Origin: Alphaproteobacteria bacterium
GTDB taxonomy: Bacteria; Pseudomonadota; Alphaproteobacteria; UBA828
Direction: 5' to 3'
Length of the DNA stretch: 64,000 nucleotides
Assembly (NCBI GenBank): GCA_965237415.1
Contig: CBDEFM010000002.1
Location: forward strand, 2,688,001 to 2,752,000
In this document: positions 1-64,000 of the stretch, piece by piece
How positions within the stretch are numbered: position 1 is the first letter of the stretch
Layout of the letters: every line of letters starts with the position of its first letter
Position numbers and translations under genes: made by a program
Notes under the pieces: generated by a model
Databases searched by the model: none
Told to the model about the DNA's origin: nothing
What the model saw: only the letters and a program-made list of their open reading frames with translations

Positions 1-1220
1 TCGCATCGGCGCTGCAAGGCGGCCGGATCGACGAGGCTGAACAGCGGCCTCTGAAGCAGGTCGCGGACAGACCAGTTCTCCCAAAGCGCGCTGGTGAGGC
101 TCAGGCCCTCGCTGTTGCGCTCGAACGGGATGACCCGCAAGCCCAGCGCGCGGCGTTGGGCGGGGCTCGCGCGTCGCGCGTCTGTGCCGCTCAGGTGGAT
201 GTCGCCGCCCGTGACATCGGCGAGGCCGGCGACCGCCTTCACCAGAGTCCGCTGGCCGTTGCCCTGGACCCCGGCGACGCCCACGATCTCCCCCGGCGCG
301 ACACTGAGGGAGACGCGGTCCAGAGCCGGTTCCTCCGGCTCCTTGGCCGTGCTGACCGATGCGAGCGCGAGGACCGCCCCGCGCGAGGCGGGGGGTGGCT
401 CCTCGTGCGTGTCGCGCGCCCCCCCACCGCTAAACGGCGCCGCCCCGACGAGGGCGACGGTATCGTCGGCGTCGGCTGAGGCGGCCGTGGCCCCGCCGAT
501 AATCGTCTCGGCGATACTCGTCTCGTCGGCCCCGGCCCGGGGGAGGGGGCCTGCGACCAGCCGGCCGCCGCGCAGGACCGAGATCGTGTCGGCGACCGCC
601 AGCACCTCGCGGATCTTGTGCAGGATCAGGATCACCGTGACCCCGTGCCGCCTGAGCCCGCGAATGCGCTCGAACAGCGCCTCGATGCCGGAAGGCGGGA
701 GCACCGCCGTTGGCTCGTCCAGGATCAGCACGCGTGCGTCGGTGACCAGCGCACGGGCGATCTCCACGCCCTGCTGCGCCTCGACCGGCAGGTCGCGGAT
801 GCGTCGGCGCGGATCGACGTCGAGGTCGAGGGCGGCGAGACGTTCGCGGCAGCGCCTCAGGAGCTGGCGCCGGCCGTAGAGGCCGATACCGCCGCTGGCG
901 CCGAACTCCAGCGCCTCCGCCACGGTGAAGGAGGGGGGCAGCGCGAAGCTCTGGTGAACCAGCTCGACCCCGGCCGCCCGCGCGCCGGCGACACGGCCGA
1001 GGCGCAGCGGGCGCCCGTCGATGTGGAGCGAGCCGGCGTCGGGCCGGATAAGACCGGCCGCGACGCGGGCGAAGGTCGTCTTTCCGGCGCCGTTTTGGCC
1101 CACCACGGCGTGAATGGCGCCGCGCTCGAAGGCGATCGAGAGCTCGGCGAGTGCCGTGACCTCGCCGTATGTGACGCGAATCCCGCGGCAGTGGAGGGCC
1201 GGCGGGTCCGCAGCAATCAT
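1..1220 (-). CDS. ABC transporter ATP-binding protein, sugar/nucleoside type with two ATPase domains; runs off the left edge
   Basis: Manual translation from ATG at 1220: MIAADPPALHCRGIRVTYG...Walker A GQNGAGKT...LILDEPT; second domain GEIVGVAGVQGNGQ in the same frame. Absent from the ORF track because there is no stop in the window. Confidence 0.9.
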   Translation of the reverse strand, partial: MIAADPPALHCRGIRVTYGEVTALAELSIAFERGAIHAVVGQNGAGKTTFARVAAGLIRPDAGSLHIDGRPLRLGRVAGARAAGVELVHQSFALPPSFTVAEALEFGASGGIGLYGRRQLLRRCRERLAALDLDVDPRRRIRDLPVEAQQGVEIARALVTDARVLILDEPTAVLPPSGIEALFERIRGLRRHGVTVILILHKIREVLAVADTISVLRGGRLVAGPLPRAGADETSIAETIIGGATAASADADDTVALVGAAPFSGGGARDTHEEPPPASRGAVLALASVSTAKEPEEPALDRVSLSVAPGEIVGVAGVQGNGQRTLVKAVAGLADVTGGDIHLSGTDARRASPAQRRALGLRVIPFERNSEGLSLTSALWENWSVRDLLQRPLFSLVDPAALQRRC

Positions 1221-1254
1221 ATGTTCCGAGAGGGTTTCCCCCCTATGGCCTGGA

Positions 1255-2328
1255 TCAGAGTTCCGTGTTGAACGGCACCGCGACCGATCCGTCGAGGATA
1301 CCCGCGCGTGCCGCCTCGACATGCGGCCACGCGTCTGCGGACCTTGCGACGATAGCCGCCGGCCCCTGCTCCTGATAGAGCGGCGACAAGAGGAAGTCGA
1401 TCACCCCGCTGCCGAGGCCGGTCGGCACGTGCCGGCCGCCTTGCCAATCCGCGCCGAGCGCGGCGCTCGCCTCGTTGTGGAGCGACTGGCCGAAGTGCAG
1501 GCTCACGACCCCGATCACCGAGGCGGGACCCAGCGGGTATTGAGCCGGGTCGAGCGCGCTCACCATGGCGCCCTCGCGCTCGTTGGCCGCCTGGATGATG
1601 CCGCCGTCGGTCGCGGCGGAATCGGTCTGGATGTAGTCGATCCCGTCCAGGAACATCTGGCTCGCGATCTCGTACCCCTTCGCCGGGTCCTGGAAAGAGC
1701 CTGCGAAGGCGGCGGTGACGGTCGCCTCCGGGTTGACCGCGTGAACGCCGGCCTGGAGCGCATTGAAGTCGGCGTTGAGCGGCGGAATGCTGATGCCGCC
1801 GATATAGCCGATCTGCTTCGACTGCGAGACGTGGGCGGCGAAGATGCCGGACAGGTAGCAGCCGAGATAGTAGTCGTAGGAGACCGTCACCAGGTTGGGG
1901 ATCGGCGGCTCGACCGCATCGCCGAAGAGCTGGATCCACTTGGTCTCGGGATAAAGCGGGGCCACCGCCTTGAAGGCCTCGGAGATGACCGGGAAGGTGC
2001 CCAGCACGATGGAAGCGCCGGCGTCGCCGAGGATTCTGAGCACGGTCTCGTAGGTCGCCGGGTCCTGGGCGTAGATGGCGCGGGTCTCGAATCCCTCCGC
2101 TTCGGAGAGCTGCTGCAGGCGCCCCATCATGGAATCGATGGGGCCGCTGTCGCCCGCCGCCTGGGTGTGCACGAGCGCGACCAGGCCGGTCCCTGCGCGC
2201 GCGGAGAGCGAAAACGCACCGCCCGCGCCGACAACTGCCGAGACTCCTGCAGTGACCGCCAGAAATCGGCGGCGGCTGACGAGGGCACGCATCGCACTCC
2301 GATCCTTCAACGTCGGCTTGTTCGACAT
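1255..2328 (-). CDS. BMP/PnrA-family ABC transporter substrate-binding protein (nucleoside type), Tat-exported
   Basis: Twin-arginine motif SRRRFL; BMP-like segments IGYIGG, AGSFQDPAKG; adjacent to the ABC ATPase. Confidence 0.85.
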   Translation of the reverse strand: MSNKPTLKDRSAMRALVSRRRFLAVTAGVSAVVGAGGAFSLSARAGTGLVALVHTQAAGDSGPIDSMMGRLQQLSEAEGFETRAIYAQDPATYETVLRILGDAGASIVLGTFPVISEAFKAVAPLYPETKWIQLFGDAVEPPIPNLVTVSYDYYLGCYLSGIFAAHVSQSKQIGYIGGISIPPLNADFNALQAGVHAVNPEATVTAAFAGSFQDPAKGYEIASQMFLDGIDYIQTDSAATDGGIIQAANEREGAMVSALDPAQYPLGPASVIGVVSLHFGQSLHNEASAALGADWQGGRHVPTGLGSGVIDFLLSPLYQEQGPAAIVARSADAWPHVEAARAGILDGSVAVPFNTEL

Positions 2329-2419
2329 GGCCTTTCTCCTCCTCTCCCAAGGGCGCCCACTGCGCCCTTCAGTTCATCGTGGGCAAACCCCACGAGGCGA
2401 AACCGCCGGGCTACACGAC

Positions 2420-2746
2420 TCATGCGCCGATCGGCGGCGAGCACGGCGCCGGGTTCATCACCATCACGTCTTGTTCCTGGATCGCGTCGAGCGCCCACAC
2501 CGACTGGATGAAGGCCTGCCACGCGGGGTCCACGCTCATCGCGGCCCGCCGCCGCTCGCGGTCGGCCAGGCTCTCGTAGGCCCAGATCAGGACGATCCGG
2601 TGCAGCCGGCCGATCTCAGACACGTAGAGGCCCACGAAGTGACCGAGATGGCGCTTCTGGATCGGCAGGCCTTCCGTCTCGTAACGCTTCAGCCAGCCGC
2701 CCACCGTGCCGGGACGGAACGTGTAGGTCCGATGCTCGACGATCAT
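2420..2746 (-). CDS. NIPSNAP family protein
   Basis: Real start MIVEHRTYTFRPG at 2746 (ATGA overlap with the GMC stop); SEIG, IWAYESLADRERRR and DPAW are typical NIPSNAP motifs. Confidence 0.88.
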   Translation of the reverse strand: MIVEHRTYTFRPGTVGGWLKRYETEGLPIQKRHLGHFVGLYVSEIGRLHRIVLIWAYESLADRERRRAAMSVDPAWQAFIQSVWALDAIQEQDVMVMNPAPCSPPIGA

Positions 2747-4404
2747 TCTCGGTATTCCTCGGATAGTGCGTCTGCGGGCGGCGCGGCCCCGCGAATGAAC
2801 TCGGCCGCCTTCTCGCCGATCATGATGGCGGGCGCGTTGGTGTTGCCGCTGACAATGACGGGCATGACGGACGCGTCGGCGACCCGGAGCCCTTCGATGC
2901 CGTGGACGGCGAGCCGGGCGTCCACCACCGCCATCGGGTCCCAGCCCATGCGGCAGGTGCCGACGGGATGAAAGGTCGTCATCGCATTGGCGCGGAGCCA
3001 CGCGGTGAGCTCTTTGTCGCTCTGCATATCGCCGCCGGGCGTGAGCTCGCGGCCGCGAAAGGCGGCGAAGGCCGGCTGCCCGATGACGTCGCGGACCATG
3101 CGGATGCCCGTGATCGTTGTCCGGCAATCGGCTTCGTCCTGCAGATAGTTGGGCTGGATCAGCGGCGGCGCGGCGGGGTCGGCGGAGTTAAGACCGATCC
3201 AGCCTCGGCTCTCGGGGTTGAGCGGGCCCACGCGCAGGCTGAATCCGTGGGTGTCCTCGACCGACGCCTTCTCGAAGGGTGTCGGCAGGTGCAGGTTCGC
3301 CGTCTTCTCCAGCGCCGGCATGAAGTGCACCTGGATATCCGGCGCCAACAGGTCCGCCCGGCTCTTGAGGAAGGCGCCGGCTTCGTAGGGGAAGGTCGTC
3401 GCCACCCCGCGGCCGAAGAGCATCCCCTCGGCCACCGAGCGGATCATTCTGTCGGCCCGGAGGTCGCGGTAGAGGGTGACCGGCTTGGTGCAGGCGTAGG
3501 CGAGGACGCAGTCGACGTGATCCTGGAGGTTCCGGCCGACGCCGGGGAGCTCGTGCACCACGGGGATGCCGTGCCGCTTCAACTCTTCGCCGGGCCCGAT
3601 GCCCGAGAGCATGAGGAGCTGGGGCGAGTTGACTGTGCCGGCGCAGAGGATGACCTCGCGCTCCGCGTGGATCGTGCGCGTTGCGCTTCCCTCCGCCACC
3701 TCGACTCCGGTCGCACGGCCGCCGTCCAAGACCACGCGGCGCACCAGGCAGCCGGTGGCGATCGCCAAATTGCGCCGATGCCGGATGGGGCGCAGAAAGG
3801 CGGCGGAGGTGGAGCAACGTTTGCCCCGCCTGATGGTGAAGTCGTAGCGCCCAAAACCCTGCTGCTCCGCACCGTTGAAGTCGTCGTTGACGGGCCAGCC
3901 GGCCTGACGGCCCGCCTCGACAAAAACGTCGAACAGCGGGTTCGCACCGCGTGCGCGGCAGACCGTGAGCTCGCCGCCTGTCCCGTGATAGGCGCCGTCG
4001 CGCTCCACATGCCCTTCGGAGCGGCAAAAGGCCGGCAGCAGGTCATCGTAGGACCAGCCGCCAAGGCCCATTTGCGCCCATCGGTCATAGTCGTGGCGGT
4101 TGCCGCGCACGTAGATCATGCCGTTGATGGTCGAGGAGCCGCCCAGCACCTTGCCGCGCGGCCAGTAGAGCGCGCGGCCGCCCAGGCTCGGCACCGGCTC
4201 GGTGTGGTAGCGCCAGTTGTAGATGCCGGAGTGGAACAGCCGACCCATCAGCATGGGCAGTCGGAACAGAGGGTTGCGGTCCTTGCCGCCGGCCTCGATG
4301 AGGAGGACCGAACGCTCAGGGTCGGCCGAGAGCCTGTTGGCGAGCACGCATCCGGCGGAGCCCGCGCCGACGATGACGGAGTCGAAGAAGCGCCCGCGCG
4401 GCAT
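2743..4404 (-). CDS. GMC family FAD oxidoreductase (choline dehydrogenase-like; substrate unknown)
   Basis: GAGSAG FAD motif, RGKVLGGSSTING, GRNLQDH, FHPVGTCRMG, VADASVMP, GNTNAP. Confidence 0.93.
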   Translation of the reverse strand: MPRGRFFDSVIVGAGSAGCVLANRLSADPERSVLLIEAGGKDRNPLFRLPMLMGRLFHSGIYNWRYHTEPVPSLGGRALYWPRGKVLGGSSTINGMIYVRGNRHDYDRWAQMGLGGWSYDDLLPAFCRSEGHVERDGAYHGTGGELTVCRARGANPLFDVFVEAGRQAGWPVNDDFNGAEQQGFGRYDFTIRRGKRCSTSAAFLRPIRHRRNLAIATGCLVRRVVLDGGRATGVEVAEGSATRTIHAEREVILCAGTVNSPQLLMLSGIGPGEELKRHGIPVVHELPGVGRNLQDHVDCVLAYACTKPVTLYRDLRADRMIRSVAEGMLFGRGVATTFPYEAGAFLKSRADLLAPDIQVHFMPALEKTANLHLPTPFEKASVEDTHGFSLRVGPLNPESRGWIGLNSADPAAPPLIQPNYLQDEADCRTTITGIRMVRDVIGQPAFAAFRGRELTPGGDMQSDKELTAWLRANAMTTFHPVGTCRMGWDPMAVVDARLAVHGIEGLRVADASVMPVIVSGNTNAPAIMIGEKAAEFIRGAAPPADALSEEYRE

Positions 4405-4407
4405 CGG

Positions 4408-5259
4408 CTACCAGTCCACCGGCGCCGCGCCCATGGCACGCAGCCGCCGGTTGCAGAGCGCGAACGGGTTCTCTTGCGCGAGGACCTCTCGGGCTTGGGC
4501 CGGGTGGGGGCGAAGGATGACGCGCTCGTCGCCTGCGTCGGACCCGCACAGCCCCGCCGTCCGGAGTGTCTCCACTGCCGCATCGCCGAAGCCCAGGATA
4601 ACGACGGGTGTGCCCCTCTCCGCGAGATGGGTGAGCACCCGGATCATCAAGGGGCGCCAGAGCGGCAGGTGGCCCTGCACCTGGTGCGGATCGCCCTCGC
4701 GCAGGAAGCGCGTGAGCGTGAGCGAGGCATTCAGGAGCAGCACGCCGGAGGCGACCCAGCGATCGGCCAGCGCCTCGGGCGCCTCCAGATCGACCGCGCC
4801 CTGTTCGATGGCCGCGAGAGTCGCGGGCCACTGCGCGACGCCTTGGGCGTGTCGCGCCTCGCCGGGCCGCGCGGCGAGGATCATCTGGATGAACGCGCGG
4901 ACGCTCGGGGAGAACATCTTGTCGAGCTCGCGCCAGCGCGCGACGTTGCCGGCCTCGAAGGCCCGGCCGGTGGCGAAGGCGGGGCAGGGATAAGGGTCCT
5001 GCCCCAGGATCACGCAGCGCACATCCCCGGGCGCGATCCCATCGAAGGCGCGGAGCATGTGCGCGCCTGCCGGCGCGCCGGGGAAGACCATTCCGCGCCG
5101 AGCCGGGAAGATCGGCTCCCAGGGCTCCAATTCGAGCGTGGGGTCGACATCGTCGAATGCCAGCGAAACAGTGCGGACGACAGCGCGCCAGGGAGGATCG
5201 ATATCCTCGCGCCAGCCGCGCAGCGTGTCCTGGAGCGCCGCTTGCAGTGGCATGACCAT
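4408..5259 (-). CDS. Uracil-DNA glycosylase family-1 fold protein, divergent
   Basis: VILGQDPYP, ATGRAF, GVLLLNASLT, HPA and C-terminal PVDW. Start placed at ATG 5259 (or 5253) behind a GGGAG RBS; the ORF-track start at 5313 runs into the operator. Confidence 0.8.
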   Translation of the reverse strand: MVMPLQAALQDTLRGWREDIDPPWRAVVRTVSLAFDDVDPTLELEPWEPIFPARRGMVFPGAPAGAHMLRAFDGIAPGDVRCVILGQDPYPCPAFATGRAFEAGNVARWRELDKMFSPSVRAFIQMILAARPGEARHAQGVAQWPATLAAIEQGAVDLEAPEALADRWVASGVLLLNASLTLTRFLREGDPHQVQGHLPLWRPLMIRVLTHLAERGTPVVILGFGDAAVETLRTAGLCGSDAGDERVILRPHPAQAREVLAQENPFALCNRRLRAMGAAPVDW

Positions 5260-5288
5260 GGCGTCCGCTTGCTCCCGCCCGCCCCAAA

Positions 5289-5341
5289 AACCTGACATGC
5301 GTGTCAGGTTCAACGATTCGGCAACCGGACACGCGCGTCAA
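5289..5341. promoter_or_regulatory. Two palindromic operator sites, probably bound by the adjacent TetR/RutR-like regulator
   Basis: aacctgacatgcgtgtcaggtt (5289-5310) is a near-perfect palindrome; cggacacgcgcgtcaa (5326-5341) is a second copy. TGAC-N6-GTCA spacing equals the E. coli RutR box TTGACCAnnTGGTCAA. Confidence 0.65.
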
Positions 5342-5425
5342 GTTTTTTCTTATGTCCCGTCCGGGCCGCGCGGCTAGACTGCATGCGTCGCCGGCATACG
5401 CAGGGAGTACTCTGCGACACGAGGG

Positions 5426-6094
5426 ATGAGCATGACGAAGACGATGCGGGCAGAAGCGGGAAACGACGCCCCGGAGCCGAGAATCCGGGCCAGGAACAAG
5501 GAGCGGATCCTGCGCGCCGCCGTCGATCTCTTCGCCGACAAGAGCTTCCACGGCACGCACGTCAAGGAGATCGCGCAGGCGAGCGGCCTGCCGAAGACCA
5601 ACGTCTACTACTACTTCCCCACCAAGGAGAGCATCTACACGGCCGTGATCGAGCGGCTGATCGAGGGCTGGGACCGCGCCTTCGAGCATATCGTGCCCGA
5701 GCGCGAGCCGCGCGAGGCCATTGCCGCCTACATCCGTGCGAAGCTGGAATATTCGCGCCGCCACGCCGCAGAATCCCGCTTCTTCGCCAACGAGATCCTG
5801 CGCGGCGCTCAGTTTCTGGAGCGGCGCCAGCGCCAGCATATCCGCGACGTGACCACCCAACGCGCCCATGTGGTGGAGGAATGGATCCGGCGGGGGCAGA
5901 TGGCACCGGTGGATGCGCGCCACTTCTTCATCATGCTGTGGTCGGCGACCCAGTTCTATGCGGATTTCGGGGCGCTGGCCGCCGATGTGCTGGAGAAGCG
6001 GAGTCTCACGAAGAAGGATTTCGACGCCGCGGCGGAGACGATGACACGGGTTATCCTGGACGGGTGCTGCGCTCCGCCGCGGTCTTTGCGTTGA
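5426..6094 (+). CDS. TetR family regulator, RutR-like
   Basis: N-terminal HTH (IAQASGLPKTNVYYYFPTKE); C-terminal YIRAKLEYSR, SRFFANEI and LWSATQFYADF resemble the RutR ligand domain. Confidence 0.85.
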   Translation: MSMTKTMRAEAGNDAPEPRIRARNKERILRAAVDLFADKSFHGTHVKEIAQASGLPKTNVYYYFPTKESIYTAVIERLIEGWDRAFEHIVPEREPREAIAAYIRAKLEYSRRHAAESRFFANEILRGAQFLERRQRQHIRDVTTQRAHVVEEWIRRGQMAPVDARHFFIMLWSATQFYADFGALAADVLEKRSLTKKDFDAAAETMTRVILDGCCAPPRSLR

Positions 6095-6187
6095 AGCCAG
6101 GGACGCGCCTCGACGGGAGCCATTTGGCGGCTCTCACACCGGCCGTCGCGCGTGCGATCCAATCCGGATGTACCGCTGCCGCACCGC

Positions 6188-6215
6188 TTGCGAAGCGGGA
6201 GCGATGATGTATAGT
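6188..6215 (+). promoter_or_regulatory. Putative sigma70 promoter of the rpsF operon
   Basis: TTGCGA-N16-TATAGT, about 85 bp before the rpsF start. Confidence 0.5.
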
Positions 6216-6299
6216 CCGCCGCTTGGGTTTTCCGCCCTGCCTCAGCGGGGCGGGTGAGCCTCCACGCGCAGCGACCGATACTCAGGAGAACAGCGCCGC

Positions 6300-6878
6300 A
6301 TGCCGCTCTACGAGAGCACGTTTATCGCGCGTCCCGATATCTCGTCCCAACAGGTGGACGGCCTTGCCGAGCAGTTTCGCGAGATTGTGACGGAGGCCGG
6401 TGGCGAGGTCGCCAAGACCGAATATTGGGGGCTGCGCAGCCTTGCGTATCGCATCAAGAAGAACCGCAAGGGCCACTACTATTTCATGAACATCGATGCG
6501 CCGGCGGAAGCGATCAACGCCATGGAGCACACGATGCGCATCAACGAGGACGTCATTCGCTACCTCACGGTGCGGGTCGAGGAGCACGACCCCAACCCGG
6601 CGCCGCTCACGCAGTCGCGCGGACGCGGACGCGATGGGCGCGGCGGTCGCGGTGGACGGTGGGAGAGCCGCGGCGGCGAAGGACGGCGCCGGGAGGACGG
6701 CGGCGAGCGCGGCGAACGCAGGGAACGTGATGGGCCCCGTGAGCGCCAAGACGCCGCGCCGGCGGACGCCGCACCGGCAGATGCGGGCGCTGAGCCCAGC
6801 GCGGCCGCCCCAGTCGGCGATGCGGTAGGCGGCAGCGAGGCAGGCAGCGGCGGCGCCGAGGAGAAGAGCGATGGCTGA
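6300..6878 (+). CDS. rpsF: 30S ribosomal protein S6 with long low-complexity C-tail
   Basis: [42 protein letters not shown]. Confidence 0.97.
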
Positions 6879-7257
6879 AGGCGAACGGACCGAGAGCGGC
6901 CCGCCACCCGCCGGTGCAAGTCGGCCGGAGCCGAGCGGCGGCGGGCGCAGCCAGCATCCCTTTGGCGGCCCGCGCCACGGCGGCGGGCATGGCGGCGGTC
7001 GCGGCGGCGGGGGCGTGCCCGTGGTCTCGTTCCCCAGGCGCCCGTTCTTCCGCCGCAAGAAGTCCTGCCCCTTCAGTGGGGCCAATGCGCCGAAGATCGA
7101 CTATCGCGACGTGAAGCTGCTTCAGCGCTTCCTCTCCGAGCGGGGCAAGATCGTGCCGAGCCGCATCACCGCAGTGTCGGCCAAGAAGCAGCGGGAGCTC
7201 GCACGCGCGATCAAGCGTGCGCGTCATCTGGCGCTGCTGCCCTACGTCATCAAATAG
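6871..7257 (+). CDS. rpsR: 30S ribosomal protein S18 with Gly/Pro-rich N-terminal extension
   Basis: [52 protein letters not shown]. Confidence 0.96.
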
Positions 7258-7326
7258 CCAGGTAGCCGGTCTTCGCCCGGTACCGGCGCTTCGGGCCGGG
7301 CGATCCGCCAAGCGGAGAACAAGGGC

Positions 7327-7989
7327 ATGGAAATCATCTTGCTCGAGAGGATCGAGAAGCTCGGCGGGATGGGCGATATCGTCGGGGTGAAGGACGGCTA
7401 TGCCCGCAACTTCTTGCTTCCCCGCAAGAAGGCTCTCCGCGCCACGCCCGAGAACATGGAGCGCTTCGAGCGCGAGCGCGAAGCGCTGGAGAATCTGAAC
7501 AGCGACCGGCGCGATGCCGCGAGCTCGGCCGCGACACGGTTGGAGGGGGAGAGCATCGTCCTCATCCGCCAGGCAAGCGACACGCTGCAACTCTACGGCT
7601 CCGTCAACGCGCGCGATGTCGCCGAGGCGATGGCCGAGCGGGGCGCCGAGGTCAGGCGCCAGCAGGTGCGTTTGGATCGCCCCATCAAGTCGCTCGGCAT
7701 GCATGACGTGCGCATCGCGCTCCACCCGGAGGTGATGGTGACGGTCAAGGTCAATGTCGCCCGCTCGCCCGAGGAAGCGAAGATCCAGGCTCGAGGCGGC
7801 ACGATCCTCGACGAGGCTGAGGATTTGGCGGAGGAGGCTGCAGAGGGCGATACGCCAAAGTGGGAGCACCCGGCGAACGAAGACGGTGATGCGCCGGATG
7901 CCGCGGCGGCCACAGATGAGGCCACCGAAACCGCCGATGCGGGCGTCGGCACCGACGGCGGCGCAGACGAAGACCTGCCCAGCGCCTAG
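7327..7989 (+). CDS. rplI: 50S ribosomal protein L9
   Basis: MEIILLERIEKLG, VKDGYARNFLLP, LYGSV; acidic tail. Confidence 0.97.
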   Translation: MEIILLERIEKLGGMGDIVGVKDGYARNFLLPRKKALRATPENMERFEREREALENLNSDRRDAASSAATRLEGESIVLIRQASDTLQLYGSVNARDVAEAMAERGAEVRRQQVRLDRPIKSLGMHDVRIALHPEVMVTVKVNVARSPEEAKIQARGGTILDEAEDLAEEAAEGDTPKWEHPANEDGDAPDAAAATDEATETADAGVGTDGGADEDLPSA

Positions 7990-8014
7990 GCTGGAATCCA
8001 CGAGGCCCTGAACC

Positions 8015-9229
8015 ATGCTGGTCGCGCCCCTGCTCAAGATATTGATGAGGCGGGGCACGCTCGGCGTGGTCGATGCACGGGGCAAACTCCACACCTTCAA
8101 GGGCGCGCCGGGGCCCAGCGTCACCATCCGGCTGCACGACCGCTCGCTTCACTGGAAGCTCCTGTGGAACTCGCGCCTCGTCGTCGGCGAAGCCTACATG
8201 GACGGCACGCTGACGCTGGAGGACGACGCGACCATCCGCGATTTCCTGCACCTGGTCGGCGCGAACATCCACCTGCTCGACGAGAACGCGGTGGTCAAGG
8301 CGCGCAACTGGCTCGCGCAATGGGTCCGCCCGCTGCAGCAGCACAACCCCATCGGCCGTGCTCGGCAGAACGTGGCCCATCACTACGATCTATCGGACGA
8401 CCTCTACGACCTCTTCCTCGATCCCGATCGGCAGTATTCCTGCGCCTACTTCGACACGCCCAACCACTCGCTGGAGCAGGCCCAGCACGCCAAGAAGCGC
8501 CATCTCGCGTCGAAGCTGCTGCTCGACCGGCCCGGCCTCAGCGTGCTCGACATCGGCTCCGGCTGGGGCGGCCTCGGCATCTACCTGCACGAGCAAGCCG
8601 GCGTGGCCGTGACGGGTCTCACGCTGTCGCGCGAGCAGCAGGCCTATGCGTCGGCGCGCGCGCAAAAGCTCGGCATTCAGGAGCACGTGGCCTTCCATCT
8701 GCGCGACTATCGCGAGGACACCGGCACTTACGATCGCGTCGTCTCGGTCGGCATGTTCGAGCATGTGGGCGTCAAACACTACGTCGAGTTCTTTCGCACG
8801 CTGGAGCGGCTGCTAAAGGAGGATGGCGTCGCCCTGCTCCACACCATCGCCCGCTGGGACGGGCCGAGCGTCACCAATCCGTGGCTGCGCAAGTACATAT
8901 TCCCCGGCGGCTATTGCCCGTCGCTCTCCGAGATGTTCGCCGCGCTGGAGCAGACCGGGCTCAAGTCCCTCGATGTGGAGATGCTGCGCCTGCACTACGC
9001 CAATACGCTCAAGCATTGGTCGCGCAACTTCCAGGCGAGCCGCGAGCGGGTGAAGGAATTCTACGACGAGCGCTTCTGCCGGATGTGGGAGTTCTACCTC
9101 GCGGGCGCCGAGGCGGCCTTCCGCCACCAGGATCACATGGTGGCCCAGATCCAGCTCGCCCGGAGCCAGGACGCGGCGCCGCTGACCCGCGACTACATGG
9201 TCGATTGGGAGCGCGCCCACGCCGCCTGA
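8015..9229 (+). CDS. cfa: Cyclopropane-fatty-acyl-phospholipid synthase family methyltransferase
   Basis: NVAHHYDLS, YSCAYF, VLDIGSGWGG, SVGMFEHVG, YIFPGG, RMWEFYL. Confidence 0.93.
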   Translation: MLVAPLLKILMRRGTLGVVDARGKLHTFKGAPGPSVTIRLHDRSLHWKLLWNSRLVVGEAYMDGTLTLEDDATIRDFLHLVGANIHLLDENAVVKARNWLAQWVRPLQQHNPIGRARQNVAHHYDLSDDLYDLFLDPDRQYSCAYFDTPNHSLEQAQHAKKRHLASKLLLDRPGLSVLDIGSGWGGLGIYLHEQAGVAVTGLTLSREQQAYASARAQKLGIQEHVAFHLRDYREDTGTYDRVVSVGMFEHVGVKHYVEFFRTLERLLKEDGVALLHTIARWDGPSVTNPWLRKYIFPGGYCPSLSEMFAALEQTGLKSLDVEMLRLHYANTLKHWSRNFQASRERVKEFYDERFCRMWEFYLAGAEAAFRHQDHMVAQIQLARSQDAAPLTRDYMVDWERAHAA

Positions 9230-9262
9230 GCCCGCAGGGCTCCGCAGACCGGTTCCAACTGG

Positions 9263-9487
9263 TTTTCCACAATCTTTCCTCGTCTGTGGTGTTGTGAGTC
9301 AGCCAGATAGGGAGCGTACTCCCCGCTTCTCACAGCCTGTAGGACAAATTTCTCCCCGCAATTCACCTCCGTGTCGTGTACCGGCGGTTTCTCACACCCG
9401 ACTCGGCGCTAGGAGTTTGTCCGGCAACCGAAAGCTGCGTTTTCCACATATTCCGGCTGTGGATGTTTGAAAAATTGCGAACGAATC
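9263..9487. promoter_or_regulatory. Cluster of DnaA-box-like 9-mers and GANTC sites upstream of dnaB
   Basis: TTTTCCACA at 9263-9271 and 9440-9448; TGTGGATGT at 9458-9466; weaker TTCTCACA copies near 9327 and 9389; GANTC at 9296, 9400, 9483; locally AT-richer. Confidence 0.5.
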
Positions 9488-9546
9488 CAATATCTTAAAC
9501 GCCTCTTCGAGTAGCCGCCTCAGTGTGTACGGTGTATAAATCAGGC

Positions 9547-11043
9547 ATGGCCACGCGCGTCCCCCTTGAAGAAGCAACAACCGAGACGCCGGGCTACCGC
9601 TCGCCGCCCAGCAACCTCGAGGCCGAACAGGCGCTCCTCGGCGCGCTGCTGGTCAACAACGAGGCCGCCAGCCTGGTGAGCGCCTTCCTGCTGCCGGAAC
9701 ATTTCTTTCTGCCGGTGCATGGCCGCATCTACGACGCCATCCTCCGCATGATCGAACGCGGGCAGATCGCCAACCCCGTGACCCTCAAGCACTATTTCGA
9801 GCGGGACGAGGCGCTGGAGGAAGCCGGCGGTGGGCGGTATCTGGCGCGGCTTGCGGGCTCCGCCGTGACGGTGATCAACGCCGAGCACTATGGGCGCGCG
9901 ATCCACGACCTGGCGATGCGCCGCGCGCTGGTCTCCATCGGCGAAGAGGTGGTGAACGACGCCTACGACGGGCCGCTCGATCAGCCCGCGTCGGACCAGA
10001 TCGAGGAGGCCGAACACCGGCTCTATCAGCTCGCCGAAGACGGCCGCGTCGACCCCGGCGGGCAGCAGTTCGCCGCGCCCCTCGCCAGCGCCGTGGAGAT
10101 GATCGAGCAGGCCTACAAGCGCGACAGGCCGCTCACCGGCGCGCCGACCGGCTTCGTCGATCTCGACCGCCTGCTGGGCGGGCTGCACGCCTCCGACCTG
10201 ATCATCCTGGCCGGCCGCCCCGGCATGGGGAAGACGGCGCTCGCGACCAATATCGCCTTCAACGCCGCAACGCGCTTCAGCGCCGGCGGCGAGGGGCCGG
10301 ACGGCGCAGGACCGCCCGACGGCGCCAAGGTCGCGTTCTTCTCGCTCGAAATGTCGGCCGAGCAGCTCGCGACGAGGATCCTCGCCGAGCAGACCGAAAT
10401 CTCGTCGGACAGGCTGCGGCGCGGCGAGGTGCGCGATACGGATTTCGACCGGATTGTCCGGGCCTGCCGAACGATGGAGGATCTGCCGCTCTTCATCGAC
10501 GATTCGCCCGCGCTCACCATCGCGGGCCTTCGCGCCCGGTCCCGCCGACTCAAGCGGCGCCACGGCGTCTCGATGATCGTCGTCGACTATCTGCAGCTCA
10601 TGCGGCCGACCACCAGCATGCGGCTCAACAACCGCGTCCAGGAAGTCTCGGAGGTGACGCAAGGCCTCAAGGCGCTCGCCAAGGATCTCGATTTGCCGGT
10701 GCTGGCGCTGGCGCAGCTCAGCCGCGCCGTCGAGCAGCGCGACGACAAGCGGCCGCAGCTCGCGGACTTGCGGGAATCGGGCTCCATCGAGCAGGACGCG
10801 GACGTGGTCATGTTCATCTACCGCGAGCAGTACTACCTTGCGCGCAAGGAGCCCGAGGAGGGCACCGCCGACCACGCCGAGTGGCAGGAGAAGATGGACA
10901 AGGTCCACAACAAGGCCGAGGTCATCATCGCCAAGCAGCGCCACGGCCCGATCGGCAAGGTGGAGCTCTACTTCAACGCCCTGCTGACCAAATTCGACAA
11001 CCTCGACAAGATCCACGAGCCGGCGGACGATCCTCCATTCTGA
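9547..11043 (+). CDS. dnaB: Replicative DNA helicase
   Basis: EAEQALLG, Walker A GRPGMGKT, FFSLEM, VDYLQLM, LRESGSIEQDAD, KQRHGP. ATG 9547 preferred as start; no intein seen. Confidence 0.97.
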   Translation: MATRVPLEEATTETPGYRSPPSNLEAEQALLGALLVNNEAASLVSAFLLPEHFFLPVHGRIYDAILRMIERGQIANPVTLKHYFERDEALEEAGGGRYLARLAGSAVTVINAEHYGRAIHDLAMRRALVSIGEEVVNDAYDGPLDQPASDQIEEAEHRLYQLAEDGRVDPGGQQFAAPLASAVEMIEQAYKRDRPLTGAPTGFVDLDRLLGGLHASDLIILAGRPGMGKTALATNIAFNAATRFSAGGEGPDGAGPPDGAKVAFFSLEMSAEQLATRILAEQTEISSDRLRRGEVRDTDFDRIVRACRTMEDLPLFIDDSPALTIAGLRARSRRLKRRHGVSMIVVDYLQLMRPTTSMRLNNRVQEVSEVTQGLKALAKDLDLPVLALAQLSRAVEQRDDKRPQLADLRESGSIEQDADVVMFIYREQYYLARKEPEEGTADHAEWQEKMDKVHNKAEVIIAKQRHGPIGKVELYFNALLTKFDNLDKIHEPADDPPF

Positions 11044-11188
11044 GGACAGCACCCCGGCCAGGCAGAAGAAAGCCGTTCGGACTCACCGCGTTTACGGCGG
11101 CCGAGCCGTTGACTACAGTTCCCCGCGCTTGGCGCCGAGTCGGGGCCTGGACGGATCGGCCCGTAGGCGTCATCGACGGGAACGCTGC

Positions 11189-11968
11189 GTGAAGAGCAAT
11201 CCGCTGCAGGCGATCGGCCATGGCGTCCTGGCACTGTTCGGGGCCATCGGCCGCCTCTCCCTCTTCGCGATGGAGGCGACCTCGCACTGCGCGAGGCCGC
11301 CGTTCTACCCGCGGTTCCTGCTGCGCCAGATGGTCGAGATCGGCTTCTATTCCCTGCCGGTGGTCGGGCTGACCGGCCTCTTCGCCGGCATGGTGCTGGC
11401 GCTGCAAAGCCATACCGGGTTCTCCCGATTCTCGGCCGAGAGCACGATTCCGACCGTTGTGGTGCTCTCGATCACCCGCGAGCTCGGGCCGGTGCTGGCA
11501 GGTCTCATGGTTGCCGGCCGGGTCGGCGCCGCAATGGCGGCCGAACTCGGCACCATGCGGGTCACCGAGCAGATCGACGCGCTCACCACGCTGTCGACCA
11601 ATCCGTACAAGTACCTGATCGTGCCGCGCCTCGTCGCCGGCTTTTTCATGCTGCCGTTCCTCGTCCTGGTTGCCGATATCATCGGCGTCTTCGGCGGCTA
11701 TCTGGTCGGCGTCTACAAGCTCGGCTTTAACCCGGATGCCTACATCACCAACACCCTCGAATATCTGGAGACGATGGACGTGGTCTCCGGCCTCGTCAAA
11801 GCCGCCGTCTTCGGATACCTGATCGCGCTGATGGGCTGCTACCACGGCTTTTATTCGAAGGGTGGCGCCCAGGGCGTGGGCAAGGCCACCACCAATGCCG
11901 TCGTGACCGGCGCGATTCTGGTGCTGATCTTCAACTACATCATCACGGAGGCGTTCTTCGCCCGATGA
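11189..11968 (+). CDS. mlaE: MlaE-family ABC permease
   Basis: RELGPVL, AGRVGAAMAAELGTMRVTEQIDAL, GGAQGVGKATT; GTG start at 11189. Confidence 0.93.
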   Translation: MKSNPLQAIGHGVLALFGAIGRLSLFAMEATSHCARPPFYPRFLLRQMVEIGFYSLPVVGLTGLFAGMVLALQSHTGFSRFSAESTIPTVVVLSITRELGPVLAGLMVAGRVGAAMAAELGTMRVTEQIDALTTLSTNPYKYLIVPRLVAGFFMLPFLVLVADIIGVFGGYLVGVYKLGFNPDAYITNTLEYLETMDVVSGLVKAAVFGYLIALMGCYHGFYSKGGAQGVGKATTNAVVTGAILVLIFNYIITEAFFAR

Positions 11969-12780
11969 GTGAGCCCGCGAAAGACCGCGCCGGCCAGGGC
12001 GCGAACGAACCCAAGATCGCCCTTCGCGGCGTGCGCAAGGCGTTCAACGGCACGGTCGTGCTCGACGGCCTCGACCTCGAGGTCGGGACCGGGGAATCGG
12101 TCGTTGTCATCGGCTGTTCGGGCGTCGGCAAGTCGGTCATGCTCAAGTGCCTGCTCGGCCTGCTGCGCCCCGATGCGGGCAGTGTGACGATCGACGGCGA
12201 GGAGCTCGCCGGCAACCGCACGGCGCGCGAGGCCGCCATGCGCAAGATCGGCATGCTGTTCCAGAACTCAGCGCTCTTCGACAGCCTGCCGGTGTGGGAG
12301 AACGTCGCGTTTGGGCTGATCCAGGCGCACGGTACGCCGCGCCGCGAAGCGCGGGAAATCGCCATCGAGACCCTCGCCCAGGTGGGTCTCGGTGAGGATT
12401 CGGCCGATCTCTATCCGGCCGCGCTTTCGGGCGGTATGCGCAAGCGCGTCGGCCTCGCCCGCGCGATTGCGACCCGGCCCGAGATCATCCTCTTCGATGA
12501 GCCGACGACCGGGCTCGATCCGATCATGGCCGATGTCATCAACGATCTTATCGTCGCGTGCACCCACGAGCTCGGCGCGACCGCGCTCACCATCACCCAC
12601 GACATGAGAAGCGCGCGCAAGATCGCCGACCGCTTCGCCATGATTCATGACGGCACGATCATCTGGCAGGGCCCAGCCGACGAGATCGACAGCAGCGGGA
12701 ATGCCTATGTTGAGCAGTTCATCAACGGCCGGGCGGAGGGGCCAATTCGGCTTCCGGTCGCCGATATCGCGCCGGGCTGA
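11965..12780 (+). CDS. mlaF: MlaF-family ABC ATPase
   Basis: GCSGVGKS, LSGGMRKRVGLARA, DEPTTGLDP; ATGA overlap with mlaE. Confidence 0.92.
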   Translation: MSEPAKDRAGQGANEPKIALRGVRKAFNGTVVLDGLDLEVGTGESVVVIGCSGVGKSVMLKCLLGLLRPDAGSVTIDGEELAGNRTAREAAMRKIGMLFQNSALFDSLPVWENVAFGLIQAHGTPRREAREIAIETLAQVGLGEDSADLYPAALSGGMRKRVGLARAIATRPEIILFDEPTTGLDPIMADVINDLIVACTHELGATALTITHDMRSARKIADRFAMIHDGTIIWQGPADEIDSSGNAYVEQFINGRAEGPIRLPVADIAPG

Positions 12781-12823
12781 GCGCCGCCGTCCGGTCGCGT
12801 CGCTGACAGGCTGACGGGGACCC

Positions 12824-14206
12824 GTGGCAAAGGCGGAGAAACGCCATGTGTGCAGCGCCTGCGGTGCCACGCGGACGCGCTGGGCCGGCCGCTGCGACGC
12901 CTGCGGGGCCTGGAACAGCATCTCCGAAGAGGTGCCGCGCGCCGCACCGCCGCGCGGTCTCGGGGGGGCCAAGGGCCGGGTTATCGATTTCCTGCCTCTC
13001 GACGGGCCGGGCGGCGTGCTCGCCAGGCGGCCCTGCGGTATCGGCGAGATCGACAGGGTCGTGGGCGGCGGCTTCGTGCCGGGATCGGTCGTCCTGCTCG
13101 CGGGCGATCCGGGCATCGGCAAATCGACGCTGCTGCTGCAGGCCGCCGCCGCTTTGGCCGGGCGCGGCGGGCGGATCGCCTACATATCGGGCGAGGAGAG
13201 CCTGGAGCAGATCCGTATGCGCGCCGCCCGGCTCGGTCTCGCCGGTGCGCCGGTAGGGCTCGCCGCGGCCATCGACGTCCGCGATATCGCGACGAGCGTG
13301 GAGGAGGGGACGCCGCCCGACATGGTGGTGATCGATTCCATCCAGACCATGTATCTCGACACCCTGGATTCGGCGCCGGGGACGGTCGCCCAGGTGCGGG
13401 GTTCAGCCCAGGAGCTGATCCGTCTCGCCAAGCGCACCGGCACGGTGCTCGTGCTCGTCGGCCACGTCACCAAGGAGGGGCAGATCGCGGGCCCCCGCGT
13501 GCTCGAGCACATGGTCGATTGCGTGCTCTACTTCGAGGGCGAGCGCGGCCATCAGTTCCGCATCGTGCGCGCCATCAAGAACCGCTTCGGGCCGACCGAC
13601 GAGATCGGCGTGTTCGAGATGACCGACCGCGGCCTCGTGGAAATACCCAATCCCTCCAGCCTGTTCGTCGATCCCGAACGGGGGCCGGTGCCGGGTGCTG
13701 CGGTCTTCGCCGGGGTCGAGGGCTCGCGGCCGGTCCTGGTCGAGATTCAGGCCCTGGTGGCACCGGGGCCGGGGGGCTCGCCGCGGCGCACCGTGGTGGG
13801 GTGGGATGCCGGGCGGCTCGCCATGGTGCTCGCGGTGCTGGAGGCCCGCGCAGGGCTCCGGCTCAGCGTCTGCGACGTCTACCTCAACGTCGCAGGCGGC
13901 TTCCGCATTACCGAGCCCGCTGCCGACCTCGCGGTCGCCGCCGCGCTCGCGTCATCGGCCGCGGATCGGGCGCTCGACCACGGCGCAGTCATCTTCGGCG
14001 AGGTCGGCCTCGCCGGCGAGGTCCGGCCCGTGAGCCAGGGCGAGGCCAGGCTCAAGGAGGCCGCGAAGCTCGGCTTTACCCATGCGCTTGCGCCGGTGCC
14101 GGACCGTGCCCAGGGAGGCGAGGCGGAGGGCCAGGGGATCGCGGTGCGGCGGCTCACCCATGTGCGCGACCTGGTGGCGCTCTTTCCCCCGCAGACGCGC
14201 CCATAG
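12824..14206 (+). CDS. radA: DNA repair protein RadA/Sms
   Basis: Zn finger CSAC..CDAC, GDPGIGKS, KNRFG, Lon-like C-terminus. Confidence 0.97.
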   Translation: MAKAEKRHVCSACGATRTRWAGRCDACGAWNSISEEVPRAAPPRGLGGAKGRVIDFLPLDGPGGVLARRPCGIGEIDRVVGGGFVPGSVVLLAGDPGIGKSTLLLQAAAALAGRGGRIAYISGEESLEQIRMRAARLGLAGAPVGLAAAIDVRDIATSVEEGTPPDMVVIDSIQTMYLDTLDSAPGTVAQVRGSAQELIRLAKRTGTVLVLVGHVTKEGQIAGPRVLEHMVDCVLYFEGERGHQFRIVRAIKNRFGPTDEIGVFEMTDRGLVEIPNPSSLFVDPERGPVPGAAVFAGVEGSRPVLVEIQALVAPGPGGSPRRTVVGWDAGRLAMVLAVLEARAGLRLSVCDVYLNVAGGFRITEPAADLAVAAALASSAADRALDHGAVIFGEVGLAGEVRPVSQGEARLKEAAKLGFTHALAPVPDRAQGGEAEGQGIAVRRLTHVRDLVALFPPQTRP

Positions 14207-14224
14207 CCCGATGATCGCGAGCGA

Positions 14225-14887
14225 ATGGAAGACCTGCCGGTCAATCTGATCGACATCCTGGTGGCGCTGATCATCGTCATCTCGGCGCTGCTCGCCTTCG
14301 GGCGGGGAGCCGCGCGCGAGGTACTCGGCATCGGCGCCTGGGTCGGCTCGGGCGTCGCCACCTTCTTCGCCTTCCCACATGCCAGGCCCATCGCCCGCGA
14401 TCTCATCCCGTCCTCCATGCTGATCGCTGACGTGGTCGCGGGCGTCGCGGTCTTCGTCGTCGTGCTGGTGATTCTCACGATCATCAACCAGATGATCTCT
14501 GGCCGCATCCAGCGAAGCCGGGGCGGGGCGCTGGACCGCACGCTGGGTTTCATCTTCGGTATCCTGCGCGGCGCGGCGCTGGTCTGCATCGCCTACATGC
14601 TGTTCGGTTCGGTCGTGCAGCAGAGCGATTGGCCGCCCTGGGTCGACGAAGCCAGGACCTTGCCCTATATCAAGCAGGGCGTAGCGGCGTTGCGCGAAGT
14701 GGTTCCCGAAGAAGTCGCCGAGGAAGGAACCAAGCACATCGAAGAGACCTTCGAGGATGGCCGGGAGCGAAGCGTGAAGGAGCTCACCGAGCCGGTGCCG
14801 GCCGAGCGCCGCGAAGAGGCCGGCGAGACCGGCTACAGCGACCGCGAGCGAAACCAGCTCGACGGGCTGAGCGAGAGCGTCGAGTGA
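14225..14887 (+). CDS. cvpA: CvpA family membrane protein
   Basis: Hydrophobic helices, LDRTLGFIFGILRG; lies between radA and purF. Confidence 0.9.
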   Translation: MEDLPVNLIDILVALIIVISALLAFGRGAAREVLGIGAWVGSGVATFFAFPHARPIARDLIPSSMLIADVVAGVAVFVVVLVILTIINQMISGRIQRSRGGALDRTLGFIFGILRGAALVCIAYMLFGSVVQQSDWPPWVDEARTLPYIKQGVAALREVVPEEVAEEGTKHIEETFEDGRERSVKELTEPVPAERREEAGETGYSDRERNQLDGLSESVE

Positions 14888-16377
14888 TGGCGGTATCCGG
14901 GGCAGACGTGGCGGCCAACATCGGTGCCGGGGGCATCGCGCCCGACGACGACAAGCTGCGGGAGGAGTGCGGGGTCTTCGGCATCTTCGGGCACCCCGAC
15001 GCTGCCGCCCACGCGGCACTAGGCCTGCATGCGCTGCAGCACCGGGGGCAGGAATCGGCCGGCATCGTCAGCACCGACGGCACGCTCTTCCATTCGCACA
15101 GGGCGCTCGGTCGGGTCGGCGATATTTTCTCCTCGAGCGAGGTGATCGACGCGCTCACGGGGCCATCGGCCATCGGCCACAACCGCTATTCCACGCAGGG
15201 CGCGCCCGAAGTGCGCAACATCCAGCCGCTCTTCGCCGACCTCGCCCTCGGCGGGCTCAGCATCGCGCACAACGGCAACCTCACCAACGCGCTCTCGCTT
15301 CGCGCCGCTCTCGTCTCGCGCGGCTGCATCTTCCATTCCACATCCGATACCGAGGTCATGGTCCACCTGATCGCCATCAGCCGGCGCGCACGCCTGGTGG
15401 AGCGCATGATCGAGGCGCTGGGCCGGGTGCGCGGCGCTTATTCGCTGGTGGCGCTGACGAAAGATTCGCTCATCGGCGTGCGCGACCCCCACGGCGTGCG
15501 CCCGCTGGTGCTGGGCCAGCTCGACGGGGCGATGATCCTGGCGTCGGAGACGGTGGCGTTCGACATCATCGGCGCCCGCTTCGTGCGCGATATCGAGCCG
15601 GGCGAGATGGTCATCGTCACCGACAGAGGGGTTGAGAGCATCAAGCCGTTCAGCCCCGTCGCGAAGCGCTTCTGCATTTTCGAATACATCTACTTCGCGA
15701 GGCCGGACAGCGTGTCCGAGGGGATCGGCGTCTACGAAGCGCGGCGCCGCATCGGAGCCGAGCTTGCCCGCGAGGCGCCGGCTCCGGCTGACGTGGTGGT
15801 GCCGGTGCCGGATTCCGGCGTGCCAGCCGCAATCGGCTTCGCCGCCGAGGCGGGTCTTCCCTTCGAGCTAGGCATCATCCGCAACCACTATGTCGGGCGC
15901 ACCTTCATCGAGCCGACCGACCGGATCAGGCATCTCGGCGTCAAGCTCAAGCACAACGCCAACCGCCGCCTCATCGAAGGCAGGCGGATCGTGCTCGTCG
16001 ACGACAGCATCGTGCGCGGCACCACGTCGACCAAGATCGTGGAGATGGTGCGCTCGGCAGGCGCCAAGACGGTCCACATGCGGATCGCGAGTCCGCCAAC
16101 GGCCCATTCCTGCTTCTACGGTGTCGATACGCCGGCCCGCGAGGCGCTCCTCGCCGCGCGTCACGACGTGGACGCCATGGCGCGCTCCATCGGTGTCGAC
16201 AGCCTCAAGTTCCTCACCATCGACGGCCTCTACCGGGCCATGGGCGAGCCAGGCCGCGATCCGGAGCGCCCACGCTACTGCGACGCCTGTTTCTCCGGCG
16301 ACTACCCGATCCCACTATCGGATCAACAGTTTGGCGAGCCGCCGGCGCAGCTCTCCCTGCTGACGGAATCGGGATAG
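14887..16377 (+). CDS. purF: Amidophosphoribosyltransferase
   Basis: EECGVFG, LQHRGQESAG, HNGNL, VDDSIVRGTTS; ATG at 14887. Confidence 0.97.
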   Translation: MAVSGADVAANIGAGGIAPDDDKLREECGVFGIFGHPDAAAHAALGLHALQHRGQESAGIVSTDGTLFHSHRALGRVGDIFSSSEVIDALTGPSAIGHNRYSTQGAPEVRNIQPLFADLALGGLSIAHNGNLTNALSLRAALVSRGCIFHSTSDTEVMVHLIAISRRARLVERMIEALGRVRGAYSLVALTKDSLIGVRDPHGVRPLVLGQLDGAMILASETVAFDIIGARFVRDIEPGEMVIVTDRGVESIKPFSPVAKRFCIFEYIYFARPDSVSEGIGVYEARRRIGAELAREAPAPADVVVPVPDSGVPAAIGFAAEAGLPFELGIIRNHYVGRTFIEPTDRIRHLGVKLKHNANRRLIEGRRIVLVDDSIVRGTTSTKIVEMVRSAGAKTVHMRIASPPTAHSCFYGVDTPAREALLAARHDVDAMARSIGVDSLKFLTIDGLYRAMGEPGRDPERPRYCDACFSGDYPIPLSDQQFGEPPAQLSLLTESG

Positions 16378-16385
16378 GCGGCGCC

Positions 16386-17099
16386 GTGGCGCCGCCGCGT
16401 CTTGAAGGCCGGATTGCGCTCGTGACCGGCGCCTCGCGCGGCATCGGCGCGGCCGTCGCCCGCCGCTTCGCCGCCGAGGGCGCGAGGCTCATGCTCGTCG
16501 CCCGCACCACCGGCGGCCTGGAGGAGGTCGATGACGCCGTGCAGTGCGCATCGGGCGAGCCCGCGACGCTGGTGCCGATGGACCTTCGCGACGGCGAGCA
16601 GATCGACCGGCTGGGCGGCGCGCTCGCCGAGCGTTTCGGCCGCCTCGACATCCTCGTCGCCAACGCAGGCATGTTGGGCCAGCTGAGCCCGGTCGGGCAC
16701 TACGCCCCCGACGATTGGGAAGAGACGCTCGCGCTCAACCTCGGCGCCAACTGGCGCCTGATCCGGAGCCTCGATCCCCTGCTGCGGGCCTCGCCGGCGG
16801 GCCGGGCAATCTTCGTGACCGCTGCCGCGGCGGAGGCCGCGCCCGCCTTCTGGGGCCCCTACGCGGCGAGCAAGGCGGGGCTGGAGGCGCTGGTCCGCTG
16901 CTATGCGGCCGAAGTCCGCCGCAGCACGCTCCGGGTCAACCTGCTCGACCCCGGCCCGGTGGCGACGGAGCTCCGTCGGCGGGCCTATCCCGGCGAGGAT
17001 CCGAGCAAGCTGCCCGCACCGGACGCGGTGACCGACCCCTTCGTCGCACTCGCCGAAGCGTCGTGCACCGAGCATGGCGCGCGCATCGGCCCCGCCTGA
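16386..17099 (+). CDS. Short-chain dehydrogenase/reductase (YciK-like)
   Basis: TGASRGIG, NAG, YAASK; usual neighbour of purF in alphaproteobacteria. Confidence 0.9.
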   Translation: MAPPRLEGRIALVTGASRGIGAAVARRFAAEGARLMLVARTTGGLEEVDDAVQCASGEPATLVPMDLRDGEQIDRLGGALAERFGRLDILVANAGMLGQLSPVGHYAPDDWEETLALNLGANWRLIRSLDPLLRASPAGRAIFVTAAAAEAAPAFWGPYAASKAGLEALVRCYAAEVRRSTLRVNLLDPGPVATELRRRAYPGEDPSKLPAPDAVTDPFVALAEASCTEHGARIGPA

Positions 17100-17140
17100 A
17101 CTCACCCCGTCCGCAACTGAGACCAACGGAGCATCGAGCC

Positions 17141-18067
17141 ATGAAGATCGGAATCGTCGGCGCCGGCGCTATGGGCTGCGTCTATGCGGCGCTCATGGCC
17201 GATGCCGGCAACGAGGTCTGGGCCATCGACACCTGGCAGGCGCATGTCGACGCGATTTCCGCCAATGGGCTCCGGCTCGAGGGCGCGAGCGGCGATCGCA
17301 CGGTGGCGCTGGGCGCCACCACCGACTCCGCCGCGGTCGGCCCCTGCGACCTCGTCATCATCGCGACCAAAGCAGCGCAGGTGGAGGCGGCGGCGACCGG
17401 TGCCCGTGCCCTGCTCGGGCCTGAGGCGGCGGTGCTGACAATCCAGAACGGCCTCGGCAGTGCCGCGAAGGTCGCCGGCGTCCTGGGGCAGGAGCGCGTG
17501 ATCATCGGCGTGGTCGGGGGCTTCGGCGCCTCGATCAAGGCGCCGGGCCACGCCCACCACAACGGCATGGAGCTGGTGCGGCTCGGCGAGGCGAGCGGCG
17601 CGGTGACGCCCCGGCTCGAGCGTATCGCCGCGCTCTGGCAGGACGCGGGCTTCACGGTCAAGTGCTTCGACGATATCGACCAGCTCGTCTGGGAGAAGCT
17701 TATCTGCAACGTCTGCTACAGCGGCACGGCGACGCTCACGGGGCTCACCGTGGGCGAGATCATGGCGGATACGGACGCCTGGCCCATCGCCTGCGGCTGC
17801 GCCGCCGAGGCCTATCGGGTCGCTCGCGCCAAGGGCATCCGGCTCGATTTCGACGACCCCGTGGCTTACGTGCGGGACTTCGGCGCCAAGATCCCCGGCG
17901 CACGCCCCTCGATGCTGCTGGACCACCTCGCTGGCCGCCGCTCGGAGATCGACGCGATCAACGGCGCGATCCCGCCTGAAGCGCTGGCACTCGGCCTGGA
18001 GGCGCCCTACAACAGCCTTGTTTCGGCGCTGGTCCGAGCCAAGGAGACAGGCTTCGACAGGCCATAG
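17141..18067 (+). CDS. Ketopantoate reductase (PanE/ApbA) family protein
   Basis: MKIGIVGAGAMG, QNGLG, WEKL, SMLLD..RRSEIDAING; ATG at 17141. Confidence 0.88.
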   Translation: MKIGIVGAGAMGCVYAALMADAGNEVWAIDTWQAHVDAISANGLRLEGASGDRTVALGATTDSAAVGPCDLVIIATKAAQVEAAATGARALLGPEAAVLTIQNGLGSAAKVAGVLGQERVIIGVVGGFGASIKAPGHAHHNGMELVRLGEASGAVTPRLERIAALWQDAGFTVKCFDDIDQLVWEKLICNVCYSGTATLTGLTVGEIMADTDAWPIACGCAAEAYRVARAKGIRLDFDDPVAYVRDFGAKIPGARPSMLLDHLAGRRSEIDAINGAIPPEALALGLEAPYNSLVSALVRAKETGFDRP

Positions 18068-18081
18068 CAACAGGAGCGATC

Positions 18082-18768
18082 ATGACCGCCGCTGACCTCA
18101 GGGAGTTGGTCGAGGGCTACCGGCGCCTCTCCACCGCGAACGTCTCGGACGGTCTCGACCGGGCCGGGATCGCGGGCGCGCCGCACGGCATCGGCCCGCT
18201 CTGGGACAGTTGCCACAAGATCGTCGGCCCCGCCGCGACGCTGAAGCTCGTGCCGGTGGGCGAAGCCGACGAATCGCCTGTACTCGGCACGCTGGAGGCG
18301 GTCAAGCGGGGCAATCCCGGCGACGTTCTGGTGATCGACCAGGGCGGCCGGATGGACGTGAACAGCTATGGCGGCGTGGCCGGCTTCACGACCCGGCATT
18401 TCGGCCTCGTCGGCACCGTGATCGACGGCGTAACCCGCGACATCGACGAGTACAAGGCGCTGAACCTGCCGGTCTATGGCCGGGGCTTCATCCAGCAGTC
18501 GATTCGCAACCGTTGCGCCTGCGCCGGCTACGGCATCCCCGTGAGGCTCGGCGGCGTGCCGGTGGACCCCGGCGACATCATCGTTGCTGACGAGAACGGG
18601 GTCTGCGTCGTGCCCCGCGCCAGCGCTACCGAGGTGTTGGAGCACGCGACGCTCTTCAAGAACATCGAGGAAGGCATCATCGAGGCGGTGCGCCAGGGCG
18701 TGGACCCGGTCGAGGCCCATGACCGGGTGCGCTACGACATGATGACGAAGGCGGGCGCCGGCACATGA
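18082..18768 (+). CDS. RraA/HMG-aldolase family protein
   Basis: STANVSDGL, GPAAT, PGDVLVID, IDGVTRD, PGDIIVADENGV. Confidence 0.88.
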   Translation: MTAADLRELVEGYRRLSTANVSDGLDRAGIAGAPHGIGPLWDSCHKIVGPAATLKLVPVGEADESPVLGTLEAVKRGNPGDVLVIDQGGRMDVNSYGGVAGFTTRHFGLVGTVIDGVTRDIDEYKALNLPVYGRGFIQQSIRNRCACAGYGIPVRLGGVPVDPGDIIVADENGVCVVPRASATEVLEHATLFKNIEEGIIEAVRQGVDPVEAHDRVRYDMMTKAGAGT

Positions 18769-19868
18769 AGGTCGACGGCCGGCCCTATCGCAGCATCTGG
18801 CTGGACCAGGACGGGCGCACGATCGTCGTGATCGACCAGACGCGGCTCCCCCACAGCTTCGGGACACGCCGGCTGAATACGGTCGAGGATGCGGCAGACG
18901 CCATCAGGACGATGGTGGTGCGCGGCGCACCGCTGATCGGTGCGACGGCGGCATACGGTCTGGCCCTTGCGCTTGCCGACGACCCCGGCGATGCGAACTT
19001 GGAGAGCGCCATCACGCTCCTGGCCGGGACCCGGCCGACGGCAGTCAACCTGCACTGGGCGCTCGAGGATCTCGGCCGGAGGCTCCGCCCCTTGAATGCC
19101 GAAGACCGCGCTGCCACCGCCTACCGGCGGGCAAGCGACATCTGCGGCGAGGACGTCGCCATCAACCGGGCGATCGGGGAGAACGGGCTCGCCCTGGTGG
19201 AGCAAGCGGCAAGGGGCAAGAACGGCCCGGTCAACGTGCTGACCCACTGCAATGCCGGCTGGCTCGCCACGGTCGACTGGGGCACGGCGCTGGCACCGCT
19301 CTACATGGCCCACGACAAGGGCATTCCGGTTCATGTCTGGGTCGACGAGACCAGGCCGCGCAACCAGGGCGCCGCGCTCACTGCCTGGGAGTTGGCCCGC
19401 CACGGCGTGCCGCACACGGTGATCGTGGACAATGCCGGCGGCCACCTGATGCAGCGCGGCATGGTCGATCTCTGCATCACCGGCACCGACCGCACGACTG
19501 CCCGCGGCGATGTGTGCAACAAGATCGGCACCTATCTGAAGGCGTTGGCCGCCAGCGACAACGACGTCCCATTCTACGTCGCACTGCCCCATCCGACCAT
19601 CGACTGGTCCTTGGCAGACGGTGCCGACATCCCGATCGAGCAGCGGGACGAGGACGAGGTGCTGACGATCACTGGCCGCGACGAGGCGGGTCAGGAGACG
19701 AAAGTGGCGCTCACGCCCGCAGGCAGCCGCGCCGCCAACTACGCCTTCGACGTGACGCCGGCGCGGCTCGTGACCGCGCTCATCACCGATCGCGGCGTCT
19801 GCGATGCCTCCGAAGAGGGGCTGCAGAGCCTGTTTCCGGACCGCGCCGCCGAGGCGCCCTCGTCATAG
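18765..19868 (+). CDS. mtnA: S-methyl-5-thioribose-1-phosphate isomerase
   Basis: MVVRGAPLIG, TRPTAVNL, LTHCNAGWLATVDWGTA, ETRPRNQG, NYAFDVTP. Confidence 0.96.
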   Translation: MKVDGRPYRSIWLDQDGRTIVVIDQTRLPHSFGTRRLNTVEDAADAIRTMVVRGAPLIGATAAYGLALALADDPGDANLESAITLLAGTRPTAVNLHWALEDLGRRLRPLNAEDRAATAYRRASDICGEDVAINRAIGENGLALVEQAARGKNGPVNVLTHCNAGWLATVDWGTALAPLYMAHDKGIPVHVWVDETRPRNQGAALTAWELARHGVPHTVIVDNAGGHLMQRGMVDLCITGTDRTTARGDVCNKIGTYLKALAASDNDVPFYVALPHPTIDWSLADGADIPIEQRDEDEVLTITGRDEAGQETKVALTPAGSRAANYAFDVTPARLVTALITDRGVCDASEEGLQSLFPDRAAEAPSS

Positions 19869-20801
19869 CGCCATAGGCTGCGCCGGCGGGAGGTCGCCAA
19901 GTCGCGCCTCGATTTCTGCTGCCGACGGCATCGCCGGAGCGGCGCCCTCGACAAGGCAGGCGAGGCCGCCTACGACGCTCGCCCGGTGGAGCATCGCCGG
20001 CAGCGGCGCCGCTGCCGCAAGCCCGAGGGCGAGGCCCGCGACGAAGGCATCGCCCGCGCCCACCGTGTCCACAGGCTCGATCGCCAGCGCGCCGCAGCGC
20101 CAGGCCGCATCGGGGGCGAAGGCTGCGGCGCCGGCGCTTCCGAGGCTCACCACCGTCGTCACGCCAAAACGCGCGGCGATGGCGCGGCCGGCCTCCTCGC
20201 CCGATGCCGCGTCAAGTCCCTGTGCGCCGGCAAGCATCCCTGCCTCGATCTCGTTCAGCACCAGGAGGTCGAAGGACGGCAGCAGCGCCGTCGGCGCGGG
20301 CTTGGCCGGGGCCAGATTGAGCACGACCCGCGCCCCCCGCGCCTTGGCCCGCCGGGCGACCGCCCAGTTCGACTCAAGCGGAACCTCCATCTGCAAAACG
20401 AGCACCGTCTCCGGCCCGAGCCACTCCTCGGGCAGCGCCTCTGGCGGCAGGTCCGTATTGGCGCCACTCGCCACGGCAATCTGGTTCTCGCCCGCGCGGT
20501 CCACGATCACCGCGGCGCAGCCGGTGGGCAGCGCGCTCTCCGTGATCGCCTCGGTCCCGACGCCCGCGTCTTTCAGGGCCTGGAGCGCGAGCGGGGCGAA
20601 GCCGTCGGGGCCGACGCGGCCGACCATCTGCACCGAGTCCGCCGGGTCTGTGTTGGCCCGCGCGGCGGCGACCGCCTGATTAAGGCCCTTGCCGCCGGCC
20701 ACGGCACGATGGCCGGGGCACAGCACCGTCTCGCCCGCGCGCGGCAGGGCATCGACGTTGAACAGGAGATCAGCGTTCATTGAGCCGAAGACGACGATCA
20801 T
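19863..20801 (-). CDS. rbsK: Ribokinase (PfkB family)
   Basis: GSMNADL, GGKGLNQA, GENQIAVASGAN, DTVGAGDAF. Confidence 0.88.
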   Translation of the reverse strand: MIVVFGSMNADLLFNVDALPRAGETVLCPGHRAVAGGKGLNQAVAAARANTDPADSVQMVGRVGPDGFAPLALQALKDAGVGTEAITESALPTGCAAVIVDRAGENQIAVASGANTDLPPEALPEEWLGPETVLVLQMEVPLESNWAVARRAKARGARVVLNLAPAKPAPTALLPSFDLLVLNEIEAGMLAGAQGLDAASGEEAGRAIAARFGVTTVVSLGSAGAAAFAPDAAWRCGALAIEPVDTVGAGDAFVAGLALGLAAAAPLPAMLHRASVVGGLACLVEGAAPAMPSAAEIEARLGDLPPAQPMAL

Positions 20802-20813
20802 CGGAAGGCCCGC

Positions 20814-22409
20814 CTAGTGACGGAAGTGACGGAGGCCGGTGAAGACCATGGCGAGGCCCTGCTCGTCGGCCGCGGCGATGACCTCGGCGTCGCGCTTCGA
20901 CCCGCCCGGCTGAATCACGGCCGTGGCCCCGGCCGCGGCGGCGGCCAAGAGCCCGTCCGCAAACGGAAAAAACGCGTCCGACGCCACCACGCAGCCCTCC
21001 GCGCGCGAGCGTTCCTCGCCAGCGGCCGCCGACGCGTCGGCGGCCTTCTGCGCTGCGATCCGTGAGGAATCGACACGGCTCATCTGGCCTGCGCCGATGC
21101 CGACCGTGGCGCCGTCCTTTGCATAGACAATAGCGTTCGACTTCACGTGCTTGGCGACGGTAAAGGCGAACAGAAGGTCCGCGCGCTCCTGCTCCGTCGG
21201 CGTGCGCCTGGTCACGGTCTTGAGTGCATCCGGCGTCACCCGCGCAGTGTCCTGAGTCTGCACGAGAAAACCGTCGTCGAGAGTGCGCACCATGAGCCGT
21301 TCGCTGCTCGCATCGGCACTCGCGCCGGTCAGGAGAAGGCGCAGGTCGCCCTTTACGGCGAGGATGGCGCGCGCCTCCTCGTCGGCCTCGGGCGCCACCA
21401 CGACCTCGGTGAAGAGGCCGGCGATCGAGCGCGCGGTTGCGCCGTCGAGCAGCCGATTGGCGGCGACCACGCCGCCGAAGGCGCTCACCGGATCGCAGGC
21501 CCGCGCCTTCTCGTAAGCGGCTGCGAGGGTACCGCCGAGGCCGACGCCGCAGGGGTTGCCGTGTTTGATGATGGCGATTGCGGGCGGATCGAACTCGCGC
21601 ACCAGACCATAGGCCGCGTCGGCATCGGCCAGATTGTTGTAGCTCGGCTCCTTGCCCTGGATCAGCGCGGCCTGGGCCACGCCGGGCGGGGCCGTGGGAT
21701 CGACATAGAGAGCGGCGATCTGATGGGGATTCTCACCGTAGCGCAGCACCTGGCGGCGGGAGCCGCCGAACGCGAAGCGGTCGGGAAGGCGGTTATCGCC
21801 CGCTTCGGTCTCGGCTGCGAGACGGCGGGCGATGGCGGCGTCGTAGGCGGCCGTGCGTGCGAAGGCCGTCGCCGCCAGGCGTCGGCGCAGGGCGAGGCTG
21901 GTGACGCCGCCCAGTGCCTCCATTTCGTCCACCACGGCTTGGTAGTCCGAAGGCTGCACCACCACCGTCACGTCCTCATGGTTCTTGGCCGCCGCCCGGA
22001 TCATGGCGGGGCCCCCGATATCGATGGTCTCGATGCACGTGTCGAGCGCGGCGCCCTCCCGCACCGCCTCCTCGAAGGGGTAGAGGTTGACCGCCACAAG
22101 ATCGATGCCAGCGATCCCGTGCGCCTCCAGCGCCGCGCGATGGTCGGCGTCTCCCCTCCGGGCGAGAATCCCGCCGTGGATCGCCGGGTGCAGGGTCTTC
22201 ACCCGCCCGCCCATGATCTCGGGAAAGCCGGTGTGGTCGGAGACATCGGTGACCGCGATCCCGGCATCGCGCAGGACCCGCGCAGTGCCGCCGGTTGAGA
22301 GAATGGCGACGCCCAGGCGCGCCAGCGCGGACGCAAACGCCTCGAGCCTCGTCTTGTCGGAGACCGAGACGAGTGCGCGTGCAATGGGCCGGCCTTGCGT
22401 GTCGGGCAT
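20814..22409 (-). CDS. purH: Bifunctional AICAR transformylase/IMP cyclohydrolase
   Basis: [42 protein letters not shown]. Confidence 0.98.
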
Positions 22410-22441
22410 TGGGATGCTCCCTGATGCGGCGTCGGAACCGG

Positions 22442-24385
22442 CTAAAGCGCGAGTCCGGCGTCAGCCGGGGCGGCCGAGAGAGCGGCGTCGCTCGACTGGT
22501 ATTCAGGGACCATCGCCGCCACCAGCGCCAACGCGTCCCGCGTGCGCCGGTCCTGTGCGGCGGCTGCCAACTGGTCGAGCCGGCGCCGCATGAGGGTGAT
22601 GTCGGCGGGGCGCGACTGGGCCCTGAGAATACCCGGCGTCTCGGTCGCGACCATCGGCTCGGCCGGGTGAAACAGGCTCTCGTCCTTCTTTTCGCCCGGG
22701 CGCAGCCCCGTGAACACGATTTCGATGTCCTTATCGGGCGTAAGCCCGGCGAGGCGGATCATCTGCCGCGCGAGATCGACGATCTTGATGGGCTTGCCCA
22801 TGTCGAGCACATAGATGCCGCCGCCCTCTTCGCCGGCACCGAGCGCCGACGCTTGAAGAAGGAGCTGCACCGCCTCCCGCGTCGTCATGAAGTAGCGCGC
22901 GACATCGGGGTCGGTGACGGTGACCGGCCCGCCGTCGGCGATCTGGCGCTGGAAGAGCGGTACGACCGAGCCCGAGGAGCCGATCACGTTGCCGAAGCGC
23001 ACCGTCACCAGCCGCAATCCCCCGGCCGCCTGCGAGTCGGCGAGCGCCTGGCAGTAGCTCTCCGCTATGCGCTTGGTCGCTCCCATCACGCTCGTCGGGT
23101 TGACCGCCTTGTCGGTCGAGACCAGCACCATCGTCCGCGTGCCGTCGGCGATACAGGCATCGGCCACATTGCGTGTGCCCACGGCATTGGTGAGCACGCC
23201 CTCGTTGGGGTTGGCCTCGACCATGTGCACATGCTTGAGCGCCGCCGCATGGAACACCAGTTCCGGGCGCTCGCGGGCGAAGGTCGAGGCGAGGCGGCCG
23301 GGATCGCGCACGTCCCCCAGTACGGTGCTGCGCGAGAGGCCCGGATGCGCCCCCTCTAGCTCGAGATCGATCTGGTAGAGGTTGTATTCGGCGTTGTCGA
23401 TCAGGGTGAGGTGCGTGGGCTCATCGTCAGCGATCTGCCGTGCAAGCTCGGCACCGATGGTGCCGCCGGCGCCGGTGATGCAGACCCGACGGCCATTGAC
23501 CAGGGCCCGCATGGCGGCGCGATCGGGTGCGGCTTGCGGGCGGCCGAGCAGGTCTTCGAGGCGGATCGGGCGCACATCGATGTCGCGTGCGCCGCCGGGG
23601 CGGAAATCGGTCAACTCGGGCAGGCGGGAGAGCGGAAGCCCGATCGCCTCGCATGACGCAAGCAAGGTGCCGAGATGGTCAGGGTCGGGGTCCGGCGCCG
23701 TGAGCACCGCGTGGTGGGGGCCCGCACCACGAGCGCGGAGCCCGCGCACGATCTCCGGCAGCTCGGCCGTTGTCCCCAGTATCCGGATACCGTGGATGTG
23801 ACGCCTTGTCTTGCTTGCGTCGTCGTCAACGATGCCGACGACGCGGTAGTTCGAGGACGAGCCGCGCGTCGTGGCGCTGATGAAGAGCTCGGCATTGTCG
23901 CCAGCGCCCAGCAGCAGCACTGGTATGCGCCGTGCCGCGCCGCCGCCGCGCCGCAGCACGCCTGCGAGGCCGCCGTCCAGGACGGCCCGGTAAACGACCC
24001 GCGGTCCGACCAAAAGCGCAATCAGGATGAACCAGTTGATGAGGAAGGCCGAGCGGGGATAGCCTTCGAGGCGCGTGAGCGCAAAGAGGATCGGCACGAA
24101 GATCAGCACTGCGAGGCTCACGGTCTGTACGACCAGCACGACGTCGCGGAGCGCAGTGTAGCGCCAGACCCCGCGGTAGATGCGCATACGCCAGAAGACG
24201 AGCGCCGCGACCGCCGAGAAGAGCAACATCCCCTCGATGATGAAGCTGCTCGAGAGCTCCCAAAACGAGCCGAGCCCGTAGCGCAGCAGCAGAGCAAGCG
24301 CGAACGACGCGCCCGCCATGGCCACGTCGTGGGCCGCCACTATGTACGCGCGGCGGACGATCAAGCGTGTCCCGATGCGCCGCAT
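22442..24385 (-). CDS. Nucleoside-diphosphate sugar 4,6-dehydratase, CapD/PglF family
   Basis: N-terminal TM helices; [38 protein letters not shown]. Start placed at ATG 24385, directly after the upstream stop. Confidence 0.92.
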
Positions 24386-24386
24386 A

Positions 24387-25424
24387 TCAAGCCTGTTTCG
24401 ACGCGCCGCATGTTGCCCGAGCGGCAGCGTGAAGATACCACAGGAGCGCTGCAACGAGCAGCGCGCCTGCGGCGAGTGCGGCGCCGGCAGCGGTACTGCC
24501 CTGCTGCGACGCGAGCGCCAAACCGATGAGCAGGAGATTGTGGCCTGCGATCAGTGCGGCCGTGCGTCCGTGGCTCCAGCCCGCTGCGACGACCCGCTGA
24601 TAGAGGTGCTCGCGATGCGCTTCCCATATGCGCCGGCCGCGGAGGAGGCGGCGCGTCAGCGTAAACGTTGCATCTGCAAGGTAATAGGCCGGTAGCAGCA
24701 GCGCCGCCTGCCATGCGCCCGCCGACGCCAGCGCCAGCAGGAGCCATCCGGCCAGGTAACCGAGCGGGACGCTGCCGACATCGCCGAGAAAGATCTTGGC
24801 GGGATTCCAGTTCCAGAGCAGAAAACCGAGCGAGACGCCGGCGAGAGCCAGCCCCAGCGGGCCCAGACCCGCCGGCGCCACGCCCAACAGCACCAGCAGG
24901 AACGTGCCGAGCCCGAGGCTCGCGCCCTCGGCGCCGCTGATCCCGTCGATCCCGTCCATGAAGTTGAACAGGTTCACGAACCAGAGCCAGGCCGCGGCCG
25001 CCAGCGCGTGATCGACGAGGGGCGTAAGGGTGCCCTGAAAGACGAGAGCGTCGCCGGGAAGCGAGGCGATCCCGGCGGCAACCGCCGCGATCTGCGCCAG
25101 GAGGCGCAGCAGGGCCGAGAGACCGCCGCGCAGATCGTCGAGCCAGGAAATCGCGGCGAGCCCAAGCGCGCCCGCAATAGCGACCCAGAAGAGCGACCCG
25201 CAGCCTTGGCAGGCGTCTGACAGCCAGAGGGCGAGCCAGGCTGCGATCAGGACGCCGACCACGGCGATGCCGCCGCCGCGGGGTACGGGCCCAGCGTGGC
25301 TTGAGCGCTCGTTGGGGCGGTCCATGACTCCGTGGCGCCTGAGAACCGCCCGCACGAGACCGGTCAGAGCCGCCACCGCCGCGAAGCTGACGCCGCCCGC
25401 TGCGAGGGACGCCGTGAGGCTCAC
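24387..25424 (-). CDS. Polyprenyl-phosphate HexNAc-1-phosphate transferase (WecA/WbpL-like)
   Basis: DRPNERSSH..PRGGG, NLFNFMDGIDG, IFLGDVGS, HREHLYQR. Confidence 0.92.
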   Translation of the reverse strand: MSLTASLAAGGVSFAAVAALTGLVRAVLRRHGVMDRPNERSSHAGPVPRGGGIAVVGVLIAAWLALWLSDACQGCGSLFWVAIAGALGLAAISWLDDLRGGLSALLRLLAQIAAVAAGIASLPGDALVFQGTLTPLVDHALAAAAWLWFVNLFNFMDGIDGISGAEGASLGLGTFLLVLLGVAPAGLGPLGLALAGVSLGFLLWNWNPAKIFLGDVGSVPLGYLAGWLLLALASAGAWQAALLLPAYYLADATFTLTRRLLRGRRIWEAHREHLYQRVVAAGWSHGRTAALIAGHNLLLIGLALASQQGSTAAGAALAAGALLVAALLWYLHAAARATCGASKQA

Positions 25425-25766
25425 CGCGCTAGCCAGGGCGCCACCTCTGCCGGCCTCCCGCCATCTGTCATGCTCAAGGCTCCCCGCCTTCCGTCATTTG
25501 GTGCCGCGCCGACACCCGGTGCGGCGCGCCAATCGCACCGCTCGCTCTTACACCCGGATTCCCTTCGCCCACAGGCGAATTGCAACGTCAATTCCGATTG
25601 TATTGGAACTCGGAGCGTCATACCCGGCCTGTTACGGCGAGCTAACGTGATCGGGCGTGGCGGTAGCGCCTGCGATATGACATACTGGCGACAGAGTTGC
25701 AGATGCTGCCCGGTACACCTCGCAGAATGCTCACATTGAGACCGTCCCAGTGAGATTCACCGACTG

Positions 25767-26015
25767 ATGTACACGCGAATCGACCCTCTTATGCTGACCT
25801 ATGAGGTCGGGGTCGACGAGTATCTCGCGACACTTGCCGCGAGGCATGCTGGGCTCGAACGGGCTATCCAGGAAGAGGCCGGGAGACCGGCACCCGACGG
25901 ACTGTCTCTAACCGATTTGAAGCGACGCAAGCTCAAGGTCAAGGACGAGATAGAGAGGCTGCGAACGGAGGCGGCGGGCGCGGATCGTCGCTCGGGCGTT
26001 CAAAGTCGGCGTTAG
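25767..26015 (+). CDS. DUF465/YdcH family small coiled-coil protein
   Basis: LAARHAGLERAI..RPAPD..LKRRKLKVKDEI; exact start uncertain (25767 or 25791). Confidence 0.8.
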   Translation: MYTRIDPLMLTYEVGVDEYLATLAARHAGLERAIQEEAGRPAPDGLSLTDLKRRKLKVKDEIERLRTEAAGADRRSGVQSRR

Positions 26016-26199
26016 CCGCCCCAGGCGGTGGCGCGCGCCAACCGAGCATCCCCAACGCCGGAATGCGGGGCATTTCCGGAGGGGGATGTTCACGCTGCGA
26101 TTGACAGAGGGCCATCGCACCGCCAGGGTCGGCAATCGATCGCCGCTCCTGACTGACGAAACGACGTACGCGCGTATGGTGTAGGGACTTATTCGGGGT

Positions 26200-29187
26200 A
26201 TGGATCGCCAGTCTCGCCGTTGGGTCGGCCGCATTGCGGCGCTCGCGCTGATCGCGGCGTTCGCGGCCAGCGCGCCCGCGCCGATGCAGGCGGCGCTCGG
26301 GGCCACGGCGGTTGAAGTCGAGACGGAACTGGAGACCCTCCGCGTCGGGCGTGGCGACAGCCTGTCCGTCCTGTTGAGCAGGGCCGGTGTGCGCGCCGTG
26401 GACGCTGACAGAATCAGCAAGGCAATCCAGAAGAAGACGAACCTGCGGCGCATGAGTATCGGCCGCGAGGTGCGGCTCCTGTTCAGAGTGGAAGACGAGC
26501 GCCAGCGCATCCCGGTTGCGGTCAGCGTCGAGACAGGGCAGGGCCGGTTCGTCGAGGCGACACGGAGCGCAAACGGCCGCTACACCGCGCACCGCACCAG
26601 GCTCCCCCTTACTCGACCCATCCCGCTGACAGAGGTCGCGCTCGGCGACGATGGCCACAGCGTGACGGTGCGGCGCAACGATACGATCGGTGGCATCCTG
26701 CGCCGTCATGGCGTCGACGGCACCACAATGGACGCCATCGTGAGCGCGCTGCGCGGGAGCTTCGACCCGCGCGACCTCATGCCGGGCCACGCCATCACCA
26801 TTGCCGCCGGGCGTAGCGCCGACGGTGCGCCCGTTGTGAACGCCATCGCACTCCACCTCGACGGCGACAAGGCGGTGGCCGTCGTCCGCACCGATAGCGG
26901 AGGGTTCGCCGCGCAACGCACCACTGGCACTGCGCTGCAATCCGTGGCGCTTGCATCCGCAGCTGTACCTGCGGTGGAATACTATGCAACGCCGCCGGCA
27001 AAGCCGGTCCTCAAGAGTGTCGAAGCCAGTCCCGCGGTCGCCGATCAGCCTCGCGGCACCACCCCCGCCTACGATGGCCCGGAGCACCCCGCAGAGCCCG
27101 AACTCTTCGAGCTGCGCCGCACCCTGCGCGCGGGCAGCACCCTGATGGATTTGTTGCTCGACGCCGACGTGCGGAGACCCGAGGCGGATGCCCTCGTGCA
27201 GAGCCTGCGCCGGGTGTTCAACCCGCGGCGCCTCCCCGCCGGTATCACGGTGAGGGTCGCGAAGCGGCCCGTGCCCGGTTTCGAGCCGCGCATCGCATGG
27301 CTCGACATCGAACTGCCGCATGGGCGGCGTATTCTGATGGAGCGGGAAGAGAAGGGGCGTTTCTCCAGCCGAATCACGAACGAGCCGCCACCGCCGCCCG
27401 CGCAGCCGCGCGCGGTGGCCGACGCCGCCGCGGCGGACCGCGCCGGCGTCGCTCCCGCACCGAGCGCGAGGCCTGTAGCGCCGGAGCCTCTGCCGCCGTC
27501 CGCCACACGCATCACGGTGCGATCAGGCGATACCCTGATGGCCATCTTGCGACGGCAAGGGATCGATCGCGTGGAGGCGGATCGCGCCATTCAGGCGGCC
27601 CGCACACTGTTTAATTTGAGGCGCCTCAGAATCGGACAGGAAATCACGTTGGTGACCGGCATCGACGAGACGGGTGCGGACACCCTCAAGACCGTCGCGC
27701 TGCGCGTTGGCGACGATCGCTTCGTCAAGGTGACCCGCACTGCCGACAACCATTTCGAAGCGGCGCGGGTGGACCGGCTCGGGCTCATGACCGCCTCGCT
27801 TGAGCGCGTCCGCGCGGCGAGCGAACAGCCCGACGGCGAGCTGCGCCGCGAACGGGCGGACGCCGCGGACCGCGGGCACGTGATGAACGCTGCCTTTGTC
27901 GCCGCCGCCGCACCGATTGCGAGCGTCCCCCCCGGGCTTGAGCCCCAAGGCGCGGCGGATCCCCACAGCGGTGCCGTCAACGGCGTCGTCAATGGCACCG
28001 TCAACGGCGCCGTCATCGGCACTCTCGACGGCAGCGCCGGCGCTCACCTCGATCCCGACGACGGCTTGGTGCGGAAGGCGGTGGTCATTCGCAGGGGGGA
28101 CACGCTGTCGGCCGCGCTCGCCCGGGCGGGCGGCACGCGCAAGGAGGCGGAGGCGGCAATCGTCGCCTTCCGCAAGGTTCACAATCCACGCCAGCTGCGG
28201 GTCGGCCAGACGCTCTCCCTCTCGTTCGATCCGGCGAGCGGGTCGGACGGTGCCCCGCAGCTCGCCTCGCTTGCCCTCGACGTGGCGGCAGATCGCGATG
28301 TCGTGGTGACGCGCGGCGGTGACGGCATTTTCTTGTCGAGCGTGGTGGACCGGCCGCTCGAGCGCATCCTGCAAAGGACGGTCGGCACGATCGATGCCAA
28401 TCTCTATGACACGGCGCTCGCCGCGGGAATGCCGAACCAGGTCCTCATGGAGATGGTGCACATCTTCAGCTTCGACGTGGACTTCCAGCGCGAAATCCAG
28501 CCCGGCGACCGCTTCGAGGTTCTCTACGAAGCGGTTTTCAACACGGCCGGCGAGTTCGTGGAGAACGGCCCGATCCTTTATGCCTTGCTCGAGGTTGGCG
28601 AGCGCGAGGTGGAGCTCTTCCGCTACGAGCCCGACGAGGGGCCGGCGGACCACCTGGACACCAAGGGCGCGAGCGTGCGCAAGGCCCTCATGCGTACGCC
28701 GATCAACGGTGCCCGCCTCTCGTCCGGCTACGGCATGCGCAGGCACCCGATCCTGGGCTACACCAAGAAGCACCTGGGCGTCGATTTCGCGGCGCCCGCA
28801 GGCACGCTAATCTATGCCGGAGGCGACGGGACGATCACGATGATCGGCCGCCACGGCAACTTCGGCAAATACATCCGCATCCGACACAACGGCACCTACA
28901 GCACCGGCTATGCCCACCTCAATGGCTATGCGAGCGGCATAAAGAAGGGCAAGCGGGTGCGCCAGGGGCAGGTCATCGCCTATGTCGGTTCCACCGGAAT
29001 GTCGACCGGGCCGCACCTCCACTACGAGGTGATGCAGGGCAACAAGCGGATCAACCCGATGACGCTCAAGCTGCCCTCCGGACGCAAGCTGGAAGGCCAC
29101 GAGCTCGCCGCGTTCCAGCAGCAAGTGCAGAAGATCACGGTCCTGCTCGCCGAGGTGCCTGCGGTCACGCGCGTCGCCCAGCGCTAA
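26200..29187 (+). CDS. M23 family peptidoglycan DD-endopeptidase with five repeated LysM/OapA-like modules
   Basis: Signal/TM segment; RLSSGYGMRRHPILG, HLGVD (HxxxD), YAHL, GPHLHYE; five GD(T/S)L-like modules. Confidence 0.9.
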   Translation: MDRQSRRWVGRIAALALIAAFAASAPAPMQAALGATAVEVETELETLRVGRGDSLSVLLSRAGVRAVDADRISKAIQKKTNLRRMSIGREVRLLFRVEDERQRIPVAVSVETGQGRFVEATRSANGRYTAHRTRLPLTRPIPLTEVALGDDGHSVTVRRNDTIGGILRRHGVDGTTMDAIVSALRGSFDPRDLMPGHAITIAAGRSADGAPVVNAIALHLDGDKAVAVVRTDSGGFAAQRTTGTALQSVALASAAVPAVEYYATPPAKPVLKSVEASPAVADQPRGTTPAYDGPEHPAEPELFELRRTLRAGSTLMDLLLDADVRRPEADALVQSLRRVFNPRRLPAGITVRVAKRPVPGFEPRIAWLDIELPHGRRILMEREEKGRFSSRITNEPPPPPAQPRAVADAAAADRAGVAPAPSARPVAPEPLPPSATRITVRSGDTLMAILRRQGIDRVEADRAIQAARTLFNLRRLRIGQEITLVTGIDETGADTLKTVALRVGDDRFVKVTRTADNHFEAARVDRLGLMTASLERVRAASEQPDGELRRERADAADRGHVMNAAFVAAAAPIASVPPGLEPQGAADPHSGAVNGVVNGTVNGAVIGTLDGSAGAHLDPDDGLVRKAVVIRRGDTLSAALARAGGTRKEAEAAIVAFRKVHNPRQLRVGQTLSLSFDPASGSDGAPQLASLALDVAADRDVVVTRGGDGIFLSSVVDRPLERILQRTVGTIDANLYDTALAAGMPNQVLMEMVHIFSFDVDFQREIQPGDRFEVLYEAVFNTAGEFVENGPILYALLEVGEREVELFRYEPDEGPADHLDTKGASVRKALMRTPINGARLSSGYGMRRHPILGYTKKHLGVDFAAPAGTLIYAGGDGTITMIGRHGNFGKYIRIRHNGTYSTGYAHLNGYASGIKKGKRVRQGQVIAYVGSTGMSTGPHLHYEVMQGNKRINPMTLKLPSGRKLEGHELAAFQQQVQKITVLLAEVPAVTRVAQR
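27970..28029 (+). repeat. Imperfect 12-bp tandem repeat (G-x-V-N) inside the M23 gene
   Basis: ggtgccgtcaac ggcgtcgtcaat ggcaccgtcaac ggcgccgtcatc ggcactctcgac encodes GAVN GVVN GTVN GAVI GTLD. Confidence 0.7.
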
Positions 29188-29280
29188 CCGAAGCTAACCA
29201 GAGGCCGGTCGCCACGCGCGGCGGCAAACCCACCACGCAATCCTCTTCGATTTAACGCGCGAGCGCCTGAGGTGCTGTCG

Positions 29281-31884
29281 CTACGCCGCGCTGGCGAGGG
29301 CGTCGGCGTCCTGCCCGTCGATGATGAGGCTGTCACCGCCCGCCGAGACATGCACTGTCTCGCCGTCGCCGAGCCGGCCGGCGATGATGAGCTGGGCGAG
29401 CGGGTTCTGCAGGCTGCGTTGGATCACCCGCTGCAGTGGCCGCGCGCCGTAAGTGGGGTCGTAGCCCGCGTCGCCGAGCCATGCGCGCGCGTCATCGTCG
29501 AGCTCGAGTGCGATCTTGCGATCGCTCAGCCGTTGGGCGAGGCGGGCGATCTGAATGTCCACGATGGCACCCATGTGCGTGCGATCCAGCCGGTGGAAGA
29601 GGATGACCTCATCAAGCCGGTTGAGGAACTCCGGTCTGAAGCTCGCCCGCACGAGCTCCATAACAGGCTCGCGCACCGCGCTCGACGGCTCGCCCTCGGG
29701 CTGCGCCGCCATGATCTCGCCGCCGAGATTCGAGGTCATGATGATCACGGTGTTGCGGAAATAGACCGTGCGCCCGTGTCCGTCGGTGAGGCGCCCGTCG
29801 TCGAGCACCTGCAGCAGCAGGTTGAAGACGTCGCCATGCGCCTTTTCGATCTCGTCGAACAGGATCACCTGGTAAGGACGGCGGCGCACCGCCTCGGTGA
29901 GCGTGCCGCCCTCGTCGTAGCCGACATAGCCGGGCGGAGCGCCGATCAGCCGGGCGACGGCGTGCTTTTCCATGAACTCAGACATGTCGATGCGGATCAT
30001 CGCCGCCTCGTCGTCGAACAGGAACGCGGCGAGCGTCTTGGCGAGCTCGGTCTTGCCCACCCCGGTCGGGCCCAGGAAGAGGAATGAGCCGGTCGGGCGG
30101 TCGGCGTCCTGAAGGCCGGCGCGGGCGCGGCGCACGGCGTTGCTCACCGCCACCACGGCTTCCTCCTGCCCCACCACACGCTCGCGAAGCGAGCGCTCCA
30201 TGTGCAAGAGCTTCTCGCGCTCGCCCTCCAGCATCTTGTCCACCGGGATGCCGGTCCAGCGCGAGACGATGGCGGCGATGTGGGAGGATCTCACTGCTTC
30301 GTCGAGAAGCGGTTCGTGGGTCGCGGTTTCGAGCGCACCCAGCTCCCGCTCGAGGTCGGGAATAACCCCGTAGGCGAGCTCGCCCGCGCGCGCCAGGTCG
30401 CCGTTCCGCTGTGCGATCTCGAGCGCGCTGCGAGCGGAGTCGAGCTGCTCCTTGATCCGCTGCCCGCCTGCGAGGCGCTCCTTCTCGGCGCGCCAGACAG
30501 CCGTCTGATCGGCCGAGCGCTTCTCCAACGCGTCGAGTTCCTCGCCCAGCCCCTGGAGCCGATCGCGCGAGCGCTCGTCGGTCTCCTTCTTGAGCGCCTC
30601 CCGCTCGATCTTGAGCTGGATAATGCGCCGATCGAGCTCGTCGAGCTCCTCTGGCTTGGAATCGATCTCCATCCTGAGCCTGCTCGCCGCCTCGTCGACG
30701 AGGTCGATCGCCTTGTCAGGCAGGAAGCGATCGGTGATGTAGCGATTGGAGAGCGCCGCGGCCGAGACGATCGCGTTGTCCGTGATGGCGACGCCGTGAT
30801 GCACCTCGTACTTCTCCTTGAGGCCGCGCAGGATCGATACCGTGTCCTCGACGGTGGGCTCCGACACGTAGACGGGCTGGAAGCGCCGTGCCAGCGCCGC
30901 GTCCTTTTCCACATGCTTGCGGTACTCGTCGAGGGTCGTGGCGCCGACGCAGCGCAGCTCACCCCTGGCGAGGGCGGGCTTAAGCAGGTTGGAGGCGTCC
31001 ATTGCGCCCTCGGCCGCACCGGCGCCGACAAGCGTGTGCAGCTCGTCGATGAACATGACGACCTCGCCAGCCGCCGCGTTGACCTCGGTCAGCACGGCCT
31101 CCACGCGTTCCTCGAACTCGCCGCGAAACTTGGCGCCGGCCACCATGGCGCCGAGATCGAGGGCCAGAAGCCGCTTGTCCTGCAGCGATTCGGGGACGTC
31201 GCCATTGACGATGCGCTGGGCCAAGCCTTCGACGATCGCCGTTTTGCCGACTCCCGGCTCGCCTATGATGACCGGGTTGTTTTTCGTCCGCCGAGAGAGG
31301 ACCTGCATGATGCGGCGGATTTCCTCATCCCGGCCGATCACCGGATCGACCGTGCCGCCCCGCGCCGCCTCGGTCAGATCGCGCGCATACTTCTTGAGCG
31401 CGTCGTATCCGGACTCGGCGGAGGCGCTGTCCGCCGTTCTTCCCTTGCGCAGGTCGTTGATCGCGGCATTCAGTGTCTGGGGGCTTACGCCGGCGTCTGC
31501 CAGGATGCGAGCGGCGTGGGTTCCCTTGGCGAGCGCGAGCGCCAGCAGCAGGCGCTCGGCGGTGACATAGCTATCGCCGGCCTTCTTCGCGATTTCCACG
31601 GCGGAATCGAAGAGGCGTGCTGTCTCCGGCGCGAGGTAGATTTGGCCTGCGCCGTCCCCCTCTACCCTCGGCAGCGCGTCGAGAGCTGCCTCGGTCTTCT
31701 CCAGCGCGTCTTCCGGCCTACCGCCGGCTGCTCGGATGAGATTGGCGGCGAGGCCCTCTCCGTCATCGAGAAGAACCTTGAGCAAGTGCTCCGGCGCGAA
31801 GCGCTGATGGCCGCGCGCGGCCGCGAGGCCCTGTGCCGCCTGCACGAAGCCGCGCGAGCGCTCGGTAAACTTGTCGAAATCCAT
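29281..31884 (-). CDS. clpB: ATP-dependent chaperone ClpB
   Basis: [21 protein letters not shown], coiled-coil middle domain, [13 protein letters not shown]. Confidence 0.98.
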
Positions 31885-31993
31885 GCGCCTTCCCTCGTTG
31901 GCCATCCGCTGCCGAGAGCCGAACGGGGTCGCACTCTCATGGCCTCATGCGAGGCCCGCAGGCGGATGCCGGGTATTCAAGCAACCGCTTCCT

Positions 31994-32021
31994 ATATGGG
32001 GTTCGGCCGCGGCGCGGCAAG
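31994..32021 (-). promoter_or_regulatory. RpoH (sigma32)-type promoter of clpB
   Basis: Minus strand reads CTTG-N17-CCCATAT, matching the alphaproteobacterial RpoH consensus, upstream of a heat-shock gene. Confidence 0.7.
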
Positions 32022-32205
32022 GGCGGGGACTACTCAGTTCCCTGACGCGCCGGGCGCTCGCATCACGCGGCCCGGCACATCTCAAATCGCACACCTTGTT
32101 GTTTGCCGGGCGCGCGCTGCCCCGGCAGCTTGGTCTCCCCTTCCGTCCTTTGGAACGGAAAGGGTCGAGATTGGCTGATCTGGAACGAGGTCGGGAAGGC
32201 CTCGA

Positions 32206-32652
32206 TCAGGAGGCCTGAGACGCGTGCTCCTCGGCCGCATCCTGCGCGTCGTCGCCCGCCGCTACAGCCTGAGGCTGGGGCTCGGCGACCGCTGCCGGAT
32301 CTTGCTCCCCGCCCGGTTGCTGCTCGGGCTCGATCCGCGGTTGCGACTGTTGCGGTTGCTGAGGATGGGGTTGTTGTCCCTGCGGGCGCTGCGCCCGCTG
32401 GTCCCAGCCGTTGGCGGCAACCACGCGGTAGTAATGTTCGGCGTGCTGGAAGAAATTTTCTGCGCCGATCCGGTCCCCCGCCGAGAGCGCGTCTTGCGCC
32501 AAGGCTTGGTATTTCTCGATGACCTGAAAGGCGGTTCCGCGGATCCTTCCTTCGGGGCCATTGCTCTCGAAGGTTGAGCCACGCCCTTGAAAACCGGGGC
32601 GCCGTCCGTTGCCTCTATACCCGCGCGGGCGTTTGTTGTTTGGACCCTTCAT
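32206..32652 (-). CDS. DUF4167 family protein
   Basis: FESNGPEGRIRGTA..EKYQALAQDA..ENFFQHAEHY; usual position between prmC and clpB. Confidence 0.9.
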   Translation of the reverse strand: MKGPNNKRPRGYRGNGRRPGFQGRGSTFESNGPEGRIRGTAFQVIEKYQALAQDALSAGDRIGAENFFQHAEHYYRVVAANGWDQRAQRPQGQQPHPQQPQQSQPRIEPEQQPGGEQDPAAVAEPQPQAVAAGDDAQDAAEEHASQAS

Positions 32653-32869
32653 ACTGCTCGCCTTCTGCCCTAACCTGCGTCCGCACGCCGCGCTCCGACT
32701 GCGCAGTTTCCGGAAACGCTTGCCAGCTTCTTATCGCTGAGGAACTCTGCGAGACCGTTCAACCGGTCGAGTATCGCGAGTCCTGCAGACCCTAACCATC
32801 ATCGCGCAGTTTGCAACCTCTTTTTTGCCATCGGGGATGTTCCGGCGTCAAGAAATTGTCTTTTACGAA

Positions 32870-33738
32870 TCAGAATCCAGCGCCCGCTCCATGGACGAAC
32901 AACGCACAACGGTCGATGCCCGCTAGATCGCGGCGACGGTCGATCTCTGCGAGTCCCATCGCTGCAAACAATGATGCGATTTCATCCGCCATCTCGGCGC
33001 CGAGTTCGATTGCGGCCAGACCCGCCGGCGCCAAGAGGCGCGCAATCTGCGGCGCGAGCTGCCGGTAACACGTGTATCCGTCAGCCCCGCCGGCAAGCGC
33101 CGCCTGCGGCTCGTGGCAGACGATCTCCGGCGCAAGCGATGTCAGTGCCGCCGCTGCCACATAGGGCGGATTGCTCACCACGATGTCGAACCGTGCGGCG
33201 AGCGGTGCGCCCCAGTCGGCAACGACGAAAGACGCCCGGCCGTCGAGACTGTGGCGCCGCGCGTTGGCCCGCGCCAGCGAAACGGCGGCGGCGCTGCTAT
33301 CGACACCCAACCCAACCGCGCCTGGAAGTTCGCTGAGGAGGGCGACCAGCAAGCAGCCCGAGCCCGTGCCCAGATCCAGCAGGCGCGGACAGGGCGGGAG
33401 CTGCGCGGTGCGCGCCAGCACCGCCTCGACAACGGTCTCGGTCTCGGGCCTCGGCACCAGCGCAGATCGGTCAACGGCGAATTCGAGGCTCCAGAACTCG
33501 CGGCAGCCGGTGAGGTAGGCGATCGGCTCGCGCGCGGCCCGGCGGCGGACGAGCTCAGCGAGCCGCTCGGCCTCGGCTTCGCCGAGCGGCAGATCGTCTT
33601 CGGCGAGCAGGGTCTCGGGCGTGAGTCCCAGCGCATGTTGCATCAGCAGGCGAGCGTCGCGCCTCGGCCCGTCTATGCCTGCCGAGCGCAACGCTGCAAT
33701 CGCAGCACCGAGTGCTGCCACCCTGGTCGCGGCGCCGC

Positions 33739-33742
<4 letters not shown>
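32870..33742 (-). CDS. prmC: Release factor glutamine methyltransferase
   Basis: [24 protein letters not shown]; follows prfA. Confidence 0.95.
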
Positions 33743-34823
<1,081 letters not shown>

Positions 34824-34827
<4 letters not shown>

Positions 34828-36086
34828 CGGCCGGGCGCGTAGCGGGCGAGATGCGCGCTGAGCTCGGCCTCCGGCGCTTCAACCTGTGCGCCGCTGTCGA
34901 GGTCGCGGACCGTCGCTATGCCGCGATCCATTTCGTTATCGCCCAGGATAATCGCGGCTGCAGCGTGTGCCTGATTGGCCCGCTTCATGCGCTTCGAAAG
35001 CGTGCCGCGATAGGTCAACTCCACCGAAAAGCCCTCGTGCCGAAGACGCTGGGCAAGCCCAAGCGCGGCGGCCTCGGCCCGCGCGCCGAGCGGCACGATG
35101 GCGATGGGGCGGGGCGGAGCCTCCACGTCGCCCGCCTCGGCCACCAGGGCGGCGAGGCGCTCGATACCGCCGGCCCAACCGACGCCGGGCGTGGGCGGCC
35201 CGCCCATGGTTTCCACCAAGCCGTCATAGCGACCGCCGGCCAGCACGGCTCCCTGGGCGCCAAGCGCCTCGGTCGTGAACTCGAAGGCCGTGTGGCAGTA
35301 GTAATCCAGGCCGCGCACGAGCCGCGCGTTGCGGCTGAAGGCAACGCCGATCCTGCTGAGCCCGTCGCACACGGTACCGAAGAACGCCGCTGCTTCCGGG
35401 CTCAGATGGGCGTCGATCGCCGGTGCGTCGGCCAGCACCGCCCGGTCGCCCGCGTCCTTGGAATCGAGGACACGCAGCGGATTGCGCCGGAGCCGCTGCT
35501 TGCTCTCCTCGGACAAGGCATCCTCGTTGGCCTCAAGATGGGCGACGAGTGCCGACCGGTAAGCACGGCGGCTTGTCTCGTCGGCAAGCGTGTTGATCTC
35601 CAGCGTGACCCGGTCGAGCACGCCCAGCGCCTCCAGCAGGTGCGCGCCGAGTGCGATCACTTCGATGTCGGCGAGCGGCTCGGCCGCACCGATCAGCTCG
35701 ACGCCGATCTGATGGAATTGGCGGAGCCTGCCCTTCTGCGGCCGCTCGTAGCGAAACATCGGCCCGGCGTAGAAGCACTTGAAGGGACGGCGATCGCCGA
35801 AGGTGCCGCCGATCACCGCGCGTGCGACACCCGCCGTGTTCTCGGGCCTGAGCGTGAGCTCCGAGCCGCCGCGGTCCGTAAAGGTGTACATCTCCTTGGT
35901 CACGATATCCGAGGTGTCGCCGAGAGTGCGGCGGAACACGTCGCTGAACTCGAAGATCGGTGTTGCGACCTCGGCAAATCCGTAACGGGCGGCGAGGGTG
36001 CGCGCGTGCTCGATAACGTGACGGTGCCGGCGCATCTCGTCTGCCGCGAGGTCGTGCGTTCCACGAACCGGCTGAATTTTGCGCAC
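34824..36086 (-). CDS. hisS: Histidine--tRNA ligase
   Basis: [41 protein letters not shown]. Confidence 0.97.
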
Positions 36087-36191
36087 TGTTTGGGTTCCTG
36101 AACGATGCCGGTGCTGCTGCCGGCGTGACGGCGGCGGATTTAGTGACTCGATTCGACAGTCCCGGCAAGCGGCGACGGACGCCGCGCGCGC

Positions 36192-37595
36192 CTACCCGCC
36201 GGTGGCGGTGCCGGACAAGAGGCGATCGGGATCGAGCGCGATATTCCGCATGACCACGCCGAGCGGACCGAGGGCGGGTGCGACGGCGTCATCGACCTTG
36301 ACCTCAAGACCGCCGGCATTGCCGGTCACCATGACGAGGCCGGGCCGGTCGGGCACCCGATAAGAATCGCCTGCGTGCAGAATGCGCGTCAGCAGCAGCT
36401 CGTTGTCGGGGCCCTGAATCTGAACCCAGCTGTCGTCGACCGCAGTGATGACCACGCGGGCGTCGAGATTGGTACGCCCATAAACCTTTGGGACATAGCC
36501 GGTATCCGCCGACGGCAAGGACGGCTCTTCTGTCGTGGTCGATGGCGGGGCGGTCTCCTCCGGCGGCACGTCGGCCATCGGCTCCGTCGCAGCAGGCGCG
36601 GACGCGGTGTCGTCCACGGTGCCCGCGGCATCGGCCCGGGCGACATCGACACTGTCCGTGGTCCCGCTGGACTGGGTAGCGTCGCCCGTGACGGCTTCGT
36701 CAGCGCTGCTAATGGTGCTGTCCGTCCCGCCGACCTCCGCCACTACAAAGTCGAGCGGCACCGCGATCGCCGGGCTCGGATCGGAAATCTCCGCGCTTGC
36801 GACGGACGGTTCGTTCTGCGCGGACGGTGCGGCCACATCGGCTGCCCGTGCGGGCTCTTCCTGCCGCGGCGCTGCCGGGGCCGGCTCCGCCTGTCCCGAT
36901 GCTGCGGACTCAGGCTCCGACGGCGCAGCGGTTGTTACCTCCGCGACGACAGGCGCGGTGGCTGTCTCCGCGGGGGGTTCAGGCGTGGCCTCTGCGGCGG
37001 GCTGGGCGGCCGCCGTCTCAGGCGCGGCGTCTCCCCCCGTGGCCCCTCCGCCTGTGGCGTCGGTTTCGCTCAGGCCGACCGCCTCGGTGAGCTTGGTCGA
37101 TACGTCGTCGACGAGGTCCGTCGCGATCTGGCCGCCGGTCGATTGGTACTGCCAGCCGCCGTAGGCGAGGCCCGCCAGCACCAAGACGAGGAGAATGAGC
37201 CAGAACTTCGGTTTGGGGCTGGAATCGCTGGGCGAGGGGAAGGCGAGCCGCGGCTCCCTCGTATCGAGACGCTGCTCGCGCTTGAACGCGTCAATGATTT
37301 CGTCGGGGTCGAGGCCGAGAAAGCCCGAATAGCTGCGCAGAAACCCGATGATGTAGGTGGTGCCCGGAATCTGGTCGAAGCGCCCTTCTTCCAGCGCCTC
37401 GAGGTAGTGCTCCTGAATGCGCAGCACATGGGCGGCATCGGACAAGCTGTAGCCGCCCCTGAGCCTCGCTTCACGCAGCTCGGCGCAGAAGCCCGGGAGG
37501 ACTTGCCGGTCGTCGCCGCCCGTCTCGTGAACGAGCCGCGGCCCGACCAGATCAGGCCCGGTTGCCTCTAACGGCATCCGTAGAGGTTCCTTCAT
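36192..37595 (-). CDS. rodZ: RodZ-family protein (HTH, TM, long acidic linker, DUF4115-type domain)
   Basis: LRIQEHYLEALEEG..YIIGFLRSY; one TM; C-terminal DSWVQI..TGNAGGLEV. Confidence 0.88.
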   Translation of the reverse strand: MKEPLRMPLEATGPDLVGPRLVHETGGDDRQVLPGFCAELREARLRGGYSLSDAAHVLRIQEHYLEALEEGRFDQIPGTTYIIGFLRSYSGFLGLDPDEIIDAFKREQRLDTREPRLAFPSPSDSSPKPKFWLILLVLVLAGLAYGGWQYQSTGGQIATDLVDDVSTKLTEAVGLSETDATGGGATGGDAAPETAAAQPAAEATPEPPAETATAPVVAEVTTAAPSEPESAASGQAEPAPAAPRQEEPARAADVAAPSAQNEPSVASAEISDPSPAIAVPLDFVVAEVGGTDSTISSADEAVTGDATQSSGTTDSVDVARADAAGTVDDTASAPAATEPMADVPPEETAPPSTTTEEPSLPSADTGYVPKVYGRTNLDARVVITAVDDSWVQIQGPDNELLLTRILHAGDSYRVPDRPGLVMVTGNAGGLEVKVDDAVAPALGPLGVVMRNIALDPDRLLSGTATGG

Positions 37596-37847
37596 GACTC
37601 GCGTCCTGCAACCGCGAGCGCACGCGCGGCCCTCCCTGCCGGCGTTACGCGCTCAGGCACCCACTTGCGATCCTCAGACTCGCTCCACTTTGTGTTCGTG
37701 TCACCGCCTCGTTTTGCCAGTTATGTTCCCGGCATTCCAAAGACCGCGACTCGATCTGTCGTCCCCCGATACTACTAACACGTCGTGTTACTTTATCATC
37801 CGCTGCCAACCCGCGCAAACGTCAACTCACGTAGACTGTGGCTGACG

Positions 37848-38942
37848 TCAAGCGCTTGCAGGCAGGGGGCGATTCGTCGACGGATCGCCACCGTCAATGC
37901 TTGCGGCACCGCGTTCGGCACTCGCCGCGAGCGCGCTTACGGCCTGATCGATTAGTTCGGCAATAATATCGCTCGTCGACTGCTCTGCGGTCACCATGCC
38001 GACACTCTGGCCAGCCATGAGAGAGCCGTTCTCAACATCGCCCTCGATCGCAGCCCGTCTGAGCGCGCCGGCCCAGAAATGCTCGATGGCAAGCTTGGCA
38101 CCGGCGAGTTCGACTTCGCCCTGACGATAGCGCGCGATGGTCTGCCGCTGAAACGCCTCGAAGCGTGCGGTCGCCTTGTTGGCGACGGCGCGCACCGGAA
38201 TGACGGGAAAATCGGGGTCGATCTGCACCGAGAGCCGCGCGTCGCGCGCATTCGCCCGGATCATCGCCTGCTTGAAGCGTGGATGGGCGATCGATTCCGT
38301 CGCGCACACGAAGCGCGTCCCCAGCTGGCAGCCGGCGGCGCCCATCGCCAGAAAGAGCGCGACCGCATCGCCGCGCCCGATCCCGCCGCCGACGAAGACC
38401 GGCACCTCGTCGAACTGGGGCAGCACCTCCTGGGCGAGGACGTTGGTCGACACCGGGCCGATGTGACCGCCCGCCTCCATGCCCTCGATGATGAGCGCGT
38501 CGATGCCCTGCCTGGCGAGCCTGCGTGCGAGCGGCAGCGTGGGCGCGAAGGCGACGACGCGGGTGCCCGCCTTCTTCAGGGTCTCGATCGTCCGTTTGGG
38601 CGGCATCCCGCCGGCCAACACCACATGGCCGACTTGCCGATCGATGCAGGTCCCGACGAGCGCATCCAGCTCTGGGTGCATGACGATGATGTTGACCCCG
38701 AAGGGCTTATCGCAGCGCTCATAGACGCCGTCGATCTCCGCCGCAAGCTGGTCCGGAGCGAGCGAGCCGCAGGCCACCACGCCGAAGCCGCCGGCGTTGG
38801 AGATGGCGGCGACCAGGTTCCGCTCGGAGACCCACGACATCGCGCCGCCCAGGATCGCGTAGCGGGTGCCGAGGAACGCCCGCCCCCGCGCCCAGTAGGC
38901 ATTGAGCCGGCGGCGCGCGCTCTCGCGCGCTTCAGGACTCAC
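37848..38942 (-). CDS. Nitronate monooxygenase/FabK-like flavin oxidoreductase
   Basis: GGAMSWVSE, EGMEAGGHIG, QLGTRF, GSLMAGQSVG. Confidence 0.88.
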   Translation of the reverse strand: MSPEARESARRRLNAYWARGRAFLGTRYAILGGAMSWVSERNLVAAISNAGGFGVVACGSLAPDQLAAEIDGVYERCDKPFGVNIIVMHPELDALVGTCIDRQVGHVVLAGGMPPKRTIETLKKAGTRVVAFAPTLPLARRLARQGIDALIIEGMEAGGHIGPVSTNVLAQEVLPQFDEVPVFVGGGIGRGDAVALFLAMGAAGCQLGTRFVCATESIAHPRFKQAMIRANARDARLSVQIDPDFPVIPVRAVANKATARFEAFQRQTIARYRQGEVELAGAKLAIEHFWAGALRRAAIEGDVENGSLMAGQSVGMVTAEQSTSDIIAELIDQAVSALAASAERGAASIDGGDPSTNRPLPASA

Positions 38943-40156
38943 GGGTCGTCGAGCCCGTAGGCCGCATGAAGGGCGCGCACGGCGAGCTCGGTATAGTCTT
39001 CCGAGACCAGCACGCTGATCTTGATCTCCGAGGTCGAAATCACCTGGATGTTAATCCCCTTCTCGGCGAGTGCCGCGAACATCGTCTGCGCCACCCCGGC
39101 GTGGCTGCGCATGCCGACGCCGATCACCGACACTTTGACCACGCCCTGGTCAGCCACCAGCCGCTCGAAGGCGACAGCGCTCCGCAACTCTTCGAGGATC
39201 GCGATGGAGCGGCCCAGATCGGCCTCCGTCACCGTGAAGGTGAGATCCGTGGTGCCGTCGGCGGAGATATTCTGCACGATCATGTCGACATTGACGTTGC
39301 CGTCCGCCAACGGCCCGAAGATGCTCGCCGCGACGCCAGGGCGGTCGGCGACGCCCATCACCGTGATCTTCGCTTCGTCGCGGCTGTAGGCGATCCCGCT
39401 GACCCGCTCTTGTTCCACGATGTCGTCCTCATCGACCACGAATGTTCCGGGGGTATCGGAAAAGCTGGAAGCGACCTGAAGCGGCACCTGGTGCTTCATC
39501 GCCATCTCTACGGCGCGGATCTGCAAGACCTTGGCGCCGAGGGAGGCGAGTTCCAGCATCTCCTCGTAAGTGATTTTATTCAGCTTGCGCGCCGTCGCAA
39601 CGATGCGTGGGTCGGCGGTGAAGACACCCTCCACGTCGGTGAAGATGTCGCACCGGTCGGCGCCGAGCGCTGCGGCAAGCGCCACCGCCGAGGTGTCGGT
39701 GCCGCCCCGGCCCAGCGTCGTGATCCGCCCGAGCGGCCCCAAACCCTGAAAGCCCGCGACCACCGGCACTTCATGCCGGGCCAGGCGCCGATGCAGCTCG
39801 TCGGTCTCGATCCCCTCGATCCTGGCGCGGCCGTGACCGCCGTCCGTGCGGATCGGGATCTGCCAGCCGAGCCATGAGCGTGCCGTGACGCCCCGGCTTT
39901 GCAGTGCCAGCGCGAGTAGCCCGGCGGTGATCTGCTCGCCTGCCGCGGCCACGGTGTCGTATTCCCGCGCATCGTGGAGCGCGGCCGCCGCCCGCACCCA
40001 GGAGACCAGCTGATCGGTCGTGCCGGCCATGGCGGAAACCACGACTGCGACCCGGTCGCCGCCGTCGGCCGCCGCCTTCACACGGTCGGCGACCACGTTG
40101 ATGCGGTCGAGGTCGGCCAGCGACGTGCCGCCGTATTTGTGAACGATTAGAGCCAT
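38939..40156 (-). CDS. lysC: Aspartate kinase
   Basis: MALIVHKYGGTS (start 40156), VVVSAM, TTLGRGGTDTSA, two ACT domains, STSEIKIS. Confidence 0.96.
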   Translation of the reverse strand: MALIVHKYGGTSLADLDRINVVADRVKAAADGGDRVAVVVSAMAGTTDQLVSWVRAAAALHDAREYDTVAAAGEQITAGLLALALQSRGVTARSWLGWQIPIRTDGGHGRARIEGIETDELHRRLARHEVPVVAGFQGLGPLGRITTLGRGGTDTSAVALAAALGADRCDIFTDVEGVFTADPRIVATARKLNKITYEEMLELASLGAKVLQIRAVEMAMKHQVPLQVASSFSDTPGTFVVDEDDIVEQERVSGIAYSRDEAKITVMGVADRPGVAASIFGPLADGNVNVDMIVQNISADGTTDLTFTVTEADLGRSIAILEELRSAVAFERLVADQGVVKVSVIGVGMRSHAGVAQTMFAALAEKGINIQVISTSEIKISVLVSEDYTELAVRALHAAYGLDDP

Positions 40157-40272
40157 CGGGTGGGGCGCGCCTGCGTCGGGGAGGCGACGCTTGCCGGTCG
40201 TGGAGACGCCCCTACATACTGGCTGCGCCCCCGCCACGCAAGCAGGCAGCCGGGCCAAAGGAGAGCGGGCCA

Positions 40273-41106
40273 ATGGCCGCAGACGAGCACGAGCAGCAAT
40301 CGCCGAAGGCCGCGGAGGCGGGAGAAGCGCCTCGCGCTGCCGGCGACCCCGGCGCCGATCCCAGCGTCGATCCGGCGGAGGTCGAGCGCTTTGCCGCACT
40401 CGCCGAGCGCTGGTGGGACCGCCATGGCGCCTTCCGTGCCCTGCACGCGCTGAACCCCGTCCGCATCGCCTATGTGCGGGATGCGCTTGTCGCCGATGCC
40501 CGGCCCGACGCGCGCGCCGACGGCGCGGCGGCGCTCAAGCCGCTGGCCGGCCTCCGGCTCCTCGATGTCGGCTGCGGCGGCGGGCTGATGGCCGAGCCCA
40601 TGTGTCGGTTGGGCGCCGAGGTGGTCGCCGTCGACGCGGCGAAGGCCAACGTCCGCGCGGCCCGTCACCATGCCGAGGAGCAAGGGCTCGCCATCGACTA
40701 CCGCCACGCCACGGCGGAGGCGCTGGCCGCCGCCGGCGAGCGCTTCGACGCCGTGCTGGCGCTCGAAATCGTCGAGCATGTGGCCGATCTAGACGCCTTC
40801 GCCGCTGCCTGCACGGACCTCGTCAAACCCGGCGGATCGTTTATCGTAGCCACGCTCAACCGCACGCTTGCGGCCTACGCGCTCGCCATCGTCGCGGCCG
40901 AGCGGATCCTCGGCTGGCTGCCGGCCGGCAGCCACGACTGGTCGCGCTTCGTCCGCCCGGCCGAGATGGTGCGCCTGCTGCGCCGCCACGGGCTCGCCGT
41001 CGCCGACATGCAGGGCATGGTCTACAACCCGCTCGCTGGCGGCTGGACCACGAGCCCCAACCTCGCAGTGAACTACATCGTGCACGCCAGGAAGCCCGAC
41101 GCCTGA
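40273..41106 (+). CDS. ubiG: Ubiquinone biosynthesis O-methyltransferase
   Basis: EVERF..WWD..LHALNPVR, LDVGCGGG, LEIVEHV; divergent from lysC as usual. Confidence 0.95.
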   Translation: MAADEHEQQSPKAAEAGEAPRAAGDPGADPSVDPAEVERFAALAERWWDRHGAFRALHALNPVRIAYVRDALVADARPDARADGAAALKPLAGLRLLDVGCGGGLMAEPMCRLGAEVVAVDAAKANVRAARHHAEEQGLAIDYRHATAEALAAAGERFDAVLALEIVEHVADLDAFAAACTDLVKPGGSFIVATLNRTLAAYALAIVAAERILGWLPAGSHDWSRFVRPAEMVRLLRRHGLAVADMQGMVYNPLAGGWTTSPNLAVNYIVHARKPDA

Positions 41107-41139
41107 GGGCGCGGCGGCTACGACCCGGCGTCGCCGGTT

Positions 41140-41601
41140 CTAAGCGTCGTGGCGGGGGACCCAGGGGATCTCGCCGATCTCGATCCCCTCGTCGGCGAGT
41201 TCGCCGACCTCTTCCTTGGTCGCGTCGCCGTAGATGCTGCGGCGCTCGACCTCGCCATGGTGGATCTTGCGCGCTTCCTCTGGGAAGCGCTCGCCCACAT
41301 GGTCGAAGTTCTGCTCGATATAGCTGCGCATCCGCCGCAACGTCCCGATGGCGCGGGCCATCTCCGGTGGCGTCGGCTTGCGCGCGGGCGCTGGCGTGGG
41401 TGCAGGTGCAGGCTCAGGCTCGCCCCGCGCCTTGTTGTTGACCGCGATATTGGGCGCCATCGGGGCCTTGGCGATCTTCACGTCGCCGCAGAGGGGGCAA
41501 GCGATCTCACGCGCCTTCGCCTGCCGCTCGTAGGTCGCGGAGTCGGCGAAGTAGGCCTCGAACACGTGGTCCTTGCCGCATTTGAGGTCGAACACGATCA
41601 T
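41140..41601 (-). CDS. DUF1178 family protein
   Basis: MIVFDLKC..HVFEAYF..CPLCG..KAPMAP..VGERFPEEARKIH. Confidence 0.9.
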   Translation of the reverse strand: MIVFDLKCGKDHVFEAYFADSATYERQAKAREIACPLCGDVKIAKAPMAPNIAVNNKARGEPEPAPAPTPAPARKPTPPEMARAIGTLRRMRSYIEQNFDHVGERFPEEARKIHHGEVERRSIYGDATKEEVGELADEGIEIGEIPWVPRHDA

Positions 41602-41696
41602 GGGATTGCGCCCGGCTCGCTGCCACGGTCGCGGCAACGTACCATAAAACCCCGAATCCATACGAAAATTCATTTCGCCCCGCAGCCAACACCGCC

Positions 41697-42227
41697 ATGC
41701 ACCGTCATCGCTCGCGCGTCCCCTCCCCCTGGATCACCCGCCATGCGGGCCTGATCGCCGCCGGCGGCCACGCGCTCGACCTCGCCTGCGGCGGGGGCCG
41801 GCACACGCGCTATCTGCGAGACCGGGGCCTCAGGGTCACGGCCATCGACATCGACACCTCGGGCCTTGCCGATCTCGCGGACGATCCGCTGGTCGAGATC
41901 GTCGAGATGGACCTCGAACGCCCTGGCACTCAGCCGCTTCAAGGCAGGCGCTTCGATGCGGTGGTGGTAACCGACTATCTGTTTCGCCCGCTGCTCGTTC
42001 CGCTCGTCGACTGCCTGGAGCCGGGCGGGGTCTTCCTCTACGAGACCTTCGCCCTCGGCAACGAGCGCTTCGGGCGCCCCCGCAACCCGGACTTCCTATT
42101 GCAGCGTGGCGAGCTGCTGGCGCTGGCCGAAAGCCGTCTCACGGTCATCGCCTACGAGCACCGCACGGTCCCGCCGCCTACGCCGAAGATCGTGCAACGC
42201 CTCTGCGGGCTGAAGCCCACGGGGTAA
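41697..42227 (+). CDS. Class I SAM-dependent methyltransferase (TehB-like)
   Basis: LDLACGGGRH, YETFALGN, PRNPDFLL. Confidence 0.85.
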   Translation: MHRHRSRVPSPWITRHAGLIAAGGHALDLACGGGRHTRYLRDRGLRVTAIDIDTSGLADLADDPLVEIVEMDLERPGTQPLQGRRFDAVVVTDYLFRPLLVPLVDCLEPGGVFLYETFALGNERFGRPRNPDFLLQRGELLALAESRLTVIAYEHRTVPPPTPKIVQRLCGLKPTG

Positions 42228-42301
42228 GGAGCAGCAGAGGGGTCGGGGCGCGAAGCGGCTCGGAGCACCCGCCCGGCGCTTGGGGGATCTGAAGAGCAGC
42301 T

Positions 42302-43162
42302 TCAGCCGGCGGCGCGGCGGGGTACTGGCTCCACGTCGGCTGGCGGCAGGAAGGCGCGATCGTGCGCCAGCGCCGGCATCGTAGCCCGCGCCCGGTCGAT
42401 GCGCGCGAGCTCGAGATCGGCGATCGCGATGCCCACTCCCTCGCCGCGATCGGCCAGCACCTCGCCCCAGGGGTCGACGATGAGCGAGTGGCCATAGGTC
42501 TTGCGTCCGCCGGAATGGCTGCCCCACATGCAGGGCGCGATGACGAAGCAGCCGGTCTCGATGGCGCGGGCCCGCATCAACACGTGCCAATGGGCCTCGC
42601 CGGTGTGCTTGGTGAAGGCCGCGGGCACGGTGATCAGTCGTGCCCCGGCATGGGCCAGAGCCCGGTAAAGCTGCGGGAAGCGCAGGTCGTAGCAGACAGT
42701 CATGCCGAGGCCGCCCCAGGGCGTCTCCGCCACCACCGCCCGCCCGCCCGGGCTGAAGGCCTCGCTCTCGCGGTAGCTCTCGCCCGTGGGCAAGTCGACA
42801 TCGAACATGTGGATCTTGTCGTAGGTCGCGACGATCGCCCCGGACGGGTCGATCAATACGGAGCGGTTGGCGATCCGGCCGTCACCGGCATCCGCCGCCA
42901 TCGAGCCCGCGAGCAACCAGACTTGGGCCTCTTCAGCGAGCGCGCTGAAGAAGCGGGCAGCCGGGTGGGTGTCGAGCGGCGCGGCGCTCGCCTGCACCAG
43001 TTCCGTGCGGTGCTCCATGAGCGCGACATTCTCGGGCAGCGCGACCAGCTCCGCGCCGTCGGCGCAGGCCTCGCGCACCAGCGCGGCGGCGGCATCGAGG
43101 TTGGCCTGTTGGTCCTGGCCACTCGAGGGCTGAACGCAGGCGACCCGAACGGTTTCGGTCAT
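42302..43162 (-). CDS. Carbon-nitrogen hydrolase (Nit1/deaminated glutathione amidase-like)
   Basis: LPE, YDKIHMFDV, VCYDLRFP triad motifs; RARAIETGC; start MTETVRV at 43162. Confidence 0.92.
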   Translation of the reverse strand: MTETVRVACVQPSSGQDQQANLDAAAALVREACADGAELVALPENVALMEHRTELVQASAAPLDTHPAARFFSALAEEAQVWLLAGSMAADAGDGRIANRSVLIDPSGAIVATYDKIHMFDVDLPTGESYRESEAFSPGGRAVVAETPWGGLGMTVCYDLRFPQLYRALAHAGARLITVPAAFTKHTGEAHWHVLMRARAIETGCFVIAPCMWGSHSGGRKTYGHSLIVDPWGEVLADRGEGVGIAIADLELARIDRARATMPALAHDRAFLPPADVEPVPRRAAG

Positions 43163-43193
43163 GGCATCCCCCAAGCTTTGGTGCAGATCGGCA

Positions 43194-43970
43194 TCATGGA
43201 CGGCCCGCCAGGGCGCGCGCAAGAGTCGCGACATCGACCCGCGCGGCGCCCGCCTTGCGCAGCGTGCGAGCGCAGGCCGAGACGGTGGCCCCGGTCGTCA
43301 GTACGTCATCCACCAACAGGACGCTACGCCCGGCCACAAGATGCGCGCGCGACTTGCGCACCGCGAAGGCACCCCGCACGTTGCGCCGCCGTGCCGACCC
43401 GGAGAGCCGGGTCTGCGGCGGCGTCCGCCGGGTCCGCACCAGCAGGTCCGGCACCACCACGGCATCCGCCTGGTGCGCCATGAGCCCGGCGAGGATCGCC
43501 GCCTGGTTGAAGCGCCGCGCCAGCAGCCGCCAGCGATGGAGCGGCACCGGCACCACCAGATCGGCATCTGCCAGGAGCGGCGCCGCTGCGCGCTGCAGCC
43601 ACGCGGCGAGCCTGGGCGCGAGCCACGAGCGGTCGGCCATCTTGAAGGCGAGGATCAGCTCGCGCCCCGCGCCCTCGTAGAGGAACGCCGCACGTGCCCG
43701 GTCGTAGGCCGGCGGCAGCCGGGCGCAATCGCCGCAGAGCGCATCCGGGGCCGCCTCGATGGCGAAGGGCAGGCCGCAGCGGGCGCAGCAGGGCCGGCCG
43801 ATGAAGGTGACGCGGTTCCAGCAATCGGGGCAGAGCCCACCGGCCGCGCCCACGGGCGCGTTGCACGCAAGGCAGGACGGCGGCAGCACGAGATCGACGG
43901 CGCCCGCCGCGGCCGCACGCACCCACGCCGCCGCCTGTGCTCCGCTCACGCCATCTTGCATCGTCTGCAC
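43194..43970 (-). CDS. comF: ComF family protein (double Zn ribbon + PRTase)
   Basis: Four CxxC pairs; VPVPLH, RRFNQA, LVDDVLTTGAT. Confidence 0.92.
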   Translation of the reverse strand: MQTMQDGVSGAQAAAWVRAAAAGAVDLVLPPSCLACNAPVGAAGGLCPDCWNRVTFIGRPCCARCGLPFAIEAAPDALCGDCARLPPAYDRARAAFLYEGAGRELILAFKMADRSWLAPRLAAWLQRAAAPLLADADLVVPVPLHRWRLLARRFNQAAILAGLMAHQADAVVVPDLLVRTRRTPPQTRLSGSARRRNVRGAFAVRKSRAHLVAGRSVLLVDDVLTTGATVSACARTLRKAGAARVDVATLARALAGRP

Positions 43971-44019
43971 CGCCTGCCTGTGCTTCCCGCCTCCTCTCCA
44001 TCATGCCATAACCGGCGCC

Positions 44020-44925
44020 ATGGCCCAGCGCGCGCCTCCGCCCGACGGCGTCGCGGTCTTCGACCGCAGAGCCGTGCGCATCCACCGCGACCGCGCCGCC
44101 CCTGGCTTCGCGGGGCGCGGCGACTTCCTGGTCCGCGAGGTGGGCGAGCGGTTGGTGGGCCGGCTTGACGACGTCAAGCGCCGGTTCGCCCGGGTGCTCG
44201 ACCTCGGCTGCCACAGCGGGCAACTCGGACTGCTCTTGCGCCGGCAGACGGCGCCCGATCTTCTCGTCGAGGCCGATCTCTCTCAGAGCATGGTGGCGCG
44301 TACTGCGGGCCCCTTACGGCTCGTCGCCGACGAGGAATGGCTGCCGATCCGCTCCGACTCGCTCGATCTCGTGGTGAGCGCCCTCAGCCTGCATTGGGTG
44401 AACGACCTGCCTGGCGCGCTCGTCCAGATCAGGCAGGCGCTCACGCCCGACGGCCTGCTGCTCGCTGCGATGTTGGGCGGCGACACCCTGTTCGAGCTGC
44501 GTGAGGCGTTTCTGCGGGCGGAAGCAGGCCACGAAGGTGGCGTGCGGCCCCATGTCTCGCCATTTCCCGACGTCGAGGCCCTCGGCGCCCTGCTGCAGCG
44601 CACCGGCTTCGCGCTGCCGGTGGTCGACAGCGACCGGATCACGGTCACTTATGAGAGCACCACGGCGCTCATGCACGATTTGCGCGCCATGGGCGAAGCC
44701 AATGCCACCCAGGCGCGCGCGCGGCACTTCGCCCGGCGCGAGACGCTCCGGGCGCTTGAAGACCGCTATCAGGAAAGTTTCGGCCACGCGGACGGGCGCA
44801 TTCCGGCGACGTTCCAGGTGCTCTATCTCACCGGGTGGCACCCGCACGACTCGCAGCAGCAGCCCGCGCGCCGTGGCAGCGGGACCGTGCGTCTGACGGA
44901 AGCTCTCGGCTCCGACCCGCCTTAG
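44020..44925 (+). CDS. BioC/NDUFAF5-like SAM methyltransferase
   Basis: VFDR..HRDRA, LDLGCHSG, ADEEWLP, LHWVNDLPG, DLRAMGE; divergent from comF. Confidence 0.9.
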   Translation: MAQRAPPPDGVAVFDRRAVRIHRDRAAPGFAGRGDFLVREVGERLVGRLDDVKRRFARVLDLGCHSGQLGLLLRRQTAPDLLVEADLSQSMVARTAGPLRLVADEEWLPIRSDSLDLVVSALSLHWVNDLPGALVQIRQALTPDGLLLAAMLGGDTLFELREAFLRAEAGHEGGVRPHVSPFPDVEALGALLQRTGFALPVVDSDRITVTYESTTALMHDLRAMGEANATQARARHFARRETLRALEDRYQESFGHADGRIPATFQVLYLTGWHPHDSQQQPARRGSGTVRLTEALGSDPP

Positions 44926-44934
44926 CTCGCGCGC

Positions 44935-45597
44935 TCAGTCCCCACACTCGATGGGGCCGATCACGCGCTCGATCGCCTCGGCTGCCACGACGCCGGCGCG
45001 GAGCAGGCGAGGAGTCTCTCCGGTGAGGTCAAGCAGCGTCGAGCCAAGGCGCTCGGCGGCGCGCCCGCCGTCGATGACCAGCGCGACATGGGCCCCGAGG
45101 CCGGCCACGACCTCAGCCGCAGTCAGCGGGCTCGGCGCGCCCGAGGGGTTCGCGCTCGGCGCGGTCAGCGGCCGTCCGGCGGCCTCGACGACGGCACGCG
45201 CGGTCTCGTTGCCGGGGATGCGGAGCGACACGCCGGGCGCTCCTTGGTGGACCAGCGGCGAAAGCGGGGAGTCTGCGGCGCGCGGCAACACCAGCGTCAG
45301 CGGACCGGGCCAAAATGCCTCGGCAAGCGCGCGAGCGGGCGCAGGGAAGTCCGCGCAGGCCTCCGCCATCGCCAGCGTGGCGACAAGGGCGATGAGCGGC
45401 TTATCCGGCGGGCGGCCCTTGGCACGAAACACGCCGGCCACGGCATCGTCGTCGGTGGCATTGGCGGCGAGGCCGTAGACCGTATCGGTCGGCAGCCCGA
45501 CCAGCCCGCCCTGGCGGATCACCCGCGCGGCTCGCGCAATGACCGCCTGCGTCGGTTTGAGGCACGGGGGGCCGGTTTCGGTGTCGGATCGCGTCAT
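44935..45597 (-). CDS. tsaC: L-threonylcarbamoyladenylate synthase (TsaC/Sua5 YrdC domain)
   Basis: LPTDTVYGL, KGRP, FWPGPLT, APSANPSG; start at ATG 45597. Confidence 0.9.
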   Translation of the reverse strand: MTRSDTETGPPCLKPTQAVIARAARVIRQGGLVGLPTDTVYGLAANATDDDAVAGVFRAKGRPPDKPLIALVATLAMAEACADFPAPARALAEAFWPGPLTLVLPRAADSPLSPLVHQGAPGVSLRIPGNETARAVVEAAGRPLTAPSANPSGAPSPLTAAEVVAGLGAHVALVIDGGRAAERLGSTLLDLTGETPRLLRAGVVAAEAIERVIGPIECGD

Positions 45598-45602
45598 CGG
45601 GT

Positions 45603-46385
45603 CTAGTCCACGCCGCAGGCGACGAACGGCGGATTGACGAACCCCGCCTTGCCGTAGCGAAGCGCGCGCCCGTTCAGGTCGCGGACATGGCCGCCCGCCA
45701 CCTCGAGAATCGCCTGACCCGCCGCGGTGTCCCATTCCATGGTGCGGCCGAAGCGCGGGTAAAGATCGGCCTCGCCCCGCGCGAGCAGGCCGAACTTGAG
45801 GGCGCTGCCGGCGCTCGCGGTGCGCGCAGGCCGCAGTTCCGCGATGTACGCGTCGGTCTCGGCGTCGCGGTGCGAACGGCTGGCGATCACCGCGGGGCCC
45901 TCGCCGGGCACCGCTCTCGCGCGGATCGTTTGCGGCGCCCCGTTGCCGACGAAACGCATCGCCTGCCCTTGTCCATCGGCGACATAGGTCTCGTCATGGG
46001 CCGGCGCGTGGAGCACGCCGAGCACCGGCCGGCCGGCCTCGATCAGCGCGATGTTGACGGTGAATTCGTCGGTCCGCGCGATGAACTCCCGGGTCCCGTC
46101 TAGCGGATCGACGAGCCAGAAGCGGCCGCCGGCGGGTGCCGCTGGCGCGAGGGTGTCCGTGCTCTCCTCCGAGATCACGGGGATGCGCGGGTCGGCGGCG
46201 AGCAGACCCGCGACGATGAGGCGATCCGCCGCTCGGTCCGCCTCGGTTATCGGCGAGCGATCGTCCTTCGTCTCGACCGTCGTGCCGTCGCGGTAGAAGG
46301 CCATGATTGTCCGCCCGGCCTCCAGCGCCAGATGCCGGGCCGCAGCCGCTAACCGCAGGTAGTCCTCGCTGCTCGTGCCGGTCAT
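45603..46385 (-). CDS. cysQ: 3'(2'),5'-bisphosphate nucleotidase
   Basis: SPITEAD, LVDPLDGTREF, SRSH, GSALKF, MEWDTAAG. Confidence 0.93.
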   Translation of the reverse strand: MTGTSSEDYLRLAAAARHLALEAGRTIMAFYRDGTTVETKDDRSPITEADRAADRLIVAGLLAADPRIPVISEESTDTLAPAAPAGGRFWLVDPLDGTREFIARTDEFTVNIALIEAGRPVLGVLHAPAHDETYVADGQGQAMRFVGNGAPQTIRARAVPGEGPAVIASRSHRDAETDAYIAELRPARTASAGSALKFGLLARGEADLYPRFGRTMEWDTAAGQAILEVAGGHVRDLNGRALRYGKAGFVNPPFVACGVD

Positions 46386-46556
46386 CGGCCGTCCCTGGCA
46401 TTCACGCTACGGTAATCGACACGAACGCGCTTTCACGTGCCGCCCATATACACCACAATGGCATGGGCTTCGCGCAGCGCGGCCATCCGAAGAGGTGGCG
46501 CGAAATCCCAATTCCAAAGCAATCGAAAACGCGCCTGCGAGGAGGAGATACCGAGG

Positions 46557-46778
46557 ATGATTAAGGAAACTGTGGTCGCCGTGAGTATCATCACCATGGC
46601 GGCCGGCGCCGCTCTTGCGCCGTCGGCCGTATCTGCAGGGGACCAGCCGATCGTCGTCGCGGACTCGCACGAGGATCCGTGCAACCCGTGCGCCGCTTGT
46701 AACCCGTGCGCGGCCTGCAACCCTTGTGCCGCGTGCAACCCGTGTTGCGCCGATCCCTGCAACCCGTGTGCCTGCTGA
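46557..46778 (+). CDS. Small secreted Cys-rich peptide (73 aa, CNP/CAA repeats)
   Basis: AGGAGGA RBS before ATG 46557; signal-like MIKETVVAVSIITMAAGAALAPSAVSA; tail [34 protein letters not shown] (12 Cys); followed by a terminator. Confidence 0.85.
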   Translation: MIKETVVAVSIITMAAGAALAPSAVSAGDQPIVVADSHEDPCNPCAACNPCAACNPCAACNPCCADPCNPCAC

Positions 46779-46806
46779 CGCGACGCGTACGTCTGACCTT
46801 ATCCGA

Positions 46807-46840
46807 GGGCGCCGCCTCACGAGAGGCGGCGTTCTTATTT
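46807..46840 (+). terminator. Intrinsic terminator after the Cys-rich peptide
   Basis: gggcgccgcctc-acga-gaggcggcgttc hairpin followed by ttattt. Confidence 0.75.
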
Positions 46841-46889
46841 CGAGGGCGCTGCGGCACCTCTAGGCTCGGCACCGGCGGTCGGCCGCATT

Positions 46890-47663
46890 TCAGTCGGCGC
46901 TCCGGGTCCTGGCATCGAGAGCGGCCCTGACTGCGGCCATCTGAGCCTCGATCGCAACCTCGGCCTGCGAGACGACCTCGAGGCGGCGGTCCTCGAGCGT
47001 GTCCTTGCCCGGATTCTGCGAGGTCCAGCTCTCGATGACCTGATCCCGCGCCTTGAGCAGCAGGATGATCTGGGGCCAGAACAGCCGCACCATGGCACCG
47101 ACCCAGCGGTTGGTCGGCCAGGACGGGCGAGCGTGGTCGATGACGAAGCTGCCGATTACCTTGGCCACATCGTCGCCGCGATACCAGGTCTCGCCGGTGA
47201 CCCAGCGGTTGGTGGTGAAGAGCCTGAGCGGCTGACCCTTCGAACCCATTGAGATGGCGACCACATGGGTGAGCGCGTCGTCGCCCATGGGCCATTTGTC
47301 GCGACTCTTGCGGTGCATGGGCTTCATGCCGCGCGGCATCCCCTTGGCGCGGACGAAGGTGTGGAAGTGCCCGTGTTCCGTGTCCCTGAAGCCGCCGGGA
47401 TGGGCGTGGTAGAAGTACTGGGAGTGGCTCTGCCCGTCGAAGACATCCCCCTTCGGGTAGTGGTCCCACTCATAGAACGTCTCGTGGCCGCGCAGCACTT
47501 CGCTCACCACACTGTCGCCGGTCCGGCCGAGCACGCGCTCGATCTCACGCACCTCCTCGCCGCCGGCGAGCATCATGCGCAGCCGCTTCACCGGCTGCGT
47601 CGCCAAGTCGAGGTGGCGGGTTTCCTCCTGCCGCTCGTTCTTGGTTGCCGTGGCCTGGGCCAT
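46890..47663 (-). CDS. Hypothetical His-motif protein (DUF6969-like)
   Basis: Start MAQATATK at 47663; HYPKGDVFD, QYFYHAH, EHGHFHTF, LFTTNRWVTGETW. Family name recalled from memory, not searched. Confidence 0.7.
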   Translation of the reverse strand: MAQATATKNERQEETRHLDLATQPVKRLRMMLAGGEEVREIERVLGRTGDSVVSEVLRGHETFYEWDHYPKGDVFDGQSHSQYFYHAHPGGFRDTEHGHFHTFVRAKGMPRGMKPMHRKSRDKWPMGDDALTHVVAISMGSKGQPLRLFTTNRWVTGETWYRGDDVAKVIGSFVIDHARPSWPTNRWVGAMVRLFWPQIILLLKARDQVIESWTSQNPGKDTLEDRRLEVVSQAEVAIEAQMAAVRAALDARTRSAD

Positions 47664-47746
47664 TCTGCCGCTCTGCCCTCTGTTCGCTGGCCGTGCCGCC
47701 GATGAAAGATAGTGCTGCGGACCAGCTCTTGCCAGACCGGGGGTTT

Positions 47747-48640
47747 CTAGCGCTCGACCTCCGTCGCCTCTCTCTCGAGCGGCGCGGCGACGAGGCGGAA
47801 GCCGACAAGGATGTGCTTGATGTCGGCAGGCCGACCATGACGCGCTGCGGGGCGGCATATGCCGCAGCCGCTGTCGTCCCACGAACCGCCCTTGACCAGG
47901 AAGCGACCCGGATTGCCGGGCGAGGCGGTCCACTCGAAGACCTGGCCTGCCGCGTCGAGCAGGCCGTAAGGGCTTGCGCCCGCAGGCCGGCTGCCGACCG
48001 GCAGCGTATCGAAGGGGCCGGCGTCGTGGCTGTTGAGAAGCGCGGGGTCGAACGTGTCGCCCCACGGGAAGATACGGCCATCGGGGCCGCGCGCGGCCTT
48101 CTCCCACTCAAGTTCGGTCGGAAGCCGCCAGGTGCGCCCGGTCTCGGCCGAAAGCCAGGCCGCATACGCCTCGGCATCGTCATGCGAGACCAGCACCACG
48201 GGATGGTCCTCGCGCCCCGGCGGCGGGGTTCCATCCACCCACGCATGGCGGCGGGTGCGCTCATAGGGGTGGATCAGCCGGTAGCCGCGCCAGGTCTCGG
48301 CATCGACATCCGGCACGCGATGGCCCGTGGCGGTCACGAACGCCGCGTACTGGGCGTTGGTGATCAGCGTACGCGTGATGAAGAAGCGCTCCAGCGACGT
48401 GGACCCGCGCGGGCGCTCGCGATCGTACCAGCCGCGCTCCCGCGTTCGGGAGTGGCCGTAAGCCGCCTCGTCGAGCTGGTAGGCGTACTCCCGCTCGGCC
48501 GCACCGGAGCCCGCGATGAAAGGCCCGGCGGGAACCTCGACCACGGCCGGGGCCGTCACGCTGCCGGCATGGGAGGTGCCCGCAAGAACGGCGCCGGAGA
48601 CCGCGAGACACACGGCCAGCAAAGCTCGGACGAAGGTCAT
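47747..48640 (-). CDS. Periplasmic FGE-sulfatase (SUMF1/NirV/PvdO) domain protein
   Basis: Signal peptide; ITNAQYAAFV, HPVVLVSHDDAEAYA, RLPTELEWEKAARG, GLLDAAGQVFEW, KGGSW, GFRLV. Confidence 0.9.
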   Translation of the reverse strand: MTFVRALLAVCLAVSGAVLAGTSHAGSVTAPAVVEVPAGPFIAGSGAAEREYAYQLDEAAYGHSRTRERGWYDRERPRGSTSLERFFITRTLITNAQYAAFVTATGHRVPDVDAETWRGYRLIHPYERTRRHAWVDGTPPPGREDHPVVLVSHDDAEAYAAWLSAETGRTWRLPTELEWEKAARGPDGRIFPWGDTFDPALLNSHDAGPFDTLPVGSRPAGASPYGLLDAAGQVFEWTASPGNPGRFLVKGGSWDDSGCGICRPAARHGRPADIKHILVGFRLVAAPLEREATEVER

Positions 48641-48764
48641 CGCGCGACTCTATTCGCGAGCCGCCCGGCGGAGGAGTCACAAAAATTTGAGTGGAAGGGG
48701 TTTGCCCCGCACCATGCGCTGGCCGACAATTCGTACCGAACACGGACATTGAGGGAGGCCCGAC

Positions 48765-50096
48765 ATGCCACGCACGAAACCCCTGCTCGCCGGAACGGTG
48801 GTCCCTGTGGTCATCGGGCTTGCCGTCTTCACCGGCGGCGGCCACGCCGCGGCCGGCACATCCGCCACCGAAACCCCGGCGGCGACCCCGCAGCATCAGG
48901 ACCCGGGGGTGCTCCTCTTCGCTTCGTGCAACCCTTGCGGACCGTGCAATCCGTGCCGGCCGTGCGCGGGAGCCTGCGGACCATGCGGTCCCTGTAATCC
49001 CTGCAACCCATGCGCCGGCGCGTGCGGCGCGTGCGGCGCATGCGGGCCGTGCAACCCCTGCAACCCGTGTGACCCGACCGCAGGCGCCTGCGGTCCCTGC
49101 GGCGCCTGTAACCCGTGCAATCCCTGTGCTGCCGGCTGTGGCCCTTGCGGTGCGTGTAACCCCTGTGCTGCCGGCTGTGGCCCGTGCGGCGCGTGCAATC
49201 CCTGCAATCCGTGCAACCCTTGCAATCCTTGCGCCGGTGCCTGCGGTCCGTGCGGCGCCTGCAACCCATGTGCGGCCGGCGCTGCAGCCGGGTCCGACTG
49301 CGTCGTTCCGCGCCTCGCGGCCACGTGCAATCCCTGCAACCCCTGCGCTGCAGCGAATCCCTGCAACCCCTGTGGGCCTTGCAACCCGTGCAATCCATGT
49401 GCAGTCGCCTGCGCACCGTGCGGCCCCTGCAACCCGTGTGCGGCGTGTAACCCTTGCAACCCCTGCGCGCCGTGCAATCCGTGTAATCCCTGTGCTGCGA
49501 ACCCGTGCAACCCCTGCGCACCCTGCAATCCGTGCGCACCCTGCAACCCGTGCGGCGCCTGCAATCCATGCAATCCGTGCGCTGCTGGCGAGGCGATCGA
49601 GCTGAGCGCGGCCGAGGCCAGAGACGCCTATGCCTGCATCAGTGCGGTCATGGCCAAGGGCTACGCCAAGTCGGGCAACCAGTGGGCAGCGTCCTACCAG
49701 AACTGGAGGAACGTCGCGGCCCAGCCCTATGTCTCCGACACCCATGGCGCGCGCTACGTCAACAACTACGCCAACGATGTCGGCGCGGACAACTACAGTC
49801 TCTTCGAAGAGGCGGGACCGGCGCCCGCCGGAACCGTTCTCGCCAAGGACAGTTTCGTGGTCAGAGCCAACGGCAACGTGGGCGCGGGGCCGCTCTTCCT
49901 GATGGAGAAGATGGAGTCCGGCTTCAACGCCGATACGGGAGACTGGCGCTATACGCTGATCATGCCGAACGGCCGGGTGATCGGCACCACCGGCGGAAAG
50001 GGCGCCAAGAACGTCGTCTTCTGCGCCGAGTGTCACCTCTCTGTCGAGGAACACGACAGCCGCTTCTTCCTCGACGAGGAGTATCGGATCCAGTAG
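48765..50096 (+). CDS. Secreted Cys-rich (CNP repeat) protein fused to a cytochrome P460/c'-beta-like domain
   Basis: GAGGGAGG RBS; signal peptide; about 218-aa Cys-triplet region; C-terminal [21 protein letters not shown] and single CAECH heme motif. Confidence 0.82.
48927..49580 (+). repeat. Coding 9-bp-periodic repeat (C-N-P, C-G-P, C-G-A, C-A-P)
   Basis: Recurrent tg(c/t)aa(c/t)ccN units; about 64 Cys by manual count; exact 23-bp duplicate at 49122-49144 and 49161-49183. Confidence 0.95.
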
Positions 50097-50231
50097 TCAC
50101 CCGCCGGCGGCGCGTTGCCTCCCGGGCACGGCGCGCCGCCGGCCCCCAAGGCCTCCTTGATCAGGGGTGCGAACCCGGCCTATGTTCGCGCCTCCACCGC
50201 CTCACCGGGGACTAGACCTAAGGAGATACCC

Positions 50232-50621
50232 GTGCGCGTACGTCACGTTCTCGCCATCGCCCTCGCCACCGCCATGATGGCGGCGAGCGCGTCCGCCATT
50301 GCTGCTGATGTGAAGAAGGGCAAGAAGGTCTTCAAGAAGTGCAAGGTCTGCCACACCGTCAAGGAGGGCGGCAAGCACAAGGTCGGCCCCAACCTTTACG
50401 GCGTCTTCGGGCGCACGTCTGGCACGGCCGAGGGCTTCAAGAAATACTCGAACGCGATGAAGGACGCGGCGATCGTCTGGGACGAAGAGACCATCGAGGC
50501 CTATATCGCCGACCCCAAGGGCTACGTGCCGAAGAACAAGATGGCCTTCAAAGGGGTCAGGAAAGAGAAGGACCGGCAGAACCTGATCGCCTATCTCAAG
50601 GAAGCGACAGGCGCAGAGTGA
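50232..50621 (+). CDS. Class I cytochrome c (c2/CycA-like)
   Basis: AAGGAG RBS, GTG start 50232; signal peptide; [20 protein letters not shown]. Confidence 0.93.
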
Positions 50622-50661
50622 TCGGGGAGAACGAAGCCGCCCTGCGTTGAACGGGGCAGCC

Positions 50662-51186
50662 GTGTCCGCCATCGACCTGCGAGACCACATTCGCGCGGTT
50701 CCCGACTTCCCCAAGCCCGGCATCCTGTTCTACGACCTCTCGACCCTGCTCGCCCACGGGCCGGCATGGAGCGAAACGGTGCACCGCCTCGCCGACGTGG
50801 TGAGCGAGCACAAGCCCGACCTGCTCGCCGGGATCGAATCGCGGGGGTTTTTGGTCGCGGCGCCGATCGCACATGCGCTCGGCTGCGGCTTCATCATGGT
50901 GCGCAAGAAGGGCAAGCTGCCGGGCGAAACCGTGGCGCACGAGTACGCGCTTGAGTACGGCACCGACCAGGTCGAGGTGCAGGCTGACGCTGTCGCTCCA
51001 GGCCAGCGGGTGGTCCTTCTCGACGATCTGCTGGCGACGGGCGGCACGGCGGCGGCGGCGCATTCGCTGCTGCGCCGGGTGGGTGCCGAGGTGGTGGCGG
51101 CGGCCTTCATTATCGAGCTGACCTTCCTCGGCGGGCGTCAGCGCCTCGACCTGCCCATCACCTCTCTCGTCGCCTACGACTCGTAG
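50662..51186 (+). CDS. apt: Adenine phosphoribosyltransferase
   Basis: [42 protein letters not shown]. Confidence 0.96.
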
Positions 51187-51215
51187 TCGCGGCGGGGATA
51201 GCGCGGGAGAAACCC

Positions 51216-51884
51216 ATGGCAATTGCCGTGATCGGAGGCACCGGCCCGCAGGGTCGCGGCCTGGCGCAGCGCTGCGCGCTTGCCGGCATCGACGTCGTCG
51301 TGGGCTCGCGCGATGCCGCCCGGGCGGCGGAGATCGCGGCCGATCTCAGAGCAGGCGTGCCCGGCGCGCCGGGGGCGATCGAAGGCGCAGCCAACGCCGA
51401 CGCGGTCGCCCGCGCCGATCAGATCGTGGTGCTGGCGGTGCCGTGGGGCGCGCACCAGGCCACGTTGACCTCGCTGACCAAGACACTCCAAGGGAAGATT
51501 CTGGTGGACATGGCGGTGCCTCTCGCCGACGGCAACCCCCGGCGGACCGCGATGCCGCCGGAGGGCTCGGCGACCGAGGCGGCGCAGGCGATGCTAGGCG
51601 AAGGCTGTGCCGTGGTGGGCGCGCTCCACAACGTCTCCGCCCATGTGCTGGCCGCACTGGATCAGCCGATCAACTGCGATATCCTCGTCTGCGGCGACGA
51701 CCTGGAAGCGAAGCGCGCAGTCATGGAACTGATCGAGACGATCGGCGCCTGCGCCTACAACTGCGGCCCGGCCGAAAGCGCGCGCTGCATCGAGGCGCTG
51801 ACCCCGCTGCTCATCCGCCTCAACATGTCGAAGGCGACGGGCTTCAAGCACGCGGGCGTGAAGATCTGGCCGGAAGCCGAGTGA
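51216..51884 (+). CDS. npdG: NADPH-dependent F420 reductase (F420H2:NADP+ oxidoreductase)
   Basis: [44 protein letters not shown]. Confidence 0.85.
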
Positions 51885-51889
51885 CGGGG

Positions 51890-52915
51890 ATGATTATGGA
51901 ATTCGGAATTACCTTTCGCGGCGACCTCGAAAAGGATCGCGTCGTCGCCATCTGCCGGCAGGCCGAGGCGGCCGGTTTCGACTATGCCTGGTTCTTCGAC
52001 AGCCACGTGCTCTGGCGCGACCTCTACCCGCAGATGGCGGTCGCCATCGAGAACACCCGGCGGCTTCGCTTCGGCCCCTGCGTCACCAACCCGATGACCC
52101 GCGAGTGGTCGGTGGCGGCGAGCCTGTTCGGGGCCATGGCGGTGCAGTCGGATGGACGCTTCGACATGGGCGTGGGCCGCGGCGACAGCGCCGTGCGCGT
52201 GATCGGCAAGCGGCCGGCGACGGTGGCGCGCCTGGAGGCGTTCTGCCACGCCATGAAGGCGCTGGTGCGGGGCGAGGCGGTCAGCTACGAGGGCACGCCG
52301 GAGCCGGTGCAGTTCGACTGGACCGGCGGCTACGAGATGCCCGTCTGGGTCGCGGCCTACGGGCCGCGCGCGCTCGCGGCGGCCGGCCGTGTCGGCGACG
52401 GGCTGATCGTGCAGCTCGCCGATGTCGGCCTCTGCCAATGGATGGGGGACCAGGCGCGCGATGCCGGCCGCGCCCAAGGCCGCGACATGGCGGACTACCG
52501 CGTCATGGCCTGCACGCCCGTCTGGGTCGGCGACCGCGAGGCCGGGATCGCGCAGACCAAGTGGTTCCCGGCTTTGGTGGGCAACCATGTGGCCGACATC
52601 GTCAAGCACCACGGCGCCGGCACCGACCTCGTGCCGGAGAGCCTGACCGCCTACATCGCCCAGCGCGAGGGCGTCGGCGCCGACGAGGGCTACGACTACC
52701 ACGAGCACACCGCGCTGGAATCAGACAATAGCGCCTATGTCACGCCTGAGATCACCGAGGATTTCTGCGTAATCGGCCCGGCCGAGGCCCATGTCGAGAA
52801 GATCCGGGCGCTGGAGGCCGCCGGCGTCACCCAGTTCAACATCTACCTCGTGAACGGCGGCGAGGAGCAAATCGTCGCCGCCTACGCGGACCACGTGATC
52901 CCGCACTTTCGGTAG
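51890..52915 (+). CDS. LLM-class F420-dependent oxidoreductase (TIGR03842-like)
   Basis: WFFDSHVLWRD, GPCVTNP, GVGRGDSA, VAAYGPRAL, WFPALVGNHVAD, TQFNIYL; directly follows npdG. Confidence 0.8.
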   Translation: MIMEFGITFRGDLEKDRVVAICRQAEAAGFDYAWFFDSHVLWRDLYPQMAVAIENTRRLRFGPCVTNPMTREWSVAASLFGAMAVQSDGRFDMGVGRGDSAVRVIGKRPATVARLEAFCHAMKALVRGEAVSYEGTPEPVQFDWTGGYEMPVWVAAYGPRALAAAGRVGDGLIVQLADVGLCQWMGDQARDAGRAQGRDMADYRVMACTPVWVGDREAGIAQTKWFPALVGNHVADIVKHHGAGTDLVPESLTAYIAQREGVGADEGYDYHEHTALESDNSAYVTPEITEDFCVIGPAEAHVEKIRALEAAGVTQFNIYLVNGGEEQIVAAYADHVIPHFR

Positions 52916-52923
52916 GGGCGAGT

Positions 52924-52945
52924 GCGGGCCGCAACTGCGGCCCGC
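52924..52945. terminator. GC-rich hairpin between convergent genes
   Basis: gcgggccgc-aact-gcggcccgc; no clear U tract. Confidence 0.45.
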
Positions 52946-52952
52946 CTACGCC

Positions 52953-54302
52953 TCAGTAGAGCTCGATATACTCGTCGCGCTCCCATTGGGTGATGTGGGC
53001 GTTGAAGCGGACAAGCTCGGCGCGCTTCATCGTGGTGAAGACGGTCACGAACTCCTCCCCTAGCAGATCGACCATCGCCTGGTCGGCCTCGAGCGCGGCG
53101 AGGGCGGCCTCGAGATTTACCGGGAAGGGCGGAAGGCTCGGGTCGTCCTCGCTCGGCCCATCGGACTGCGCGACGAGCGAGCGCTTCTCGCTAAGCCCGA
53201 GCAGCCCGCAGGCCAGCGTGCCGGCGGCACAGAGATAGGGATTGCTGATCGCGGACGAGGCCCGCATTTCCACGTGCATCCCCGGCGTGCCGGGCTGCTT
53301 GATGCGCACCATGGCGCTCCGGTCCTCCTCGCCCCAGCTGACGTTGGAGGGCGCGAAGGTGTGGGGCGTGAGCCGTCGGTAGCAGTTCGGTGTCGGGTTG
53401 AAGAGCGCCATGCAGGCGGCGCCGTGGTCGATGAGGCCCTGGACGAAATGCCGGAGCGTCCGCGTCAGGTCGTTCGGGTTGTCGGGGTCGTAGAAGGCGC
53501 TCCACCCGCTCTCCTTCTCGATCAGGCTGATGTGGTAGTGGCAGCCGGAGCCCGCCATGCCCGCCGCCGGCTTGCCCATGAAGGTCGCGGTGAGGCCTTC
53601 GTGCTGGACGATCTCCTTGACCCCGTTCTTGAAGGTAAACGCGTTGTCGAGGCCCACCATCCCCTCGGCATGTCTGTAGACCAGCTCGTACTGGGAGGGC
53701 GCGTACTCGGCGTTGGCCGTCAGCATCGGGATGCCGGCCGCCCGCAGGCTGTCGACCACCGCGCGGATCGCCGGCAGCTGGTCGTTCCGCAGATTGTTGA
53801 AGATATGGACTCCGCCGAAGAGCGGCTCGTGCGTCTCGCGGTCGAGCACGAAGAACTCGTACTCGTGGGCGCTCTCGATGCCGAAGCCGAGCTCGGCCAC
53901 CCTCTCCAACATCCGGCGCGCGACGTGGCGGGGCGCGGCGTGAAGCGGCGTGCCGTCCTCCCACTCCGTGTCGCAGATAACCTTCGCCATGCCATCGAGC
54001 CACGGCACGGTCGCGAGGGTCGAAAGATCGGGACGCAGGGTCTGGTCCTTGTACTTGACCTCCTCGTTGTAGAGGGTGCCGGGGATCACGTGAGAGGCCG
54101 TGTCGAGGGCGACGATGCCGCCATACATGTTCACACCCTCACGGGCGGACGCGGCGAACCGCTCGACCGGCACCTGCTTGGAGCGGGCGGAGCCGTGCAT
54201 GTCCGGCAGCTCGAAGCGGACATGCTGGATTCCGTCGCGCTCGAGCCGCGCCAGCGCCTCCTCTACCTGATCGCGGGTACCTTGCCCTGTGTCATCGACC
54301 AC
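52953..54302 (-). CDS. Glutamine synthetase-like protein (probable gamma-glutamyl-amine ligase)
   Basis: EYEFF, EYAPSQYE, ATFMGKP, GSGCHYH, WGEEDRSAMVR, EMR..NPY; divergent from canonical GlnA. Confidence 0.88.
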   Translation of the reverse strand: MVDDTGQGTRDQVEEALARLERDGIQHVRFELPDMHGSARSKQVPVERFAASAREGVNMYGGIVALDTASHVIPGTLYNEEVKYKDQTLRPDLSTLATVPWLDGMAKVICDTEWEDGTPLHAAPRHVARRMLERVAELGFGIESAHEYEFFVLDRETHEPLFGGVHIFNNLRNDQLPAIRAVVDSLRAAGIPMLTANAEYAPSQYELVYRHAEGMVGLDNAFTFKNGVKEIVQHEGLTATFMGKPAAGMAGSGCHYHISLIEKESGWSAFYDPDNPNDLTRTLRHFVQGLIDHGAACMALFNPTPNCYRRLTPHTFAPSNVSWGEEDRSAMVRIKQPGTPGMHVEMRASSAISNPYLCAAGTLACGLLGLSEKRSLVAQSDGPSEDDPSLPPFPVNLEAALAALEADQAMVDLLGEEFVTVFTTMKRAELVRFNAHITQWERDEYIELY

Positions 54303-54399
54303 GGCCGCCTCCTCTCCGTAACGCCTTCCTCGCCCGCCGCGCGAGCGGCCCGAATTCGCGGTGTCGGGGCGGGTGAGTCAAGAGCGGATGGCACCGCCG

Positions 54400-55417
54400 C
54401 TATTCTGCGGCCGCTTCCGCGCTTTCCAGAAGCGGGCGGCGGCTCAGGTCGATCTTGCGGGCGACATGGGCGCCGGAGGTGATGGTTCCGTAGCGCGGCG
54501 GGTTGGCTTCGTCTGTGCAGCTCGGCAGGCACTCGATCACGGCGTCGTAATTCGGCTGCTGGAAGAAGAGCAGCGAGAGCCGGCTGCTCTCCGCCTCGAC
54601 GCGGGGAGGGTTGACCACCCGGTGCAGGGTCGAGCGCCAGCGGTCGTTGGTCCATTCCGCCATCAGGTCGCCGAGATTGATGACGAAGGTGCCGGGGATG
54701 CAAGGCACGTCGGACCAGGTGCCGTCCTTGCCCAGAACCTGGAGGCCGCCCACGTCGGTATCGGAGGAGACGATCGTGAGGCTGCCGTAGTCCGCGTGGG
54801 CGCCGCAGCGGAGCTGCCCCGGCACGGGCGGCGTCGGCTGCGGCGGGTAGTAGGAGGCGATGAAGTTGGTGATGTGGCGGTCGATCTTGTCGGCGAAGAA
54901 GTTCTCCGGCAGGCGGAGCGCACAGGCGAAGATCCGCATCAGGTCGCCTGCCAGGCGCTCCATCTCCCGATAATAGGCCTCCCACAGCGGCCGCATCCCT
55001 GCGGGCCGGTCGGGCCACAGATTCGCGGCGAAGAAGCGCCAGCCCTCGGGCCCGTAGTGATATTCGTCGTAGGCGTGGTCATGGGGCCCGATAACGAAGC
55101 TCTCGCGCCAGTCCGGCGCGCTCTCTTCTTCGTCCATGCTGTAGGCCGTGTCCTCGCTGCCGACGGTCATCAGCCCGCGATAGCGGTCGGGCGGCATTTT
55201 GACCCTGAGCTTCTCCCAGTGCGGCAGGTCGAAGAAGGCACGGGTCACGCCCCCCCATCTCGTCGATCTGCCCCTGCGCGACGCCGTGACCCGCGATGAC
55301 GAGGAAGCCGATCTCACGGCAGGCGTTATCCACCTCGGCGGCAACGCGCGCCTTGTCCTCGCGCCCGCCCGTGAGAAACGGTGCGATATCGATCACCGGA
55401 ACCACCGAATCCGCCAT
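54400..55417 (-). pseudogene. Isopenicillin N synthase-like 2OG-Fe(II) oxygenase, frameshifted at a G7 run (or assembly error)
   Basis: N-terminus MADSVVPVIDIAPF..ACREIGFL..HGV is in one frame (ORF 55079-55417); VTRAFFDLP..HADYGSLT..HRV..RLS is in another (ORF 54400-55344). The switch is at C7 55250-55256. Confidence 0.85.
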
Positions 55418-55601
55418 TCTTCGCCTCCGCGATGCCGGGTTGCGGCGCCGATCCTAACAGCGGTAGCCCCTTCCGCGCGAGCGGGGCGGTTGACGCCACC
55501 CGGATCGTGCCCAAATTCTCCGGGTGTAAATTGGCGCCCTCGCGTAGTATGCAAAACGGCGTGCGGCGCAGGAGCCGCAGCGCGTCCGTGGAGTGGAAGC
55601 C

Positions 55602-56594
55602 ATGCTGATCGACCCATTCGAGCGCCACGTCACCTATCTGCGGGTCTCGGTCACCGACCGGTGCGACTTTCGCTGCGTCTATTGCATGTCGGAGCACATG
55701 AGCTTCCTGCCCAAGGCGGAGCTGCTCACACTGGAGGAGCTCGATCGGCTGTGCAGCGCGTTCGTGGGCTTGGGCGTGCGCAAGCTCCGCATCACCGGCG
55801 GCGAGCCTCTGGTGCGGAAGGGCGTCATCGAGCTGTTCGAGAGCCTGGGCCGCCACCTGAGAAGCGGCGCACTCGACGAGCTGACGCTCACCACCAACGG
55901 GAGCCAATTGCCGCGCCATGCGGAACGGCTCTACGCCGCGGGCGTGCGCCGGGTGAACATCTCCCTCGACACCCGCGACCCCGATAAATTCGTCAAGATC
56001 ACCCGTTGGGGCCGGCTCGACCAGGTGATGGCCGGCATCGATGCGGCCCGCGCCGCAGGGCTCAAGGTCAAGATCAACACCGTGGCGCTGCGCGGCGTCA
56101 ACGAGGACGAGATCGAAGACCTCGTCGCCTGGTGCGGGGCCGAGGGGCACGACCTCACCTTCATCGAGACGATGCCGCTCGGCGAGATCGACGGCGATCG
56201 GACCGAGCAGTACCTGCCGCTCTCCATGGTCCGCGCGAAGCTCCGCAAGCGCTGGACCCTGGACGAGAGCGACCATCGCACGGGCGGGCCGGCGCGATAC
56301 GTCACGGTGCGGGAGACCGGCCAGCGTTTGGGTTTCATCACGCCGCTCACCCACAATTTCTGCGAATCCTGCAACCGGGTGCGGCTCACCTGCACCGGCA
56401 CGCTCTACATGTGCCTCGGCCAGGAGGACGCGGCCGACCTGCGCACGCCGCTCCGCCGCAGCGAGAGCGACGATGCTCTGGTTGCGGCGATCCACGAGGC
56501 GATCGGGCGCAAGCCCAAGGGCCATGATTTCATCATCGACCGCCGCCACACGCGGCCTGCGGTCGGCCGTCACATGAGCGTCACCGGCGGCTGA
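55602..56594 (+). CDS. moaA: GTP 3',8-cyclase
   Basis: [33 protein letters not shown]-terminal MSVTGG. Confidence 0.97.
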
Positions 56595-56655
56595 GCGGCC
56601 GCCGCCGTCCAGCCCGCTTTCCGCGCCGCGCCGGCGCAGCCCATCGGGAGACTCC

Positions 56656-57423
56656 ATGCGCTACCGGACGATGGCCGCCGTCGCGTCGACCGCCGCCGAT
56701 GCCCAGGCCGCGCTCGCCGCGCTCGCCGCCCGCTATCCCTTCGTAGAGCCAGCCGATGCCGACGCCATCATCGCGCTTGGCGGAGACGGCTTCATGCTGG
56801 AGACGCAGCACCGCCTGCTGCGCCAGGGCAAGCCGATCTACGGCATGAGCCGGGGCACGGTCGGCTTCCTGATGAACGAGTTCTCCATCGAGGACCTTCC
56901 CCAACGGCTGGAGCAGGCGCACGGCACGACCCTGCATCCACTCAGCATGCAGGCGGAGACGATCCACGGGGATACGCACGAGGCGCTCGCCATCAACGAG
57001 GTCTCGATGCTGCGCGAGACCCGCCAGGCCGCCAAGCTCAGAATCAGCGTGGACGGCGTCGTCAGGGTGCCGGAGCTTATCTGCGACGGTGTGCTGGTGG
57101 CGACTCCCGCCGGCAGCACCGCCTACAACCTTTCTGCCCACGGCCCGATCATCCCGCTCGGCGCCAACATCCTGGCGCTCACGCCGATCAGCGCCTTCAG
57201 GCCGCGGCGCTGGCGAGGCGCCCTCCTACTGCACGAGGCGACCGTGCGCCTCGAGGTGCTCGAGCACGATAAGCGCCCGGTCAGCGCGGTCGCCGACTAC
57301 ACCGAAGTGCGCGACGTGGCGTCGGTCGAGGTCGCGGTCGATCATGCGACGGCGATCCACCTCCTCTTCGACCCCGAGCACAGCCTTACCGAGCGCATCC
57401 TCGCCGAGCAGTTCACCCCCTGA
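56656..57423 (+). CDS. nadK: NAD kinase
   Basis: [38 protein letters not shown]. Confidence 0.95.
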
Positions 57424-57490
57424 GGGTGCTGAATTTGGCGTCCGCGAGCCCCGCTCGCTCACCTAGCCGCACATCAAGCCGGAGCAGGCG

Positions 57491-58585
57491 GTGAAAGGAC
57501 TCGGCGCCCCATTCGGCGTGCGCTGGCAGGCCACGCGGCTCCGCATCGCCGGTCTCCGCTTCGTTCTCTCGATCGGCCTCGGGGCCTCGGGCGGAGCCGT
57601 CTTCTTCGCGCTTGCGCTGCCGCTCCCTTGGATGCTGGGCGCCATGACGGCGGCAACGGCGGCGGCGCTCACCGGCGCGCCGCTCGCGGTACCCGCCCAG
57701 ATCCGCAACGCCATGATCGCGATCCTCGGCGTGCTGCTCGGCAGCCAATTCACGATCGACCTCTTCGCCCAAATCACGGAGTGGTACGTGGGCCTCTCGG
57801 GCGTGGTTCTCTCCACGGCGGCGACGGCAGGAATGGCCTATGTCGTCTTCCGCAGGCTCGGCGGCTACGACCGGGCGACCGCCTATTTCGCCTCGATGCC
57901 GGGCGGGCTCAGCGAGATGATGGTGCTCGGCGAGAGCATGGGCGGCGATGGGCGCACGATCTCGCTCACCCACGGCACGCGCATCCTCGTCGCCGTGTTC
58001 CTGATCGCCTTCTACTACCGGATCTTCGAAGGCTACGAGCCGGTTGGCTTGCCGGTCCCCGCCGGCCCGGCGGCGGGCTGGGTCGATCTCATGGCGCTGG
58101 TTGCCTGCGCGCTCGCCGGCTATCCGGCGGCTAAGGCGTTGCGGGTGCCGGCGGCCCAGCTGGTCGGCCCCTTGGTGCTGAGCGCGGCGCTGCACCTGAG
58201 CGGGGTTGTCGCGGCGCACCCGCCGGGCGAGTTGATCGCGGCCGCCCAGGTCGTGCTCGGCGCCGCCATCGGGGCGCGGTTCGTGGGCATTGCGTTCCGC
58301 AAGCTCCGGCGCGTCATGCTGCTGGCTGCGCTCGTCGCCGTGGCGATGGTCTTGGTGGCGGCAGGCATGGCCTACGGCCTCGCGGCCGCCACCGATCTCT
58401 CCGGAGCGGCGCTCTTTCTCGCGCTGGCTCCCGGCGGGCTCGCCGAGATGAGCCTGATGGCGCTCTCCTTCGGCAGCGCCGCCGCCTTCGTCTCGACCCA
58501 CCATGTCGCGCGCATCATTCTGATCGTGATTGTCGGCCCCCTCGTTTTTCGGCTCGCCCAGGGGTGGCGGCGCTCGCTAAGTTAG
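57491..58585 (+). CDS. AbrB-family membrane protein (duplicated domain)
   Basis: [18 protein letters not shown] and LAPGGLAEM duplicated motifs; many TM helices. Confidence 0.88.
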
Positions 58586-58592
58586 CCCGGTC

Positions 58593-59732
58593 ATGGATTT
58601 CACCCTCTCGGAAGAGCAACAGGCGTTCCGCGAACTCGCCCAGAACTTCGCCGAGAACGAGCTCGCCCCCTTTGCTGCGGCGTGGGACCGGGACTGCACC
58701 TTCCCGGTGGATGCGCTGCGCAAGGCCGCGGCCCTCGGCCTTGGCGGCATCTATGTGGGTGACGATGTCGGCGGATCGAACCTGACGCGGCTCGATGCCG
58801 CGCTGATCTTCGAGGGGCTGGCCCGGGGTTGTGCGTCGACCGCGGCCTACATTTCGATCCACAACATGGCGTCGTGGATGATCGACTCCTTCGGCGCAGA
58901 CGCGCAGCGCACGCGCTTCCTGCCCCGCCTCGCCAGCATGGAACATTTCGCGAGCTACTGCCTGACCGAGCCTGATTCCGGCTCCGACGCCGCATCGCTC
59001 AGGACCAGCGCCCGCCTGGACGGCGATCACTACGTGCTCAACGGCACCAAGGCCTTCATCTCGGGCGGCGGCTTTGCCGATGTCTATGTCTGCATGGTGC
59101 GGACCGGCGGGCCGGGCGCGGACGGCATCTCATGCATCGCGGTTGAGCGGGATACGCCGGGCCTCACCTTCGGCGCCCAAGAGAAGAAGCTCGGCTGGCA
59201 CAGCCAACCGACCGCGATGGTGATCTTCGAGGACTGCCGCGTGCCGGCGGAGAACCTCATCGGCGCGGAAGGGCAGGGCTTCAAGATCGCCATGGCGGGC
59301 CTCGACGGCGGGCGCATCAACATCGGCGCCTGCTCGCTGGGGGCCGCGCAGGCGAGCCTGGAGATCGCCCGCGATCACCTGCTCCAGCGCCAGCAGTTCG
59401 GCCGCAAGCTCGCCGACTTTCAGGCGCTGCAGTTCACGCTCGCCGACATGGCGACGAACCTCGAAGCCGCCCGCCTGATGATCCACCGGGCCGCGGCCGC
59501 CCTCGACGCGCGCGAAGACGCCGCCATTGCCACCATCGCCATGGCCAAGCGCTTCGCCACGGACGCGGGCTTCGAGGTCTGCAATCAGGCGCTCCAGCTA
59601 TTGGGCGGCTATGGCTACCTGATGGATTTTCCGGTCGAGCGCCACCTCAGGGATCTGCGCGTCCATCAAATCCTCGAAGGCACCAACGAGATCATGCGCC
59701 TCATCATCGCGCGCCGCCTGCTGTCGGAGTGA
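58593..59732 (+). CDS. Acyl-CoA dehydrogenase (isobutyryl-CoA dehydrogenase-like)
   Basis: [40 protein letters not shown]; valine catabolism context. Confidence 0.93.
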
Positions 59733-59814
59733 GGCTGGGCGCGGCCCCGCAGCTATTCCCCCGCCGGGGCGTAGTCCTTAGGATGCGCCGGCAATTGACC
59801 GGGGCGGAGCGGCC

Positions 59815-60882
59815 GTGAGCGACGAAATCATCCTGGAACGGAAGGGCCGGGTCGGCAGCGTGACGCTGAACCGGCCGAAGGCGCTGAACGCGCTGACCCA
59901 GCCCATGGTGCTGGGCCTCGATGCCAGGCTCAAGGAATGGGCGGCGGACCCCGAGATTGCGGCGGTGGTCGTGCGCGGAGCCGCGCGGGACGACGGGCGC
60001 GTGCCCTTCTGCGCCGGCGGCGACATCCGCCTTCTTTACAGCGAGCAGGACGATCCGGAGCGTCACTTCGCCACGGTCTTCTACGCGCAGGAGTACCGGC
60101 TCAACACCTTCATCTTTCGCTACCCGAAGCCCTATGTCGCGCTGATCGACGGCGTCGTCATGGGAGGCGGCGTCGGCATCTCGTTCCACGGCTCCCACCG
60201 CGTGATGACCGAGCGCGCCCTCTTCGCCATGCCGGAGACCGGGATCGGGCTCTTCCCCGATGTCGGTGCCACGTACTTCCTACCCAGGCTCACGGGCAAG
60301 GCCGGGCTCTACCTCGGCCTCACGGGCGCGCGCATCGGCGCCGCCGACTCGCTCTATCTCGGGCTCGCGACCCATGTGGTGGCGAGCGATGCGCTGCAGG
60401 CGCTGGACGAGACGCTGCTGGCTGCCGAATTCGGCAGCGACGCGAACGCGGCCATCGACCGCCTGCTCGCAAACTGCGCCGCCGATCCCGGCCCAGCGCC
60501 GCTCGCTGCCCGACAGGCGGAAATCGACCGCTGCTTCGCCGCAGGCTCGGTGGAGGAGATCGTGGCCAACCTCGAGGCCGAGGGCTCGGACTGGGCGGCG
60601 GAGACGCTTGCGACGCTTCGTCATAAGTCGCCGACCAGCCTCAAGGTCTCGTTCAAGCAGCTCACGGCGTATGGCGCGTGCGATTTCGAGGAAGCGATGG
60701 CGCTGGAATACCGGCTCGCCATGCACTGCAATCTGGGCGTCGATTTCTTCGAGGGCATCCGTGCCCAGATCGTCGACAAGGACCGCAATCCGGCCTGGCG
60801 CCCGGCGCGGCTGGAAGAGGTGACAGCGGCGACGGTGGATGCATATTTCGAGGTGCCGCCCAAGGGCGACATGACGTGGTAA
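59815..60882 (+). CDS. 3-hydroxyisobutyryl-CoA hydrolase (crotonase family)
   Basis: LNRPKALNAL, FCAGGDI, MGGGVG, MPETGIGLFPDVG, EGIRA..DKDRNP. Confidence 0.92.
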   Translation: MSDEIILERKGRVGSVTLNRPKALNALTQPMVLGLDARLKEWAADPEIAAVVVRGAARDDGRVPFCAGGDIRLLYSEQDDPERHFATVFYAQEYRLNTFIFRYPKPYVALIDGVVMGGGVGISFHGSHRVMTERALFAMPETGIGLFPDVGATYFLPRLTGKAGLYLGLTGARIGAADSLYLGLATHVVASDALQALDETLLAAEFGSDANAAIDRLLANCAADPGPAPLAARQAEIDRCFAAGSVEEIVANLEAEGSDWAAETLATLRHKSPTSLKVSFKQLTAYGACDFEEAMALEYRLAMHCNLGVDFFEGIRAQIVDKDRNPAWRPARLEEVTAATVDAYFEVPPKGDMTW

Positions 60883-60935
60883 GCGGCCGGGGACGGCGCT
60901 ACCGCTTCTAACCAACGCGAGAGGGAGATTCCGAC

Positions 60936-61826
60936 ATGGCGGACATCGGATTCATCGGGCTCGGCAATATGGGAGGGCCGATGGCCGCCAATCTGGCGGT
61001 AGCCGGCCATGCTGTCACGGCCTTCGACATCAGCACGCAGGCGCTGGAGAGGGCGCGTGAGGCAGGGGCTCCGACGGCGGGCTCCGTCGCCGAGGCTGCG
61101 GCCGGGCGGGAGGTGGTCATCACCATGCTGCCGGCCGGCGCCGAGGTGTCGGAGGTCTATCGCGGCGAGGGCGGAGTCCTCTCGGTCGCGGCGCCGGGGA
61201 CGCTGCTCATCGACTGCTCGACCATCGACGTCGATACCGCCCGCGCGGTCGCCGCAACGGCGGCCGAAGGCGGCTGGCCGCTGCTGGATGCGCCAGTCTC
61301 CGGCGGTGTCGCCGGTGCGGCGGCAGGCACGCTCACCTTCATGGTTGGCGGCGAGGGGGACGCGGTCGAGCGCGGCCGGCCGGTGCTGGGCGACATGGGC
61401 AAGGCCGTGATCCATGCCGGCGCCTCCGGCGCAGGCCAGACGGCCAAGGTCTGCAACAACCTGATCCTCGCGGTCTCGATGATCGGCGTCTGCGAGGCAT
61501 TCGGGATGGCGGACCGGCTCGGGCTCGAGCGTCAGACGCTCTTCGACATCGTCTCCAAGGCGACCGGCCAGTGCTGGGCGCTCACCTCCTACTGCCCGGT
61601 GCCGGGGCCGGTGGAGAGCGCGCCGTCGAATCGCGACTACGCACCGGGATTTACGGCCCAGATGATGCTGAAGGACCTGCGCCTCGCCCAGGCCGCTGCG
61701 GCCTCGGCCGGCGCGGCATCGCCGCTCGGCGCGGAAGCGGTGGCGCTCTACACGCTCTTCTGCAACGCAGGCTTCGGGGCCGACGATTTCTCCGGCATCA
61801 TGAAGATGATCGGCCAGGGAGACTGA
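60936..61826 (+). CDS. mmsB: 3-hydroxyisobutyrate dehydrogenase
   Basis: FIGLGNMGGPMA, DAPVSGG, KVCNN, YCPVPGP, DFSG. Confidence 0.95.
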   Translation: MADIGFIGLGNMGGPMAANLAVAGHAVTAFDISTQALERAREAGAPTAGSVAEAAAGREVVITMLPAGAEVSEVYRGEGGVLSVAAPGTLLIDCSTIDVDTARAVAATAAEGGWPLLDAPVSGGVAGAAAGTLTFMVGGEGDAVERGRPVLGDMGKAVIHAGASGAGQTAKVCNNLILAVSMIGVCEAFGMADRLGLERQTLFDIVSKATGQCWALTSYCPVPGPVESAPSNRDYAPGFTAQMMLKDLRLAQAAAASAGAASPLGAEAVALYTLFCNAGFGADDFSGIMKMIGQGD

Positions 61827-61871
61827 CCCGGCCGTAGCCCCCTCTAGGAGCCTGCGCCGTAGGAAAATTGC

Positions 61872-61920
61872 CTACTATATGTAGTGGTAACAGATTATTC
61901 TTTACTACTACCTATGGTGT
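61872..61920. promoter_or_regulatory. Tandem NrdR-box-like 16-mers
   Basis: ctactatatgtagtgg (61872-61887) and ctactacctatggtgt (61905-61920), 33 bp start to start, resemble the consensus acaCwAtATaTwGtgt; AT-rich island. Confidence 0.55.
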
Positions 61921-61956
61921 CTGAAGGTGCCCAAAAGCGTTCTGCGGCGCAGGCTC

Positions 61957-62793
61957 CTAGTGTAATTCGAGAGGGGCGTCGCCGGCGGGCGGCGGGAAGG
62001 CCGTGTCCAGGGCCGCAAGCTCGTCATCGGTGAGCGTAATGTGGAGCGCGCCCAGGTTCTCGTCGACATGGGCGATACGGCTCGCCTTGGGTACGACGAA
62101 CATGTCCTCATGGCGAAGCACCCAGGCGAGCGCCACCTGCATCGGCGTTACGCCACGCTCGGCTGCGATGGCGCCGAGCGCGCGCCCTTCGGGCAGCCTG
62201 CCCTGCTCCAGCGGCGAATAGATCATGAGCGGCTGGTCGTGGCGGCGGCTCCAGTCCATCAGCGCTGCCTCGGGCCAGCGCCGCGAGAGGTTGTAGAGGA
62301 TCTGGTTGGTCTGGCAGCCTTGGCCGCCTGGGGTCTCCCACAGCTCTTCCATGTCGTCGGTGTCGAAGTTGCTGACCCCGAAGCGGCGAATCTTGCCGGC
62401 CTCCTGCAGCGCGAGGAAGCCTTCAACGACCTCGTCGAGGGAAATGCTGCTCCGCCAGTGCAGCAGGTAGAGGTCGAGGTAGTCGGTGCCGAGACACTTC
62501 AGGCTCTTCTCGCAGGCGCGCGCCATGCGCTTGCGTCCGGCGTTGGACGGCAGAACCTTGCTCACTAGGTAGACCGCATCGCGCTGCCCGCGGATCGCCT
62601 CGCCGACCACCTTCTCCGCCCCGCCGGAGCCGTACATCTCCGCCGTGTCGATGAGCGTCATGCCGCAGGCGATGCCGTGGCGGAGCGCCGCCACCTCGTC
62701 CTTGCGCGCAGCCCGGCGCTCGCCCATGCGCCACGTGCCCTGGCCCAGCGCCACGACCTCGTCGCCGCCCGGCAGCCTCACCGTCCGCATCAT
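61957..62793 (-). CDS. Aldo/keto reductase (YeaE-like)
   Basis: LGQGTW, IDTAEMYG, LVSKV, DLYLLHW, GVSNF, YSPLEQG. Confidence 0.93.
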   Translation of the reverse strand: MMRTVRLPGGDEVVALGQGTWRMGERRAARKDEVAALRHGIACGMTLIDTAEMYGSGGAEKVVGEAIRGQRDAVYLVSKVLPSNAGRKRMARACEKSLKCLGTDYLDLYLLHWRSSISLDEVVEGFLALQEAGKIRRFGVSNFDTDDMEELWETPGGQGCQTNQILYNLSRRWPEAALMDWSRRHDQPLMIYSPLEQGRLPEGRALGAIAAERGVTPMQVALAWVLRHEDMFVVPKASRIAHVDENLGALHITLTDDELAALDTAFPPPAGDAPLELH

Positions 62794-62893
62794 CGCGCGT
62801 CCCCTGCTCGTGCCGCCGCGAGATTAGCACGGGGTTCCGGCGCCGCGCGCGCCGCGCTACCTTGAGGCAAGACAACGGACCCTGGAGGCCGCC

Positions 62894-64000
62894 ATGCCAG
62901 GCGAGAAGGAAGTTCTCAAGACCACCTGCCCGCGCGATTGCTACGACGCCTGCGGCATCGTCGCGATCAAGCGCGACGGTGCCATAACCCGCGTGCTCGG
63001 CGACCCGGACCACCCCGTGAGCCGGGGCGCGCTCTGCGGCAAGTGCGCGCTTGCCTATAACGGCGTCTTCCGCGACCCCGAGGCACGGCTGCTGACGCCG
63101 CTGAAGCGCGCCGGCGCCAAGGGCGAGGGGCGCTTCGAGCCGGTCTCGTGGGACGAAGCGATCGGCGCGATCGCGGCGCGCTTCAAGCAGATCGCCGAGG
63201 GCGACGGCGCCGACAGGATCGTACACGCCCACTACACCGGCACCTGTTCGCTGATCGCCAACAACTTCCCGATGCGCTTCCTGGGCCGCCTCGGCGCCCG
63301 CGAGGTGGAGCCCGACACGGTGTGCAACATGGCGGGCCACGTGGCGCTCGACTATGTGATCGGCACGTCGGTGATCGGCTTCGACCCTCGCACCGCCAAG
63401 GACGCGCACTCGATTCTCGTCTGGGGCGCGAACCCGTCGGCGTCCGCGCCCCATCAGCACAAGCACTGGCTGAAGGAGGCGCCGGGGACGGTAATCGTCG
63501 TCGACCCGGTGCGCCACCCGACCGCCGAGCAGGCCGACCTGCACCTCCAGCCCTTCCCCGGCAGCGATGCGGCGCTGGCCTTCGCCATGGTCCACGTGCT
63601 GGTCCGCGACGGGCTGATCGACCGTGCCTTCCTCGACGCGCACACCGTAGGCTGGGATGAGCTGGAGCCCGCCGTCGCCCCCTGCACGCCGGCCTGGGGC
63701 GAGGCCCGCACCGGCGTGCCGGCAGCAGAGATCGAGGAAGCGGCGCGGATCTACGGTTCAGGCCCCGCGCTTCTCTGGCTCGGCCAGGGGCTGCAACGGC
63801 AAGCGATGGGCGGCAACGTGATGCGCGCTTGCGCGCTGTTGCCGGCGGTGACCGGCAATTACGGCAAGCCCGGCGCCGGGATGCTCTACCTCAACGGCGG
63901 CGGGCGCAAGGGGGTGGACGGCGATTACCTGAGCGGCGCGGCGCTGAGCCAGAGCCCGCCGAGCTTCAGCCAGATGGAGCTCGCGGCGCGGCTGGAAGAT
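62894..64000 (+). CDS. Molybdopterin-dependent oxidoreductase (DMSO reductase family, YyaE-like); runs off the right edge
   Basis: Manual translation MPGEKEVLKTTCPRDCYDACG..GDPDHP..LCGK (4Fe-4S motif), SWDEA, WGANP, PGSDAALA; no Tat signal. Confidence 0.9.
   Translation, partial: MPGEKEVLKTTCPRDCYDACGIVAIKRDGAITRVLGDPDHPVSRGALCGKCALAYNGVFRDPEARLLTPLKRAGAKGEGRFEPVSWDEAIGAIAARFKQIAEGDGADRIVHAHYTGTCSLIANNFPMRFLGRLGAREVEPDTVCNMAGHVALDYVIGTSVIGFDPRTAKDAHSILVWGANPSASAPHQHKHWLKEAPGTVIVVDPVRHPTAEQADLHLQPFPGSDAALAFAMVHVLVRDGLIDRAFLDAHTVGWDELEPAVAPCTPAWGEARTGVPAAEIEEAARIYGSGPALLWLGQGLQRQAMGGNVMRACALLPAVTGNYGKPGAGMLYLNGGGRKGVDGDYLSGAALSQSPPSFSQMELAARLED

Follow-up and report, generated by a model that had tools for sequence, protein, structure and literature searches.

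Evidence for a recurrent gene module combining DUF6969 with secreted cysteine-repeat proteins

The locus between positions 46557 and 50621 of the window (the whole 64,000-nucleotide stretch of alphaproteobacterial DNA analyzed here) raises the question of whether a peptide and a haem protein sharing an unusual cysteine repeat, a DUF6969 protein, an FGE-sulfatase-domain protein, and a cytochrome c belong to one system and, if so, what that system does. All five genes were present and real (Table 1), and the composition given in the original prediction was recovered with each gene found again at its coordinates. The FGE and Cys-repeat/P460 genes were divergent as had been described, with a re-measured gap of exactly 124 bp. 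A literature search retrieved no published description of a system with this gene composition, in agreement with the earlier statement that no such system had been characterized.

Table 1. Features of the module with their window coordinates; signal peptides were judged by eye.
Feature	Position	Strand	Description
pep73	46557-46778	+	73-aa secreted Cys-repeat peptide, 12 Cys, 5 NPC units
GC-rich hairpin then TTCTTATTT	46805-46836	.	between convergent pep73 and DUF6969 genes
DUF6969 protein	46890-47663	-	257 aa, PF22308 E 2e-81, cytoplasmic
FGE-sulfatase-domain protein	47747-48640	-	297 aa, PF03781, secreted (hydrophobic N-terminus)
Conserved footprint	48677-48730	+	inside 124-bp divergent intergenic region
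Cys-repeat/P460 protein	48765-50096	+	443 aa, signal peptide, two Cys-repeat arrays, P460-type haem domain
Class I cytochrome c (c550/c2-like)	50232-50621	+	129 aa from GTG 50232, signal peptide

The hairpin 3' of pep73 (dG -29.3 kcal/mol, z -4.3, unequalled in 200 shuffles), absent from the list of a consensus terminator scan, together with TTCTTATTT probably constitutes a bidirectional terminator for pep73 and DUF6969. The FGE gene shares its strand with DUF6969 and precedes it by 83 nt, and the two are a probable operon. An alignment of 14 genus and family loci displayed conservation in the divergent region of TCACAAAAATTTGAG (48677-48691) and, 3' of it, of a promoter-like TTGCCC-17 nt-GACAAT (48702-48730). 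The pep73 gene has the Shine-Dalgarno sequence GAGGAG, and the cytochrome c gene likely starts at its GTG with AAGGAG upstream rather than at TTG 50115.

The Cys-repeat/P460 protein (signal peptide aa 1 to about 30) contains 31 NPC units and 67 Cys, of which 64 fall within residues 1-285. Two arrays separated by a CVVPRL motif (aa 55-285) hold the 64 repeat Cys, the number that had been estimated for this 443-aa protein. In pep73, the N-terminal 37 residues (MIKETVVAV..VTMAAGAALAPSAVSAG..PIVVA) were conserved and the repeat part was variable in an alignment, and 19 distinct orthologues were identified at other loci. The repeat had been described as a C-N-P triplet; it is present in both genes, but C-N-P is not fixed and (CGA)n, ANPCA, NPCGP, and CCAAEG units also occur. 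Read from the sequence, the repeats contain C-x-P without the Arg at +4 of the sulfatase CxPxR motif, and the metallothionein families of Pfam and NCBIfam gave no match to the Cys-repeat proteins. The repeat is far above chance expectation: only three real ORFs in the whole 4.75-Mb genome carry it, and two of these are no more than 2.2 kb away from DUF6969, itself a single-copy gene. This bears out the earlier remark that the repeat is rare and shared by two separate genes.

Co-occurrence was analyzed in 301 genomes of the class, 66 of which were DUF6969-positive. NPC-repeat DNA was found with DUF6969 in 36 genomes and without it in four (30 with DUF6969 alone, 231 with neither); the four exceptions were out-of-frame or stop-containing tandem DNA repeats, such that all genuine NPC-repeat coding sequences (36 genomes) were in DUF6969-positive genomes. 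FGE orthologues occurred in 26 genomes, 25 of them with DUF6969 (41 with DUF6969 alone, 234 with neither), and 36 of the 43 P460-domain matches were in DUF6969-positive genomes (seven without it, 30 with DUF6969 alone, 228 with neither). The proposed association of repeat, FGE, and P460 with DUF6969 therefore held across the sample. The genes were also neighbors. Of the 26 genomes with FGE, 20 had it no more than 700 bp from DUF6969 and another had it within 2 kb; in 21 genomes, the P460 domain was within 3.5 kb of DUF6969. Among the 111 loci with 3 kb or more of sequence to either side, 58 had a Cys-repeat ORF within 3 kb of DUF6969. As co-occurrence and adjacency recur in numerous families and in no fewer than two or three classes, the genes very likely form a recurrent unit and a real module.

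Loci from other classes separated the core of this module from its accessory parts. In L112, L138, L152, L154, L155, L156, L157, L164, and L171, a small repeat-peptide gene immediately precedes DUF6969 in the same orientation. NrsF and ECF-sigma genes adjoin this pair in L112 and L138, and L112 alone also has thioredoxin and a DsbD-type membrane protein next to it. In Betaproteobacteria, a SoxA/TsdA-type cytochrome c replaces P460 and FGE is lacking. NPC repeats flank a domain of the SoxA/TsdA type at six loci, with PF21342 matched at E 4e-9 to 2e-11 in L089, L101, L124, and L131 and the assignment made by similarity only in L137 and L152. At five of the six (not L152), a multihaem cytochrome comes next, followed by DUF6969. 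The FGE, haem domain, and cytochrome c are thus accessory, and the core is DUF6969 plus the secreted Cys-repeat proteins. The five-gene system originally proposed stood as a recurrent unit but not in its fixed composition, given the replaceable P460 and the presence of FGE in only 26 of 301 genomes versus 66 for DUF6969. Further neighbors included rhodanese (24 of 140 loci), a YeeE-type Sulf_transp protein (9 of 140), a cupredoxin-like secreted protein (9 of 140), a DUF302 gene, and a YHS-domain gene (L099), and named hosts include a Sulfuritalea and a Rhodocyclaceae metagenome-assembled genome. Azospirillum loci carry DUF6969 without any repeat gene nearby.

The DUF6969 protein matched PF22308 over its full length (272.9 bits, cut-off 27), lacks a signal peptide, and carries YHAH and HGHFH motifs, and fusions with a transmembrane segment put the domain on its cytoplasmic side. 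Residues H33, D38, D41, H51, H53, E61, H64, H66, and H98 (numbered on the 222-aa alignment query) were identical in all 29 aligned sequences, and H62 was shared by 28 of the 29. The AF2 model (pLDDT 88.7) begins with two short helices, continues into a His-rich sheet, and has a long helix at its C-terminus; the conserved His, Asp, and Glu sit on neighboring strands and would form a metal site. A structure search with the model gave no solved-fold match (best Z 3.4) and no DNA-binding fold. Since it matches no known enzyme fold, DUF6969 does not have to act enzymatically on the peptides; it could alternatively have a regulatory role or serve some other purpose as a cytoplasmic partner.

The haem domain of the Cys-repeat/P460 protein (aa 286-443, nt 49620-50093) scored 31.1 bits with PF16694 (cut-off 27), upholding the predicted P460-like domain, and its haem motif in the window protein is CAECH, with C135, C138, and H139 invariant in 29 of 29 sequences. 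Sequence matches to solved P460s were weak (E 0.04-0.06); the AF2 model (pLDDT 90.5) has the beta-sheet P460/c'-beta fold, with Foldseek probability 1.0 and TM 0.45-0.74 to 7ead, 9hrk, 7s5o, 6hiu, and 2je2. At the cross-link Lys (Lys70 in Nitrosomonas europaea), K76 was found in every one of the 29 sequences and aligned with the N. europaea P460 Lys in a profile alignment, a correspondence of position only, and the distal carboxylate (Glu96 in N. europaea) aligned with E96 in 25 of 29 (Q in three, V in one). At the Lys column 7s5o has Met and 7ead Phe, as also given in Table 2 of PMC11928373. For the class I cytochrome c (PF00034 E 1.3e-11, CKVCH motif), encoded near DUF6969 at 51 of 120 loci and a probable electron partner, the CycA equivalog score of 114.7 bits versus a cut-off of 240 indicated that it is not a CycA equivalog. 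The FGE-sulfatase domain (PF03781 E 4.3e-44) spans profile positions 2-254 of 255, and the protein carries a conserved C-terminal GGSWDDxGCG[VI]CRPAARHGRP motif, of which GCG[VI]C, a CxxC pair, was retained in 12 of 13 orthologues examined and in the window protein. The Cys pair lies between GGSW and RPAAR, in the segment that would hold the copper-binding cysteines of canonical FGEs, although there their spacing is presumably wider. The closest solved relatives of the protein were ToxD and CalU17 rather than FGE, no sulfatase was seen among the neighbor genes, and scores with the NCBIfam equivalogs EgtB, SenA, OvoA, PvdO, and GldK were far below cut-off (best 74.6 bits versus 360 for EgtB).

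This undescribed, widespread module seems to handle metals or reactive sulfur or nitrogen compounds outside the cell membrane, and its context favors a mix of metal sequestration and RiPP-like modification. A possible mechanism, suggested tentatively by analogy, would have thiol polymers in the periplasm deal with copper or other soft metals, DUF6969 having matured the repeats before Sec export. From their context, the repeat proteins would be polymers capturing Cu(I) or other soft metals, and DUF6969 may be a metalloenzyme that modifies or prepares their cysteines in the cytoplasm, following the logic of MNIO maturation of bufferins and oxazolins. The fused haem and cytochrome c could link the polymer to the respiratory electron pool, oxidizing bound Cu(I) or resetting thiols, and the FGE-like protein may be a cuproprotein acting on the same cysteines or on copper. 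A copper context is suggested by the NrsF and ECF-sigma genes, the thioredoxin and DsbD-type protein of L112, the YHS-domain gene of L099, and the cupredoxin-like secreted protein. Counting against the mechanism, 20 of the 66 DUF6969 genomes have neither the NPC pattern nor the P460 domain, the Azospirillum loci lack a repeat gene near DUF6969, and pep73 is convergent to DUF6969 here and lies outside its operon.

Other explanations were weighed against this mechanism. That local synteny alone keeps chance neighbors together is highly improbable: cysQ, a Sua5-like gene, and apt are flanking genes of the module only within the genus and family, and apt and cytochrome c are near DUF6969 also in genomes without FGE and P460, but one rearranged genome (G047) kept the module genes adjacent, and the association extends across families and classes and to the whole-genome level. 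This reading was contradicted for the core genes and stands only for cysQ and apt, which are flanks by lineage synteny. The repeats might instead be plain, unmodified thiol or CxxC polymers buffering redox state or metals, with DUF6969 as a His-based metal or redox sensor that regulates its neighbors or is merely co-regulated; this is unlikely, although regulators often adjoin their targets, the modelled shape of DUF6969 would suit one, the gene also occurs alone or beside only cytochrome c or DUF2336, and the CNPC, CGPC, and CGAC units resemble redox-active CxxC motifs. Set against it, the conservation of DUF6969 (29 invariant columns and 45-55% identity from one class to another) would be unusual in a regulator, its model matched no DNA-binding fold, and the gene is placed downstream in operons rather than divergently.

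Sulfur chemistry offers an alternative of similarly low probability, in which the repeat Cys hold sulfane sulfur or thiosulfonate in the manner of the SoxY Cys, haem and cytochrome c couple sulfide or thiosulfate oxidatively, and DUF6969 handles a cytoplasmic sulfur compound. The SoxA/TsdA-type domains between NPC repeats with the multihaem cytochrome that follows, the rhodanese and YeeE-type neighbors together with thioredoxin, DsbD, and DUF302, and the sulfur-oxidizer hosts point to sulfur and against copper. Conversely, sox genes, rhodanese, and YeeE were not found in the window's module, the FGE-like protein and NrsF/ECF-sigma context are left without explanation, and rhodanese and TRAP/Usp/DUF2336 neighbors may reflect lineage synteny; in the available portion of PMC11928373, moreover, P460 haems are known only for nitrogen chemistry. 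A P460 haem with Lys and Glu, needless for metal buffering, points to N-oxide chemistry, and in Table 2 of the same source this pair marks the NH2OH-oxidising members. The domain might thus oxidize hydroxylamine and pass electrons to the cytochrome c encoded directly after it, the thiol array trapping released NO/HNO or shielding the haem; in 7 of the 120 listed homologues the domain follows an adenylate cyclase (PF00211), an arrangement expected of a sensor. Such detoxification is nevertheless quite improbable here, because repeats and DUF6969 also occur where P460 is absent, the repeats then accompanying another cytochrome or forming peptides by themselves, so N-oxide chemistry cannot be the core function; nitrogen-cycle genes were not seen among the neighbors scanned, and the marginal P460 sequence matches also weigh against it.

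Compared with known systems, the copper mechanism has its nearest parallel in bufferins, which the available text of PMC11626156 describes as Sec-exported Cys peptides with cytoplasmic maturation, copper chelation, and SigF/NrsF control. Shared features with bufferins (such as Caulobacter buf1 and buf2) and oxazolins are Sec signal peptides on Cys precursors (by eye here) encoded next to a conserved cytoplasmic partner in the operon, repeat proteins with dozens of Cys (EGKCG-repeat precursors reach up to 58 Cys; PMC12452194), and NrsF/ECF-sigma neighbors at some loci. Bufferin chelator domains are likewise fused to cytochrome c and FGE-sulfatase domains, as in Buf1|Cytochrom_C|FGE-sulfatase fusions, according to the accessible parts of PMC11626156 and PMC12452194. 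The maturase there is an MNIO (DUF692, PF05114), which gave no match in the window's own genome (96% complete) while the control Caulobacter vibrioides was matched; DUF6969, of no known fold, stands in its place, so the analogy is one of logic and not of homology. The NPC/CGA-type repeats are also unstructured, in contrast to DUF2282 or the EGKCG beta-helix. With P460/c'-beta proteins (N. europaea 2je2/2je3, M. capsulatus 6hiu, T. thermophilus 7ead), the haem domain shares the modelled beta-sheet fold, the C-terminal CXXCH, and the Lys and Glu columns, but a 230-residue poly-cysteine region precedes it, the available portion of the review (PMC11928373) mentioning no cysteine-rich, fusion, or N-terminal domain, and its hosts are neither nitrifiers nor methanotrophs. 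The FGE protein resembles aerobic FGE and FGE-sulfatase proteins (SUMF1, ToxD 7spq, CalU17 7ml6, EgtB, PvdO) in carrying PF03781 over its whole length and differs in having Cys-repeat neighbors instead of sulfatases. In SoxXA/SoxYZ and TsdA, too, a c-type haem adjoins carrier cysteines, and in the betaproteobacterial loci the haem domain is itself of the SoxA/TsdA type; the window encodes no Sox or TsdA protein, and a long repeat replaces the single SoxY cysteine. Metallothioneins and copper storage proteins have a very high Cys content suited to soft-metal clusters, whereas the proteins described here are exported, built from repeats, fused to haem, and tied to DUF6969.

Each of the five genes that the original prediction had placed between cysQ and apt was borne out by ORF listing, translation, and family scans: a small secreted Cys-repeat peptide (pep73), the His-rich DUF6969 protein, an FGE-sulfatase-domain protein, a Cys-repeat/P460 fusion (CysP460), and a class I cytochrome c. 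The pep73 gene was preceded by a GAGGAG Shine-Dalgarno sequence, and the hairpin on its 3' side was absent from the output of the consensus scan. The FGE and DUF6969 genes shared a strand, with FGE 83 nt upstream, and across a gap of 124 bp FGE was divergent from the CysP460 gene. Residues 1-285 of CysP460 held 64 of its 67 cysteines, while its C-terminal domain matched Cytochrome_P460 at 31 bits (cut-off 27) and carried a CAECH motif. Signal peptides were assigned by eye.

Features of the module and of its two flanks in the window
Feature	Position	Strand	Properties
cysQ	45603-46385	-	TIGR01331, 277 bits; one flank of the five-gene stretch
pep73	46557-46778	+	73 aa, 12 Cys, 5 Asn-Pro-Cys (NPC) units
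Strong hairpin 3' of pep73	46805-46836		dG -29.3 kcal/mol, z -4.3
DUF6969	46890-47663	-	257 aa; PF22308, E 2e-81; N-terminus not hydrophobic
FGE-sulfatase-domain protein	47747-48640	-	297 aa; PF03781, E 4e-44; signal-peptide-like N-terminus
CysP460	48765-50096	+	443 aa, 67 Cys, 31 NPC units
Class I cytochrome c	50232 (likely GTG start)		AAGGAG ahead of the start codon
apt	50647-51186	+	other flank of the five-gene stretch

When the whole 4.75-Mb genome was scanned in six frames, the repeat was identified in only three real ORFs, pep73, CysP460, and a distant small peptide (C2:~351990-352218, plus strand), and it is therefore not a compositional accident. DUF6969 and the P460 domain were both single-copy in this genome. 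Metatranscriptome contigs from four runs in two studies overlapped parts of all five genes at 95-99% identity, although such contigs do not reveal transcription, strand, or level and may include DNA carry-over. The distant peptide, outside the window, is a small secreted paralogue of pep73 that adjoins an ORF resembling ACC-deaminase or D-cysteine-desulfhydrase and lies near UbiB-like and transhydrogenase-like ORFs (names by eye); its neighbouring genes gave no firm clue. Downstream of apt (window 51216-54302), ORFs resembling an F420-dependent NADP reductase, a luciferase-like monooxygenase, and a glutamine-synthetase-like protein were recognized by eye, the first being syntenic within the genus and none of the three appearing linked to the module. 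The 124-bp gap contained a TCACAAAAATTTGAG footprint followed by a promoter-like TTGCCC-17-GACAAT (window 48677-48730), both conserved across 14 genus and family loci; consensus scans did not find a sigma-70 promoter. To our knowledge, the TCACAAAAATTTGAG footprint matches no known regulator site.

The original prediction had proposed a search for the repeat and for its co-occurrence with P460, DUF6969, and FGE genes, and an association was found in one evenly drawn sample of 301 alphaproteobacterial genomes (one or two per family), used for all four queries. Positives numbered 66 for DUF6969, 43 for the P460 domain, 26 for FGE orthologues (58-76% identity), and 40 for a DNA pattern of three NPC units. 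The NPC pattern and DUF6969 occurred together in 36 genomes, the pattern alone in four, DUF6969 alone in 30, and neither in 231 (Fisher p 6e-24, a value overstated because related genomes are not independent). The four genomes with the pattern alone (G093, G160, G244, and G329) were rejected as false positives, tandem DNA repeats whose units were out-of-frame or contained stops; the match in one DUF6969-positive genome (G331) was ambiguous, and the reversed pattern used as a control matched four genomes. Counted in the same order, the P460 domain and DUF6969 gave 36, 7, 30, and 228 genomes, FGE and DUF6969 gave 25, 1, 41, and 234, and FGE and the P460 domain gave 22, 4, 21, and 254. One genome (G279) entered only as one of the 66 DUF6969 positives, and dropping it left the tallies unaffected. 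FGE lay less than 700 bp from DUF6969 in 20 of its 26 genomes and less than 2 kb in one further, and in 21 genomes no more than 3.5 kb separated the P460 domain from DUF6969; the other assemblies were in many cases fragmented. The distribution is nested, with DUF6969 the widest, Cys-repeat genes present only with DUF6969, and FGE almost only with both.

Around the window's genome, DUF6969 was identified in 37 of 61 genomes, including all 20 other members of the genus. In 14.6-kb stretches around DUF6969 from 20 of the 37 positives, FGE adjoined DUF6969 in 15, a P460 domain with Cys repeats occurred in 16, a small Cys-repeat peptide in 18, and cytochrome c in 17. The genes stayed together in two genomes of other families in which the order was changed or the cysQ/apt flanks were missing, one ordered DUF6969-FGE-CysP460-cytochrome c (G042) and the other holding FGE, small peptide, CysP460, and DUF6969 together (G047). 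Two further genomes (G030 and G039) displayed apt-cytochrome c-DUF6969(-pep73)-cysQ without FGE or P460, so that in the window's lineage the FGE/P460 pair acts as an insert beside DUF6969. Membership of cysQ and apt in the system was rejected, with cysQ in none of 20 class-level loci, and chance synteny applies to these two genes only. An FGE paralogue elsewhere in the genome (C2:878098-879714) lacked CxxC and was unrelated to the module.

When 185,579 species genomes were searched with the alignment of DUF6969, 575 relatives were identified, with named hosts including Azospirillum, Oceanibacterium, Inquilinus, and Skermanella and MAGs of Kiloniellales, Rhodospirillales, and several Betaproteobacteria. 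Among the best 80 of the 575 loci, FGE adjoined DUF6969 in 39, and the corresponding counts were 15 for the P460 domain and 23 for cytochrome c. Six DUF6969 loci, five betaproteobacterial (L089, L101, L124, L131, and L137) and one from another class of the phylum (L152), instead encoded a monohaem SoxA/TsdA-type cytochrome c with ANPCAAKNPC repeats on either side, its gene lying directly 5' of DUF6969 or, where a multihaem cytochrome came in between, of that cytochrome; PF21342 was matched at E 4e-9 to 2e-11 in four, the assignment of L137 and L152 being based on similarity only. Beside this gene, four of the six (L089, L124, L131, and L137) encoded a small secreted NPC peptide, and none of the six had FGE. 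Elsewhere, a small secreted repeat peptide stood immediately upstream of DUF6969 and on its strand, of NPC type in L112, L138, L154, L164, L166, and L171, of NPCGP type in L155 (another class, 45% GC), and of CCAAEG type in L156 and L157, while some alphaproteobacterial repeat regions were (CGA)n instead of CNP. A Cys-repeat ORF was found within 3 kb of DUF6969 in 58 of the 111 loci with at least 3 kb on either side, and in 21/54 and 8/19 of the two least selected locus sets (L156 and L157, missed by the regular expression, not added), compared with about three such ORFs per 4.75 Mb in the window's own genome. The core is accordingly DUF6969 with secreted Cys-repeat proteins. Of the 66 class-sample genomes with DUF6969, 20 showed neither NPC pattern nor P460 domain, and the DUF6969 neighbours in Azospirillum were only Mla-type transporter genes and DUF2336, so that DUF6969 is either not strictly repeat-dependent or accompanied by repeat types that the detectors missed. 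Separately, a recurring gene string was observed in marine alphaproteobacterial MAGs (L084, L097, L103, L105, L118, L123, L145, L146, and others), ordered fused TRAP permease (DctM-DUF3394), Usp, (FGE), DUF6969, convergent rhodanese, and DUF2336, the last being near DUF6969 in 49 of 140 loci.

The C-terminal domain of CysP460, originally described as "P460-like," has the P460 fold, and the qualifier seems to understate it: the positions of the cross-link lysine and distal glutamate are kept. C135, C138, and H139 of the haem motif, together with K76, K97, H42, and R45, were invariant in 29 aligned domains, and E96 was Glu in 25. The domain-alignment profile placed K76 and E96 on the lysine and glutamate of Nitrosomonas europaea P460 (2je2 and 8gar; E 0.04-0.06), with Met in 7s5o and Phe in 7ead at the K76 column, in exact agreement with a 2025 review, which tabulates Lys70 and Glu96 in the active enzyme and the c'-beta residues Met79 and Phe61 (PMC11928373, Table 2). 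The AF2 model (pLDDT 90.5) matched P460 and c'-beta structures at Foldseek probability 1.0. Judged from this conservation, alignment, and model match, the domain has the appearance of a P460 that is cross-linked and equipped for catalysis. At least seven cysteines preceded the P460 domain in 111 of the best 120 of 165 homologues from a large protein collection; in seven, a class-3 adenylate cyclase domain (PF00211) took their place. These seven (P0104, P0112, P0114, P0117, P0118, P0120, and P0121) were almost Cys-free ahead of the haem domain, suggesting a haem-based periplasmic sensor version. Alphaproteobacterial Cys-repeat proteins (window 48765-49619 and homologues) also shared an N-terminal K..LL(S/T)(S/T)T(V/M)(I/L)P motif in the signal/anchor region and a C(V/I)VPRL motif separating two repeat arrays, both conserved far more strongly than the repeats.

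DUF6969 is a large family, with 1213 cluster representatives at E<=0.001 in a library of 1.84 billion proteins. H33, H51, H53, H64, H66, H98, D38, D41, and E61 were kept in 29/29 sequences and H62 in 28/29, and the model (pLDDT 88.7, pTM 0.88) placed these residues on adjacent strands. Sequence comparison with the PDB gave no match, Foldseek returned nothing at E<=0.001, the top VIA-align Z was just 3.4 over 48,161 chains, and the protein Atlas returned only DUF6969 clusters. The N-termini carried no export signal. Rare longer forms comprised one DUF6969-PAP2 (membrane phosphatase) fusion and, from a profile search, two proteins in which DUF6969 was followed by a long coiled coil, one TM segment, and a C-terminal bacterial SH3 domain (P0144, P0210, and P0122 in all); such fusions inform topology rather than function, and the coiled coil-TM-SH3 forms fit a cytoplasmic DUF6969. 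Complex prediction of DUF6969 with pep73 scored 0.00, which counts neither for nor against binding. FGE orthologues had a signal or lipoprotein-type N-terminus in 13/13 inspected, and 12/13 kept GGSWDDxGCG[VI]CRPAARHGRP; the nearest solved relatives were ToxD and CalU17, then SUMF2, EgtB, and FGE, and no NCBIfam equivalog came near its cut-off.

All versions of the module share only exported cysteine arrays amid small residues and the cytoplasmic His-rich DUF6969, and the repeat gene often holds the place of a precursor ahead of its maturase. The nearest printed precedent is the bufferin/oxazolin group, Sec-exported cysteine peptides that a multi-iron enzyme modifies while they are in the cytoplasm; bufferins then chelate periplasmic copper under SigF/NrsF control (PMC11626156). 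The window's own genome encoded no MNIO, and DUF6969 would therefore be a different enzyme with an analogous job. NrsF and an ECF sigma factor adjoined the peptide-DUF6969 pair in L112 and L138, as did thioredoxin and a DsbD-type membrane protein in L112; a YHS-domain gene occurred in L099 and a cupredoxin-like secreted protein near DUF6969 in 9/140 loci, including alpha- and betaproteobacterial ones, and these neighbours fit copper. The cupredoxin-like protein, named by eye, is exemplified by L131:6651-7091 (~125 aa, ending in ...PGEYVYSCPLNPTPDYRLVV, no Pfam match), with relatives in L065, L082, L089, L101, L124, L138, L164, and L166. From the shared features, the bufferin precedent, and these neighbours, we tentatively commit to a periplasmic thiol-polymer system for soft metal (copper), in which the repeats would be prepared by DUF6969, haem and cytochrome c would supply a redox connection with a putative direction of electron flow, and the FGE-like protein, a putative cuproprotein, may act on the repeat cysteines or on the metal. 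It is a rather doubtful further step that DUF6969 might be the first of a new class of cytoplasmic metalloenzymes that modify, ahead of Sec export, the cysteines of entire repeat proteins in a RiPP-like pathway independent of MNIO and radical SAM, with products that would act in the periplasm as chelating or redox polymers, connected to the respiratory chain via fused P460 or cytochrome c domains.

A role of the module as a sulfur carrier would accommodate the SoxA/TsdA-type haem domains, rhodanese in 24/140 loci, YeeE-type transporters in 9/140, thioredoxin and DsbD, and the sulfur-oxidising hosts, and we consider it unlikely. Turnover of hydroxylamine or NO has in its favour the intact catalytic residues of P460 and the neighbouring cytochrome c; since repeats and DUF6969 are also found without P460, such turnover cannot be the core function, and as a reading of the module it is very improbable. 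We likewise doubt that the repeats are a plain unmodified buffer with DUF6969 as a regulator or co-regulated partner.

The candidate new system of the original prediction is real as a conserved module by gene content, conservation, and co-occurrence, with a putative function, and its claim that no characterised system has this composition agrees with the literature searched. Full-text searching returned no paper on DUF6969 and none joining cytochrome P460 with formylglycine or cysteine-rich; the P460 review lacked the words cysteine-rich, fusion, and N-terminal domain (PMC11928373), and P460 was not mentioned in the MNIO landscape paper (PMC12452194). The link to exported poly-cysteine proteins offers a concrete testable hypothesis for DUF6969, an orphan family without fold match, paper, or assigned function, and the module may uncover a second way, independent of MNIO, of making cysteine-based metallophores for the periplasm. 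P460 haems, apparently fully equipped for catalysis and fused to thiol polymers in non-nitrifying marine and soil bacteria, bear on the turnover of hydroxylamine, NO, and N2O by non-nitrifiers, and the fact that the Cys repeats were fused independently to two haem folds unrelated to each other suggests that thiol polymers and the cytochrome pool are connected in a way so far unrecognised.

We rated the module as outside all described kinds of system. Within the bufferin family, repeat precursors are described as reaching 58 Cys, and the fusions Buf1|Cytochrom_C|FGE-sulfatase and Buf1|Cytochrom_C are listed (PMC12452194). The trio joined in those fusions as described there, a cysteine chelator, a c-type haem, and an FGE domain, is also the trio of the present module, in which it is carried by separate or fused genes.

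Follow-up and report, generated by a model that had tools for sequence, protein, structure and literature searches.

The small open reading frame at positions 46557–46778 of the forward strand of the window, which denotes the whole 64,000-nucleotide stretch of DNA analysed here, is a real and conserved gene. As judged from its sequence, the gene encodes an NPC-repeat arm as a protein of its own, and such an arm is also part of a cytochrome P460-type haem protein in the same locus. The small NPC-repeat proteins are an undescribed family for which we found no paper, and literature searches on DUF6969, on CNPC repeats and cysteine-rich periplasmic proteins, and on P460 combined with cysteine-rich or formylglycine proteins returned nothing relevant. 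Family members stand alone or form the arms of three kinds of haem enzyme; the partnership of the family with DUF6969 appears from gene content to be almost obligatory. What does such a peptide do? Our tentative proposal, which we consider plausible but not probable, is that it acts as a periplasmic multi-thiol arm or carrier working with neighbouring haem proteins.

The gene consists of 73 codons plus a stop codon, and its 73-residue product with 12 cysteines is composed of the signal peptide MIKETVVAVSIITMAAGAALAPSAVSA, the pre-repeat segment GDQPIVVADSHEDP and a 32-residue repeat core. The signal peptide (27 codons, 46557–46637, +) reads as Sec-type, and no other part of the family is as well conserved; by eye, it contains an n-region MIKE, a 17-residue hydrophobic core and V-S-A preceding the cut, so that the peptide is likely exported. 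The pre-repeat segment (46638–46679, +) is a short hydrophobic strand plus a histidine and contains the IVVAD unit. The core (46680–46775, +) harbours the 12 cysteines and five CNPC units, which read C-N-P-C-A/C, are preceded by PIVVADSH and end in a C-terminal CNPCAC. Lysine and arginine are absent from the core and from the mature part as a whole, which has four aspartates, one glutamate and one histidine and is 26% cysteine. An AlphaFold model of the protein (mean pLDDT 46.8) forms a helix only at residues 2–20, within the signal peptide, and the repeat core has a pLDDT below 50; the mature peptide is thus predicted to be disordered. No family at E ≤ 0.01 was retrieved for the small protein from Pfam or NCBIfam, and an Atlas search returned only unnamed clusters with scores of 0.86 or less.

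The expression signals suit a stand-alone, separately terminated gene. A ribosome-binding site, AGGAGGAG, lies 9 nt 5' of the ATG (46540–46547, +), and the gene is followed by an intrinsic-terminator-like hairpin with a U-rich tail (46805–46843, +), in which a 14-bp G+C-rich hairpin (46805–46836) precedes UUCUUAUUU. The 75-nt terminator stretch folds with −36.2 kcal/mol (z = −3.08), which was equalled by none of 200 shuffles, although a simple consensus scanner flagged no terminator, and no sigma-70 promoter either, at the small gene. Approximately 100 nt 5' of the start codon, the box CCxATATACACCACAATGG (46442–46461, +) is nearly invariant across 15 same-genus syntenic loci in the upstream alignment and may be a promoter or operator element. 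Between the box and the gene, by-eye reading of the same alignment suggests a small 5' leader hairpin (46483–46500, +) whose arms co-vary between orthologs (CCATC..GGTGG in the window; CCGCC..GGCGG and CCACCG..CGGTGG elsewhere). An Rfam search produced nothing beyond sX6 at E = 0.05–0.1, far under the sX6 gathering score. An operator common to the small gene promoter, the intergenic region between the FGE-like and P460 genes and the promoter of a paralog was also sought; the only candidate, a 14-mer with 2 mismatches, was unconvincing. The sequence of the 73-residue ORF with its spacer is as the first-pass annotation had written it, and the strong ribosome site and dedicated terminator that it had described are both present.

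The gene is conserved well beyond the window. A scan of species genomes yielded 32 related loci, all from uncultured alphaproteobacterial metagenome-assembled genomes, and an intact ORF is kept in every one of them, with 53–130 residues, 3–22 cysteines and a purine-rich ribosome site. The site is of the GAGGAGGAG type in same-genus loci and is replaced by GAGGAG or GGAG variants in more distant loci. Across the 32 loci, codons 1–27 differ from the window mostly at third positions (123, 37 and 323 differences at positions 1, 2 and 3, respectively). A paralog with 76% identity over residues 1–66 resides at a different locus of the same genome, and each of the other 20 genomes in the genus has one to five matches. 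In a large protein collection, the family is represented by 43 called homologues, none of them named, and by the paralog product inside an unnamed 11-member cluster, which contradicts the earlier expectation that gene callers would miss this ORF, although the exact 73-residue product of the window copy was not found there. The core DNA is an 18-nt tandem repeat (3.6 copies, 80% matches), and the repeat copy number differs between strains and orthologs by whole units. In longer orthologs (L034–L039, L045), the block 'ESSLDExIVVAD + repeats' is duplicated, which indicates that the lead-in is part of the functional module.

RNA libraries also contain the gene. Metatranscriptome contigs from four runs of two studies were mapped on the locus, and three runs yielded contigs across the small gene: 46487–46790 in run X15 (contig depth 233, with flanking contigs at 7 and 18), 46515–47241 in run X16 (84, with 5 and 13) and 46476–47057 in run X17 (48, with about 4–5). 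These contigs thus start at 46476–46515, and the X17 contig lacks one 18-nt unit, at 46683. Run X18 gave no contig across the 5' part of the gene. Since contig depth ranks genes poorly, DNA is possible in RNA libraries and repeat words may be shared, we take these data as presence in RNA libraries together with a hint of high expression. The earlier description of a stand-alone, strongly translated and separately terminated gene for a small exported cysteine-rich peptide is supported.

Next to the small gene lie a divergently oriented inositol-monophosphatase-family gene and a convergent gene for a DUF6969 protein (46890–47555, −; PF22308, E = 3.9e-81), which has no signal peptide. Upstream of the DUF6969 gene on the minus strand is a gene for an exported FGE-sulfatase-family protein (47747–48640, −; PF03781, E = 4.3e-44) with an invariant GCG[IV]C motif (C259, C262). 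Divergent from it, a gene at 48765–50096 (+) encodes a 443-residue exported protein in which CNPC/CGPC arms with a total of 31 NPC units precede a cytochrome P460-type haem domain (PF16694, residues 310–432; CAECH). A cytochrome c gene of the c550/CycA-like type (50115–50621, +; PF00034, NF043008) is located directly 3' of the P460 gene, and housekeeping genes lie beyond. The small ORF matches the arm of the P460 protein by tblastn, and the two genes are about 2 kb apart. Of the 32 related loci, 22 have DUF6969 immediately next to the small gene, 20 include an FGE-like gene, 19 keep the cytochrome c gene in synteny and 17 include a P460 gene. This synteny persists even where the upstream Sua5-family gene (44935–45735 in the window) is only 42–48% identical. 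Paralogs have unrelated surroundings (integrase/transposase, ABC1 kinase, PLP enzyme, MreB) that give no functional lead. The first-pass annotation made no mention of the haem protein 2 kb downstream, of whose repeat arm the small peptide is, by its sequence, the free form.

The NPC repeat extends far beyond this genus, and Asn-Pro-Cys is the invariant unit of the family. With the arm of the P460 protein as the query, 867 proteins were retrieved at E ≤ 1e-3; among the 120 arm matches listed, about 79 have a P460 domain, 20 a LysM domain, 5 a SoxA/TsdA cytochrome c domain and 1 a CCP/MauG domain. With the small-protein profile, 230 clusters reached E ≤ 1e-3, many of them 60–130 residues long, and 40 reached E ≤ 1e-10. 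The common plan is a signal peptide of the type M-[ILF]-K-[EK]-T with a hydrophobic run, a lead-in of [VI]Q[IVL]A[AS]C or ..HH.. and NPC repeats with AAK or acidic linkers. The window product conforms to this plan: its signal peptide is of the family type and aligns with those of the 43 homologues and 32 loci, and a short hydrophobic lead-in is followed by five NPC units, more than the three that define the family. Only three ORFs of its own 4.75-Mb genome have at least three NPC units. CGPC alternates with CNPC in the arms, and in the P460 fusions two arms are separated by a conserved C-x-[VI]-P-R-L island. A distant lineage, family f50 (46–54% G+C), has small secreted MNPCNPC[AS]MKK proteins, and in five of the eight f50 loci examined (L066, L067, L068, L072, L077) their genes adjoin genes for a multihaem cytochrome and for a SoxA/TsdA cytochrome with an NPC arm.

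These relationships underlie the arm proposal. Because the small peptide would be the free form of an arm that is fused to haem proteins, thiol or redox chemistry is indicated at least as much as metal storage. We infer the chemistry, thiol state and partners of the peptide as follows. The Sec-exported, acidic and disordered peptide of about 46 residues would present five CxPC dithiol units of the thioredoxin-like CNPC type. Its cysteines would cycle between thiol and disulfide or hold a ligand such as sulfane sulfur, thiosulfate or NO, and the neighbouring haem proteins would oxidise them and pass the electrons to cytochrome c, much as SoxAX loads the cysteine of the SoxY arm. CGPC is the active-site motif of thioredoxin, and oxidative loading of a carrier cysteine is the haem chemistry of SoxA/TsdA-type proteins. 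The genomic context is consistent with this proposal: the same repeat serves as an arm on haem proteins, free and fused forms are adjacent in two distant lineages, c-type cytochromes are the commonest company of NPC proteins, and sulfur-trafficking genes adjoin free small NPC genes, namely a rhodanese gene together with two cytochrome c genes at L085 and a YeeE-type Sulf_transp gene at L088 and L099. However, the small gene and DUF6969 are kept in L054, L055 and L057, where the P460 gene is lost (in L054 and L057 together with the FGE-like gene), and paralogs sit among unrelated genes. The arm proposal does not explain the role of the tightest partner, the seemingly cytoplasmic DUF6969, and we know of no re-reductant of the arm. 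Moreover, Met/His-rich linkers in other lineages and DUF6969 loci with metal genes (L104, L113) favour metal binding.

The peptide may instead be a periplasmic metal sponge, in which reduced CxxC pairs buffer Cu(I), Zn, Cd or Hg through a chemistry other than that of SilE/PcoE or the bufferins; this is possible but doubtful. A mature peptide that is acidic, disordered and more than a quarter cysteine suits such a role, and many members have a histidine ahead of the repeats. Relatives interleave NPC with methionine, histidine and lysine (MNPCNPCSMKKH in f50; AQMPMMNPC..AAHMPKKMNPC in L062), and linkers of this composition are typical periplasmic Cu(I) ligands. One DUF6969 locus includes MerR, HMA and NrsF genes (L104) and another a multicopper oxidase gene (L113). 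The FGE-like neighbour with its invariant CxxC points in the same direction, as canonical FGEs are copper enzymes (PMC4505483). Against metal storage, neither the window cluster nor the Pfam-scanned f50 loci contain an efflux pump, a P-type ATPase, CopA/Cus/Czc or a metal regulator; the recurrent neighbours are haem proteins, and the metallothionein and bufferin models were unmatched. Unmodified thiols are also expected to oxidise in an aerobic periplasm.

Are the cysteines converted into something else? The peptide could be a precursor with cysteines that the histidine-rich DUF6969 protein modifies prior to export or the periplasmic FGE-family protein modifies afterwards; a metallophore or a reactive (aldehyde) peptide could result. 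We regard this as rather unlikely, despite the striking distribution of DUF6969. The small-protein profile has matches in 42 of 401 genomes. DUF6969 is present in 40 of the 41 alphaproteobacterial NPC-match genomes other than the window's own, the sole exception being a 79%-complete genome, against a background of 67 of 301 sampled alphaproteobacterial genomes, a tally that includes the unpublished genome G649 and, like the co-occurrence itself, counts related genomes that are not independent. Of the 41 genomes, 26 have an NPC match no more than 10 kb from DUF6969, and in 22 the distance is at most 3 kb. An ORF scan added three further neighbourings, the profile having missed at least three NPC genes. 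Across different families, an ORF with three or more NPC units lies within about 6 kb at 17 of 40 DUF6969 loci, compared with three such ORFs in the entire own genome; nine of the 17 have free small proteins and nine have P460 fusions, with L089 having both. The remaining 23 loci have no NPC gene nearby, which counts against a dedicated modification enzyme, as does the failure to find DUF6969 in any of the five f50 genomes that have NPC proteins. In addition, DUF6969 is often convergent with the small gene, as in the window, rather than co-transcribed with it, and paralogs are located far from any candidate enzyme.

The DUF6969 protein itself is compatible with more than one role. Eight histidines and two glutamates are invariant in the ortholog alignment, which favours an enzymatic function, and the protein appears to be cytoplasmic. 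It could equally be a regulator, given that its N-terminal helices look helix-turn-helix-like by eye. The predicted structure has a pLDDT of 68, and its fold was not recognised in structure searches (Foldseek best E = 0.5; VIA-align wide best Z = 4.0), the profile matched only pyocin S8 at E = 0.96 among PDB sequences, and the Atlas gave no usable matches. Pfam at E ≤ 10 contributed nothing further for the window copy and only RESC1_2 at E = 0.17 for the L062 copy. Other recurrent DUF6969 neighbours are cytochrome c, DUF2336/SpbR and FGE-like genes; the rhodanese, YeeE-type and metal-related genes described above are occasional neighbours. A radical SAM enzyme in place of the FGE-like protein was considered and rejected, as the SPASM genes near DUF6969 in L090 and L095 encode PqqE (E = 1e-169) rather than sulfatase maturases. 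The first-pass annotation had named DUF692 and radical SAM enzymes as neighbours to look for; this was not supported, as no MNIO/DUF692 protein (PF05114) was matched in the 96%-complete own genome, although a positive control was matched in Caulobacter, and no radical SAM gene was found in the window cluster.

The FGE-like protein is the other candidate for cysteine modification. An FGE-family gene is found in the 20 related loci noted above, in approximately 10 of 40 DUF6969 loci and once in the f50 cluster (L066), and 16 orthologs keep the motif GGSWDD.GCG[IV]CR.AARH with both cysteines invariant. When the sequences are anchored on AAR, the first cysteine presumably occupies the position of the first catalytic cysteine of true FGEs, and the second is shifted by two residues. 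However, the closest solved relatives are ToxD and CalU17, which are not true FGEs, and the L066 copy lacks the cysteine pair. The substrate motif of FGE is C-x-P-x-R. CNPC has C-x-P in common with this motif but lacks the arginine at +4. The C-x-[VI]-P-R-L island is a candidate FGE target, and it occurs in P460 fusions both with and without a nearby FGE gene. The signal peptide of the small protein is unusually conserved, which also favours a modified precursor and resembles the situation in Sec-dependent bufferin precursors (PMC12452194).

On a broader and unlikely version of cysteine modification, the NPC proteins together with DUF6969, and often with the CxxC-containing FGE-like protein, would constitute a new maturation system. 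A histidine-rich metalloenzyme without a recognised fold would then convert the cysteines both of the Sec-targeted repeat peptides and of the haem-protein arms. Peptides with modified cysteines could thereby reach the periplasm by a second route that does not need MNIO, and the small ORF would be the minimal substrate of the system. The thiol-arm, metal-sponge and modified-precursor explanations are not mutually exclusive.

A structural role is highly improbable. The peptide could fill or cross-link the envelope through intermolecular disulfides, for example with P460 arms or LysM-anchored relatives, as the LysM domains on 20 of the 120 arm proteins listed bind peptidoglycan and the peptide is modelled as disordered; nonetheless, nothing points specifically to such a role, and the CxPC spacing favours intramolecular disulfides. 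Finally, that the ORF arose by chance from the 18-nt tandem repeat in a G+C-rich sequence, or is a P460-arm remnant that no longer functions, as its repetitive core and overlapping antisense ORFs might suggest, can be dismissed as next to impossible in view of its integrity in 32 of 32 loci across genera, the third-position bias of its substitutions, its own ribosome site, terminator and paralog, and its coverage by RNA-library contigs.

Few exported bacterial peptides are made up almost entirely of cysteine, since thiols become oxidised in the periplasm. The present family as a whole has gone unannotated and, as far as our literature searches extend, undescribed, and it is found in about one-tenth of the alphaproteobacterial genomes sampled as well as in a second, distant lineage. 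Whether thiol carrier, metal buffer or modified peptide, the product would, if the respective reading is true, be a new component of periplasmic redox, sulfur or metal biology, and DUF6969 and one branch of the FGE superfamily would gain their first functional context. Should DUF6969 turn out to modify cysteines, the system would be new in kind. At 46 residues, the peptide is within reach of chemical synthesis, which makes the question directly testable.

Among known systems, the bufferins (Buf1/DUF2282, Buf2) and oxazolins are MNIO-modified periplasmic copper-binding RiPPs. They derive from small cysteine-rich precursors that carry Sec signal peptides, and they function in the periplasm (PMC12452194, PMC11626156). 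The small ORF resembles the bufferins in its cysteine content and in its Sec signal peptide, as read from the sequence, but differs in repeat architecture and in having DUF6969 and FGE-like genes instead of MNIO and DUF2063. An MNIO-dependent, bufferin-type RiPP is rejected because no MNIO (PF05114) was found in the 96%-complete own genome; DUF2282 and the NCBIfam bufferin and oxazolin models were likewise unmatched. The peptide shares small size and a high density of metal-ligand residues with SmtA/BmtA, MymT and SilE/PcoE, and its predicted disordered periplasmic state is that of SilE/PcoE. However, SmtA and MymT are cytoplasmic, SilE/PcoE are periplasmic metal sponges that use histidine and methionine rather than cysteine, Pfam searches show no sequence relation to the metallothioneins, and metal-resistance genes are absent nearby. 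The earlier suggestion of a metallothionein or RiPP precursor is retained only in part: the metallothionein, bufferin and other Pfam and NCBIfam models do not match, and modification by the products of the linked DUF6969 and FGE-like genes is conceivable.

In the SoxYZ/SoxAX system, a cysteine on a flexible arm accepts haem-catalysed oxidative conjugation, and NPC arms are fused to SoxA/TsdA-type domains (PF21342). The SoxY-type carrier has a C-terminal GGCGG swinging arm on the SoxY fold. The small ORF differs from it in having many cysteines rather than one, in lacking both the SoxY fold and the GGCGG end, and in having a P460-type rather than a SoxA partner in the window. CNPC and CGPC have the spacing and the proline of the thioredoxin motif, and the thioredoxin fold is absent around them. 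The P460 arm proteins are themselves undescribed, and we found no paper on them. Their NPC arms share with the small ORF the CNPC/CGPC/NPC unit, a similar hydrophobic-A-S/A-C lead-in, an export signal and the locus, whereas the small protein dispenses with the haem domain and carries a different, highly conserved signal peptide (MIKETVVAV...).

In the small gene that encodes the exported Cys-rich peptide, a contig of the metatranscriptome run X17 is missing exactly one 18-nt unit (CNPCAA) at window position 46683, and orthologs of the gene vary in repeat number; the NPC array thus grows and shrinks in frame. Upstream of the gene (window 46442-46500) are a conserved box and, in the leader, a hairpin whose changes are apparently compensatory; Rfam returned no family match for this region. 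A 73-aa paralog in the same genome (G000:C2:351997-352215, positions 1501-1719 of locus L002) contains MIKETVIAVSVITM and has an ABC1/UbiB-type kinase gene on one side and a PLP enzyme gene on the other; a third paralog type, found in related genomes (L030-L033), has an integrase and a transposase alongside.

The NPC repeat also occurs in an exported 443-aa protein (window 48765-50096, + strand), in which two long CNPC/CGPC repeat arms with 31 NPC units in total are separated by a conserved C-V-V-P-R-L island and precede a domain of cytochrome P460 type that carries CAECH. The island recurs as C-x-[VI]-P-R-L in P460 fusions from eight further families (L083, L086, L089, L091, L093, L108, L109 and L111).

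Which genes keep company with the NPC repeat? Among the 41 NPC-carrying alphaproteobacterial genomes other than the window's own, 40 contain NPC-repeat genes together with DUF6969, and the two are frequently adjacent. The DUF6969 protein of the window (46890-47555, - strand) lacks a signal peptide, and fold searches with DUF6969 gave no match. DUF6969, also present in 40 loci from different families (L078-L117), has eight invariant His residues. Around residues 56-105 of the window's protein, the DUF6969 profile weakly resembles the HNH region of pyocin S8 (ALxHVVxISM versus AIHHVVQISQGG), a similarity that is not significant (E = 0.96).

Cytochrome c and DUF2336/SpbR genes adjoin DUF6969 in many families. 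Sulfur-handling genes share operon-like rows with free small NPC genes in three loci: NPC, a rhodanese with a CAAGIRS loop and two cytochromes c (L085 4355-5651, - strand); a YeeE-type sulfur transporter, a secreted protein of 164 aa, an NPC gene and DUF6969 (L099 3541-6662, + strand); and NPC, an FGE-like gene, DUF6969 and a split YeeE-type gene (L088 4183-7942). Metal-related neighbours of DUF6969 are seen in only two of the 40 loci. In L104 (3996-8122), which additionally contains a pair of small NPC-like ORFs, they are genes for NrsF, MerR and HMA-domain proteins; in L113 (4372-5811) the neighbour is a multicopper oxidase gene.

In the distant proteobacterial family f50, a trio is conserved in L066, L067, L068, L072 and L077. 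It comprises small secreted proteins of the MNPCNPC[AS]MKK(H) kind (one or two per locus), a SoxA/TsdA-type cytochrome of 203-249 aa with an NPC arm, and an MtrC/c554-like multihaem cytochrome of ~410 aa; L066 additionally carries an FGE-family gene. The window itself encodes an exported FGE-superfamily protein (47747-48640, - strand) with an invariant CxxC motif (GCG[IV]C). Its nearest solved relatives are ToxD and CalU17, and the motif presumably falls in the loop that holds the copper-binding Cys pair of true FGEs.
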